A stretch of DNA of 64,000 nucleotides. It comes from Macrostomum lignano (taxonomy: Eukaryota). The translations under genes and the position numbers were made by a program. Of the stretch, positions 1 to 64,000 are shown in pieces. The stretch's first letter is position 1, and each line of letters opens with the position of its first letter. The DNA is taken from positions 1 through 64,000 of the forward strand of contig NIVC01003679.1 in assembly GCA_002269645.1 (NCBI GenBank), given 5' to 3'. The notes below the pieces were generated by a model, which saw only the letters and a program-made list of their open reading frames with translations, was not told the origin of the DNA and ran no database searches.

Positions 1-890
1 CACAGCTCCATCAGGGACAGCAGGCTGCGGGCGCCTTTGGCGGGCTCGGCTGAGTAGGCAGAGAGGCCCGGCTTTACCTTGGGTGTTCGGTGTGGGGAAT
101 GTGGTGTGGTAAATTTAGTGTGTGGAATTTCCGAATTTGGTGAGGATGCGCAGTGCAATGTGGAGAATACAGTCTGGGAACGCAGTGTGGGAATCTAGTA
201 TTGTGTGGGCTAATGCAGTGTGGGAATGGAGTTTGAGATATGCAGTGTGGTAAATGCAGTGTGGGAATGGAGTTTGAGATACGCATTGTGGTAAATGCAG
301 TGTGGGAATGGAGTTTGAGATCCGCAGTGTGGTAAATGCAATGTGGAAATGGAGTTTGAGATACGCAGTGTGGTAAATGCAGTGTGGGAATGGAGTTTGA
401 GATACGCAGTGTGGTAAATGCAGTGTGGGAATGGAGTTTGAGATACGCAGTGTGGTAAATGCAGTGTGGGAATGGAGTTTGAGATACGCAGTGTGGTAAA
501 TGCAGTGTGGGAATGGAGTTTGAGATACGCAGTGTGGTAAATGCAGTGTGGGAATGGAGTTTGAGATACGCAGTGTGGTAAATGCAGTGTGGGAATGCAA
601 CCAGGGCAGGCAGAAGCTCACCTGCAGATAAGACTCCCCAGCCAGCAGGTAGGGCGGCCGGCCCCGCTCTCTGCCCAGGCGGTAGGCGAAGTGGAAGACG
701 TGCACCGCGAGCCGGTGCTGCCGGCGTCGATCACCACGCCGTAGCGGGACTCGCCGTCTGGCGGCCCCAAGTCGGGCTGGAAGGCAAACAGGTGCACCGA
801 GCGGCTGCCCAGGCGGCTGCTGGCCGCTGACAGGGGCGGCTGCGCCTGCAGCAGCAGCAGCGGCAGCAGCAGCGGCCACTGTAGAGACAT
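1..890 (-). CDS. GDA1/CD39-family ecto-NTPDase (ENTPD5/6-like apyrase), 5' part: exon 622-890 and exon 1-77, which runs off the window
   Basis: Signal peptide MSLQWPLLLPLLLLQAQ. ACR1 motif YGVVIDAGSTGSR continues as VHVFHF after one missing G at 705-706. Donor CAG|GTGAG at 621, acceptor AG at 78-79. The next exon reads VKPGLSAYSAEPAKGARSLLSLMEL, matching the ENTPD5/6 KPGLSAY motif. Confidence 0.88.
180..600. repeat. 41-bp minisatellite filling the ENTPD intron
   Basis: Unit GATACGCAGTGTGGTAAATGCAGTGTGGGAATGGAGTTTGA, period 41 (e.g. 361 and 402). Confidence 0.95.
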
Positions 891-1009
891 GCGGGCGCCT
901 GGCTACCGGATATCCGGCAGGGGGATTATGAGGCCAGGGTGAGAGCGGAACCGCTGAAAGCAGTGGCAGGAAATGTGGGCCAATATTGATTCTCCAGCGA
1001 TGACATACC

Positions 1010-1226
1010 ACTATTATCTCATCTAGACTCAATGTAAGAATATCCCATCTAGTCTCAACTGTAGAATATCTCATCTAGTCTCAACTGTAGAATATCCCAT
1101 CTAGTCTCAATTGTAGAATATCCCATCTAGTCTTAATTGTAAAATATCCCATCTAGTCTCAATTGTAGAATATCACATCTAGACTCAATTGTAGAATATC
1201 ACATCTAAACTCAATTGTAGAATATA
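1010..1226. repeat. 26-bp satellite, left part of the array split by the Helitrons
   Basis: Unit ATCTAGTCTCAATTGTAGAATATCAC, about 8 copies. Confidence 0.95.
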
Positions 1227-1344
1227 CTAGCAATCTTCGCCCCCGATGGGGACATCTGGTTAGAATCCTTGTTCTTTACAAATAACAAATAGACAGCGAA
1301 CTAAAGCCTTCAAAAAACAACAACAGACATTCCCTCTAAAAACA

Positions 1345-1595
1345 AAACATCCAAGACAGCAAGCATCCTCAGACAGCATTCAAGCATCGATCCCAAAATA
1401 GCAAGCATCCCCCAGGTAGCAAGCATCCCCCCGATAGCAAGCAACCCCAGATAGCAAGCATCCGCAGATAGCAAGCATTCCCCCAGACCCCAGATAGTAA
1501 GCATCCCCCAGATAGCAAGCATCCCCCAGATCGCAAGCATCCCCAGATCGCAAGCATCCCCCAGATAGCAAGCACCCCAAATAGTAAGCATCCAC
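1345..1595. repeat. ~17-18-bp GATAGCAAGCATCCCCCA minisatellite inside Helitron 1
   Basis: Degenerate tandem units; source of the spurious MLAIWG ORFs. Confidence 0.9.
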
Positions 1596-1689
1596 CATAC
1601 AATAAGTAAAGTAGCTAGTGCTACAATTTCCTTAGCTCTATAGTGGCTCCTTTAAAATTGGCATGACGCTTACTTTTACGTTTGAAATT

Positions 1690-4680
1690 GTGTAAATTTT
1701 ATGTTTGACATGGTGGCTCTTTAATGTTTGACATGGTGGCTTTTTAATGTTTGACATGGTGGCTCTTTAATGTTTGACATGGTGGCTCTTTTATGTTCTA
1801 CATGGTGGCTCTCTTATGTTTGATTCAGGGTTTTTTTAATGTCTGACATGGTGTCTCTTATTGTTTGACATGGTGGCGTTTTACTGTTTGACATTATGGC
1901 TCTTTAATTTTTGATAAAGAGCTCTTTTATGTTTGAAATGGTGGCTCTTTAATGTTAGACATGATGGCTCTTTAATGTTTGACATTGCGGCTCTTTTAAT
2001 GTTTGACATGGTGGCTCTTTTATGTTGGACATGGTGGCTCTTTTTTGCTTGACATGGTGGCTCTTTACTGTTTGACATGGTGGCTCTTTAATGTTCGAAA
2101 TGGTGGCTCTTTAATGTTTGACATGATGGCTCTTTTATGTTTGACATGGTGGCTCTTTTATGTTGGACATAGTGGTTCTTTAATGTTCGACATTGGTTGC
2201 TCTTTTATGTTCAAAAAGGTGGCTTTTTAATGTTAGACATGGTGGCTCTTTAATGTTCGACATGGTGGCTCTTTAATGTTAGACATGGTGGCTCTTTATT
2301 GTTCGACATGATGGCTCTTTAATGTTTGACATTGCGGCTCTTTAATGTTTGACATGGTGGCTCCTTTATGTTTGACATGGTGGCTCTTTTTTGATTGACA
2401 TGGTGGCTCCTTTATGTTTGACATGATGGCTCTTTTATGTTTGACATGGTGGCTCTTTAATGTTTTACGTGGTGGCTCTTTAATGTTCTTCATGGTAGCT
2501 CTTTTATGTTTGACATGGAGTCACGAATATACTTGACATGGTGACTCGTTATTGTTCGACATGGTGGCTCTTCTATGTTTGACATGGTAGCACTTTAATG
2601 TTTGACATGCTGGCTCTATAATGTTTGACATGGAGTCACATATATGTTGGACATGGTGGCTCTTTAATGTTCGACATGGTGGCTCTTTAATGTTTGACAT
2701 GGTGGCTCTTCAATGTTTGACATGATGGCTCTTCAATGTTTGACATTGCGGCTCTTTAATGTTTGACATGGTGGCTCCTTTATGTTTGACATGGTGGCTG
2801 TTTTAAGTTTGACATGGTGGCTCTTTTTTGATTGACATGGTGGCTCCTTTATGTTTGACATGATGGCTCTTTTATGTTTGACATGGTGGCTCTTTTATGT
2901 TTGACATGGTGGCTGTTTTATGTTTGACATGGTGGCTCTTCTATGTTTGACATGGTGGCTCTTTAATGTTCTACATGGTGGCTCTCTTATGTTTGATTCG
3001 GGTTTTTTTTAATGTCTGACATGGTGTCCCTTTATTGTTTGACATAGTGGCTCTTTTATGTTTGACATGATGGCTCTTTAATGTTCGACATGGTGGCTCT
3101 TTAATGTTTGACATGGTGGCTCTTTAATGTTTGACCTGGTGGCACCTTAATGTAATGATGGCTCTTTAATGTTTGAAATGGTGGCTCTTTAATGTTCGAC
3201 ATGGTGGCTCCTTTATGTTTAACATGGTGCTCTTAAATGTTTGACATCGTGGCTCTTTAATGTTTGACATGGTGGCTCTCTAGTGTTTCACATGGAGTCA
3301 CGTCTGTTTTTGACATGGAGTCACGTATATATTTGGCATGGAGTCACGTATATGCTTTTCATGGTGGCTCTTTTATGTTTGACATGGTGGGTCTTTAATG
3401 TTTGACATGGTGGCTCTTTAATTTTTGACATGATGGCTCTTTAATGTTCGACATGATGGCTGTTTAATGTTTGTTATGTAGTCATGTGTATATGTTTTAC
3501 ATGGTGGCTCTTTTATGTGTGACATGGAGTCACGTATATATTTGACATGGAGTCACATATATGTTTGACATGGTGGCTCTTTAGTGTTCGATATGGTGGC
3601 TGTTTAATGTTTGACATAGTGGCTATTTTATGTTTGACATAGTGGCTCTTTAATGTCTGACATGGTGGCTCTTTAATGTTTGACATGGTGGCTCTTTTAT
3701 GTTCGACATGGTGGCTCTTTAATGTACGACATAATGGCTCGTTTATTTTCGACATGGTGGCTCTTTAGTGTTTGACATGGCTTTTTAATGTTTGACATGG
3801 TGGCTCTTTTATGCTTGACATGGTGGCTCTTTAACGTTCGACATGGTGGCTCTTTAATGTTTGACATGGTGGCTCTTTTATGCTTGACATGGTGGCTCTT
3901 TAATGTTTGACATAAAGTCACTTATACATGGTGTCTCTTAAATATTAGACATGGTGGCTCGTTTAGGTTTGACATGTTGGCTCTTTTATGTTTGACATGG
4001 TGGCTCTTTTATGTTCGACATGGTGGCTCTTTTTTGTTCTACATGGTAACTCTTTTATGTTTGATACGGTGGCTTTTTAATATCTGACATGGTGGCTCAT
4101 CTATGTTTGACATTGTGGCTCTTCTGTGTTTGACATGGTGGCTGTTTAATGTTTGACATGGTGGCTCTTTAATGTACGACATAATGGCTCGTTTAAGTTG
4201 GACATGGTGGCTTTTTAATGTTTGACATGGTAGCTCTGTTATGTTCGACATGGTGGCTCTTTTAGGTTTGACATGGTGGCTCTTAAATGTTTCACATGGT
4301 GGCTCTTAAATGTCTTACATGGTGGCTCTTTTATGTTTGACAATGTGGCTGTTTAATGTTTTACATGGCGGCTCTTTTATGTTCGACATGGTGGCTCTTT
4401 AATGTTTGACATGCTAGCTCTTTAATGTTCGACATAGTGGCTCTTTTATGTTTGGCATGGTGGCTATTTAATGTTCTTCATGGTGGCTCTTTTACGTTTG
4501 ACATGGTGGGTCTTTAATGTTCGACGTGGTGGCTCTTTAATTTTCGAAATGGTGACTCTTTTATGTTTCACATGGTGGCTCTTTAATGTTTGACATAGAG
4601 TGACGTATATGTTTTACATGGTGCCCATGTAATGTTTGACATGGTGCCTCTTTTATGTTTGACATTGTGCTTTTTTATGT
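1690..4680. repeat. 23-bp satellite array inside Helitron 1 (~130 units)
   Basis: Unit ATGTTTGACATGGTGGCTCTTTA; the 23-aa periodicity of the spurious ORFs equals 3 x 23 bp. Confidence 0.95.
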
Positions 4681-5389
4681 TTAGCAGTTTCGTGTTTTCA
4701 AGGTGTTTTAATAAAAAAATCTTTTTGCAGCACTAAGATTGGAACCCTGGTCGCTGCATTAGCAGTCCAGTCTGTTCGCATCTATGCTATCTCTTTTCAA
4801 TTGGCGAACATGATTTGTGGCCCTTATAATTCAATGCTTACAGCAAGTTGGTTAGAGTAAAAAGTTATGACATAATCAATTTCTTAGTCAGCCAGTATCA
4901 GTGTCAATTTAAGTTAGCAATATTGTTACGCAATTTCAATCAAGTTGTGTGTGCATTTCTTTGGCACTGTTTTCAACTTGTTGTGATGCAATCTTTATCA
5001 GAATTGAAATTCAGTCAGTCAGTTTTTTCTCTAGCATTCTTACAATGCATTTCAGATCGAAAGAGCCGCTTGACCTTTGCAAAAAAGCCTGTTTTTCGAA
5101 TATTTAATCCCTTTAATATTGAGCAATTTTTTAGCCAAGATGCATGTACCGTCCCAGGAAAATTTCTGATCGAATGGTGCAAGTTTGAAGAAAATCGGTT
5201 GAGCCATTTTTTCTGAAATCTATCGCATACCTACCCACATACATACAGACAACTCATTTTTAGTATATAGGACTAGCAATCTTCGCCCCCCGATGGGGGA
5301 CATCTAAATAGAATATCTGTTCTCTAAAAGTAACAAAAAGACAGCGAAATAAAGCTTTCACAAAGACAACAGACATTCCATCTGTAAAG

Positions 5390-6085
5390 AAAACATCCCC
5401 AGACAGCATGCAAGCATCTCCCAGATAGCATGCAAGCATCTCCCAGATAGCAAGCATCCCCCAAATAGCAAGAATCCCCCAAATAGCAAGCATCCCCAGA
5501 CAGCATGCAAGCATCTTCCAGATAGCAAGCATCCCCCAGATAGCAAGCATCCCCAGACAGCATGCAAGCATCTCCCAGATAGCACGAATCCCCCAGATAT
5601 AGCAAGCATCCCCAGACAGCACGCAAGCATCCCCCAGATAGCAAGAATCCCCCAGATAGCAAGCATCCCCAGACAGCATGCAAGCATCCCCCAGATAGCA
5701 AGCATCTCCCAGATAGCAAGAATCGCCCAGATAGCAAGCATCCCCAGGCAGCATGCAAGCATCCCCAGACAGCATGCAAGCATCCCCAGACAGCATGCAA
5801 GCATCCCCAGACAGCATGCAAGCATCCCCAGACAGCATGCAACCATCCCCCAGATAGCAAGCATCCCTGGATACAAAGAATCCTTATAGATAGCTAGCAA
5901 CCCCCTCTCAGATAGCAAGTACCCTCCACTCCCCAAGAGCAAGCATCCCCCAATAGCAAGTTACCCCAGATAGCAAGCATTCTTCCGATAGCAAGCATCC
6001 CTCCCCCCAATAGCAAGCATCACTCAGATACCAAGCATCCCCTGATAGCAAGTATCCATCCTTAAATAGCAAGCATCCACCAGAC
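5390..6085. repeat. GATAGCAAGCATCCCCCA-type minisatellite inside Helitron 2
   Basis: Same unit as 1345-1595, with a longer array. Confidence 0.9.
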
Positions 6086-6139
6086 ATCAAGTAGCTAGTG
6101 CAATAATTTCCTTAGCTTTATAGTGGCTCCATTTTGTTT

Positions 6140-8785
6140 GGCATGACACTTCTTTTTATGTTTGACATGATGGCTCTTCTATGTTTGACATGGACACATG
6201 GTGTCTCTTCTATGTTTGACATGGTAGCTCTTTAATGTTTGACATGGAGTCACGTATATGTTTGACATAGTGGCTCTTTAATGATTGACATCGTGGTTCT
6301 TTAATGTTTGACATGGTGGCTCTTTAATGTTTGACATGGTGTCTCTGTTATGTTTGACATGGTGGCTCAGTTGTTCGACATGGTGTCTCTTCTATGTTTG
6401 ACATGGTAGCACTTTAATCTTCGACATGGTGGCTCTTTTATGTTTGGCATGGTGGCTCTTTAATGTCTGACATGGTGGCTCAATAATGTTCGACATGGTG
6501 GCTCTTTTATGTTTGACATGCTGGCCCTTTAGTGTTTGACATGCCTGCTCTTTAATGTTTGACATGGTGGATCTTTAATGTTTGACATGGAGTAATGTAT
6601 ATGCTTGACGTGGTGGTTCTTTTATGGTTGACATGGTAGCTTTTTTATGTTTGACATGGCGGCTCTTTTATGTTTGGCATGGTGGCTCTTTTATGTTCGA
6701 CATGGTGGCTCAATAATGTTCGACATGGTGGCTCTTTGATGTTTGACATGGTAGTTCTTTTATGTTTGATTTGGTGGCTCTTTTATGTTTGGCATGGTGG
6801 CTCTTTAATGTCTGACATGGTGGCTCAATAATGTTCGACATGGTGGCTCTTTTATGTTTGACATGCTGGCTCTTTAATGTTTGACATGGTGGCTCTTTAA
6901 TGTTTGGCATGGTGGCTCTTTAATGTTTGACATGGTGACTCTTTTATGTTTGACATGGAGTAATGTATATGCTTGACGTGGTGGTTCTTTTATGGTTGAC
7001 ATGGTGGCTCTTTTATGTTCGACATGGTGGCTCTTTTATGTTTGGCATGGTGGCTCTTTAATGTTTGGCATGGTGGCTCTTTAATGTTTGACATGGTGGC
7101 TCTTTAATATTTGACATGGTGGCCCTTTTATGTTCGACATGGTGGCTCTTCAATGTTTGACATGGTACCTCTTTTATGTTCGACATAGTGGCTCTTTAAT
7201 GTTTTACATGGTGGCTCTTTAATGTTTGACATGGTGACTCTTTTATGTTCTTCATGGTAGATCTTTTATGTTTGACATGGTGGCTCTTTAATGTTCGACA
7301 TGGTGGCTCTTTACTTTACTTTTCGAAATGGTGGCTCTGTTTTATGTTTGACATGGTGGCTCTTTAATGTTCGACATAGTGGCTGTTTTATGTTTGATAT
7401 GATGGCTCTTTAATGTTCGACATGGTGGATCTTTAATGTTTGACATGGTAGTTCTTTTATGTTTGATATGGTGTCTGTTTTATGTTTGACATGGTGGCTC
7501 TTTAATGTTCGACATGGTGGCTCTTTAATGTTTGACATGGTAGTTCTTTTATGTTTGATATGGTGGCTCTTTTATGTTCGACATGGTGGCTCTTTAATGT
7601 TCGACATTGTGGCTCTTTAATGTTTGACATGGTGGCTCTTCTATGTTTGACATGGGAGCACTTTAATCTTCGACATGGTGGCTCTTTAAGTTTTGACATT
7701 GTGGCTCTTTAATGTTTGATATGGTGGCTCTTTTATGTTTGACATTGTGGCTCTTTAATGTTTGATATGGTGGTTCTTTTATGGTTGACATGGTGGCTTT
7801 TTTATGTTTGACATGTTGGCTCTTTTATGTTTGGCATGGTGGCTCTTTTATGTTCGACATGGTGGCTCTTTTATGTTTGACATGGTGGCTCTTTTATGTT
7901 CGACATGTTGGCTCTTTTATGTTTGGCATGGTGGCTCTTTAATGTCTGACATGGTGGCTCAATAATGTTCGACATGGTGGCTCTTTTATGTTTGACATGC
8001 TGGCTCTTTAGTGTTTGACATGCTGGCTCTTTAATGTTTGACATGGGGGCACTTTTATGTTTGACCTGGTGGCTCTTTAATGTTTTACATGGTGGCTCTT
8101 TAATATTTGACATGGTGGCCCTTTTATGTTCGACATGGTGGCTCTTCAATGTTTGACATGGTACCTCTTTTATGTTCGACATAGTGGCTCTTTAATGTTT
8201 GACATGGTGGCTCTTTAATGTTTGACATGGTGACTCTTTTATGTTCTACATGGTAGATCTTTTATGTTCGACATGGTGGCTCTTTAATGTTTGATATGGT
8301 GGCTCTTTAATGTTCGACATGGTGGCTTTTTAATGTTCGACATGGTGGCTCTTTAATGTTCTTAATGGTGTCTGTTTTATGTTTGACATGGTGGCTCTTT
8401 AATGTTTCGACATGGTGGCTCTTTAATGTTCTTAATGGTGTCTGTTTTATGTTTGACATGGTGGCTTTTTAATGTTCGACATGGTGGCTCTTTAATGTTC
8501 TTAATGGTAACTCTTTTTTGTTGTTCGAAATGGTGGCTCTTTTATGTTTGACATGGTGGCTCTTTAATGTTTTACATGGTGGCTCTTTAATGTTTCGACA
8601 TGGTGGCTCTTTAATGTTCGACATGGTGGCTCTTTAATGTTTGATAAGGTGGCTCTTTAATGTTCGACACGGTGGCTCTTTAATGTTCTTAATGGTAACT
8701 CTTTTTTGTTGTCCGAAATGGTGGCTCTTTTATGTTTGACATGGTGGCTCTTGTATGTTTGACATTGCGCTTCTTTTATGTTTAG
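6140..8785. repeat. 23-bp satellite array inside Helitron 2 (~115 units)
   Basis: Same unit as 1690-4680. Confidence 0.95.
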
Positions 8786-9368
8786 CAGTTTTTTGTTTTT
8801 AAGGTGTTTTAATAAAAAAATCATTTTGCGCTACCAAGATTCGAACCCAGGTCGCTGCATTAGCAGTCCAGTCTGTTCGCATCTAGGCTATCTTTTTTCA
8901 ATTGGAGCACATGAATTGTGGCCCTTATAATTCAATTCTTACAGCAAGTCGGTTAGAGTAAAAATTTATGACATAATCAATTTCTCAGTCAGCCAGTATC
9001 AGTCTTAATTTAAGTTAGCAATATTGTTACGCAATTTTAATCAAGTCTTGTGTGCGTTTCTGTGGCACTGTTTTCACCTTGTTGTGATGCAATCTTTATC
9101 ACAATTGAAATTCAGCCAGTCAGTTTTTTCTTAGCATTCTTACAATGCATTTCAAGTCGAAATTTTTGCTTGACCTTTGCAAAAAAGCATGTTTTTCGAA
9201 TATTTAATCCCTTTAAAATTGAGCAATTTCTTAGCCAAGATGCATGTACCGTCCCAGGAAAATTTCTGATCAAATGGTGCAAGTTTAAAGAAAATCGGTT
9301 GAGCCATTTTTTCCGAAATCTATCGCATACCTACCCACATACAGACAACTCATTTTTAGTATATAAGA

Positions 9369-10748
9369 TTATCTAGTCTCAATTGTAGAATATTACATCT
9401 AGTCTCAATTGTAGAATATCTCGTCTAGTCTCAATTGTAGAATATCTCATCTAGTCTCAATTGTAGAATATTACATCTAGTCTCAATTGTAGAATATCTC
9501 GTCTAGTCTCAATTGTAGAATATCTCATCTAGTCTCTATTGTAGAATATCACATCTAGTCTCAATTGTAGAATATCCAATCTAGTCTCAATTGTAGAATA
9601 TCCCATCTAGTCTCAATTGTAGAATATCACACCTAGTCTCAATTGTAGAATATCCCATCTAGTCTCGATTGTAGAATATCACATCTAGTCTCAATTGTAG
9701 AATATCACATCTAGTCTCAATTGTAGAATATCCCATCTAGTCTCGATTGTAGAATATCACATCTAGTCTCAATTGTAGAATATCACATCTAGTCTCAATT
9801 GTAGAATATCCCATCTAGTCACAATTGTAGAATATCACATCTAGTCTCAATTATAGAACATCACATCTAGTCTCAATTGTAGAATATCACATCTAGTCTC
9901 AATTGTAGAATATTCCATCTAGTCTCAATTGTAGAATATCACTTCCAGTCTCAATTGTAGAATATCCCATCTAGTCTCAATTGTAGAATATCACTTCCAG
10001 TCTCAATTGTAGAATATCACATCTAGTCTCAATTGTAGAATATCTCATCTAGTCTCAACTGTAGAATATCTCATCTAGTCTCAATTGTAGAATATCGTAT
10101 CTAGTCTCAATTGTAGAATATCGTATCTAGTCTCAATTGTAGAACATCACATCTAGTCTCAATTGTAGAATATTCCATCTAGTCTCAATTGTAGAATATC
10201 ACTTCCAGTCTCAATTGTAGAATATCCCATCTAGTCTCAATTGTAGAATATCACTTCCAGTCTCAATTGTAGAATATCACATCTAGTCCCAACTGTAGAA
10301 TATCCCATCTAGTCTCAACTGTAGAATATCTCATCTAGTCTCAATTGTAGAATATCGTATCTAGTCTCAATTGTAGAATATCGTATCTAGTCTCAATTGT
10401 AGAATATCACATCTAGTCTCAATTGTAGAATATCACATCTAGTCTCAATTGTAGAATATCGTATCTAGTCTCAATTGTAGAATATCGTATCTAGTCTCAA
10501 TTGTAGAATATCGCATCTAGTCTCAATTGTAGAATATCGTATCTAGTCTCAATTGTAGAATATCGCATCTAGTCTCAATTGTAGAATATCGTATCTAGTC
10601 TCAATTGTAGAATATCGCATCTAGTCTCAATTGTAGAATATCCCATCTAGTCTCAATTGTAGAATATCACATCTAGTCTCAATTGTAGAATATCACATCT
10701 AGTCTCAATTGTAGAATATCCCATTTAGTCTCAATTGTAGAATATCCT
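9369..10748. repeat. 26-bp satellite, right part (~53 units)
   Basis: Same unit as 1010-1226, with a variable hexamer (TCCCAT/TCACAT/TCGTAT/TTACAT). Confidence 0.97.
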
Positions 10749-11703
10749 TAATAACCTTACAGGTAATCAAAGCGCACAGAATAAAAACACATAAGCAAGT
10801 TGATTTTGAAATCAAACCATGCAAACAAATTACCAGTAAACTATGAATTACCCCAGTTTAACACACATTTAATATTTTTGCATGAAACTTAAACTCGGCT
10901 AATCCAGCAATACTACTAACCAGTAGGCTGTTACAAATCAACAAAATAGTAGAAAAATACAAATTCAGTTAGAAATGAGGCTGGATAAACGAGAGCGGTG
11001 GCTGGTAAACAGAAAAGAACAAATAGCAGAATATTTGCGAGGACGGAGACAGCGGGGACAGAGTTTGAAGTATTTTATACACTAAATGTGAATGTATAAA
11101 ACCGAGAATGTAGCAGTAGTATTCGCAAGTACTATGTACTCGCAGGTATAATATAAAATGCGCAAAATTAATGTACAGGTCAGGATCAAGGAATAATTTC
11201 GGTTGGTCAACAACTGTATAATGTAACATTTTCTCGATTCATTATGAAGCAGAAAAACTTTCGCTTATAAGTAAATGCCTGCTTTATGCTTCCACTGAGC
11301 TAACACGGATGAATGCAGCAAAATTTCCAACCAAATTGACCCACAAGCAAGCAGTTCGATCCACAGCAAAAGAATTTAACTGTTGAAGACTTGCTTTTTG
11401 TTGTCTATGGCCCAAAGGGGGGTCTGTGCCGCAACAAGAATTTCCACACTTGTGCCGCCAGCTTTGGACCATAGACACTAGCAGATTTCAATGGACAGAG
11501 ATATGGCAAACCTCTCATTCATCCGCGCTGCACGCACTGTTTTGGCCATAGACAATGCTTGAACACCGTCCTATTGACACTGTATACTGAGCTCGATACT
11601 CTGCTTCATCTACACCTTGAGCAATTGCTCAAAAGCAAAGGTTTTTTACTACATTCATAGCGGCCTTGTGCCTACCGCCCAAGAACTCTCACAACTACAT
11701 CAA

Positions 11704-14700
11704 CTACTTGACAGCGCCAGGGAAGTAGGCACTGGTCAGCGACATCTGCCCGGAGGTGGCCGGAGCGCCTGGCGCTGCCGAGGTGCCAGGAGGATGCGGA
11801 GGCGGGATCCTTGAACCGCCATTAGCCAAGCCGCTGCCAGCCGCTGTCCTGTGGAGGTATTTGGAGTCCAGGCCGATTGGCGGCGCGGCTGCAGTGGCAG
11901 CGCTTGCCGTCGCGGCAGCAGAAGCAGCAGAAGACGTCAACGGGACAGCCGGCCTGTAGCTCTGCAGAGCGGCAGGCACCGCGTGGTCGAACTTTTTGGC
12001 GCCCATGCCGGCGCCTGGCGCCGCTGAGCGCGCCTGTGACTCGTTGATTTGCTTATTGAGCCACTGGATCACGTTGTCGTTGGAGCGCAGCAGCTGCTTG
12101 CTCTCTTCCAACTTCTTCTGCAGACTGGAGATCTGGTCCTGCGGGTGGGGACGAGGCGACTTGGGGATTTGGGCCAGTGGCTTTGTAAACAGCGCTTTAA
12201 TCCTATTAATAGGTCTACCTTTTGTAGGTTTGCTACCTGTTGTAGGTTTGCTACCTGTTGTAGGTTTTCTACCTGTTGTAGGTTTGCTACCTGTTGTAGG
12301 TTTGCTACCTGTTGTAGGTTTGCTACCTGTTGTAGGTTTGCTACCTGTTGTAGGTTTGCTACCTGTTGTAGGTTTGCTACCTGTTGTAGGTTTGCTACCT
12401 GTTGTAGGTTTGTTGCCTGTTGTAGATTTGCTACCTGTTGTAGGTTTGCTACCTGTTGTAGGTTTGTTGCCTGTTGTAGATTTGCTACCTGTTGTAGGTT
12501 TTCTACCTGTTGTAGGTTTTCTACCTGTTGTAGGTTTGCTACCTGTTGTAGGTTTTCTACCTTATAGGTTTTACCTGCTATAGGTTTTTTGTATCTTTCA
12601 GATAGGATTTCTAACTCTTAGACCTAGCTGCTACCTGTTACAATCGGATGCTACCTGCTAAGCCAGGATGCTACCTGTTTAGACTCTAATGCTACCTGTA
12701 AGTCTATGATGCTACCTGAGTCTCTCATGTTACCTGTAAGTCTCTCATGCTACCCGTAAGTCTCTTAAGCTACCCGTAAGTCTCTCATGCTACCTGAGTC
12801 TCTGATGCTACCTGAGTCTCTGATGCTACCTGAGTCTCTGATGCTACCTGAGTCTATGATGCTACCTGAGTCTCTCATGTTACCTGTAAGTCTCTCATGC
12901 TACCTGAGTCTATGATGCTACCTGAGTCTCTCATGTTACCTGTAAGTCTCTCATGCTACCTGAGTCTCTCAAGCTACCTGAGTCTCTGATGCTACCTGAG
13001 TATCTCAAGCTACCTGAGTCTCTCAAGCTACCTGAGTCTCTTATGCTACCGGAATCTCTCATGCTACCTGAGTCTCTCATGCTACCTGAGTCTCTCAAGC
13101 TACATGAGTCTCTCATGCTACCTGAGTCTCTCAAGCTACCTGAGTCTCTTAAGCTACCGGAATCTCTCATGCTACCTGAGTCTTTCTAGCTACATGAGTC
13201 TCTCATGCTACCTGAGTCTCTCATGCTACCTGAGTCTCTCATGCTACCTGAGTCTCTCATGCTACCATCATCTCTCATGCTACCTGTAAGTCTATGATGC
13301 TACCCGAGTTTCTCAAGCTACCTGAGTCTCTGATGCTACCTGAGTCTCTCATGCTACCTGTCTCTCATGCTACCTGTTTAGACCCGGTTGCTACCCGTTG
13401 AACACAGATATGAGGCAGAAGCTGCCAATCAGACACCCCGCGAGCAGCTCCACAGCCAGACCTTCAAGTCGGCGATCTCGTCCACCTTCTGCTGCGCCTG
13501 CCGCTCGGCCGACCTGGCCTGCTCCCGAGCGGCCGTCAGCTCCTCCTCCAGTCGGGTGACGGCTTTCTCCTGCTTCACTGCCAGCTGGCTTCGGGACTCC
13601 AACTTCTTCAGCAGCTGGCGCAGCTCGGCCTGCAGCTTCTTGATCACCTCGTTGCCCTTCTCCATCTCGGACACCGTAGCGGACTGCTTCCGCTCCAGAC
13701 CCTCCACCCGCCGCTGCCTGGCCGCCAGATCATCTTCCAGGCGCTTCCGGGCGGCCTTCTCCGTCTCTAAGAGGTCGCCGGTTCTCGCCAGCAGCGCGTC
13801 CTTGTCCTTGAGCTCCTGCTCAAGGACGGCAACACGGGTGGTGAGCTGGTGCACCGCGGCCTCCTGCTCCTGACGGGTGCGGCCAAGGCCGTCCCGGTCG
13901 TGCTTGGCGGCGTCGAGTTCGCGACGCAGCTGCGACTCGGACTGGAGGGGATTTATGGTTAAATCGGTTCAAACAGATCGAATCAAGGTCAAATGGGGTC
14001 ACGCAGGGACTTCTACGATCTATGGTAATCTATCGAAAAGGTCGCTGGCGCAAGTAGTAAGATAAAACTAGCTTAAGGCCAAATGGGGACAAGCAAGGTC
14101 AAATGGGGACAAGTAAGGTCAAATGGGACAAGTAAGGTCAAATAGAACAAGTAAGGTAAAATGGGGACAAGTAAGGTAAAATGGGATCAAGTCACGTTCA
14201 TACATGTATAATTTCAAGCAAGGTCAAATTAGGGCTAAGTAGGATCTAGCTAGTCCAGATTAACCTGATCAGGTAAGGTCAAGTGGGTACCCTATCAAAA
14301 TACTCAAAGGGTCAACTGGGGTCAAGTCAGGTTAGATAGGATTACTAGCCAGACTGAAGTACGGACGAGGCAGAGTAAGTCTGATAGATTAAACCTAGAC
14401 TCAATCACAGAAAAAAGTCGCTAAAATCGATTATCTCAAAGCGGCTCATAATCCGCCAGCTCACCTCTTCCAGTCGCGTCGCACGGGCCGTGGCCTCCTT
14501 GAGCTGAAGCTCCAGCCGGAAGTTCTCCTCTTGCAGGCTCTTGCAGGAGGCAGTCAGCTCGCTGTTCTGAGTCTCCAGCTGCTTCACGATGCGCAGGTGG
14601 GCCTGCTCCAGCTCGCGACGGTCGCGCTCGTATTTGGACTGAAACACCTGCTGGGCCTCCGTGGTCTGCGGGAGGCGGATAATAGGATAAGGGGATTGGG

Positions 14701-17700
14701 GATAAGGGCTTTGTGGGAATCATATGCATAGCAATAAGGGTGGTTATAATTACTGTGATGGACATGATGATGATGATGATGGCCATGATGTTGATGTTGA
14801 TGATGATGATTATGATGAAGATGATGAGGATTCTCATAATGATGATGATTTTGATGATTATTATGTTGATGATTTTAATTATGATGATGATTTTAATGAT
14901 GAGGATGATAACTATATCTGATGATGATGACGATGATGATGGTGATAGTGAAGATGTTGACGATGATGGACCCCACACAAGTTCTATTGAGGCTAAACGA
15001 GGACGCGGAAAAGCTGCGGGACAGCCCAGACTTTGAGGATTCCATGAACGGTGAGACAACGCTCCTCGATCTGCGAAAGGCGTACCCTCGGGTAAACAAA
15101 CCAGCATTGTGGGAACTGCTGAAGCATTACAACATGCCCGACCGCGTCATCGCGAAGCTCCGCGACCTGCACGAGCACACCATGTACAAGGTGATGTGCG
15201 ACAAAGAAGTCAGTACCGGCTTCTTCCCTCAACGAGGCCTCCGAGAAGGCTGCGCTACCTCACCTATACTGTTCAACGTTTACCACCAAGCAATCATCCG
15301 CCTCGCAGAGACGAAACGTGCCGAAAGAGCCACGGCTATCGGACTCGAGCATGGCATACGGTGGACTACACGCTCCGGGCACAGTTTACCACCCAACGTG
15401 TCAACATCTACAACGAAGAAACCACAGAGGTGAACATCTCTATATCGCTGTTCGCGGACGACACGACGATCATTGGCACAAGAGCTGAGTGCCAGCTCGG
15501 CACACAGACCGTAAAGGAAGTGATGGGCACGCTGGAAGAACGCACTAACGACGACAAGGAAGAACATGCGGTCTTAGGAACTGAAGAGGCCAAGAAGATC
15601 CGAATGCTCGGAACCTGGCTGGGAAGAAAAGAAGACCTAGGCCAGAGACTGCAAAGGGGGGCCAGAGCGTGGGCGGGCCTGCGAAACATGCTACGCCGCA
15701 CTCGACTGAGCAAGAGGACCCAAGCCAGAGTGGTCGAGGCCTGCGTTGAGAGCACGATGCTTTTCAACGCCGGAGCGCGCCCTTTCCAAAAAGGAGAAAT
15801 CCGCAAGCTGCAACAAGCAATGGATCGGCGGTATCGAACAATATGGAGTAACAAGTCGAAACCACCACTGATCGAGATGGAGGAACGTGGTGTCAACATG
15901 TGGGACGTACGGTGCGAACTTGAAATACGCAGCATCAATTCAAAGATCGAGTTGGCACACTGGAGAAGAATGGGGCACGTGCTGCGACTGCCGGACAACA
16001 ACACAACCAAAGGTGCGGTGCTAGGATGGAACAAGAACCTCGAAGGCATACGGAAGGCGAAGAAGCGCAAGCAGACCCTCATGAGTTTTTGGAAGAAGTT
16101 AGTGCGGAGTGCAAGAATGGACGAACTCGAGATCGAACGGTTGGTGATGGACCGTGACGGGTGGAGAGAACGGATCAAAGCGCGGGAGAAGGAAGTACTA
16201 TAACAGGAGAATCTCAAAAGGAAGCAAGCCCAAACAGACAACCACCAGATGCAGACGGCAACAGAGATGGAACCGGAGACCGAACTGACGGGATTCCGCT
16301 GCCGTTACGAGGGGTGCCGCAAAACGTGCGCGTCGAGGGGCGGCCTCGCCATCCATCAGCGCCGGATGCACCACCAAGTCGTGAAAGTAGAGCTCCCCTG
16401 CCAGAAGTGCGGAACAAACTTCAGCACGGAGGCCACAAGGAAAAACCACATGAAGTGGTGCCGTGGAGGACAACAAGACGGCAAGACGACGCAATGCACA
16501 GAATGCGGCAAATGGATCAGTAGGACTAACTTTGCCCGTCACAAGAATAGCTGTAAGACGAGACAAGTCAAGCAGGGACGGGTGAAGACCACCACAACTG
16601 AGCAGCAGGACCACCAAACGACCGAAACTGCAGCGCGTATCTACCGGAGCGTCCAGGTACCTTGCCCTTCCTGCGGGAGAATGCTTGCCCGCACGAACAT
16701 GGCGAGACACCGCAGAGTCTGCGAGCAGTAACCATTCGGGTAATCCACGCCGACCGGCGACAAAAGGATAACAAGACAAGACAAGATGTTGATGATGAAG
16801 ATGTTGATGTTGGTGTTGATGATTTGCGGAACACGGCGAAAACAAACGAACCCATGGATGACAGCGCATGTTGAGAAGCTACGCCAACTAAACCTCGAGC
16901 TAGCGAAAGCACTGCACGAAAGAAACAAATGCAGGCAGAAAGAGGAGCAAAACAGAGAAGAGATCGCTCAGTCGGAGCACGAAGTGAGTAGAATCAGGCA
17001 AAAACACAAGAAAAAGCTTGCGAAATGGGAAGAAGAATGGTGGGATAAAATTGCAATCGAATGCAGAACCGCGGCAGATAGAGGCCAGATAGCCGACGTC
17101 ATTAGAGAGGAACTAAGAGACCACATTCGCTTCATATTTGCACAGCGAGCATGGAAGTGGAACGACGACGAAAAACTCGGGATTATCCTCCCATTATACA
17201 AAAAAGGCGACCGCCAAGACCTCAACAACTACCGCGGCATATGTCTCCTGCCCATTGTCAGCCGTATCATCGCGAGAATACTAGCCACGCGCATCCGAGA
17301 TTGGGCAGAGGCGATTGGAATACTGGATGACAGATCGCATGTTTATTTGATCTCAAGAAAGCGTATCCTCGGGTCTGCAAACCTCTCCTCTGGGCATTAC
17401 TAGCAAAATATGAGATGCCCACGAGCTTTATACAAAAATTGCAGGACCTTCATGAATTCACCAACTAAAAAGTCAAAATAAAAAACCAGACTAGCGAAGA
17501 GTGGAAACCAGAGAGAGGATTAAGGGAAGGCTGCCCAACATCCCCGGTGTTATTCAACATCATGCACCAAGCATGCATGCGGAAAGTCGAAGAACACCGG
17601 AAAGCCGCAGCAAAACTACGAAACAGAGACTGTAGGATACCATGGAACTGGTTACCAGGCCACTCACTGCTCCCAAAAAGAGCAAACCAGTACAACTCAG

Positions 17701-20499
17701 AGACAAAACATCACAAGTTCTCAACATCCCTGTTCGCGGATGACACGACTCTGATCGGACAAAGAACAGAAATCAATGAAGGCCTAAACATAGGACTGGA
17801 TGAAGAAGTTTGAATAACAGACGAACGATAACAAACAGGAGATCTTGGTGTTTGGAACGAATTCGAAGGAGGCAAAGTCAGGATGCTAGGCTCATGGTTA
17901 GACAGAAAACACGACATGCAGCAAAGAGTACAGAAGGCAGCGAAAGGGTGGGCATCCATCCGCAAACGCTTCATCAAATGTCGCCTGAACAAAACGACTC
18001 AAGCAAAAGTAGTCGAGGCCTGTGTAGAGAGCATCCTCCTATGTCATGCCAACACTCGGCCTTTCTGAAAATCAGAAACCCAGACACTACAGAAATTCGT
18101 TGACAAGATCTACAGATATATCTGGAGCTCAAAGAGACAAGAACCGTTACGGGAGATGGAAGAACATGGAGTTAACAGTCAGGACATCAGAAACGAACTG
18201 GGAGTGGCTTCGATCAGAGTAAAAGTTGAAAAAGCTCACTTGAGGCGAATAGGCCACATCCTGAGAATGCCAGACGACCGGCAAACTAAAAGAGCTATAC
18301 TCGGGTGGCTCACTCCACTAGAAAACATCCGCAAGAGAAAGAGAAAGAGAGGCAACACCATCGCCTACTGGCAAAAGCTCCTACGAGAAGCCAGACACTA
18401 GAACCATCAACAGTGGAACGACTTGCGCTCGACCGTGAAGCCTGGAAGCACCTGGTCCAAGAACGAATCGAACACACGCAAAACTGGGAAAAACAGCAAG
18501 GCAATCGCAAAGAACAAATCGCGCCCACCAGCCCCCCCCCCCACAACACCGGCAGCAGCAGAACCAAAAGCAGACCACAGACGACAACATACAGATGTGA
18601 ATACCCCGACTGTGGCAAAATCTGCTTGAGCAAGGGAGGGCTGGCCATCCACCAGAAACGGCTGCACAAAGTGTACACTGACCCCGTCGCATTCAATTGC
18701 ACTAAGTGCGAAAAGACATTCCGACAAGAAGCGACACTACTCAACCACAGAAAGACTTGCCAAGGAGAAACAGAAGTGAATGCCAAAACAGCAAGGTGCA
18801 CCAGATGCGATACGATGGTATCGAAATCCAACCTGGTGAGGCATAGGCGAACATGCAGAGGGGCGGCGGCAGTCGAGATCGAAAGTCAAAAGGGAGGAAC
18901 ATCGACGACCACACCGGCGACGGCAACGCTAACGGCGACAACAAGGGCAACAACAAAAGGAGACAGCCAGACGGGTCGGACAGCTGCTAGAAAGTATCGT
19001 GCAGAGACAGCAAAGTGTGAAGATTGAGGTCGGGACTTGTCCAAAACTAATATGGCAAGACACAAACGAACGTGCAGGGGAACGTAGCTATCGGTGTCCC
19101 ATGCCCTTCGGGCGAGAATGGGATGAAGGAGATGATGATAATGATGATGAGGATGATGATGTTGATGATGATGATGATGATGGTTTCCTCGCGGCAAGAA
19201 AAAAGATGTTGATGATTATAATTATGATGTTGATGACTATGATGATTATGATTTTGATTTTGATGATGATGGATTATGATCTATTTTTATTTGCTGCGAT
19301 TGAGATAAATTCCAGAGTTTTGCTAATTCCTGTCAGCATCCAATCCAAAATTGGTGACAGTAAACCAAGACTCTCATCCCCACCTTCTGACGCTCGTAGG
19401 CCAGCTCAGCGGCTGCCTTGGCGGCGGCCTCCTGACTCCGAGTCTCCACATCGGTGCGCAGCCTCTCCAGCTCGGCCGATCGGCCGGCCAGCTGCTCCTG
19501 GCAGCGCTCCAGCCGGCTGCGCAAATCGGCTTCGGTGGCGCTGGCGGCTTTGGCAGCCTGGCCAGAGTCAGTCCGCAGCTTCTTCAGGCAGGCGGCCAGG
19601 TAGTCGCGAACGTCCGCGTCGCTGCCGGCCAGGAAGCGCAGCGACAGGTGGGTCAGGTGCTTGAAGGGGTTCGTCTCCACCACGTTCAGGCACCAGTGAT
19701 CTGGGCCCGGCGACAGCTGGAGAATGTATCTGGGGAGGCCAGTGGGGAAAGGGAGATGTAGGTGGGTCAGGTGGGAGATGCAGGTGGGTCAGGTGGGAGA
19801 TGCAGGTGGGTCAGGTGGGAGATGCAGGTGGGTCAGGTGGGAGATGCAGGTGGGTCAGGTGGGAGATGCAGGTGGGTCAGGTGGGAGATGCAGGTGGGTC
19901 AGGTGGGAGATGCAGGTGGGTCAGGTGGGAGATGCAGGTGGGTCAGGTGGGAGATGCAGGTGGGTCAGGTGGGAGATGCAGGTGGGTCAGGTGGGAGATG
20001 CAGGTGGGTCAGGTGGGAGATGCAGGTGGGTCAGGTGGGAGATGCAGGTGGGTCAGGTGGGAGATGCAGGTGGGTCAGGTGGCAGATGCAGGTGGGTCAG
20101 GTGGCAGATGCAGGTGGGTCAGGTGGCAGATGCAGGTGGGTCAGGTGGCAGATGCAGGTGGGTCAGGTGGGAGATGCAGATGCAGGTGGGTCAGGTGGCA
20201 GATGCATGAGGTGGCACAGGAAGAGATACAGGAAAGACGGGTGTGGGATCTGAGGATCATGGGATTGGGTACAACAGACACAAGCTGCAACCAGAATTTA
20301 AGACAATATGTAATGCATAAGCTGAGAGTGCAACTGGGTGAGCAGATTTCAACAAGGGGTGAAGGAAGTGCAAATATTAACGGCAGCAGAGCACGCACTA
20401 AATCACAAAAAATTCCGACAAACTGTAATCAGTTAAAATATGCAAGAGAATTGTCGGCAGTAAAAAATTGCAACTTCAAGTGTTTAAACACACACAGAG

Positions 20500-20530
<31 letters not shown>

Positions 20531-23485
20531 TAGAGGGAGCGAAAGGAGACGGAGGCAGACGGGCTGGCGAGGCAACTCAGCAAGAATTTAAAGTGCCACG
20601 ATTTAGAGTAGTCAATCAATAGCAGTGGGAGTCAATTGGGCCCCCTCCCCGAACCCATTGGAGCCAGCTGATTTCAGACTGAGCGTTAAATAGCTGCATC
20701 TTGCATTTAGTGCACAAGTAGTAGCACAAATCTCAATTGTCCCCTACAGTACTGTCTCACTCACAATTAGACTCTCACTCACAATTAGACTCTGTCACTC
20801 ACAATTCGACTCTTACTCACAATTAGACTCTCACTCACAATTAGACTCTGTCACTCACAATTCGACTCTCACTCACAATTAGACTCTGTCACTCACAATT
20901 CGACTCTTACTCACAATTAGACTCTCTCACTCACAATTAGACTCTGTCACTCACAATTCGACTCTTACTCACAATTAGACTCTGTCACTCACAATTAGAC
21001 TCTTCACTCACAATTCGACTCTTACTCACAATTAGACTCTCTCACTCACAATTAGACTCTCACTCACAATTAGACTCTCACTCACAATTAGACTCTCTCA
21101 CTCACAATTAGACTCTCACTCACAATTAGACTCTCTCACTCACAATTAGACTCTCACTCACAATTAGACTCTCACTCACAATTAGACTCTCACTCACAAT
21201 TAGACTCTCACTCACAATTAGACTCTCACTCACAATTAGACTCTGTCACTCACAATTCGACTCTTACTCACAATTAGACTCTCTCACTCACAATTAGACT
21301 CTCACTCACAATTAGACTCTCACTCACAATTAGACTCTCACTCACAATTAGACTATCACTCACAATTAGACTCTCACTCACAATTAGACTCTCACTCACA
21401 ATTAGACTCTCACTCACAATTAGACTCTCACTCACAATTAGACTCTCACTCACAATTAGACTCTCACTCACAATTAGACTCTTACTCACAATTAGACTCT
21501 CACTCACAATTAGACTCTCACTCACAATTAGACTCTCTCACTCACAATTAGACTCTCACTCACAATTAGACTCTCTCACTCACAATTAGACTCTCACTCA
21601 CAATTAGACTCTCACTCACAATTAGACTCTCACTCACAATTAGACTCTCACTCACAATTAGACTCTCACTCACAATTAGACTCTCACTCACAATTAGACT
21701 CTCACTCACAATTAGACTCTCACTCACAATTAGACTCTCACTCACAATTAGACTCTTACTCACAATTAGACTCTCACTCACAATTAGACTCTCACTCACA
21801 ATTAGACTCTCACTCACAATTAGACTCTCACTCACAATTAGACTCTCTCACTCACAATTAGACTCTCACTCACAATTAGACTCTCACTCACAATTAGACT
21901 CTCACTCACAATTAGACTCTCACTCACAATTAGACTCTCACTCACAATTAGACTCTCACTCACAATTAGACTCTCACTCACAATTAGACTCTCACTCACA
22001 ATTAGACTCTCACTCACAATTAGACTCTCTCACTCACAATTAGACTCTCACTCACAATTAGACTCTCTCACTCACAATTAGACTCTCACTCACAATTAGA
22101 CTCTCTCACTCACAATTAGACTCTCACTCACAATTAGACTCTCACTCACAATTAGACTCTCACTCACAATTAGACTCTCACTCACAATTAGACTCTCACT
22201 CACAATTAGACTCTCACTCACAATTAGACTCTCACTCACAATTAGACTCTCACTCACAATTAGACTCTCACTCACAATTAGACTCTTACTCACAATTAGA
22301 CTCTCTCACTCACAATTAGACTCTCACTCACAATTAGACTCTCACTCACAATTAGACTCTCACTCACAATTAGACTCACTCACTCACAATTAGACTCTCA
22401 CTCACAATTAGACTCTCACTCACAATTAGACCCTCTCACTCACAATTAGACTCTCACTCACAATTAGACTCTCACTCACAATTCGACTCTTACAATTAGA
22501 CTCTCTCACTCACAATTAGACTCTCCCACTCACAATTAGACTCTCTCACTCACAATTAGACTCTCCCACTCACAATTAGACTTTCTCACTCACAATTAGA
22601 CTCTCTCACTCACAATTAGACTCTCCCACTCACAATTAGACTTTCTCACTCACAATTCGACTCTCACTCACACTCAGACTCCGCGTCAATAAGAAATGAC
22701 TTCCTAACATTTTGCAACAAACTTTCCAAAATCGGCCTTTAAATACAAACCTGGGCGCGTCGCGGCCCTCCTCAGCCTGGCACAGCTGCAGCAGGTCGAT
22801 GAGCTTCTGTGCGAATGCGCCGAAATCCACCAGCAGACCCTGCTGTTGCTTGAGCACCTGTGGAGTACGGGTGTGCGGTGTGCGGCCTGTTAATTTATTG
22901 CTGCATCAATAGACACCAAAATGCACATGTTCGGTGGGGCAAGTCGGAGGCAAGGGGGAGTGAAGCTGGGGCATGCCCGGCAGCGCCAGCAGGGGTGAAT
23001 CACAGCTACAACATGACAGGCAGGACAGCAGTGAGGATTTGCCAGCAGGGGTGAATCACAGCTACAACATGACAGGACAGCAGTGAGGATTTGCCAGCAG
23101 GGGTGAATCACAGCTACAACATGACAGGCAGGACAGCAGGGGTGAATCACAGCTACAACATGACAGGCAGGACAGCAGGGGTGAATCACAGCTACAACAT
23201 GACAGGACAGCAGTGAGGATTTGCCAGCAGGGGTGAATCACAGCTACAACATGACAGGACAGCAGTGAGGATTTTCCGCACCTGAAAGTCGTCCTCTCCC
23301 AGCCGGAGGGTGAAGAGGAACTGCAGGTCGGTCTCATCGGTGAGTCGGATCTGAATCTCCCTGCGCAACAGCGGGGAGGTGAGGGTTACCCGCTCAATAG
23401 CGACCTGAATTCTCGCCATGCGCTCCTCGCGCTCCTTCACGGTGACTCGGTGCTCGCAGCGGTACAGCTGCTCGCTGGAGCCCAT
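11704..23485 (-). CDS. SASS6: Centriole cartwheel protein SAS-6, ~590 aa; exons 23282-23485, 22751-22857, 19384-19729, 14465-14665, 13462-13941, 11704-12138
   Basis: Head-domain motifs [37 protein letters not shown] and [16 protein letters not shown]; coiled coil with [13 protein letters not shown] and [20 protein letters not shown]; C-terminal GLDSKYL and SAYFPG. All junctions are GT-AG with consistent phases (0,2,0,0,0). Confidence 0.96.
12215..12575. repeat. 18-bp minisatellite TTTGCTACCTGTTGTAGG in SAS-6 intron 5
   Basis: About 20 near-perfect units. Confidence 0.95.
12660..13375. repeat. 18-bp minisatellite CTACCTGAGTCTCTCATG in SAS-6 intron 5
   Basis: About 40 degenerate units sharing the GCTACCTG core with the neighbouring array. 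Confidence 0.93.
14075..14205. repeat. ~20-bp AAATGGGGACAAGTAAGGTC repeats in SAS-6 intron 4
   Basis: About 6 degenerate units. Confidence 0.75.
14750..14970. repeat. Degenerate (GAT)n microsatellite
   Basis: GATGATGAT runs; similar runs at 16790-16825 and 19125-19285 flank the RTE-like elements. Confidence 0.92.
14970..16790 (+). mobile_element. 5'-truncated, decayed RTE-like LINE (RT plus C-terminal zinc fingers)
   Basis: RT motifs [23 protein letters not shown] and FADDT; RTE-type [10 protein letters not shown]. One frameshift, and an in-frame TAA at 16201-16203 before four zinc-finger-like motifs (16249-16731). (CAAGA)n tail. Confidence 0.85.
16830..19125 (+). mobile_element. Second decayed RTE-like LINE, related family
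   Basis: [61 protein letters not shown] and zinc fingers from CEYPDC onward; several stops, frameshifts and deletions. Confidence 0.85.
19760..20205. repeat. 22-bp minisatellite GGTGGGTCAGGTGGGAGATGCA at the acceptor end of SAS-6 intron 2
   Basis: About 20 near-identical units starting 30 bp from the acceptor. Confidence 0.96.
20755..22680. repeat. 18-bp minisatellite CTCACTCACAATTAGACT at the donor end of SAS-6 intron 2 (~100 units)
   Basis: Highly homogeneous array; source of the spurious SESLIV ORFs. Confidence 0.97.
22985..23272. repeat. ~52-bp minisatellite in SAS-6 intron 1
   Basis: Unit GATTTGCCAGCAGGGGTGAATCACAGCTACAACATGACAGGACAGCAGTGAG plus shorter variants. Confidence 0.92.
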
Positions 23486-24400
23486 GGCGCGGCCTGAGCA
23501 GAGACTCGGACAGGTGTGAAGGCTCGGCTATGCTGAGTTGGCTGCGATTTCAACTCGGCAGTCAGAGTCAGAGGCCGGTCGCCGAGTTGAGCAGCAAGTT
23601 ACAAATGAACTGAGTCTGCTCTGGGCATTCTAGAAGCCACCATTTTTATCTTTGTTGAGTAAAACAAACACATTCTCTGCCTAAAATTGGTTACAAATTA
23701 CAAATAACATTGAAGTGAAAAGCACACCAAGGACACACATAAGATGCTGATCTGACAAAATCGGACAAAATCAAAAGCATATCATATGCATCCATGCTTA
23801 TTATAATTCATTGTTGAAAAAGGAAAAAAATATTAATTTAAAAAACTCACAAGAACATAAAACTTATACCAAATACATAATTGGAATAGATTAAAAAACC
23901 CACAGCTACCACTAACACTATGTGTATGATTTATTCATGGACTTTTTGTATATATCTATTTACTAAATAAATATCATTATAAAATTTAAGCCAAGAAGAA
24001 ATCAGCTTAAGATGCTAACCAACTACCCTAGCTATGCTTTTGGGGGCATAATTGAAGGCATAGAAATATTAGCATTTAACGAGTTTAATTTCAAAGGATT
24101 TAAGGGATTCAAGTTTGGTTAAACTTAATAGTACTTATTAGGACAATAGTCTTGAACTAGATAGTTTCTATTTTCAAATTTAATATATCACAAAGCCTAT
24201 CTGGCTCAGGTTATTTGGAAGTTAATGATAACAATCTAAGCTATTTAATATTTTTCTCTTAGCCCCTTAGATACTGATAGATTAAATCCTATATACTAAA
24301 AATGAGTTGTCTGTATATATATCTAGATACCATTTAAATACCTAGATCTCCAACTATATCATTTGGCACAATAGGCATAGGCTCAAGTCGTGTTGAAGGT

Positions 24401-25115
24401 TAGGGTCATTTCAACAAAAAGTCATTTTGGCAACAGACATTTCAGAGAAAAGCTATAGCAAATATATAATAATATTTTTGTTATAACCTTTGAGTATCTT
24501 ATTTTTAGCTTTGATATTTTAGGTTTTTTAGGTCAAATAGAAAATAACTTTATTTTGCTATAGGAAATGAGGCCCAAGTAGAGTAAACTTATTTTGAGCA
24601 CTTGTATGCTATAGAGTATTTGCAAGGTTTAGGTCTTCATCTCAATTCTTTAGGCTTAGTAGCCCAGCTACAAAATAAACAAGTTAAGGTAATTGCAATG
24701 GACTAAGACTGGAGCTAGCTGCTCATGGAATATAATGTTTAATAGAATAATAAGAACAAGTTGTGTTTATTAATTGTGTTACATCAAGAAGCATAACATA
24801 GGCCTATATAATAAAAAATAATATATAAAGGAATAGCAATTTGTTTGTTCTTTTTGATTAATAAATAGTACAATCTGCTTAAGCACTATTGGTATATTAT
24901 GATTGTGTTACCTAATACTATTCATTTAATTTGTATAATATATACATTATAGGCCTAATGATACATTTTTATATAAGTTTTTTATGTTTTATATATTTTA
25001 TATATTTAAAATAAGTTTATATATTTATACAAAATACTTAAATATTTATTGTGTCAAAAAAGCTTTTTGCTGAAACATATTGCCAAAATAGTTTTTTGCT
25101 AAAATGAAGTTTCTA
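24401..25115. mobile_element. Decayed inverted-repeat element (old MITE-like)
   Basis: 24401-24455 aligns to the reverse complement of 25061-25115 (TCATTT.A.CAAAAA...ATTTTGGCAA...TTTCAG..AAAAGCT). Confidence 0.55.
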
Positions 25116-25509
25116 ATGTTGATATAGATGCATATGCTTAACAAGATTGATATAGGACTAAAGGAAAGCCAGGAAATTATATACAATTTAGGTGGTGCAT
25201 AGGCAATAGGCTTAATTAAAACTATAGTCTAGATATAAAGCAAAATATAAGGCTTAAACCTATATCATGACATAGCTTATAAGGCTTTGAATTCCAAAAA
25301 TATAAAACAAATAAATGAATTAACTGTTTAATATGTATTGGCAGCAAAATTGTTTGTTATAATCAATTGCTATATAATGACAAAGGTATATATGTATTAC
25401 TTTAATGTTGGATATTAAAAGTATGACTAAGAAATTTTACCTAAGACATATCCACCTATACTAAAAATCAAAACTATGTACCTATAGGAACCTTTGTTTA
25501 ACTTGACTT

Positions 25510-25690
25510 TCCATATACTAAAAATGGTATTTTGGTCGGTAGTAGGTAGATAAGTATATGTGTGATTGATTTTAGCAAAAATGGCTTAACCAATTTTCTT
25601 TGAATTTGCACTATTTGATCAAAAAATTTTCTATGACAGTACATGCATCATAGCTAAGAAATTACTCAATGCTAAATCTTTATTATATTT
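25510..25690 (+). mobile_element. Decayed 5' end of the same Helitron family (plus a 28-bp 5' stub at 24287-24314)
   Basis: TCCATATACTAAAAATG start, then ~118 bp alignable to the reverse complement of 9210-9330. 24287 reads TCCTATATACTAAAAATGAGTTGTCTGT, identical to the copy 1 terminus. Confidence 0.8.
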
Positions 25691-27311
25691 GAATTTATGC
25701 ATTGATATATTGGGAATTCTCACAATAGTATCAGTTTTGTGCATACAAAGCATAAAGATGAAAACATGTCTATGGTTAAAAGGCTAGGCCCTATAACAGT
25801 ATAAGGGGACCTTTAAAGGGTGATCCATTTGAGATTGAAAAATTATCTACCAATTAAGTTGCTAATACTGGGATTCAAGTCAAGCCATTGCTTACTTTTT
25901 TATTTTGGACTATTATTCTCTGGATAGCTTATGGCTAGATAACTAGTAGCCTCAGGTTCAATTGTGCCACCTGCAGAGGTATGGCTAGCTCTTAGAGTGG
26001 CAACTAAATTGATTATAACATAACTAGTATATAGTAAACTATTAATTTGTTCACTTGTTTCATTTTTGGACTCTATAAATGGAGAAAAATAGAATTCAAA
26101 CAACAAAAAGAATTTAAAAATGGTTGTATAGGATAGCTGCTTATAATTATCAATATTAATGCAATATATATATATATATTAAATTTTAATAGTTAAAATG
26201 GCAAAAAGCATTTAAATACATTTTAGGGAAAATAGATGACTATCTGCTATCAATGTATTATGTCTTGTAAAACCCCATGGGTCCAAAAAACTATGCAATA
26301 ATGTAAAACATATTGTTTTTTTCAAACTTTGTCTTTTTAATCAATATATTGGCTTAGCCTTAGGCCCTATCTAACTTAATAAGGTTATCTATTTCTATTT
26401 AAAGCATAAATAATTTTGTGCAAGTGTAACTATTGATAGTTTTTTAGACTTCTAGACTTCTAATAGGTGGATAGGCCTAATTGAAAAATTCAAGTAATCT
26501 ATAAATATGGTCATATGGACACTGTAAATTGTAGACTTCTAGAATCTAATGCTAAAACTTCTGTGGGACAATGAGTCAGACTATAGAGAGCCTCAGCAAT
26601 GCAGAGAAGGTAGGAGGGTAGAGATGTTGGTATCTTATTTGATTTGAAATTTTTGACAGATGGACCCCTTGTCAAATAGCACTGTGATTCTGATGCTCAA
26701 AAACCCAGATAATGCTATGCTATGCTGGCACTGATGTTGATCATGAATGGGGGGTGAATTCGGCTGGCCCAACTTACAAGTATTGTGGGCCAGTCTGCTT
26801 TAGAGGGTAGGCCTAACCGGTCCTTTTGCCCCTACCACCTGCCTACTAAACCCGTAAACCGTTCTGTTCAGACGTGCCTTCCAGTGGGTGTGGCGTGTGG
26901 TGTTGGTCAAGTGGGTGGGTGGGCCTGGGGCGGTAACCCCTCGCTGCTCAACCCCCCCCCCCACCTGAAGAAAATTTATAGCTACGCACGCAATTTCACT
27001 CAGTCAATGCTGCTACGCCCTAAGCTACAGCTGCTGAAATTAGTGAAATACGAGTTTGGACGACGTATTGGACTTAAAGACGTTGAAGGTTCAGTTAAAA
27101 ATGCGTTTCTCAGAAATGCCACGTTTTTTGAAAGTTGCAATTGTTAAAACGAAGGACGCACGCAGTTAATGTTAGTCATTAAATTAAATCAAGCTTATTG
27201 TCCCTTAATATGTAGATTTTATAGTTTTTTCATTTTTGTCAAATATCAAACATTTTCCTCGATGTAAGTGGTCATATATGGCCCGGGTTTTTTATACGCC
27301 ATGTGGACTAG

Positions 27312-28174
27312 TATTGGTTTTGACAATCAATATGAGAAAATGGACAATCAAAATGAAAACAGCCGTAGATCTGCATGCAGCAGCTCAGCTCAGCTTCGCA
27401 GCAGCTGCGGCTTAGGCCATAGACTTTTTGACGATCGAAATGAGAATTGGACAATCAAAATGGCAACGCGCGGTTAGTTTAGCGAGGCAGCACATTTAAG
27501 CATTAGCCAGCCATCTTTCTCAGCCATCTCTCCAGTTTGCTGGTGATGGCATCACCTGTGAGTCCAGATGACAGACGTCGGCTCATCGAGGTAATAGATC
27601 GAGGCACGCTGTGTCCATCCGCATTCTTCCGGGATATTCACCTTTTCTGAACCCTTCGGAATTCGCCAACAGTTGCCTCAAGGCCAAGATCAAAAGCAGA
27701 CTGGCGCAGCCTGACATCGTTGAGGAAGAGGCAGTTGCCCCAGAAGGCGTGAACCAGGAAGAGTGGCGTTACATGCTGCTGGAGAGAGTGGCGCGTGAGT
27801 CATTGCCTGAAGCCGTGACTCCGGACAAGGCAGCTGCGTGGGAATTGCGCTGCTTCCGTCAGCTTGGACGCTGCCTTGCTGGGCAGGAGTTCTGAACCTA
27901 TGCTGCTGGACTGCTGTGTTTCCATCATTTTTCTGACTGTGTTGCCATTTCTGTTGTCAATTTCTCGTTTCTATTGTTAAAATTTCATTCAAATAAACGC
28001 GCACACTGCTCCCGTTGCCGCTGCCGTTTTGATTGTCCAATTCTCATTCGATCGTCAAAAAGTCTATGGCCTAAGCCGCAGCTGCTGCGAAGCTGAGCTG
28101 AGCTGCTGCATGCAGATCTACGGCTGTTTTCATTTTGATTGTCCATTTTCTCATATTGATTGTCAAAACCAATA
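27312..28174 (+). mobile_element. Tc1/IS630-type internal-deletion derivative with ~155-bp TIRs
   Basis: 27314-27468 and 28013-28172 are near-perfect inverted repeats flanked by TA. ORF 27611-27895 has the DDE C-terminal motif LPGYSPFLNPSE; the N-terminus is missing. Confidence 0.85.
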
Positions 28175-28970
28175 TCACTCACTAGACAGACTCGATGGCG
28201 TTGATGATGATGATATTTTGCTTAAATTTTATCACATTGGCTAACACAAACTTATCATAGCCGATAGCCCTTCCTGCATTGAAAATTCCGAATCGGAGTG
28301 TTTTTTACATCTTAGCTCGTACACTATACTTTGTGGCTTCCATTAAGACAAAAGTAAACAGCCATAGTAATTTCTTTTTTATATGCATGTACAATGTAGT
28401 TCGGTGGCAAGCCTTCCGTCCATACAGTGTATATACAGGGTACCTAAATTAATTACCTAAATTAAAGACTAAATATACTGGTCAAACTGTACTGTATAGT
28501 TAACTGTAGTTCTGCGGGAAAACTTCGCAGGCACGTGTACATGTATGTGCATGTATGCATGGTTTCTTTTATTAGAGTATTTTATTTTTATGTTTAGATT
28601 TTCTCCAACTAACACTGTAGAACAATCAAAGAGGCTATTTTTATTCAATTTACAACGCGAATTTAAGCGTTAAAAATGGTGATGCATTCATTTACATGTT
28701 CTTTTGAATAAATATATGTATTCATATAGTACGAGCTACAGTACTGTCGCTTAAAACGAAAGAAACACAAACTAAACAATATTCAATTGCCCTTAGAATA
28801 GTTGCCCTTAGGTTTATTTTGATTAAAGTTAATTAGCATCGGTTTTTAAGTTTGACAGTTTCGAATATGCGACACAGCTTGAACTCGTGAATGTACTCGA
28901 ATATTCGAACTGAATGTCGAATGTCACGAATCGATTTGGTAAAAACTTCTTCAAATCACGAAACCAGTAC

Positions 28971-29705
28971 TCAGTAGACCTTGACCAGCTTGCTCCAGTC
29001 AGGGTCCGTCTCGATGGCGTCTCCAACGCTGGCATCGGAGAAGTCCAGCATTCTGCACCTGTCGTCCGCCTTGTTGTGCAGGGCGGCCCTGCACTGCCAC
29101 CGGTCAGCGCAGCGGAGAGCGCACTCGGACTCCCGCCTGACGCCCGCCAGCTCGGTGAAGCAGTAGCTGGGGCTGATGTTGCCGAGGCGCAGGAAGCTGG
29201 CCCGCCTGAACCTCCCGCTGTTGGGCGTCACCAGCGGCTGGCAGATGAAGGCCTTGCGATGCTCGAACTTCACGTCGGCGATTCCAACGGAGCTGACGGC
29301 CAGGAAGTCGTCGGTCTCCGAGCTTCGGCTGGGCGCCGCGTCGCCCCAGTCGGCATCGGCGGCCAGCAGCTGGGAGCCGTTGCTCCACAGCCAGCCGGTG
29401 CGGTTGCGGCCGCGCTCGACCAGCAGGTCGGTGGCGCCGATCCACAGCCAGCTGGAGCTGGAGTTCAAGCTCTCGGCGATGTCGCGCACCAGGCCGAGGT
29501 CGACGGCGAGCTCACCAGCCAGGTGCAGACAGTGGGCGGCCGCCTGGCACCAGTCCAGCGGCGAATCCGTGTCGTTGTAGTAGGCACAGGCGCCGCGGCC
29601 GCCAACAGGAAAGTACGGGCTCGGGCAGGCCGACGACCAGATGGCGGCTATGGAGATGGCAAATGCCGCGGCGGCGGCGAAGCGGCGAGCCTGGACGGCG
29701 AGCAT
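28971..29705 (-). CDS. Secreted C-type-lectin-like domain plus C-terminal PAN/apple-like domain protein, intronless, 244 aa
   Basis: Hydrophobic leader; CTLD motifs WCQAAAHC, WLWIGATD, WLWSNGS and FICQ; then C-x(10)-CALRC-x(5)-C-x(10)-C PAN-like pattern. TATA box upstream and AATAAA at 28813-28818. Confidence 0.85.
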   Translation of the reverse strand: MLAVQARRFAAAAAFAISIAAIWSSACPSPYFPVGGRGACAYYNDTDSPLDWCQAAAHCLHLAGELAVDLGLVRDIAESLNSSSSWLWIGATDLLVERGRNRTGWLWSNGSQLLAADADWGDAAPSRSSETDDFLAVSSVGIADVKFEHRKAFICQPLVTPNSGRFRRASFLRLGNISPSYCFTELAGVRRESECALRCADRWQCRAALHNKADDRCRMLDFSDASVGDAIETDPDWSKLVKVY

Positions 29706-29749
29706 TTTGCAATTGGCGACTCAAAACAGCTCAACGCACGGGGCTTGGC

Positions 29750-29756
29750 TTTTATA
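29750..29756 (-). promoter_or_regulatory. TATA box of the lectin gene
   Basis: TATAAAA 45 bp upstream of the ATG. Confidence 0.6.
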
Positions 29757-30327
29757 AGCCAACAGACTTGGGGCCAAGGCAGCCACCATCTGTTGGCTTT
29801 TTACAAGAAGCGCGCAGCCACAAGAAGCTAAGGGTTACAAAAAGCCGTCAGCTGAGGCCCAGAAATATGAATTTCTGAGGGTTATTGACAATGCCTAAAT
29901 TCAAGGGATAGGTGTTACCATGGAAACCTGGGACTGAAACGTAGCAGGCTCTTGGAACGCTTGAAAAAAGCAGGAAAACACGAAGACGTGGCTCGATAAA
30001 ATTTCTGAGCGGCTCTGAATAGGCGCGCATCCAGATGCATCAGGAGTAGCAGCAAAGCACAATTGGGTTTATACAAACTGTATTTATTCAGATAGCTCAT
30101 CCATGAAAATATACATGACAGGTATGTACAAGCCAAACAACAGGATTTGATATGCGAGCTGCAAGCATTTAGATTTGAAGCTTGCTATGGAAACTCTTGA
30201 CACTCAGGGCATGAAGAGGGCTCTCGCTGCTTACCAATTTGCCTCAAATGCAATTTTTTATAAATTAACAGGCATAGTTTACAACATGGTGCGACCCACG
30301 GGAGAATGGCCCACGGACGTTAGCTTT

Positions 30328-30820
30328 AGGACCCACCGACATCAGAGAATGACCCACCGACATCAGAGAATGACCCACCGATATCAGAGAATGACCCACT
30401 GACATCAGAGAATGACACACCGACATCAGAGAATGACTCACCGACATCAGAGAATGACACACCGATATCAGAGAATGACACACCGACATCAGAGAATGAC
30501 CCACCGACATCAGAGAATGACACACCGATATCAGAGAATGACCCACCGACATCAGATAAAGACCCACCGACATCAGAGATTGACCCACCGACATCAGAGA
30601 ATGACACACCGATATCAGAGAATGACCCACCGACATCAGAGAATGACCCACCGACATCAGAGAATGACCCATCGACATCAGATAATCACCCACCGACATC
30701 AGAGAATGACACACCGACATCAGAGAATGACCCACCGACACCAGAGAATGACCCACCGACACCAGAGAATGACCCACCGACCTTAGAGAATGACCCATCG
30801 ACACCAGAGAATGACACACC
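30328..30820. repeat. 21-bp minisatellite CCCACCGACATCAGAGAATGA
   Basis: About 23 units downstream of the TM2D3 stop. Confidence 0.95.
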
Positions 30821-30937
30821 AAAATAGTGCACACTGAGCCCTGAACTGAAATCGGGAAACCGAGCCTCACAATGAGTCGAACAGCGAGAATAACAAAACA
30901 CACAAAAAATTATCCAAGGGTAAACTCAAGCCACAGC

Positions 30938-33900
30938 CTAAGGCGCATACACGGACTCGTCAATCGGACTGATGTAGCCGACGGCAATGAGGATGGCGTC
31001 AACCAGTGACCAGACTCCGAAGCCGCCAAAGCTGAACAGCTTGCCGAGCCCCTCGCGCCACTGGCCCAGGTAGAATCTGTCCAGGCCGAAGCCGCCCAGC
31101 AGGGCTGTGCACCACATGCTCACCGACCATTTGTAGCCGCCCGACCAATCGCAGCGCAGCATCCGGCGAAACGAGCGGCGGCCAAGGCAGCTGGCGTTCA
31201 AAGCTGCCGTGCAGTTGGTCTCGTAGTGGCGGAACACCGGGTCCCGGACCTGGGGTTGCGGTAGTGTCAGCAGTAGTAATAGTAGCATCAGCAGTAGTAA
31301 TAGTAGCATCAGCAGTAGTAATAGTAGTATCAGCAATAGTAATTGCTGGACTCTGACTGACTCTGATCTGTTATGGACTGTGGGCTCTGGGGTCAGTGCT
31401 TGGGGTGGGTTCTTTGTCTGGTGAGGGTTTGCGTACTCTATGTACATCGTTGCTCATTCTCCATTCCATCGTGCATGCCTTATCTCTGTCACCCACCCCA
31501 ATGCTATGCTGCGATACTTATTAAATGTGTTTCTGATCTAAGATTGACTTCAATAAACTTTTGTCACTACTGAGTGCTAAAGCTATTGACTTTCACTTGG
31601 CGTCGCAAGCAGGATCGCGCATGCCTGCATACGGCCAGAACGTCTATTAAGATACGAGACCAACTGCCTCTGGAAAATTTGGACGAACTGCGAGCCTGGG
31701 CAGAAGTGTTCGACGCTCAGGCGAGGTCCAAATGAGTCAGAGACGAGGGGAACAACCTCGGCTTGACAGACGCATTTTTAGGATCGCTGGGCGTAAGTCA
31801 ACTTATGAAGGTCAAACAGCTAGTGGCTCCAAAGAAGATCGCGGGAATGCGGTGGGAGGACATCAAGAAAAGTCTTTTCAAGTATCTGGAGCCCAAGAAG
31901 AGACTTCTGATAGCCGAGAGGACAGCATTCATGGCCACGAGACAAGTCGATGGAGAGACTGTGGCCGGCTTCACTGCCAGATTGCGAGAACAGGCCATGG
32001 TTTGCGAGTTCGAGAAGTTCAAGGAAGAGCAGGCGGACCCGGCTGAGCAGCTGATTAAGATGCGCCTCATCGCTGGCCTAGTCAGCCAGGACACGAGAAA
32101 CAAGGTTCTGGAGCGTGAGATGACGCAAGAGCTGACTGTAGATCAGATCACTGAGTTTGTTCAGCAGCTGCAACTAGTCAACGATTGCACGACATCAACA
32201 TCGGCAGCTCAGAACATCAGAGCATTAACTGAGCCAGCTGTGCATCAGGCAGTGTCACAAGAGCTGGAGCAGCAATCGACTCACACTGTTCACCAGTTCA
32301 AGGGCAAGTGTGGAAGATGCGGCTTGGCTCAGCATCGTAATGTGTCAGAATGTCGGGCCTTGAAAGCTGCTTGCCACAAGTGCGGAAAGCAGGGACACTT
32401 TGCCAGGGCATGTCGCGGCACCGCCAAGGCGCACTTCACGGAGCCCAAAGCCAACCCGGATGAAGCTGTGTTTTTCTGCACTGAAGGCAAGCCAGCTGAC
32501 TTCTGCTTTGTGAAGATCAACGGTAAGCAGGTGAAAATGGAGAGACAGCGGCGCCTCCTACTCATTGATCTCTAAGAAAATCTGGATCGACCTTGGACGT
32601 CCAGCACTCAAGAAGCCGAAGTCACGCATGCTGTCATATGATGGTCACGTGATGAGACAGCTTGGCCTCCTACAGTGCCTGGAGGAGACTGAAGGCAACA
32701 ACGGGAGATTTGCGATAATTGAACTCCCGGTGATAGACTGTCACCAGCAATTCGGTCTCCTGGGCCGGAATCTGCTAAGCAGCCAGCAGATGCATCATTC
32801 GGAGGAGGTGAGCAACAAATATCTGAAGTTGGCTGGAATCAAGGGCGCGGTTGGAGAGATCCGACTCAAGTCCAGCGCCGAGCCAGTGTTCCAACCGGCC
32901 CGTGAGCTTCCCATGGCATTGAAACCGCTGGTGAAGAAGGAATTCGACCTGATGGAGGCGGCTGGAATTGTTGAGAAAGTGAACTCATCAGAGTGGGGCA
33001 GCCCGATTGTAGTCACCGCCAAGCCTGGCCGGGAGACCGCGAGGATCTGCGGCGACTACACCGCCGTCAATCAGCTGATTCAAGGTCAGACGTATCTCAC
33101 ACCCTCCATAGAGACGGCCTTTTCGAAAGTTGACAACAAGAAGTTCTTCTGTCACCTGGATCTGTCAGACGCCTACTACCAGATTCTCCTGGATGAGCAG
33201 TCCAAGGCGGTCACCACCATCAACACCCCGTTCGGCTGCTACCGCTTCAACAGACTGCCCTACGGTATCAAGGTGTCACCATCAGTCTTTCAGCGTGAGA
33301 TGGAGAAACTGATCGGTGAGCATCCGAGTGTTATTACGAGTACTTATCAAGATGATGTGCTGATTGGTGGGAGTTCTACGCTAGAGCTGCAGCAGATCAG
33401 GGAAGGTGTCTTGAAAAGACTGCGAGAGGCCAATGTCAAAATTAACGAGTCAAAGTGCGTTATGGAGGCTAATAGCCTGAAGTTTCTGGGGCACGTCATC
33501 GATGCAGAAGGCATCAAACCAGACCCAGGGATGGTTGAGAGAGTGCTACAGGTAGCCAGCCCCAAGAGTAAAAAGGACCTAGAGAAGTTTCTAGGACTCG
33601 CACAGTTCTACGGCAGACTGATTCCCAACTTCTCCGAGCGCTGCCGAGTATTGCATGAGCTGAGGAGGAGCGACAGTGCATTCGATTGGAGCCCGGCAGC
33701 CGAGGCTGCCTTTGCCGAAGTAAAAGCATGTCTTTCCTCCAAGCCGTTTGTCAAGCCATATGACATCAATGCGCCAGTCTGCCTTCGAGTTGATGCTAGT
33801 GAAAAATCTGTTGGCGCTGTTCTAACTCAAGTAGGTCACCCGGTGATGTACCTATCGAGGATGCTCACCTCCGCGGAGTCCAACTACTCTAACATTGAAA

Positions 33901-36866
33901 GGGAAGCGCTAGCAATAGTCTTGGCAGTTGAGCGAGCGAAGAAAATGTTGAGCAGGAAAAATTTATCTTGCAAACGGACCATGAACCTCTGAGATTTATT
34001 TTCAACCCGAGCAAAAGCCTGCCAAAAACAGCGTCAGCTAAGCTGACTAGATGGGCCTTGAGACTGTCTGCATTCGATTACTCTGTGAAATACATTCCAG
34101 GAAAGCAGCTACTGGACGCTGATGCCTTGTCAAGGCTCAACTACACTGCAGAAGTTGATGAGGACACGGTGCATCAAGCGGATTCAGTGCTGAGCGCAGA
34201 TGACTGCGACGCGTCTGGGCTGGTGACTCGGCAGGAGCTCCGGGAAGCCACACTGAACTGCTCGGTGCTGAAGAGACTGCAACAGAGAATCCAAACCGGG
34301 CGTTGGGGTCAAGTTTCTCAGGTTGAGCGACCCTTTAAAGCCTGTAGAACTTCCCTGTCGACTGATAACGGCTTGGTGATCCATGGAACTCGAGTGGTAC
34401 CTCCAGCAGTGCTTCGTCGGCGGATTCTGAAAGCGGCTCATGATGAAGTGCATCCTAGCTTTGAGAGCACTAAGGCCCACATCTGCAAGGAATTCTGGTG
34501 GCCTGGATTGGATCGAGATGTGCGACAGTATGTGGAGAGATGCCGGATATGCGCTGAGTCCCGCCCGCTGTCTAATAGCAAAATCGACATATGGCCACCG
34601 GAGACAACTCCATGGAGCCGCGTCTACATGGACCACTGCGAAGTCTCGGGAGTCGGCCTGCTGCTGCTACTGTCGGACGCTTACTTAGGCTGGCCTGAAG
34701 CCATTCCGGTTCCGGACAAGTCGACGGACACTGTCATGAGAGTCCTGAGAGCTGTCTTTGCTCGCAACGGTGTGCCGCAAACCTTGGTATCCGACCAGAT
34801 TTTAAATCGACCCGACTGTCTCAGTGGCTGAATTCAATCGGATGCAGGGAGGTCCACACTCCGCCATACCACCCGGCATCAAACGGACAGGCTGGACGGC
34901 TCGTAAGGAGCCTGAAGGACGGCCTGAGAACCTGGAACCGAGTTGTCTCATTTCAACAATTCCTGCAGAAGCTGCTCCTGACCGTGAGGACTGGCCGGCT
35001 GAGTGGATCTAGACCAGCGTCACCGGACATCATGATGTGGGGGAGGAGGCTGCGTCATCCTCTATCAATGCCCGAACAAGTCGGAGATGCCATCTGGCTT
35101 CGGATGTTCCCAGAGACCGAACCCGTCAAGGCCAAGTTCGTGGTTCAGCATCGCCAAAATACCGCTCTGGTGACGCCAACTGATTTGCCGTCTGGAGGAC
35201 TGCGCCTGGCTCACCGCAACCAATGGAGCGACCGTCCAGAGAATCAGGAGGATGACAGCACTGGCGAGCCTGAGCATCGGCAGCCCCCAGCTGGTACATC
35301 CAAGATGGTCGTTACGGACCCAGCTGACGAGCCGACGGTTCAGAATGACAGCGCGAATGCTGGTGGGCCTTCCTATGAGCTCCGACCAAAACGTCCGGTC
35401 TGCTACAAGTGCTAATTTGATGGGGGGGGGGCAGTGCTGGACTCTGACTGACTCTGATCTGTTATGGACTGTGGGCTCTGGGGTCAGTGCTTGGGGTGGG
35501 TTCTTTGTCTGGTGAGGGTTTGCGTACTCTGTGTACATCGTTGCTCATTCTCCATTCCATCGTGCCTGCCTTATCTCTGTCACCCACCCCAATGCTATGC
35601 TGCGATGCTTATTAAATGTGTTTCTGATCTAAGATTGACTTCAATAAACTTTTGTCACTTACTGAGTGCTAAAGCTATTGACTTTTAGTAATAGTAGTAT
35701 CAGCAATAGTAATAGGGTAGTATCAGCAGTAGTAACAGTAGTATCAGTAGTATCAATAGTAATAGTAGTATCAGCAATAGTAATTGCTGGACTCTGACTG
35801 ACTCTGATCTGTTATGGACTGTGGGCTCTGGGGTCAGTGCTTGAGGTGGGTTCTTTGTCTGGTGAGGGTTTGCGTACTCTGTGTACATCGTTGCTCATTC
35901 TCCATTCCATCGTGCATGCCTTATCTCTGTCACCCACCCCAATGCTATGCTGCGATGCTTATTAAATGTGTTTCTGATCTAAGATTGACTTCAATAAACT
36001 TTTGTCACTTACTGAGTGCTAAAGCTATTGACTTTCAGTAATAGTAGTATCAGCAATAGTAATAGGGTAGTATCAGCAGTAGTAACAGTAGTATCAGTAG
36101 TATCAATAGTAATAGTAGTATCAGCAATAGTAATAGGGTATTATCAGTAGTTTCAATAGTAATAGTAGTATCAGCAATAGTAATAGGGTAGTATCAGTAG
36201 TATCAATAGTAATAGTAGTATCAGCAATAGTAATACGAGCTAGGGTAGTATCAGCATTAGTAACAGTAGTATCAGTAGTATCAATAGTAATAGTAGTATC
36301 GGCAGTAGTAATAGTAGTTCAGTAGGTGTATATTGTGCAAAATCAGTAATAATAGAAATACTTTTAGTAGTATCGTAAGAATACTTGCTGTAATATAGCC
36401 AGCAGTACTCAGAGAGCACTAGTCCCACCTTGCACGTGGCTCGCTTGTCGCAGGTGTACAGCTCAGGCGGCAGCTGGTGGCAGTAGCGGCATGCTAAGGT
36501 GCGCGGCAGCGGTCCCCGATCGCCGGTGCAGTTCACATCAGGCAGCGGCTCGCAGGGCACGGCGGGCACCGCGGCGCCCAGCCGACAGCCAGCGGTGGCG
36601 TTGACGCGGCAGGACAGGCAGGCGAACGGCAGGCGGTCGCACGGCGGCGGCGGCTGGTCTGCAGTCTGCAAAAAAGTGCAAAGTGTCAGTTTGAATTGGC
36701 TGGCTGCCACAGCGCACTGCTGATCCCATCTACTCACCTGGGGACACGGCGCCGTTGCAGCCTCCGGTTCCGACTCGCTGCCGGAAGCAACCGGGACCAG
36801 CAGCTGCGGAAGCAGCAGTGCCAATAGAAGAAACGCCGGAAACTGCTGGAATTCAATGGCCGATTT
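30938..36866 (-). CDS. TM2D3: TM2-domain protein TM2D3/almondex, ~250 aa; exons 36429-36866 and 30938-31249; start codon not genomically obvious
   Basis: CDRLPFACLSC and CRYCHQLP in exon 1. CDWSGGYKWS...LGGFGLDRFYLGQWREGLGKLFSFGGFGVWSLVD in exon 2 is nearly identical to animal TM2D3. Phase-0 junction AAG|GTGGGA ... CCCCAG|GTC. Confidence 0.95.
31344..35687 (+). mobile_element. Ty3/Gypsy LTR retrotransposon (Mag-like), defective; LTRs 31344-31595 and 35435-35687
   Basis: 5' LTR TG...CA, 5-bp TSD GTAAT, PBS TGGCGTCGCAAGCAGGATCG at 31598, G-rich PPT before 35435. Gag has two zinc knuckles; RT has ICGDY and YQDD; RNase H has DAS; integrase has an HHCC zinc finger. Frameshifts at ~32550, ~33960 and ~34800; integrase SNGQAE is changed to SNGQAG. 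Confidence 0.95.
35688..36310. repeat. Compound (AGT/AAT/CAG) microsatellite hosting the Gypsy element; also present at 31262-31343
   Basis: AGTAGTATCAGCAATAGTAAT-type units. Confidence 0.9.
35785..36037 (+). mobile_element. Third (solo) LTR of the same Gypsy element
   Basis: 253 bp, TG...CA, flanked by GTAAT on both sides; 3 differences from the 3' LTR. Confidence 0.93.
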
Positions 36867-36885
36867 CTAATTTGAGTCAAAGGGT

Positions 36886-37392
36886 TTGGGAGTTCAGCTG
36901 GGGGATATGGGAGTTCAGCTGAGGGATATGGGAGTTCAGCTGGGGGATATGGGAGTTCAGCTGAGGGATATGAGAGTTCAGCTGAGGGATAGGGGATTTC
37001 AGCTGAGGAATATAAGATTTCAGCTGAAGGATATGGGATTTCAGCTGAGGGATATGGGATTTCAGCTGAGGGATATAAGATTTCAGCTGAGGATATCGGA
37101 TTTCAGCTGAGGGATATGGGATTTCAGCTGAGGGATATAAGATTTCAGCTGAGGATATCGGATTTCAGCTGAGGGATAGGGGATTTCAGCTGAGGAATAT
37201 AAGATTTCAGCTGAGGGACATGGGATTTCAGCTGAGGGATAGGGGATTTCAGCTGAGGATATCGGATTTCAGCTGAGGGATAGGGGATTTCAGCTGAGGG
37301 ATAGGGGATTTCAGCTGAGGGATAGGGGATTTCAGCTGAGGGATAGGGGATTTCAGATGAGGATATCGGATTTTAGCTGAGGGATATGGGAT
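36886..37392. repeat. 21-bp minisatellite GGAGTTCAGCTGAGGGATATG upstream of TM2D3
   Basis: About 24 units ending 18 bp from the candidate acceptor. Confidence 0.95.
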
Positions 37393-38149
37393 TACATACA
37401 TGTAATGCATACAAATAAAAAAAATCGATAATAATGAAACCAAATAATAAGATTATATTGTAAAAGTTACATGCATTGCACTAAAACACGATTGCAACGT
37501 TGACAACAGTGAAATAAAAGCACAATGATTGTAAGAAAATCTAAACATTAGTGACAAATGAATACATGAACATGCTAGCTAGTAGTACATGTAGCTCAAC
37601 AGGCCTATGGTAAATGTAAAAGTTAGAACAAGAGATTATACAGAGAGAAAAAACCACATGCTGTTCAAAAATTGGTCAGCAACAGCAGGCGATCACAGGA
37701 CAAATCAAAACAAAGCTACGAGTTTCACAAGCTGCACAAACAGTTGACCTTCAAAAGTTAGGACAAAAGAACCGAGGGAAAAATCATAAAACTGCATTGC
37801 ATTGCAGCACAAGCACTGGTGGATATGCTATTGAGACTCCGGTAGTGGAACATCTGTAGATAAAAAATGGTGCAAGCAGACAGGAATTCATTGTCCAGTG
37901 AGATTGCCGCAGCTCCAACTTAGCGATGTCTTGGAATGCAGGCGACAGCAGCTTCGGCTTCAGAGAAAAAAAGAAGAGAAAGGAGATGACAATTTACTGG
38001 CAATAGTGAAACACAGTGCGCGGCAGAGCAGTGCTCAAAATGGTGTCTGGGAAATCAGAGGTAGATTTCTATTGCAGAAAAATATTAATACGAAAATATG
38101 GTCCCACTGAAATTGGACTGAAACAGACAGAAGGGGCACAAGAGTTTTT

Positions 38150-38400
38150 TAGCGTGGGGGGCGGAAGGGATTAGTAAGGGGCGGAAAGGAATAGTAAGGG
38201 GGCGGAAAGGACTAGTTAAGGGGGCGGAGAGGACTAGTAAGGGGGCGGAAAGGACTAGTAAGGGGGGCGGAAAGGACTAGTAAGGGGGGAAAGGACTAGT
38301 AAGGGGGCGGAAAGGACTGGTAAGGGGGCGGAAAGGACTAGTAAGGGGGGCGGAAAGGACTAGTAAGAGGGCAGAAAGGACTAGTAAGGGGCGGACAATA
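38150..38400. repeat. ~21-bp minisatellite AAGGGGGCGGAAAGGACTAGT in the M-Ras 3' UTR
   Basis: About 11 units. Confidence 0.9.
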
Positions 38401-38426
38401 AAACTGCAGGGACGCGCAGGCGAGGA

Positions 38427-41400
38427 TCACATGACTCGGCATTTTCGTTTGCGCCTTGGCGGAGGCGGCGGCGCCTCGGGCGGCTGCATGCGGATGGCCT
38501 GCACCACAGAGTGGAAGGCCTCGTCCACGTTGAATGGCGGGTCTTTGGCGCTGGTCTCGATGTACTGGATCTGCGGGAAATTGGCATAGCGGCTAGTACG
38601 ATGATAGCTATGAGTGCACCACACAGCCAATCCTATGAAATGAACTAACAACCTGCATTCCTTGGCTCATCAGCAGACACCCCAGTCTCTCAGCAGACAC
38701 CCAGTCCAACAGCAGACACCCCAGTCCATCAGCAGACACCCAGTCCATCAGCAGACACCCCACTCCCTCAGCAGACACCCCAATCCCTCAGCAGACACCC
38801 ATTCCCTCAGCAGACACCCCAGTCCATCAGCAGACACCCAAGTCCATCAGCAGACACCCAGTCGAACAGCAGACACCCCAGTCCCCCAACAGACGCACGC
38901 GAAGGCGTATTCAGCACGCCAGTGAAGTATGAGACAGACCAGGCCTATGGGCTACGGTCTGCGATGCTTCACGCCTGCCCCTATCTTCAGCAGGTCAAGG
39001 CTGGAGGGAGGTCTGCACCCGCTATTTGCCGCTGGCAACCGCAGACCCCCCCCCTCACGCTGTTTCGCAAGTCGACCCAGGGTACTCGTCCCCGCGTGTG
39101 TTCAAGGCAGACCCTAGGGCTGCTGGACAGACTGGGCTCCGACGCTGGCGACCCATCCAGTGGCTTCGGCCGAACTTGGGTATGCAGGTCTGGCTTGCCA
39201 GCCTGCAGGCCGTGGTACTGCTTAACGTACCCCCTATTGCATAAGGTGTTTGACCGTACCGATGGGCTGGAAGGCCGGGGGGTTGTCCGGTCGCTAGCGG
39301 TCCTTTTCTTTTTCTTCTTTCCTCTTTCTTTTGTGACTCTGCTCACTCCTTCCCGCTTTCAGCTATGGCGTCATCCGCCTCTTTCAACCCCGCTGAAGCC
39401 GGGGCCCCGGCAACTCCGGCCGGTGACTCTGGCACCAGCGCCGCCCCACCGGGGGCAGATGGGCTTGCCGCCGGCTCCGCCGGTGACATGCCCGCACGCG
39501 CAACCGGGCCCTCCGCTGAAGCCCGACGCGCCCGTAACCAACGCCGCAACGAGCGACGACGGCGACTGCGGGATACTGCGGGCCGGCCACCGGCGGAGGG
39601 GGAACCTAGGGAGGGCGAGGCTGCTGTTGGGCCGAAAGGAGCCACAGCAACCCCTGCCCCCCAGGATACAACCCCCGCTGGTGAGCCACCCAGTAAACCT
39701 GCTACAAGCGCGGCCGGGCCTTCGGGAACCGCAGCCACCAACTACGCCTCAAAGGTCAAGCTCCAACCGGCGGTCATCGTCTTCGGGGAAGAGCAGGACC
39801 TCACGGCCGACGAGCTCGACAGTGCCTGGCGCACCATTGATGCTGCGCTCATCGACCAGCTCCTGGCGGGCCGCCCTGTGAGCGTGGTCAAGTCTGCCAA
39901 GACCGGCGGCTGCATCTTCATCTGGTGCAACTCGGAGGAGAGCAGCCGCAATCTACGCGAGCTTCTGCCAAAGCTGAACTGGCCCAAGAAGCTCGGCAAG
40001 CTCGTCTTCGCCAGCGAAGGCGAGTGACAGAAGACCCAGCGCTTTCGCGTCTGGATCCCGGCCGGCAGTGCCATTAAGTCCGGAGATCAGCTTAGGCAAA
40101 TATTGCTAAAGCTGCACCCCGACCTTGAGGTCAATGGGCTCCTACACCACGCCACTTCCCGCAAGGAGAAGGGGGCTACGGTGATCCTAGGGCTCTCTGA
40201 TGACTGGGCTAAGCGCTTGCCGCCTAAGTCCACAATTCATATTGGTCTGACTAAGCTGACCATCCTCCGTTGCGAGGAGCGGAAAGCTGATGAAGCCAAG
40301 AATGCCAAGGCTTCCGAAACCGGAACTGGGGCCCAGGCTCCTCCGGCAAAGAAGCCGAGGCAAACGGTCGACCCTATGCCCGGTAAGGCAGTTCGCGCTG
40401 CTGAAACCGGAAACCGAAATCGCAGACCCGCCAGGAGCACCCGGAGGTCCGGCCTAATACAGCGCGCGCTGGACCAGGCCAAGAGCCTTCGGGCGCATCG
40501 TGAGCGGGCCCGCGCCTCTCGCGCTCCACCCCAACAGCCAGAAGGCCAGGCTCTAAGCGGGGAGGCTCCGACCGACTGGTTCGAGTCTGTGACTCACCAG
40601 GAGGCTGGCACCACCCGCATCGACCTGACCGACGAGGCAGAGGGGACGGGCAGTGACAGCAACGAAGCACGCAGGGGAGGCGACGGTAACGTCCACGCTG
40701 GGCTCACGTCCGCGGAGGACTCCACAGCCACCCTAACTGCTGAGGACGCTGAAACTCCCATGGAGGTCTGCGGGTCACCCACCACTGAAAAGGAGGATGA
40801 TGATCTGCTCAACGATTCCCCAACTGCGTGATAATGATCAGCAACCAGGGAATCCATTGCCTGCAGATTAATCTGCAACACTGCGTCGCAGCCTCGGTCA
40901 ACCTTATGCGTTACGCCGAGCTCGACAAGCCGGGGCTCATCCTCGTCCAGGAACCCTGGACTCTGAGAGGTAAGCCTCAAAACGCCCCTGCTGGCTACAA
41001 TTGTTTTTATACTTACCCTCGCGAGGCCAACCAGCCTCCCAGAGCTTGCATCTTTGCGAGAAAAACGCTCAGTGCGTGGCTCAGATCGGACCTGTCCAAC
41101 AGGGACATCTGCGTCATCCAATCCGAGGACCTCCTTCCTGGGAAGACCACCCTCATTGCCTCGGTTTACTTACCAGGTGATGCTGCGGTCGTCCCCAGAG
41201 CCCTCGCTACGCTGGTAGAGCTTTGCTCTGCCAAAAACTACGAGCTCATGGTTGCCGGCGACATCAACGCCCACCACACTCACTGGGGCAGCACTGGCAC
41301 TAATCAGAGAGGCGAAGACCTCCTAGCCTACGTTGCCTCTACGACCCTCGAGTTCTGCAACTCTGGGTCCACCCCTACCTTTGACAACGGACGGTGGTCG

Positions 41401-44400
41401 GAGGTGATCGACGCTACGCTCGCAACGCCCAGACTCTACCAGAGTATTGGAGCGTGGCGGGTGCTTCCAGTGTCCTCACTCTCGGATCACAAGTTCATCT
41501 CCTTCAACCTAATGGCCGCGCGTTGCGCAACTCGTGTTACGTGGAGACGGAACGCCAGAAATACTGATTGGGAAACCTTCGGGCTCGCCCTGAAGGAATT
41601 CCATCGGTCTCCTGGCCAACCATCCACGATCACGTCGTGCCGAGAGGCGGATGAGTGCGCGACTGTTTTGACAGAGACGCTAACCGCCGCCTTTGAGGCG
41701 TCCTGCCCTTTAAAAGCCTATAAAGGGAAAAAAATCCGCGCCGTGGTGGAATCCCGAGCTCGGCAACCTCCGTCGCAGGGCTAAGAGACTCCACCGCAGA
41801 GCAACTAAAACTAAGAGCCCAGCGGACCAAACCGCCTATCATGAAGCAATTCATGAGTTTAAAAGGCAGGTTAGGAATGCAAAGGCTCAAAAATGGCGAC
41901 AATACTGTGAGGAGCTAGAGGGCTCACGCCCCACCTCTAGAGTTGTGAAAGCGCTCACGCTGGACAAAATGTCTAAGCTCTCCTCGGTCAAACGCACCGA
42001 CGGTACGTCCACGGACAACCCAGGGGAAACGCTTGATGTAATGCTCACTGCGTTCTTCTCCAACGAGCCAGCTAACCCGACCACTCCGGATCACTCGGAG
42101 GGAGGTCACGCGCTGGCCGCCTCTATCATCACGGAGGACCGCATCGTGAGAGCGGCTAATTCCTTCAAGCCTTTCAAAGCCCCAGGACCCGACGGCATTG
42201 TACCGGCCCTCCTAAGAGAGGCTGTTAAATGCCCAGGCTTCCTGCGCAAACTTTGCAGCCTTCTTCGGGCATGCATCACGCTTGATTATGTCCCACAGGC
42301 ATGGACCGAGGCAAAGGTGATCTTTATCCCTAAGCCAGGCCGCCCGGACTACCATTCTATCAAATCCTTCAGACCGATCAGCCTGACCTCCTCCCTGGTC
42401 AAGCTGATGGAGAGACTGGTGCTTTGGCGCCTTCTCTCTGTTGAGCTGAAGAACAAACCTCTCAGCGAGAACCAGCACGCTTTTCGGGCGGGTCGCTCCA
42501 CTGAAAGCGCGCTGCACGTCCTGGTCGATAAACTCGAGAAGGCCGTGCTTGGTAATGGCTTTGCTCTGGGGATCTTCCTGGACATCATTGGCGCCTTCGA
42601 TAACGTCCTCTTTGAGGCGTTCCGAAGAGCTCTTTGTGAGAGGCAAACGCACTCACATCTCACCAGATGGATCATGTATATGATCAGCCATCGCACGGCC
42701 ACCGCCAGTCTGCTGGGCTACCAGAGGACGGTCCCCGTCTGCAAAGGTAGCCCGCAAGGTGGGGTGCTGTCTCCAGTTCTCTGGAATATGGTCATCGATG
42801 AGCTCCTCCGGGATGTTCGGCCTGACCCCATTCTGAAAGTTGGATATGCGGACGATGTCACCGCGGTGGCATCTGGTCCGTCCCCTGATACCCTCAGGGA
42901 CCTTCTTCAGAACTTCATCTACGCCGCTGAGCAATGGGCGTACCGCTGTGGTTTAAGGCTCTCTGAGACTAAGACCGCAGCGATCATGTTCACCAGCAGG
43001 ACCAAGTGGCAGATTCGGCCGCTCACGCTTTACGGAAGGGAAATCCCCTTCTGCAAGCAGACTAAATGTCTGGGTATTACCCTGGACCACAGGCTGAACT
43101 GGTCACCCCACGTTCAAGCAAAAGCCAAAAAGGCCTTCGTAGTCCTCGCGCAATTGCGCAGGGCTGTCGGCACCACCTGGGGGCTCACCCCCAAGCGCCT
43201 CTGGTGGATCTACACTGCAATGGTTAGGCCCGCTATCTCGTATGGCGGCCTGATCTGGGCTAGCGCCCTGCAGGTAAAGACCTGTCTAGAGGCTCTCAGG
43301 AGAGCGCAAGGGCGCGCATGTCGCATGATCATGAGCGCCCCTCCGTCTGCTCCTTACGATGGCCTCAACGCCTTCCTCAACATTCCTCCGCTGGAAATCT
43401 TTGTCCGCAGGGAAGCGGCTAAGACTGCCCGCCGTCTAGCTGACGCTGGCATTCGAATCCAGCCCCATAGGGCCATGGCTAAGCGCAAGCTTTTGCCCCA
43501 CGCTGACCTCTGCCTCAAGGACTTGAGAGACAGCGGCGGGCTCCACGTCTTATCTGACGGCGAACCCCGCACTCTCAACCTCTTTCAGCGCTACAAGGTC
43601 ACCATCCCCTCTAGGGATGCTGCCAATGACCACTGGAAATTCCAGGAGGTCCATTGCTACACGGACGGATCCATCAAAGACGGTCGCGCCGGCTTTGGGG
43701 TCTGCATCATCATCGACGGCCGCGTAATTGCCACGCATGCCCAGCACACTGGTAGACTCTCCACAGTCTTCCAGAACGAAGTTCTTGCCATCAGCTCTTG
43801 CGCTGCAGAGCTGAACGCCAAGGGTACGAGAGGAAAGACTATTGTCATCCACTCCGACAGCCAAGCGGCCTTACAGGCCCTTTGCCACACCACAACGAAC
43901 TCCCGGACAGTCGCCGACTGCGCCCGGCAGCTCAACCTCCTGGCCAGTAGCAATACTGTCAGGCTGAAATGGATCCCAGGGCACGCAGGCTTTCCGGGGA
44001 ACGAGCTGGCAGACACCCTCGCCAAGAGGGGCGGCTCTGGCTCTTTCTTCGGCCCTGCCCCCCTGGTCCCTATGCCCTTGACAGTCATCAATCGTCAGAT
44101 CGACGACTGGGCTGACTCCCTCCACAGGGACAGATGGGCGGGCACCCAAAACTGCCGGCAATCTCGTGCCGCGGTTCCCTGCCCGTCTCGCAGGCTCAGA
44201 AACATCCTTCTGAACCAGAATCGGAAGGATATTCGAGCCCTTGTCATGACCCTTACTGGCCATGGCTACCTCGCCAGGCACTGCTTCCTCCGAGGTGACC
44301 TCGAGAGCGAACTTTGCCCCTTTTGCGAGTACGACAATGAAGATGCTCAGCACTTTGTTTGTCACTGCCCTTTCTTTAACAGAGACCGGCTACGCTACCT

Positions 44401-45975
44401 TGGGCCGAACCCGTCCATTGACGAGGTCTGCCAGCCCGACAGCATCCCACGGCTCATCCAGTTCCTTCGGGCGACTAGACGAGCCAGTTTCTTCCCAACG
44501 GAAGATCACGCTGCAGGACGGACCGGCGGACCACCCAGACTGGCCCCACGCCTCTGCCTGTCTGCGGACCTTCAGGGGCTAGCGGAATGGGCGACCCTCG
44601 CCTCCCCGCTGTGTCTACGGACCACCCTGCAGCTAAGTCAAGTAAGTAAGTCAAGTCCCCCAACAGACACCCCAGTCCCTCAGCAGACACCCCAGTCCAT
44701 CAGCAGACACCCCAGTCCCCCAGCAGACACCAAAGTCCATCAGCAGACAACCCAGTCCATCAGCAGACACCCCAGTCCATCAGCAGACACCCCAGTCCAT
44801 CAGCAGACACCCAAGTCCATCAGCAGACACCCCAGTCCATTAGCAGGCACCCCAGTCCATCAGCAGACACACACCAGTCCCTCAGCAGACACCCCAGTCC
44901 ATCAGCAGCCGGTACCTTGAGCTGACTGGCCAGCTGTTTGCCCTCCTCCTCGCAGACCCGCCTGGAGTGCACCAGGTCAACCTTGTTGGCCACCAGAATC
45001 ATGGGGTAGTGCTCCTTGTCTTTCACGCGCAGGATTTGCGTGTGAAAATGGCGCATATCGTCGAAGCTCTTACAATCGGTGACGGAGTACACCAGCAGGA
45101 AGCCGTCACCCTTGCGCATGTACTGCTCGCGCATGGCAGAGAACTCCTCCTGGCCTGCGGAGAGGGGACGGGCTGGGGAGCTGAGACTGAGGGAAGTTGG
45201 GATTTGAGCAATTTAAGGATAGCTCAGTAGCTCTATGGTTAGATGGATTAATAAAAGACGGGGATGGGAAGAGGCAGGTAGGGATTGGATTTCAAGGATG
45301 GGAAGAGGATGGTAGGGATGGGATTTGGAATGGGAAGAGGCTGGTAGGGATGGGATTTGGAGTACGAAGAGGCTGGTAGGGATTGGATTTAGGATGGGAA
45401 GAGGATGGTAGGGATGGGATTTGGGGTACGAAGAGGCTGGTAGGGATTGGATTTAGGATGGGAAGAGGATGGTAGGGATGGGATTTGGAGTACGAAGAGG
45501 CTGGTAGGGATTGGATTTAGGATGGGAAGAGGATGGTAGGGATGGGATTTGGGGTACGAAGAGGCTGGTAGGGATGGGATTTGGAATGGGAAGAGGCTGG
45601 TAGTGATGGGATTTGGGGTACGAAGAGGCTGGTAGTGATGGGATTTGGGGTGGGAAGAGGCTGGTAGTGATGGGATTTGGGGTGGAAAGAGGCTGGTAGG
45701 GATGGGATTTGGAATGGAACGAGACCAGTAGGGATCCTCACAAGCAGCAAGGCAGCAGACCTACCAGCTGTATCCAGGACATCCAGCAAGTACCAGTCGC
45801 TGCCAATCATCTTGTACTGGATGTAGGAGTCCTCAATGGTTGGGTCATAGTCCTGCACAAACATCTTCTGGAAGAACTGAATGGTGAGTGCACTCTTGCC
45901 AACACCGCCATTGCCAACTACTACTAGCTTGTAAGTTTTGATGTTCTCGTCACAGTTGGGAGGTCTGTTGGCCAT
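38427..45975 (-). CDS. MRAS: M-Ras small GTPase, 197 aa; exons 45765-45975, 44916-45154, 38427-38570
   Basis: [57 protein letters not shown] and ETSAKDPP (the FFQK and SAKDPP motifs are M-Ras specific); polybasic RRKRK plus CAAX CRVM; GT-AG junctions with phases 1 and 0. Confidence 0.95.
38668..38894. repeat. 20-bp minisatellite CAGCAGACACCCCAGTCCAT, left part
   Basis: Continues at 44654-44908 beyond the LINE. Confidence 0.93.
38895..44653 (+). mobile_element. Full-length LINE with APE endonuclease, RT, RNase H and CCHC finger (R1/LOA/I group), 5759 bp
   Basis: 15-bp TSD AGTCCCCCAACAGAC (38880-38894 and 44654-44668). ORF1 39365-40831 has one in-frame TGA at 40025. ORF2 starts at ATG 40834: QINLQH, VQEPW, GDINAH, SDH; [17 protein letters not shown]; [20 protein letters not shown]; CPFC...H...C. 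One extra A in the run at 41728-41734. (TAAG/CAAGT) tail. Confidence 0.95.
44654..44908. repeat. 20-bp minisatellite, right part
   Basis: Same unit as 38668-38894; abuts the M-Ras exon 2 donor. Confidence 0.93.
45255..45718. repeat. 32-bp minisatellite in M-Ras intron 1
   Basis: Unit GGGATGGGATTTGGGGTACGAAGAGGCTGGTA. Confidence 0.92.
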
Positions 45976-47333
45976 GCTGCCCCCACTGGATGGCTCAGGA
46001 GTTCAGAATCAGTACAAAATTACATTTTGAGCATTCCCATTAAGCACAAATCCATTGACTAAGAAATACATTAAATTTAGGATAAAGATAGATATTTAAA
46101 ATTTTATCAATAACTCTAAAATAGAGGTACATATCATACAGATATAAATAAAATATGATTAACGATAAGGCCATATTATTTTTAGCTGTTAGATTTTAAT
46201 TTCTCTAAGGTCCTAAGATTTTTAGATTATAGGAATATAATTAGGATTCATTGGTCTATCTACTATATTAAGCATATACAGGTTAGGTTAGATAAGTTAG
46301 TTTAGGTTAGAGGTTAAATAATTTAACCTCTTTAGATAGGTTAGATAGATTAGGCAAGACTTGCATCCCAAATATGCTAAATAATATCCCAATTATTTTA
46401 TAGTCAGGATTAGGTATTCTGCCTTATTTCTATAGAACTTATAATTTTTAATATTAATAAAGAAAAACATTTTATAAATACAAAAAGTAGCAATTCAAAT
46501 GTATAATTTTTAAAACATACTGTAAATATTTATTTTTAATTTTTCTTTTTGTATAGATCTAAGTGTATAGTAATGCCAAAATATTATTTTTTTGCATAGA
46601 ATTTACCTTAAATTTGTGTCAAAAGGCTATTGTTCTACCTTTTAAAATATTGAAGTGATGCCACCAATGTTGTGTTAGGGATAATGGTTCTTTCTTAAAA
46701 TAATCATACCATTGCCAATAAGAAGTGATAGGGGATTTACTGCCCTCTTAACAATATTCTAGAGCTGCTACCAAACTTGTTATAATAGGATAATCAACCT
46801 CTGAGCATAATTCTTAGAATATACTTGAGTATTTATCCAAGTATAAATTATGGAAGACCTTTTTTATTCATTTTTTGTATGCAAAAATCTAACTTTTTAT
46901 GCATTTCAAATCTACACAATTACTAAGAACAACATTTTGTTATACTGTACAAATTTTTCAAAATATTTTTCCAATTTTTTTTTCCTTTAAATAGTCAAGA
47001 AAAATAGTATAAATAGAAGCAATTTTGGGCAATGAGAAGCATGGCTCATTTGAGCTTTGAATCAGCCTTTATCCTTTACTAGTTAATTAAGAAATTGTTA
47101 ATGAGTTCCAAAGAGATCCTTTTCAAGAAGTGATTTTCCAAGCTAATTCATTTTATAATGAAGTGAAATAGGAGGGAGTGCATACAGTATATACTACTAA
47201 GTAGAACATTGGAAGGAGAAATACAAAGTAGATCTCAAAACATATAAGGACAATGACCCTCTGATCTCAGTAATGCCCAGGACTAGAAAGAATATACATG
47301 CAACATTGCAGTGTGGATACTAGTAGTAATAAT

Positions 47334-47736
47334 TAGAGGTCGGACAAGCAGAAAATTTTGGTCGGGCGTGAAATTTCGTGAAATTTTCAAAGTTGGGCAG
47401 TGATCATGATCGTGAATTTATATTTACATACACATATTTTGAGCTCGTAAGTTACAAGTGTTGAAAATAACAAAACAAGAAAAGAAATATTTATAAATTG
47501 ATAATAGCTACTCAGTAATTCTGTCAAATCAACAAATTTAAAATCTATTACTCTTTTACACATTTGTGTTCACATATTTTGGTAAACCAAGTAGAAAAGT
47601 TATACTTCTAATAAAAATGTAATAAAGTGGAAATTCACGACTATCGTGAATAGGTTTCAAGGAAATCACGATCGTGAAAAAAATGGTCGTGAATTCACGA
47701 AATTGTGATCACGATCGTGATCACATCCGACCCCTA
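47334..47736. mobile_element. hAT-like MITE (403 bp)
   Basis: TIRs TAGAGGTCGGA / TAGGGGTCGGA, imperfect 8-bp TSD GTAATAAT/ATAATAAT, many subterminal TCGTGA/TCACGA motifs. Confidence 0.8.
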
Positions 47737-47984
47737 ATAATAATAGTAATATAATTGCTTAGTCCAAATTTGCACATAATGCTAGCAGAATGACATTGAG
47801 AATGCTATTAGTATAGAGCAGAAACACTACCAATAAAAGGGATAGCAAGTGCTTAGAATAATACTTAGATTTCTTAGAATAATATGTAGATAAATACTTA
47901 GAATTATCCTAATAATAATTCTCAGTCATATACTTAGAGGCATTCTTTCATTTTACAAAACTTGTATTTTGTGTCAATTTCATT

Positions 47985-48535
47985 ACATGTATAATATCCA
48001 ATAGAAAATAATGAGGATTGAAAAAGTACAGCATGTTTGCAAAACAATTGTAACTAATAGAGCACAATTCTTATATGTTTATTCACTTTCATTATATGAT
48101 ACCCTAAATGGATAATTTGTTAAGAATGCATTGCAAAACAAAAGTAAGAAGAGATGTAACAAAGAAACAAAAGACCCTAAAAATAAAATCCTTTTCTTGT
48201 TGAATTAAAAAAAGAGCTAACAGAATTTCATTTTGCTGCCATGGCTAGAAAGAAATAGGTATAATAATATTAAGAACTCAATGTTACAACGATAAGAATA
48301 TTGTGTGTCTATGTCCAATTCTTACTATTTCCCCATATTTTTGTTTCTATCCGCCCTCACTTTTGTTTTATAATGCATTCTTAACAAATTCTCTATTTAA
48401 GGTATTGTATAACAAAAGTGAATATAAGGATTGTGTTTTATTAAGCTACAATTATAGAATTTAGATTTTTGTAATCATGTCTACATTTTGTCATTTATTT
48501 CAATTCTTACTATTTTCTATTGGGTATCATATAAC
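47985..48535. mobile_element. Decayed long inverted-repeat (foldback/MITE) element
   Basis: About 47985-48170 aligns to the reverse complement of about 48320-48535 (e.g. AATTTGTTAAGAATGCATT..AAAACAAAAGT; CCAATAGAAAATA). Confidence 0.65.
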
Positions 48536-48840
48536 AAAATTGATTCAAATAACCAATTGGACTAGGCCTATAGGTATTGTAATAGGCCTACAAAAGAATG
48601 CCTAGGCCTACCTAGACAATTACTTAGACTAATACCCAGACTAATTCTAAGAAATTAGCTCTAGATTTAGACCCTTGTAACAATTTTAATTAGGCCTATC
48701 ATAGTAGGATATTTACAGTGAGAAGCAAAACCTTGATAATAAAATATATAAGTCTTACTTAAGTATAGGCCCTGTATCTAGGTATTTGTAGGCTGTAGCT
48801 CAACTAATCCATATATATGCTAATATATGTTGATTTAATA

Positions 48841-48940
48841 TCTGTCGCCAGATTGTCTGTCACCGGATTGACTGTTGCCGGATTGTCTGTCGCCAGATCG
48901 TCTGTCGCCGGATCATCTTGTTGCCGGATTGTCTGGAAGC
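48841..48940. repeat. 15-bp tandem repeat GATTGTCTGTCGCCG
   Basis: About 6 units. Confidence 0.8.
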
Positions 48941-49803
48941 CGTCTTAGCATATATCTAAGTAGTTCTTACTTATTGTTCTTACTAGTGGCAGTCTACATA
49001 AACTTGAGTGGTAATAGATATTATTGTTATTAATAATAAAAATATATTTCATTTGCATTGCATGCATGATGCCTATCAGTTCCAGTATTGGGCATTTCCA
49101 AGATTAAAAGGTCACAGCCTTTTGTATTCTTGAATACTTGACCTCAGTTTAAATTTATTTATTCTATTTTCATCTGTGGTCTATCTAAATTCATAGACAG
49201 CATAGATTACATTTAGTGACTGAGTTTAAATCTTAAATCTGGTCTGGGTGGGGGCTCTGGTGTGGTGTCCTGATTTCAGCCACACTTTAAATAAGTAACA
49301 GCCCTTAAGTACAGCATTAAGCCCTAAGCCCTCAGCGAAATCTAGATTCACTCTAGTTAGCTACAAGATTTTATTCTAGTTAGTTACAAGGTTAAATGAT
49401 ATGATAGGCCTAACGGATAAGGACTATTATTATTTTTGCTACTTTAATAACTCGTAGGCCTAGTTAGTTCATGTAAACAGAAGTTTTAAAAACGCGCAAT
49501 TAAATGTGTAAATTATGACTCGTTCGTTTACTACGAATAAGCTGAGAGCATTAGTGAATTTTCTCAAGGCAGGAATTACGCCTTTACACTGATAGTACTG
49601 CATAAGAATTTTGCTATACCTGTTATTCTGCTTTTAATATAATAGCTCGAAAGCAGGTACTATGCCGATGAGAATCAGATTAAGCATGTTCGACGAGCAC
49701 GGTCAATGCAATTACGATTTCCTCTGGCGCGCAATCCTTGTTTTAAATCCCTGCGCTCCAGCTTCGAAACTCCACACTTTAACCGGATATTAAAAGGCCT
49801 GGC

Positions 49804-50176
49804 AGGGGCGCCGTAGCCCAGCGGTCTAGCGCAGGCTCTGGTGTGCCAGCGACCCAGGCTCGATTCCAAGTGCAGTCACATTAATTTGGGGCTGAATTGG
49901 AATCTCGGCTTGGCTCTGCTCGTGCAATTAACGGCCTTGAGAGCCAACCCCCCAAGGCGCAGTGAAGTGTACATGCCTAACGATAAAATAAAGTTAGGGC
50001 CCCTGTACACTCCTGTGTGAGTGTGTGCCTGCATACGTATCCGCGCGCTTGTATGCCTGCTCAGGGGAGTCGGCGGAATGGGCAGTAATGCCTCTCGTCG
50101 GTTGTGTGCCTATGTCGCCTAAAGTGCGCCAGGGTGCACACAACCCCCCTGCCTCTAATCTAATAAAAATAAAAAA
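49804..50176 (+). mobile_element. tRNA-derived SINE (373 bp)
   Basis: A box TAGCCCAGCGG (49814-49824), B box GGCTCGATTCC (49857-49867), A-rich tail, 7-bp TSD GCCTGGC (49797-49803 and 50177-50183). Confidence 0.85.
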
Positions 50177-53100
50177 GCCTGGCCACGCTTAATATCTTAT
50201 GCAGTACATGTTCCAGCACCCTTAATTGACTAATAACTTGCTGGAAACATTTCATGGAGTGTATTTACACTTAAGTTTTATTTTTGTTCCATGGGCATGT
50301 AAATTTACACTTCATACATGTGTATAGTTATGCTGTGGAATACTAAGAATGAGTATTATGTCAAATGGCAAACGGCAAATGATCATTCTTACCCGCGGGC
50401 TCTTTTGGAATCTGAGTATGGTATAATGATATTTTATATAAATTTACATGATATATGTGATGAGGACGCATTTTTTCCGAATCCCGCGCTCGCACATATG
50501 GGCTCTAAACTTACTAGCCTACGAACAGTGAGCAATGGGCATTTTTATCCTTTTTCTGCGAATTGTTTGGTCATGCTAGTATAGTAGTCATAATAACATA
50601 GGCGCAGCTTTTTGGGTCATAAATCATGCTTTGGGTCATAAATTTGGGCAATGGGCATTTTTATCCTTTTTCTGCGAATTGTTTGGTCATACTAGTAGTC
50701 ATAATAACATAGGCGCAGCTTTTTGGGTCATAAATCATCGCTTTCGAAGCTGGTCTGACAGCCACCTGCGCCTCACTCAGTGTTGAGGCGGGCGCCAGAT
50801 GGTCTGAGAGGATGCGGGCGGTAGCTTTTTTCGCATCATTTTAACAGGCCATAAAGATTTATGAGGTCAGAGCCTATTGTTCGTGTTCACTCAAGCGTGT
50901 GACAACTTTGACAGCTATGCGTTTTACCCCCAAAAGTACTTTGGGATTAGCGATTAGTGATTTCTCTTCATTCTCTTCACTTTCTATTTAATAAGAGCTT
51001 TTTAATGTATATTTTTTTATTAATTTTTGTCAATTCTACGCGAAAAGTCATAAATGATTTTGTTGCGATTTTGATTGATTTATGGCCGCACCTGTCATGT
51101 TTTTACGACCCCGAGGGAACTGATAGGATCTCCCGGTCACGTGATTCTGGGTAGCAACAAGCTTAGCCAATCAGAAAATTCGACGCTCATTTTAACAAAT
51201 CGGCTCAGCCAATCAGAATCGACGTGTTCCATTATAACAAACTGCGGTCCAGTTGGCGGCTATTTAAACCAGTGTTTTTGGCCCGCTTGGACCAACTCAA
51301 TCTGAAGTGCGAAGTGATCTAAGGAGAAGGTTAAATCTAACAGTTATTTTTATCGGTTTTATTTCTTTGTTCGCCGATGGCTCAGATGAGTAGCTAAGCT
51401 AGTAGGCGCCGGTCACAGTGGACCAATGGCAAGGCAGTTCTCAGTCGATCAATCTATCAAATCAGTTAGCGAAATTGCCAATAGTGCAGAATCGGCGCCA
51501 GAGATGTACTCTGTGCACTCTAGGTTAGCCAAGCGGCTCGGGTAACGAATCATGCGGTCTCTGATGTTCGAGTTAGTCTATCATCACCGCTATGAGAGGC
51601 TAGTTGGCGCGTTGAAGGCCAAAAGTACAATTCCTCGTATTTAGCAATGTAATAGTACATGTAGCTACCCCATAGTCTCGCCACTGCAGGAATCCCCTGC
51701 ACAAGTCCCCTCTGTACCTGCGTGGCCAATGCGATCTAGTCCCAGCAGTGTCCCTTAACATCGGCTATGACTTCGAGATTGACAGCAAAAAGACACTAGT
51801 TGGCAGGTAAGTGCAAAGCCCCTTCTAGTCGGAAGCCCGATTTCGAGAGCCCCTGTGTGGTGAGCCAGGACGTACGGGCTGGTGGAAGCGAGTTAGCTAA
51901 TCTGCGGATTAACTAATTTCTACCTTCAAAATTCTCCCTGCTCGTCTCTCGCTGTCCCTCTCTTAGCTATAGGACCTAGACTGCTCGCTACTCGATCAAG
52001 CTACCATGGGGCTGACCATCTGACAGGAGTGGGGGGCCAGGTCTCTAATTGATTTATTTCTGAGCCTGAGGCCCGAAGGCTTCCCCACAAGGGGGCCGAA
52101 AGGTCGAAACCCATCATATGCCTTAATTGACATACATGTAATGTGCACGTGATTTTCTCTGCAAAAAATAAACTTAAATTCATATTTTTTGTTATGCATA
52201 TTCTTCAACCTGCAATTTTGCTAACTATATAGGCTCCTGTAAGCTTTCCACTCATTTCCCGTCCAATCCGCAAGAGACCATGATATTGCACTGCTCTGAC
52301 ACACATATTATGTACGAGTACGTAGACATTTAGTCAGTAGGGGTAGCTCACTCTGCGGCTGCAATTTAACTTGGCTAAGGGGCGCGCTGTAATTAAGCAT
52401 GAACTTCAGCACTCATGCACATATCATATGCATGTACAATCCCATCTCTTTAAATTCCTATTTTAATTATGTACGTCTCCCACATCCCAAATGAGATATA
52501 GCTGGAAAGCAAACGTACCACAGTCCCACAGCGGCTGTCATGTGTATAAGCTACAGTATAATCTCAGCTCACTTAGTGTACAATTGCTTAAAAAATCGCT
52601 CGCATTGAATTACCACCAAACAATATAATATAGCATTTTCAAGCCAATTGAGCCTAATAGAAGCAAGCAGTTTAATCCTTAGTGGGAAATCAAGCTATTG
52701 AAGACTTGTTTTTCATTGAATAAATCTTGAACGCTAGCGAGTGCATCAAGATCACGAGTGAGCGTTCATGATTTCCATTCTTGTTTGAGCCATTCCTGCA
52801 CGAAAGTATTAGACTGGATAGACTAGAGTGGGAAGAATGTGACGGGTGTGTGGTGTGTGGGTGTCACTTGTGACCGATAGTTTTGACCATAGACAAATGT
52901 ATGAGCGTAATTAAAGCAGTGCCTGGATGGAATGGATCAGATTTTTACCTGCGACCGAGGCCGCGTGTAGGCTCCGATGGCCTGTGGTACACAAAAAGGC
53001 AATTGGCATCAATACGCTAGGACCTACAGTGTAGGCTAAAGCGCATCTCTGCTAGTGCCGAGCTGTCGCGACCCTACACAGCGCATTGTGTACGGCCTAC

Positions 53101-53854
53101 TGTAGTGACGGTGCTACACGAAGCTGGAATTTCGACAAAGACTATCACGAAGGTGACTGGGCACAAGGTAATCTCCAGATTTACTTGAAGTACATTAGCT
53201 AATTAAAACAACTGGTGTCATATCCTAAATTATCTAATAATCATCCATGTTCCATTATTGATTTGCAGACAAGTATACATTGGTAGAAAGGTACATCAGG
53301 CAAGGAAGAAAGAGAGAGGGCATCATGGCCAAGATGAGCAACCACTTGACAGAGGCTCTCGCCGGGCATACGGCTCGTACGCCACCAATTGAAGGAACTA
53401 GCGGCAACGGGTCGGCCGAAATAGTGGAAATATCCGAGCAGCCTTTTGGCACAGCTTCTGCATTGCGAATTGGCGCACCGTCAAAAAAACTGAAGATTTT
53501 AGCCGACGGTACCAACAACATTGTGCCGTGTGTATTTGACATTTGACGTTCGATATTTGACATTTGACATTGCTTTTTGTATTTTCTATAGTTGTGTCCT
53601 GATCGTTTCTGTACTGTTACTAACTGTTGTCATGGATAATAAAATAAATGCGTAAAATGTGTCAGCGTGCAGGAACGCTCTCTGTTGGACGTTTTAATGA
53701 ATATCGACCATAGACAATATCATTCCTGCACGATTTACATCATTCCCACGCGCTAGCTCAAACAAGAATGTCTATGGCCCGAAAGGGGGTCTATGGAGCA
53801 ACCAATTTGAGAATTTGGGTAAGAAAATAACAGATTTCGTTAGACAAACATGAT

Positions 53855-54121
53855 ATGGCAGACGAAGAATTTAGCGAGCAGAGCAGTGACGAAAGTTTTG
53901 CTACAGCCCAAGATGCAGTGGATGAGCAGAATCCTGCAGGGCGAGAACCCTATCGCAAGATAAGCAACGAAAAGTACGACCTGATTTTCGCTGCCATCGA
54001 GAGTGGTGATAGTGCTGAGCACATTTCGCGATGGCTGCACGTAAAGAGAAAAACAGATACTTCGCTTCATTCCGCGCTGCTTAAAATAGGAAGAAATTCT
54101 CTGAACATTAATCGAGTTTGA
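53855..54121 (+). pseudogene. Possible transposase helix-turn-helix fragment
   Basis: YRKISNEKYDLIFAAIESGDSAEHISRWLHVKRKT resembles a Tc1/IS630-type HTH; no catalytic domain follows. Confidence 0.35.
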
Positions 54122-54615
54122 TTTCAATCTGTCCAACACTGTTCTTTGAGAGCCATGGTTTTGCCTTTGCCTGTTTTGATTGGTTTCTCTGAAATCAGTG
54201 TTAATGTCAATCGTTTTTTGATATGCCATCTATTTGCATGCAGACGTTATTTTGACTGAACTACCCAAGTCCGGACTCGGTATACATTCTCATCCTTTTC
54301 CCAGTGTGGCTATGGAAAACAAAGTCCTCGGATGATTTCTCAAGGCCTCGGCGATATTTGGAAAAAGGAGGAGAAAATATTTAACCTTCTGAAAGCGAAA
54401 GACGCATCAATATCCAGTACAGTTAGTCTGTGGCACAAGCTATGTGACTGACTGGCTAAAGTGCTGAGAACCTAACAGCAGTTCATCAATTTTTTTCGTC
54501 TCCTAAATACATAACAGTAACATTTTACAATGCAAGACGACTTAGATCTAATGTTAAGATATTTTGAAAGTAGAGAATCCGCAGCAACGAATCCTGCTAC
54601 TAGTTGTCACCCGTC

Positions 54616-54850
54616 GGCCGTCTCAGCTTGGACGGTGTTGTTCGTGAATTAACGATTCCCCTAACTGGAGTGACTGAAAGGTAATCAGTCTCTATACAAG
54701 ACTTGCGCAAGTACTCTACACCGTGCTGGCTTCGCTAGAGAGGACATTGCTCGTGTTACACGGCACTCTTCGACAGCTATTGAGCGCTATATTCAGTTTC
54801 ACGTGCAAGACCATGTTAAAGTATCGCATGCTCTTCTGGTGGTCAGTCAT
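54616..54850 (+). pseudogene. Degenerate tyrosine-recombinase C-terminus (Crypton/DUF3504-like)
   Basis: The frame from 54674 reads GNQSLYKTCASTLHRAGFAREDIARVTRHSSTAIERY, matching the spacing of NHSLR.T.A..L...G.....I...TGH.S......Y; broken by a frameshift upstream. Confidence 0.55.
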
Positions 54851-56126
54851 CAAGTCGGTCTAATAATACCGAGCCTGAACTCTCTGTTGAAGCTATGGAA
54901 CAAAGCACGTAGTGAGTGCTAATCCTGCAAAGAAAATGAGGCCTAACATCAACAGTAACACCAAAACAGTTGAAATCACTTTTGAGTGAGTGCTTAAAAG
55001 ACGCTTCCACAGTTTACATATGTTAAATGCAACTGTAGCAGGACTGAGAACTATGTATCCCCCACTTGCCCCGGGCAGTTGTCTATGTTTTTAAGCTTTT
55101 AATTTATTTAAACCAGTACAGTAAATTATTTATTTCACTTTGCATCGATGCAAATTAATTAACTACTTTTAAGTGGTGGATACATTTCATATTATCAACT
55201 CATTTAGTTGTCTAGGGCCAAAAGCACTCGGTATCTCGCTTATTGAGATTGCTTCGCCTCGGCCAATCAACGCAGTCCTCAGTCTTGTATGTGGGCCAGA
55301 TAAATCAGTCCATGGGGGTGATACCTTATACTTAATCCTTATTGGGAGAATCAAGCTATTGAAAGACTTGTTTTCATTGTCTATGGCCTGAAAAGGGGTC
55401 TATGGAGCAACCAATTTGAGAATCTGGGCGCGCAATTAATCCTTTTTACGGTGCTCGTATATCCTTCACGAATAACTTCTGTCTGTAGACCGGTCTAACT
55501 TAGCGTTTCTGCATACCAAATCCAAGTCCAGACTAGCTTTTCAAGACCGGACTACCCTAGACAGAGCTTTCTGTCTTTGCGCAGACTGAGTGTGGCTTTC
55601 AGAAAAATTATGCGTAATTTCAATGAATAATGATAAATTGCATTCCTAAAAGACCACATGCAGTACGTTCGCTAATTTCATTGAATAGATAATGAAGCGG
55701 AATCATGCAGCTAGTAAGTCGGTGTAGTAAATCGAATAAAATATTCGTAATTTCGAGACATTGCTTCAATCAGTTTTATTCACTCAGTTGGTTGGTTCAA
55801 TCGTAGCTGTAAAATGTCAGACATATAGCTAATACATGTACCTGTATACACGCAAAGCAACATGAAGCCTAATTCTCAGTACCAGTAATAGTAATTAAGC
55901 CACGTTTATTAACTCTATAGCCAAAACAAAATTCTTGTAAAGAGCAGTGACGACTTTCAAGTCTATTGACTGGAGTGCACAGCTTTTTATAAACCCATTA
56001 GCAGAGCAGCTTGCGAATTAAAGCGCCGAACAGAGAGACTTGTTGGGAATTACCAGCTAGAAGCGCTTACACAATTAGAAAATGTTTGTGCCCACTCCAG
56101 TGCGTGTGCCCGCACGATCACGAGTT

Positions 56127-57818
56127 CTACTCGTACATGAAGTTCACTGCAATCTTCAGCAAAATCAGCAGCACAATGGCCGATGCGGATGGTAAAATGG
56201 CGCCAGAAGAACTGCTCAGACAATAATTTTCCGACGCATAAGATCCAACGCACAGCGAGTACTTGACAACGTGCGCAATGTACGATTGCTCATGAGTAGC
56301 GTGGAACAGGTGAGATCCGGGACCTCTAGCGTAGATAGGCACATCCTCGGCCCCGTGCGACTCGTAAGCAAGTTTAACCACTGACTGCGGCTGGTAGTCT
56401 GGACTTTCTGTATTGACATTCGTGATGTTTGCTCGCGGACCATCAACAGCAGACGGTCCGTCACCATAGTACAGGGATGTATACGGCTTGTTGTCCTCTG
56501 CCAAGGCTTCTCCTTTGCTGTTGTAATTGTTGTTGTAAGAGTAAGTTACCTTGCCAAACACAGGTTGACCCCTGCGACTCCAGCCTCCGATGGAGAACAC
56601 GTGACTGTGGTCGGCTGTCACAATTGTCAATGTGTCATCCGGTTTCGTCAACTCGCCAGCCGCCTTGATGGCCTTGTCAAACGCCACAAGATCGTACATC
56701 GCTTTTTGCGCCAGATTATCGTGATGGCCGTGATCAATTCGACCTCCTTCGACAAGCAGAGCGAACCCGTTCGGGTTCTGACTCAAAATCTCAATCGCCT
56801 TTCTCGTCATCTCCTCCAGGGTCGGCTCCTTCCCATCCTTTTGGTTGTCCAGGTCGTAGCGAAGATGGCTCATTGCGAACAGTCCAAAGTATGCAGCTTT
56901 GGAATCCGTCGGAGTGTCTTGCAGCTCCTTGCGAGTCTCCATGTAGACCGGACGACGTCCATAGCCTTCCTGTCGCTGCTTCCATTTGTTGATGAGGTTT
57001 ACCGAGTCGCTTCGGCTTCCGCTGACGTTTCTTCCAGAAATGGGATCGATTGTTATTTCGTTCTTTGGTAGAAACTTCAGCCGACCGCCTCCGAATATGA
57101 CGGTATAGTTGATGGCGTACTCAACCAGCTGCTCGGCAATGTCCGGGCACATCGAACGCTCATTCACATTCGGCACGTCGCTGTTCCTTTCCGTGTCGTC
57201 CTCCCAGTCCCTTGAAGCCGTGTGCGAGTACGCAGCTCCCGGAGTCGCGTGAGTGATCCTTGTGGTGGTGACGATGCCGACCGACTTGCCGAGCTGCTGA
57301 GCCTCGTTCAGAAACGACATCACGCTGCGCTCTTTGAGCTGGGAAGTGCAGTTGCGACTAATTACCTGCTCGTTCACTCCCATGGTTCCAGACTTGGCCT
57401 TCACGCCGCACAGGAAGGCGGTGGCCGTCCCGGCGCTGTCCGGAGTCTGCATGTCCGTGTTGTACGTCTTTGAAAGACCAGTGTGCGGGAACCTCTCGAA
57501 CTCCAGTATCTCCTCTTCGCCGCTGTTTCCTGCGAGCTGACCTTTGAGGATGCGTCCCACAGTGATCGAAGGCACTCCCATGCCGTCTCCGAGGAAGAGA
57601 ATGGCGTTCTTCGCTCTGTTCTCCTTGGTCTGTCGCAAGACGTCAGTAGCGGTCTGCAGGTCCTGCTTGGCTATTTTGGCCCAGTGGCTCAGGTCGGAGC
57701 TCTGTGTCGCTGACTGCTTATCAACAGACCTTTTCTGAAATGTTCGGTTCGGAAAACCCTCGTTTAATGAGCATCCAAGCAGAAGAAAAACTATGAGAAG
57801 CTTTAATCCTTTCTCCAT
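56127..57818 (-). CDS. Alkaline phosphatase (animal tissue-nonspecific-like), intronless, predicted GPI anchor, 563 aa
   Basis: Signal peptide; ILFLGDGMG, catalytic DSAGTATA, EGGRIDHGHH, VTADHSH and HGAEDV; SSS omega site plus hydrophobic tail. Confidence 0.97.
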   Translation of the reverse strand: MEKGLKLLIVFLLLGCSLNEGFPNRTFQKRSVDKQSATQSSDLSHWAKIAKQDLQTATDVLRQTKENRAKNAILFLGDGMGVPSITVGRILKGQLAGNSGEEEILEFERFPHTGLSKTYNTDMQTPDSAGTATAFLCGVKAKSGTMGVNEQVISRNCTSQLKERSVMSFLNEAQQLGKSVGIVTTTRITHATPGAAYSHTASRDWEDDTERNSDVPNVNERSMCPDIAEQLVEYAINYTVIFGGGRLKFLPKNEITIDPISGRNVSGSRSDSVNLINKWKQRQEGYGRRPVYMETRKELQDTPTDSKAAYFGLFAMSHLRYDLDNQKDGKEPTLEEMTRKAIEILSQNPNGFALLVEGGRIDHGHHDNLAQKAMYDLVAFDKAIKAAGELTKPDDTLTIVTADHSHVFSIGGWSRRGQPVFGKVTYSYNNNYNSKGEALAEDNKPYTSLYYGDGPSAVDGPRANITNVNTESPDYQPQSVVKLAYESHGAEDVPIYARGPGSHLFHATHEQSYIAHVVKYSLCVGSYASENYCLSSSSGAILPSASAIVLLILLKIAVNFMYE

Positions 57819-60800
57819 TTTGTTGAAATTTTCAAATGATTTTTCTGTGGCTTGGTAGCGTTGGTTTCTCCTAAAGCGTTACTGACAGTGCATTAAATAA
57901 GCACGAGACTGCGGACAGCCAAGGAGATAAACTGCATGGGTTTTGGGTGGTTGTCTGTCTTGCAACCAATGAGATATCGCAATAATTCTGCAAAAGCTTT
58001 ATGTGTGCGACACCGAATACCACTACTGACACTTCAGCGAGTCTATCATTTCATTCACCTAGCTGCTTGGTTTCACTGGTACAAGTGAAGCAGCCAACTC
58101 TCGAGTCCACCTTATAGTGTCTTCAGAGTGTCTTCAGAGTTTCGAAATGAGTGTGAAAAGTCGCTTATAGTAGAAATATTATCAGCTGCATTGTTTCTGC
58201 CGTTCTCTGCACAGATAACCCTGCTCGTGTTTTGCGTTATCGATCTGCACGCGCTGTTAAACTTGAGCATTTTAAATCTTGATGCAAAAACCAAATGCGA
58301 TAACATTAAATGCGTATAACGTTAGATGGTGACGTTTCATAATGCGGACTCTAAGTTGGTAAAATACTAGGGAACCCTGGACATGAAACTCTCAATCAAG
58401 GGTTTATAAACGTGGCAGTTTATCAGTAGAGGGTCTCATTATGCGGTCCACAAAAAATCCACTATTTTAAGGTGTTGCGTTTCTCACTAACTGGTTTATA
58501 TGGTTACATGTAATTGCTTTTGCCGTAAAGCCAAAGGGCAACTAGTCTCACATAATGCCGTATGTAAAAGCCTAAGAATTCATCTTAAAAGCACACGTGA
58601 CTAATCAATTATTGGTTGGGCAATTTAAAAATCTATGACAAAATCATGGGTCCTGGAATTCGAATAACAAGATAAAGAGTTTTTATGAATTCAAGATTTG
58701 CTGGCAGTCCGAACTCAACTGTTGATGGCATCCCAACCCATTCTTTTTGCTTGCTGAGCCACGGAGTTCGAACTCAATAATCTGTAGAGAAGGAAACTGG
58801 ACCTATCCGTTTCGCATGCATTTAACTCTAACACAAACAGCTTGCCTCTGAAAAATACGTGAACGATTATTCAGAATTGATGCCCAGCTCCAATCCAGAT
58901 GTTGCCCGATCTGGAAGTCCTTGACTGACCGGCGTCGCATCTGTGCGCCGTTGATAAGACTGTACGCTTTGCCAAAGCTAAACCAAGCATCCGCCTGGAC
59001 GCGCAGTGCCCGTCTTTCCCTGGGTCTTCAGCCTATGTGTTATCGAATTTGTAGGCTGAATAAATTTATCGTGCACCGCAATGGGTCCGCCTGAATCATA
59101 AACCCGAGGTGACAGGCTGCAGAAAGGCCTATTGGCGTTCGTGACTTGCGGTTCCCGCGAATTTCGGGGGGGGGGACCTCGGCACTGGCAAGCAAAAGCT
59201 GAAATAAATGCAATTTACATTGCAGTGCGCGGCATTTGCTGTTTTTTCAGGCATTCAAGGTTTGGTTTTTAACTGGAAAGCTTTTGGGGTAGCTTAGAGC
59301 CCCGGAATGTTGAAGCGAAATGTCGGAGTTGTTGGCAATTTTCATGACGGCTAAAGCGACTCTTTGCTACTTTGCAGATATTCTACTGTCTGTGTAGATT
59401 GAAATGATAATACGTTAATATTTATTCTGCATGTGCAGCTACATGCGTCAATGCTGTTCTTACCTGCAAAGAAAGACTAGCTTAAGACGCGCACCTGCTA
59501 GGGGTGTAAAGTTGGTAACTTGCGCTGCTTTCATGCCGTCGTGTAGGTCTCCGCTATAGGTAGAGAATTCGTCTGTTATCGAGTTTCTGGGTATGAGTTA
59601 AAGGTATAAAAATTTACTCCATTCGCGTACACATGGAGTAGCAGAGGCGAAATACTGCACTTAAAATTGCTGGCCACTCTACTGAGGCATTTCCGGTTCC
59701 AACAACATCTGTTGATAATCAACGTACTAATTATCGCTTCCAGAACCTCTCTTGTCCCGTGATCGCACGAGCTGGAATTCTAAACCTTAGTTAGCACGAG
59801 CTGGAATATCAAAATGCCAGCATACCAAATGAGGCGAATAACTCCCTGACTTAGCGAATGCCAATTCTTTGGACAGAGTTGATTTAAGGCCAATTATTCT
59901 GAACGCTTGTTGAATTGGTTGCGTAACCGGCCTGGTTTGGTTTTTGTGTAGGGATTTTTTCTCAACCGAAACTGTAGAGGCACTGTTTGTGGTGCAGCAA
60001 CCACCACTTCGCACTGTTTGGCATTTCACCTCACCTTCCTGACTTCAATGCGCTCATAAGTCTAGCATGGGTTTACTTGGAGGTCGATTAACAAGGAATA
60101 AAAAGCCACAGACCAGCATGGGATGAACAAAATGCAGTTAGGAACTTCAATTTTCTGCACTTCTCGAGCCTCAACTCCGATCAGCGCCTTCTTGAGTCTT
60201 TAAGACTAACCAAAAATGTCAGTTAAGTTTGCGTGGACTCTCACGTAGCTCTCAATGACAGCAGCAGAGAAATTCGCCTAAAATTCACGATTGGTTCAAC
60301 CTTTTCAATTCGGCCCCCGGCTTTTGCACTCGGTCTGCCTTGTTGTGTGTGTTTGCAATGCTAATGCTAACTTGTGCCTTGCATCTCTTTTCACAGTTCA
60401 GAACTGCGAAATGGGATTAACAATTGTCCCGAAAATTGTCCCAAATTAAATTGTCCCAATTTAATGTGAAAATTGCGCAGAATGGCAAGGAGCAAAAATA
60501 CGCAAGGTCCTTCAAACATACGCTTGCATTTTATTTATTAAAACAGTTGAAAATAGTGATGAAAAATGTAAAGACTTCACTTAGTTTGTGTCGCAGAACG
60601 ATGCTTAGCGATAGCATGATAAAATCGTCCATTACATGTGTTTATCGAAATAGCATTTAGTAGACATATTAGTCACGCGCGTTTCGCACAAAAGAGCAAA
60701 CGAAGGAGAGAGTTAAAGCATAGCACGGATGGTAAAGTGTACGCAACAACCCCCCAGCACCCCACACAACACAAACTAAGTCACTACAGAAAAGCTACCG

Positions 60801-61215
60801 ACTTTATTTAATTTTACAAGCGTCTCATAAGCAGCTACTGTAAGTAGAAGTTAGGGAGTTTTTTAAGAAAAATTTTGCAAACCATTTTACACTAGCCAGA
60901 CTGCAATACAAAACAATACGAATGAAGGAGCTTTGCAGAGATAACTATTGTTGCGTAGTTTTTCACTACAAAGTTAAATTTTCCTTGAAATGATTTACTC
61001 AAAATTACTTGCAGACCAAATAGGAACACGTAGTTATACTTGAAGGTATGTAAGGGATTTAACGTGTCACTTGAACAATGGTCTCCGACTCAAGAAAATT
61101 TGAAACGCCGCTACCAGATCTAAAAACCAGATAAAGTAGTTACCCAAGTTGAACCTGAAAACTGTAGCAGCTTTCGCCGTGTGACATTAGCTGGAACGGG
61201 TTCTACAGGTAAGAA

Positions 61216-62915
61216 TTAGCAGAATCTGCCAATCAAAGCCGCCACAACCGACAGCAGCAGTGTGGCGGGAATCGAAGGAGAGACAAAACCCACTGAACTG
61301 CTCAGGCAGTAGTTCTCCGCCCTGTACGAGCCGACGCAGAGCGAATACTTGATGACATGAGCAATGTACGACTGCTCATGGGTAGCGTGGAACAGGTGCG
61401 ACCCGGGACCCGAGCGTAGATGGGGACGTCCTCTGCGGCGTGCGATTCGATTGGAAAATTCACAACAGCTTGCTGCTTGTAGTTTTCCTGCTCGGTGTCA
61501 ACATCCGTGATGTTCGCCCGGGGCCGACCGACCGGTGCGCCGGGCCCGTCGCCGTAGAACAGGGGTGTGTAAGGAAGATCGTCGAAGCCGAGCGCTTCGC
61601 CCTTGCTGTTGAACCTATTGAAATAGGAGAACTTCACCTTGCCGAAGATTGGCTGGCCTCTGCGACCCCAGCCTCCGATGGAGAACACGTGACTGTGGTC
61701 GGCTGTCACAATTGTCAATGTGTCATCCGGTTTCGTCAACTCGCCAGCCGCCTTGATGGCCTTTTCGAACGCCAAAAGATCGTGCATCGACTTCTGCGCC
61801 AAGTTTTCATGATGGCCGTGATCAATTCGACCTCCTTCGACAAGCAGAGCGAACCCGTTCGGGTTCTGACTCAAAATCTCAATCGCCTTTCTCGTCATCT
61901 CCTCCAGAGTCGGCTCCTTCCCATCCTTTTGGTTGTCCAGGTCGTAGCGAAGATGGCTCATTGCGAACAGTCCAAAGTATGCAGCGTTGGGATCCGTCGG
62001 AGTGTCTTGCAGCTCCTTGCGAGTCTCCAGGTAGACCGGACGACGTCCATAGCCTTCCTGTCGCTGCTTCCATTTGTTGATGAGGTTTACCGAGTCGCTT
62101 CGGCTTCCGCTGACGTTTCTTCCAGTAATGGGATCGATTGTTATTTCGTTCTTTGGTAGAAACTTCAGCCGACCGCCTCCGAATATGACGGTATAGTTGA
62201 TGGCGTACTCAACCAGCTGCTCGGCAATGTCCGGGCACATCGAACGCTCATTAACATTCGGCACGTCGCTGTTCCTTTCCGTGTCGTCCTCCCAGTCCCT
62301 TGAAGCCGTGTGCGAGTACGCAGCTCCCGGAGTCGCGTGAGTGATCCTTGTGGTGGTGACGATGCCGACCGACTTGCCGAGCTGCTGAGCCTCATTCAGA
62401 AACGACATCACGTTGCGCTCTTTGAGCTGGGAAGTGCAGTTGCGACTAATTACCTGCTCGTTCACTCCCATGGTTCCAGACTTGGCCTTCACGCCGCACA
62501 GGAAGGCGGTGGCCGTCCCGGCGCTGTCCGGAGTCTGCATGTCCGTGTTGTACGTCTTTGAAAGACCAGTGTGTGGGAACCTCTCGAACTCCAGTATCTC
62601 CTCTTCGCCGCTGTTTCCTGCGAGCTGACCTTTGAGGATGCGTCCCACAGTGATCGAAGGCACTCCCATGCCGTCTCCGAGGAAGAGAATGGCGTTCTTC
62701 GCTCTGTTCTCCTTGGTCTGGCGCAAGACGTCAGTAGCGGTCTGCAGGTCCTGCTTGGCTATCTTGGCCCAGTGGCTCGGGTCGGAGCTCTGCCCTGGCT
62801 GCGGTCGAGTCTCCGGCAGCAGCTTGATGAAATCGCCATCCGGAAAGCTTTTGCAAACCGTAGCCAGAAGACTGCCAAGCAGAATGCTCGCTAAGAAGAA
62901 CTTTGCTTTCGCCAT
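61216..62915 (-). CDS. Second alkaline phosphatase paralog, intronless; one missing base at 61409-61411
   Basis: Same motifs as the first copy. Restoring one G gives GPGSHLFHATHEQSYIAH...YCLSSSVGFVSPSIPATLLLSVVAALIGRFC, ending at TAA 61216-61218. Confidence 0.93.
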
Positions 62916-63619
62916 TTGTTGTTCGCCGTTGGTTTAGTTGGCACTACTGCACTCGTCAATTTCGTCACTTTCGTGCTCAATCGCGCTTGCTCATTTTTTT
63001 CACCCAGCAATTTAGTTTTTTATACCAATGTTGTTGTCCACCCGATACCACACCCCTTTCAAGTAGGCCGATATCACGAGCTGCCTTCTTTTTGCTTTCC
63101 GAGTCAGTTTCATGCCCGATCACAGGTGACCGCAGCGGGTGACCCAGCAGTGACTCAGTAGCATTCAAATTCATTAAAATTTTAGAAAGTTTTTTCAAGG
63201 GTATGCTATGCCTTGCGCTGCTTTATCTGGCATTAGCAGCGACTATCGGTGCGCCGTGTGAATTTTCAACTGTGCAGGTAGTGACTCAGTGAGGTGACTC
63301 CAAGAGACTTTCTCTGACTAGAAAGCTTTGAGTTGCTTTGAAGCTGCAGTTGGCCATCACGGCCATCATGCAAGTTGTCTGTCCAAGTCGTAAAAAATGA
63401 TTATTTTCGAAGGTCAGATTTCTATTCTACCGTTTCACATTGTCATTTCTCGAGTCGACTTTCTTACGAGTAGTTGCAGGGCTGTCGTTGATGAGGACGT
63501 TGTTGGGTTTACTACAGAGCCCAGTGGTCTTTCACGGCTTCATGAGGTTGGGATGCTGGTGAAGGTTATGGTGGGGCGATCGCAGTTGTTAAGGACATAA
63601 GGTTTGGAGTTGATGCCAG

Positions 63620-64000
63620 CATAATAATAATAGCCACGGGAGTGGCCAAGAGGGGGGAGCGTCAAATCGCGCGTTTCAGAGCTAGGTCTCTAACGTGCTT
63701 CACACCCGGCCGCCTGGCTGGGTGCTCGCGCATCTTCAAAAAGGCGGTCGATGTAGCGGGCTGATCGTCCCTGGCCACGCCTGCGCGGTCCCTGCGGGGT
63801 CCACAACAGGACGTCCTGCAGCGGCTCTGGGCAGTAGGCTTCGGCCCGAATGACATGTCCGGCAAGCCGCAGACGCGGCTGACTCAGCAGGGCAGAAGGC
63901 CGCGTCAGGCCTGTGCGCTTGTACAGGGACTCGGTTGTCTCGCTACCAGGGCCGCGGCGGGCGCCGAAAGCGGCGCGGACTAGGGCCGCATGCGCCGCAT
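63620..64000 (-). mobile_element. 3' end of another RTE-like LINE (runs off the window)
   Basis: The minus frame reads ...LSQPRLRLAGHVIR...LLWTPQGPRRRGQ..., the RTE-type C-terminus; short TATTATTAT tail at ~63625. Confidence 0.7.

What the first reader, a model, noticed from the sequence alone, without database searches (positions are those of the whole stretch)
36824..36870. TM2D3 has no ATG: a spliced-leader AUG would start it exactly in frame
Upstream of the signal-peptide codons the frame reads TAG|AAA TCG GCC ATT GAA TTC CAG CAG TTT CCG GCG TTT CTT CTA TTG..., with no ATG before the in-frame TAG, whose AG (36867-36868) is a plausible acceptor. Flatworm spliced leaders end in AUG that can initiate translation (established). 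Joining one here gives MKSAIEFQQFPAFLLLALLLPQLLVPVASG, a well-formed signal peptide, so the gene would depend on trans-splicing for its start codon. Alternative: a cis micro-exon ATG TAT|GTAATC at 37401-37396 is also in frame but has a weak donor.
Basis: partly seen in the sequence, partly recalled or inferred. Interest (0 to 1): 0.78.

Follow-up and report, generated by a model that had tools for sequence, protein, structure and literature searches.

The report
Flatworm TM2D3 gene lacking its own ATG
The Macrostomum lignano TM2D3 gene has no start codon of its own, so it most likely takes its AUG from the trans-spliced leader, a mechanism already known in flatworms and not shown directly here.

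Summary
The window is Macrostomum lignano (Mlig_3_7 contig NIVC01003679.1). A three-exon TM2D3 orthologue lies on the minus strand. Its first coding exon carries the signal peptide, holds no ATG in any frame, and is closed upstream by an in-frame TAG (36869-36867).

- All four public gene models for this gene, from two homeologous copies and two assemblies, lack an initiator Met.
- The published 35-nt M. lignano spliced leader ends in ATG.
- Joining it after any of three AGs (36868/7, 36847/6, 36844/3) puts that ATG in frame with a good signal peptide.
- No other in-phase ATG...GTRAG exon exists in the 1.56 kb back to the upstream same-strand M-Ras gene.

I could not reach any M. lignano RNA data, so the trans-splice junction itself is not shown.

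Initiation from the leader's AUG has been established in flatworms since 2006 and is already noted for Macrostomum. This is a new member of a known kind, useful mainly for correcting annotation.

The parts
36867..36869 (-). In-frame TAG that closes the ORF upstream.
   Evidence: Conserved in homeolog L003. It does not match the published [T/C]TNCAG motif and lies only 10 nt from the best branch-point-like TTGAC (read from the sequence).
36846..36851 (-). TTCCAG|, the best-consensus candidate acceptor (AG 36847-36846). Leader ATG plus CAG TTT CCG... gives MQFPAFLLL..., in frame.
   Evidence: It is the only [T/C]TNCAG match within about 180 nt of the ORF start, and the only one whose leader-AUG frame stays open into TM2D3 (motif from PMC8629364). 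Conserved in L003.
36843..36845 (-). Second CAG of a CAGCAG tandem, the third in-frame candidate acceptor (gives MFPAFLLL...).
   Evidence: The GenBank 5'-partial CDS starts 4-6 nt downstream of it, at 36836.
36738..36866 (-). TM2D3 coding exon 1 at its maximal extent. It holds the n-region, h-region (FPAFLLLALLLPQLLVPV) and c-region (ASG|S) of the signal peptide. It has no ATG in any frame.
   Evidence: hydropathy. Donor is CAG|GTGAGT at 36738|36737.
36666..36737 (-). Intron 1, 72 nt, GTGAGT...TTTTTTGCAG.
   Evidence: It is 100% identical in L003.
36429..36665 (-). TM2D3 exon 2, the Cys-rich extracellular region.
   Evidence: The translation is identical to GenBank PAA50288.1.
31250..36428 (-). 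Intron 2, 5.2 kb. It contains an LTR-type retroelement on the opposite strand, with RT, RNase H and integrase ORFs at 31763-34831 (+). The element is absent from the homeolog.
30938..31249 (-). TM2D3 exon 3: the TM2 domain with the DRF motif, and the stop TAG at 30940-30938.
   Evidence: Pfam PF05154, E=9e-14.
36887..37393 (-). 21-bp tandem repeat array of 24 copies, ending 18 nt upstream of the TAG. It is a presumed outron or intercistronic spacer. It holds 23 YAG sites, all out of frame with TM2D3.
   Evidence: The array is about 1.4 kb in the homeolog.
37396..37401 (-). Rejected.
   Evidence: L003 reads CTGTAT|GAAATC, so both the ATG and the GT donor are lost. The donor does not fit GT[G/A]AG.
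38427..38570 (-). Last coding exon of the upstream same-strand M-Ras orthologue (stop TGA 38429-38427). It is followed by about 1 kb of sequence that is highly conserved between homeologs, read here as a putative 3'UTR.

Best explanation
The gene is the M. lignano orthologue of TM2D3 (almondex family). Its pre-mRNA is transcribed through the 21-bp repeat array, possibly as the downstream member of an M-Ras/TM2D3 transcription unit. The 35-nt spliced leader, which ends ...UUGCAUG, is trans-spliced onto an acceptor AG just upstream of the signal-peptide codons. The likeliest acceptor is TTCCAG| at 36846; the alternatives are TAG| at 36867 and CAG| at 36843. All three acceptors end a codon, so the leader's terminal AUG becomes the in-frame initiator. 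It yields M(KSAIEFQ)QFPAFLLLALLLPQLLVPVASG|SE..., a cleavable signal peptide.

Shown:
- the gene structure;
- the absence of any genomic ATG;
- the in-frame geometry;
- the leader sequence;
- conservation in the homeolog.

Inferred:
- that the leader is actually added here;
- which AG is used;
- that ribosomes start at the leader's AUG;
- the operon link to M-Ras.
For: 1. Species and leader. The window equals M. lignano NIVC01003679.1. The leader ends in ATG (PMC8629364).
2. No ATG in any frame from 37221 to 36738, with an in-frame TAG 9 codons before the h-region.
3. Without the leader, the first AUGs of the mRNA open 1-aa and 9-aa out-of-frame ORFs. The first in-frame Met is codon 152, which would give a 74-aa fragment with no signal peptide.
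4. GenBank PAA50288.1 and PAA88645.1 are both flagged 'partial'. UniProt A0A1I8IMG3 and A0A1I8I4T0 also lack Met. The Mlig_3_7 pipeline trimmed the leader before calling ORFs with TransDecoder (PMC5730564), which would produce exactly this kind of partial CDS.
5. Homeolog L003 keeps TAG, CAG and CAG, the open frame and the lack of ATG, and the protein is intact. dN/dS is 0.44 overall and 0.25 in exons 2-3.
6. No conserved cis exon. 20 in-phase ATG...GT candidates lie in 38426-36870 and none has a GT[G/A]AG donor.
7. TTCCAG| matches the published trans-splice acceptor motif.
8. About 30% of M. lignano genes are trans-spliced, with enrichment among conserved genes. The upstream same-strand M-Ras stop codon is 1,560 nt away, of which 746 nt is tandem repeat. 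That puts the repeat-adjusted distance under the published 1-kb operon threshold.
9. [quoted passage not shown] It is noted as the likely start codon in Macrostomum.
Against: - No leader-containing read or transcript for this gene could be examined. The protein collection holds no M. lignano RNA-derived product for TM2D3 or for M-Ras.
- The GenBank partial CDS starts at GCG 36836, which does not directly follow an AG. The annotated 5' end therefore does not document a trans-splice site. In two calibration genes the partial CDS starts 1 and 3 nt after a consensus acceptor.
- The locus tag ends in 'g1', so the annotators did not join TM2D3 to an upstream gene.
- A related Macrostomum transcript (L001, SRR28338165) carries its own ATG and 151 nt of non-leader 5' sequence.
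- The 23 YAG sites in the repeat array could compete as unproductive acceptors.
- The in-frame placement of the AGs is not statistically unusual.
Confidence: 0.7

Rival explanations
1. An unannotated upstream cis-spliced exon supplies the ATG. This could be the reader's micro-exon at 37401-37396 or another exon further upstream.
For: The ATGTAT|GTAATC micro-exon exists and is in phase. 20 in-phase ATG...GT candidates exist between the M-Ras stop and exon 1. An old ML2 model (A0A1I8JN80) strings M-Ras 3' sequence onto TM2D3 exon 2.
Against: None of the 20 candidates has the GT[G/A]AG donor. In homeolog L003 the micro-exon reads CTGTAT|GAAATC. The ATG at 37797 is ACG there, and its frame is broken by indels. 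The RNA-seq-based GenBank models found no upstream exon in either copy. The ML2 chimera reads both genes out of frame, so it looks like an artefact.
Confidence: 0.1
2. Translation starts at a near-cognate non-AUG codon inside exon 1. The candidates are AUU 36857-36855 in a Kozak-like context (GCC AUU G), or the UUG/CUG codons of the h-region. This would work on an mRNA whether or not it carries the leader.
For: ATT has a purine at -3 and G at +4 in both homeologs (GCCATTG and ACCATTG). Non-AUG initiation is documented in many eukaryotes.
Against: AUU is among the weakest near-cognates (general knowledge). If the leader is added at any of the three AGs, its AUG lies upstream and in frame and would be met first. 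Nothing here requires this mechanism.
Confidence: 0.08
3. The locus is decaying or makes only a truncated product, for example the 74-aa TM2-only fragment from Met152. The missing ATG would then be a lesion, not a mechanism.
For: dN/dS in exon 1 is high at about 0.74, based on 9 changes. A 5-kb retroelement sits in intron 2. M. lignano is a recent polyploid with redundant copies.
Against: Both homeologs keep all three exons open, the splice sites intact and the TM2/DRF region unchanged, with dN/dS 0.25 in exons 2-3. The signal peptide remains well formed. Loss of the ATG is shared by both copies, so it predates their divergence without further decay.
Confidence: 0.07
4. An assembly or sequencing error hides a genomic ATG, for example if the ATT is really ATG.
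For: The long-read assemblies of this repeat-rich polyploid genome contain errors. The ML2 models show frameshifts.
Against: Three independent sequences encode Ile at that codon and lack ATG. They are the window, homeolog NIVC01000180.1, and the ML2-derived UniProt A0A1I8IMG3 (KSTIEFQQ...).
Confidence: 0.02

Closest known systems
Schistosoma mansoni mRNAs that use the spliced leader's 3'-terminal AUG as initiator methionine (Cheng, Cohen, Ndegwa and Davis, J Biol Chem 2006; summarised in PMC9851317 and PMC12582326)
   Same: The flatworm leader ends in AUG. The acceptor places that AUG in frame with an ORF that has no upstream AUG of its own. The N-terminus, here a signal peptide, is completed by the donated Met.
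   Different: The species is a free-living macrostomorphan. Nothing is shown experimentally here, neither the junction nor initiation. Three alternative in-frame acceptors lie within 24 nt.
slORFs: ORFs created by trans-splicing of a leader (slORFfinder, PMC9851317)
   Same: The same concept applies: the start codon is contributed by the leader, and standard annotation misses it.
   Different: The slORFs found with that tool, in nematodes, Oikopleura and trypanosomes, mostly use NUG codons inside the leader. Many are out of frame or are N-terminal variants of ORFs that have their own AUG. Here the AUG is canonical and appears obligatory.
M. lignano spliced-leader trans-splicing and operons (Wudarski et al. 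2017, PMC5730564; Ustyantsev and Berezikov 2021, PMC8629364)
   Same: The leader sequence is the same. The acceptor motif [T/C]TNCAG is present at 36851-36846. A conserved gene lies downstream of a same-strand gene across a repeat-rich spacer that is under 1 kb after removing repeats.
   Different: Those papers do not analyse use of the leader's AUG as a start codon. This gene is tagged g1 and 'partial' in GenBank, and I could not see whether it is flagged as trans-spliced.
M-Ras paralogue BOX15_Mlig017889g2 (PAA protein P0124, locus L004)
   Same: A 5'-partial GenBank CDS starts just after a consensus acceptor (TTTCAG| at L004 5997). The leader's ATG would be in frame there too (MSRMAVHPP...).
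   Different: That gene has its own genomic ATG three codons downstream, so the leader's AUG is optional there. TM2D3 has none.
TM2D3 / almondex (TM2 domain-containing protein 3)
   Same: It has a signal peptide, a Cys-rich ectodomain and a C-terminal TM2 domain with the DRF motif (GLDRFYLG). The best non-Macrostomum hits are TM2D3 proteins at 40-49% identity.
   Different: In the orthologues inspected here the initiator Met is present in the sequence, including a related Macrostomum sp..

Membership tests
Flatworm mRNAs initiated at the spliced leader's AUG (Cheng et al. 2006 type) | The organism's spliced leader ends in AUG immediately before the donor site | tested here: met
   The window is M. 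lignano. The published leader is CGGTCTCTTACTGCGAAGACTCAATTTATTGCATG, followed by GTAAG (PMC8629364). No leader RNA gene lies in the window itself.
Flatworm mRNAs initiated at the spliced leader's AUG (Cheng et al. 2006 type) | The mature mRNA carries the leader joined at an acceptor upstream of the ORF | not testable with these tools
   No M. lignano transcript or read data could be reached. There is only indirect support: the acceptor motif and 5'-partial annotations.
Flatworm mRNAs initiated at the spliced leader's AUG (Cheng et al. 2006 type) | The leader's AUG is in frame with the main ORF with no intervening stop | tested here: met
   True for acceptors ending at 36867, 36846 and 36843.
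Flatworm mRNAs initiated at the spliced leader's AUG (Cheng et al. 2006 type) | No genomically encoded in-frame AUG is available for the full-length protein | tested here: met
   No ATG in any frame from 37221 to 36738. The first in-frame Met is codon 152. The same holds in homeolog L003.
Flatworm mRNAs initiated at the spliced leader's AUG (Cheng et al. 2006 type) | Ribosomes initiate at the leader's AUG | not testable with these tools
   This needs ribosome profiling or reporter assays.
TM2D3 / almondex | C-terminal TM2 domain: two transmembrane helices flanking a DRF motif | tested here: met
   Pfam PF05154, E=9.4e-14, residues 166-209. GLDRFYLG is present.
TM2D3 / almondex | Closest to TM2D3 orthologues rather than to other TM2D paralogues | tested here: met
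   Every named non-Macrostomum hit in the top 120 that carries a functional name is called TM2D3, with E=1e-49 to 1e-42 and 36-49% identity. No explicit phylogeny against TM2D1 or TM2D2 was made.
TM2D3 / almondex | N-terminal cleavable signal peptide | tested here: inconclusive
   The hydropathy profile and small residues at -3 and -1 (A-S-G|S) fit a signal peptide. No dedicated predictor was available, and the Met is not encoded.
M. lignano operon, downstream gene | Same-strand upstream gene within 1 kb after removing repeats (criterion of PMC8629364) | tested here: met
   From the M-Ras stop at 38427 to the acceptor at 36867 is 1,560 nt, less 746 nt of tandem repeats, giving about 814 nt. 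The distance is shorter still if the conserved 1 kb is the M-Ras 3'UTR.
M. lignano operon, downstream gene | The downstream gene is trans-spliced and a polycistronic precursor exists | not testable with these tools
   No RNA data. GenBank tags the gene g1, and M-Ras is not annotated in either copy.

The most novel reading that the evidence does not exclude
TM2D3 in the M. lignano lineage lost its genomic start codon. The in-frame ATT at 36857-36855 still sits in a Kozak-like context and may be the relic of that codon. Since before the homeolog split, the gene would have depended entirely on the spliced leader for initiation. A cluster of three frame-compatible acceptors would keep the product in frame whichever AG is chosen. 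If many of the '5'-partial' CDSs in the M. lignano annotation share this cause, a sizeable class of obligately leader-initiated genes is being mis-annotated.
Probability: 0.25. Interest if true: 0.45.

Novelty: new member of a known kind. Interest (0 to 1): 0.3.

Why it matters
If confirmed, this conserved Notch-pathway/Alzheimer-linked gene family member (from general knowledge) can make its secreted-pathway protein in M. lignano only after trans-splicing. Its expression would then be strictly coupled to the spliced-leader machinery.

In practice it explains why GenBank and UniProt list the protein as partial or Met-less, and it shows how to fix this: put the leader's ATG back before calling ORFs.

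It also points to a systematic artefact. Pipelines that trim the full leader, ATG included, will turn every obligately leader-initiated gene into a '5'-partial' model.

It does not open a new mechanism. The phenomenon has been documented in flatworms since 2006.

Tried and rejected
1. Direct transcript evidence.
- Exact look-ups of the MKSAIEF... and KSAIEF... proteins found nothing.
- A search with the N-terminal 123 aa found no RNA-derived M. lignano product. The M-Ras search gave the same result.

2. Supplementary tables searched for Mlig001603, Mlig032220 or TM2D3. There were no hits or no files held for Wudarski 2017, Grudniewska 2018, Ustyantsev 2021 and Boroni 2018. Wasik 2015 is not held.

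3. The related Macrostomum transcript L001. Its exon 1 cannot be aligned to M. lignano; homology starts only in exon 2. It says nothing about the acceptor, carries no leader sequence, and has its own ATG.

4. UniProt model starts. A0A1I8IMG3 begins exactly after TAG|, and A0A1I8I4T0 exactly after CAG| at 36804. I considered these as transcript evidence and rejected that. They disagree with each other and could come from an ab initio predictor placing acceptor-bounded exons.

5. 'All AGs in frame' as a sign of selection. Rejected, because the baseline gives P about 0.1.

6. Rejected on donor quality and on non-conservation in the homeolog.

7. A leader RNA gene or other known ncRNA in the window. 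None was found.
Full report
**What is there**

The window is Macrostomum lignano. The region around the finding is identical to GenBank contig NIVC01003679.1 of assembly GCA_002269645.1 (Mlig_3_7).

A three-exon gene lies on the minus strand:
- exon 1, at most 36866-36738;
- a 72-nt intron, GTGAGT...TTTTTTGCAG;
- exon 2, 36665-36429;
- a 5.2-kb intron carrying an antisense LTR-type retroelement;
- exon 3, 31249-30938, ending in TAG.

The product has a TM2 domain (Pfam PF05154, E=9e-14). Its named hits outside Macrostomum are TM2D3 proteins at 36-49% identity. It is 100% identical to GenBank PAA50288.1, 'BOX15_Mlig001603g1, partial'.

**Checking the observation**

- TAG is 36869-36867, followed by AAA TCG GCC ATT GAA TTC CAG CAG TTT CCG GCG TTT CTT CTA TTG.
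- There is no ATG in any frame between 37221, inside the upstream repeat array, and the exon-1 donor at 36738.
- Prefixing ATG gives MKSAIEFQQFPAFLLLALLLPQLLVPVASG|SE.... This has a hydrophobic core peaking at 3.2 on the Kyte-Doolittle scale and small residues at -3 and -1.
- The micro-exon ATGTAT|GTAATC is at 37401-37396.

An mRNA without a leader would be unproductive. Its first AUGs open ORFs of 1 and 9 codons, out of frame. The first in-frame Met is codon 152, which would give a 74-aa fragment with no signal peptide.

**Independent sequences agree**

A second, syntenic copy is 90-94% identical: homeolog NIVC01000180.1, locus L003. It has the same TAG|AAA, the same CAGCAG and no ATG, and it encodes KSTIEFQQFPASLLL....

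Its GenBank protein (PAA88645.1) is also 'partial'. Two UniProt models from the older ML2 assembly (A0A1I8IMG3, A0A1I8I4T0) also lack Met. A sequencing error is therefore very unlikely.

The two copies differ by 7 synonymous and 9 nonsynonymous changes. dN/dS is 0.44 overall and 0.25 in exons 2-3, and all splice sites are intact. The numbers are small, but nothing suggests a pseudogene.

**The premises about the leader**

The M. lignano spliced leader is CGGTCTCTTACTGCGAAGACTCAATTTATTGCATG, followed by GTAAG. About 30% of genes receive it, and conserved genes are enriched among them. The commonest acceptor motif is [T/C]TNCAG (PMC8629364).

All reported flatworm leaders end in AUG (PMC12582326). 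In S. mansoni this AUG is in frame in 28% of trans-spliced mRNAs, and more than 40 cDNAs need it (Cheng et al. 2006, as summarised in PMC9851317). The M. cliftonense / M. hystrix genome paper states that the Macrostomum leader likely contains the translation start codon (PMC10468722).

**Which acceptor**

Three AGs upstream of the hydrophobic core end a codon:
- TAG| at 36867, giving MKSAIEFQQFPAF...;
- TTCCAG| at 36846, giving MQFPAF...;
- CAG| at 36843, giving MFPAF....

Only TTCCAG| fits the published motif. It is also the only motif match between the M-Ras stop and the exon-1 donor whose leader-AUG frame stays open into TM2D3.

The best branch-point-like sequence is TTGAC, with its A at 36877. 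That A is 10 nt from the TAG's G and 31 nt from the CAG's G. By the general rule that AGs very close to the branch point are skipped (established knowledge, not tested here), this favours the CAG.

The GenBank partial CDS starts at GCG 36836. That is 4-9 nt after the CAGs and 28-30 nt after the TAG.

Two calibration genes from the same annotation behave as follows. The partial CDS of the SAS-6 copy in L003 starts 1 nt after TTGCAG|. That of the M-Ras paralogue BOX15_Mlig017889g2 starts 3 nt after TTTCAG|.

None of this is decisive. The frame argument holds for all three. That all of them are in frame is not significant in itself, with P about 0.1 against this gene's own baseline.

**Rivals**

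*Cis micro-exon.* In L003 it reads CTGTAT|GAAATC, so both the ATG and the GT are gone.

*Any other upstream cis exon.* I listed every ATG-initiated, stop-free, phase-compatible stretch ending at a GT between the M-Ras stop (38427) and exon 1. There are 20, and none has a GT[G/A]AG donor. The most donor-like one (GTGAAA at 37728) starts at an ATG that is ACG in L003, and its frame is broken there by indels. The RNA-seq-guided GenBank models contain no upstream exon in either copy.

*Non-AUG initiation.* It cannot be excluded. ATT 36857-36855 has a purine at -3 and G at +4 in both copies. It is not needed if the leader is added.

*Decay or truncated product.* The intact ORFs and splice sites in both homeologs argue against it.

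**Context**

The next gene upstream on the same strand is an M-Ras orthologue (Pfam Ras, E=1e-44; 96% identical to UniProt A0A1I8IBI8). Its stop is at 38429-38427.

About 1 kb of sequence follows that is well conserved between the homeologs and looks like a 3'UTR. Then comes the 21-bp repeat array (36887-37393), which ends 18 nt before the TAG.

After subtracting the tandem repeats, the gap is about 0.8 kb or less. That is under the 1-kb operon threshold of PMC8629364, which also notes that operon spacers in this genome are repeat-rich. An M-Ras/TM2D3 operon is therefore plausible but unproven. GenBank tags TM2D3 as g1 and does not annotate M-Ras at all in either copy.

**Limits**

I could not reach any M. 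lignano read or transcript.
- The protein collection has no RNA-derived M. lignano product for TM2D3 or M-Ras.
- The supplements that were held contain no entry for this gene.
- The one related transcript (L001, a Macrostomum-like species, 82% aa identity) has its own ATG and a non-alignable exon 1. It shows only that this N-terminus evolves fast.

**Verdict**

The phenomenon is already known, so this is a new example with annotation value rather than a discovery of kind.

Noticed in passing
window 36855-36857 (minus strand): The in-frame ATT sits in a Kozak-like context, GCC ATT G (ACC ATT G in homeolog L003). It could be the relic of an ancestral ATG start codon, or a weak near-cognate start.
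   Followed up: partly
window 23592-23594 (minus strand) vs L003 19031-19033: In L003 the 5'-partial CDS of the downstream SAS-6 gene starts 1 nt after a consensus acceptor, TTGCAG|. In the window copy the same site reads TTGCTG, so the AG is lost, and GenBank starts that CDS at the genomic ATG (23485). The homeologs may therefore differ in trans-splice site use.
   Followed up: partly
window 31345-36134, ORFs 31763-34831 (+): An LTR-type retroelement (RVT_1, RT_RNaseH, Integrase_H2C2) is inserted antisense in TM2D3 intron 2. It has about 350-bp terminal repeats, duplicated at one end, and is absent from homeolog L003. One UniProt model (A0A1I8I4T0) reads from exon 2 into it.
   Followed up: partly
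window 38900-44920 (+): A non-LTR (LINE-like) retrotransposon with an endonuclease, RT and RNase H is inserted in an intron of the M-Ras gene. It is flanked by 20-bp-period repeats and absent from L003. M-Ras is not annotated in GenBank in either copy.
   Followed up: partly
window 30330-30820, 31267-31343, 36037-36322, 36887-37393, 38157-38395, 38668-38894: At least six separate tandem arrays with periods of 20-21 bp surround these two genes, in the 3'UTR, an intron and the intergenic spacer. Some differ in unit sequence and others share a related unit. Array lengths differ between the homeologs.
   Followed up: no
L004 5990-6010 (M. lignano NIVC01004036.1): In the M-Ras paralogue BOX15_Mlig017889g2, TTTCAG|TCT AGA ATG GCA would put the leader's ATG in frame three codons before the genomic ATG. 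This is an optional N-terminal MSR extension, and GenBank annotates the CDS as 5'-partial.
   Followed up: partly
window 38482-38431, 38047-38009 and 36676-36495 (minus strand): UniProt A0A1I8JN80 (ML2 assembly) is a chimeric model. It joins the last M-Ras exon read out of frame, a 39-nt piece of its putative 3'UTR, and TM2D3 exon 2. It is probably an artefact, but it would fit read-through transcription across both genes.
   Followed up: partly
L001 1-210 (Logan SRR28338165): The related Macrostomum-like TM2D3 transcript has its own ATG at 152, inside a GC-rich CGG/CTG expansion. It also has 151 nt of non-leader upstream sequence with an open 69-codon frame of unknown meaning.
   Followed up: partly
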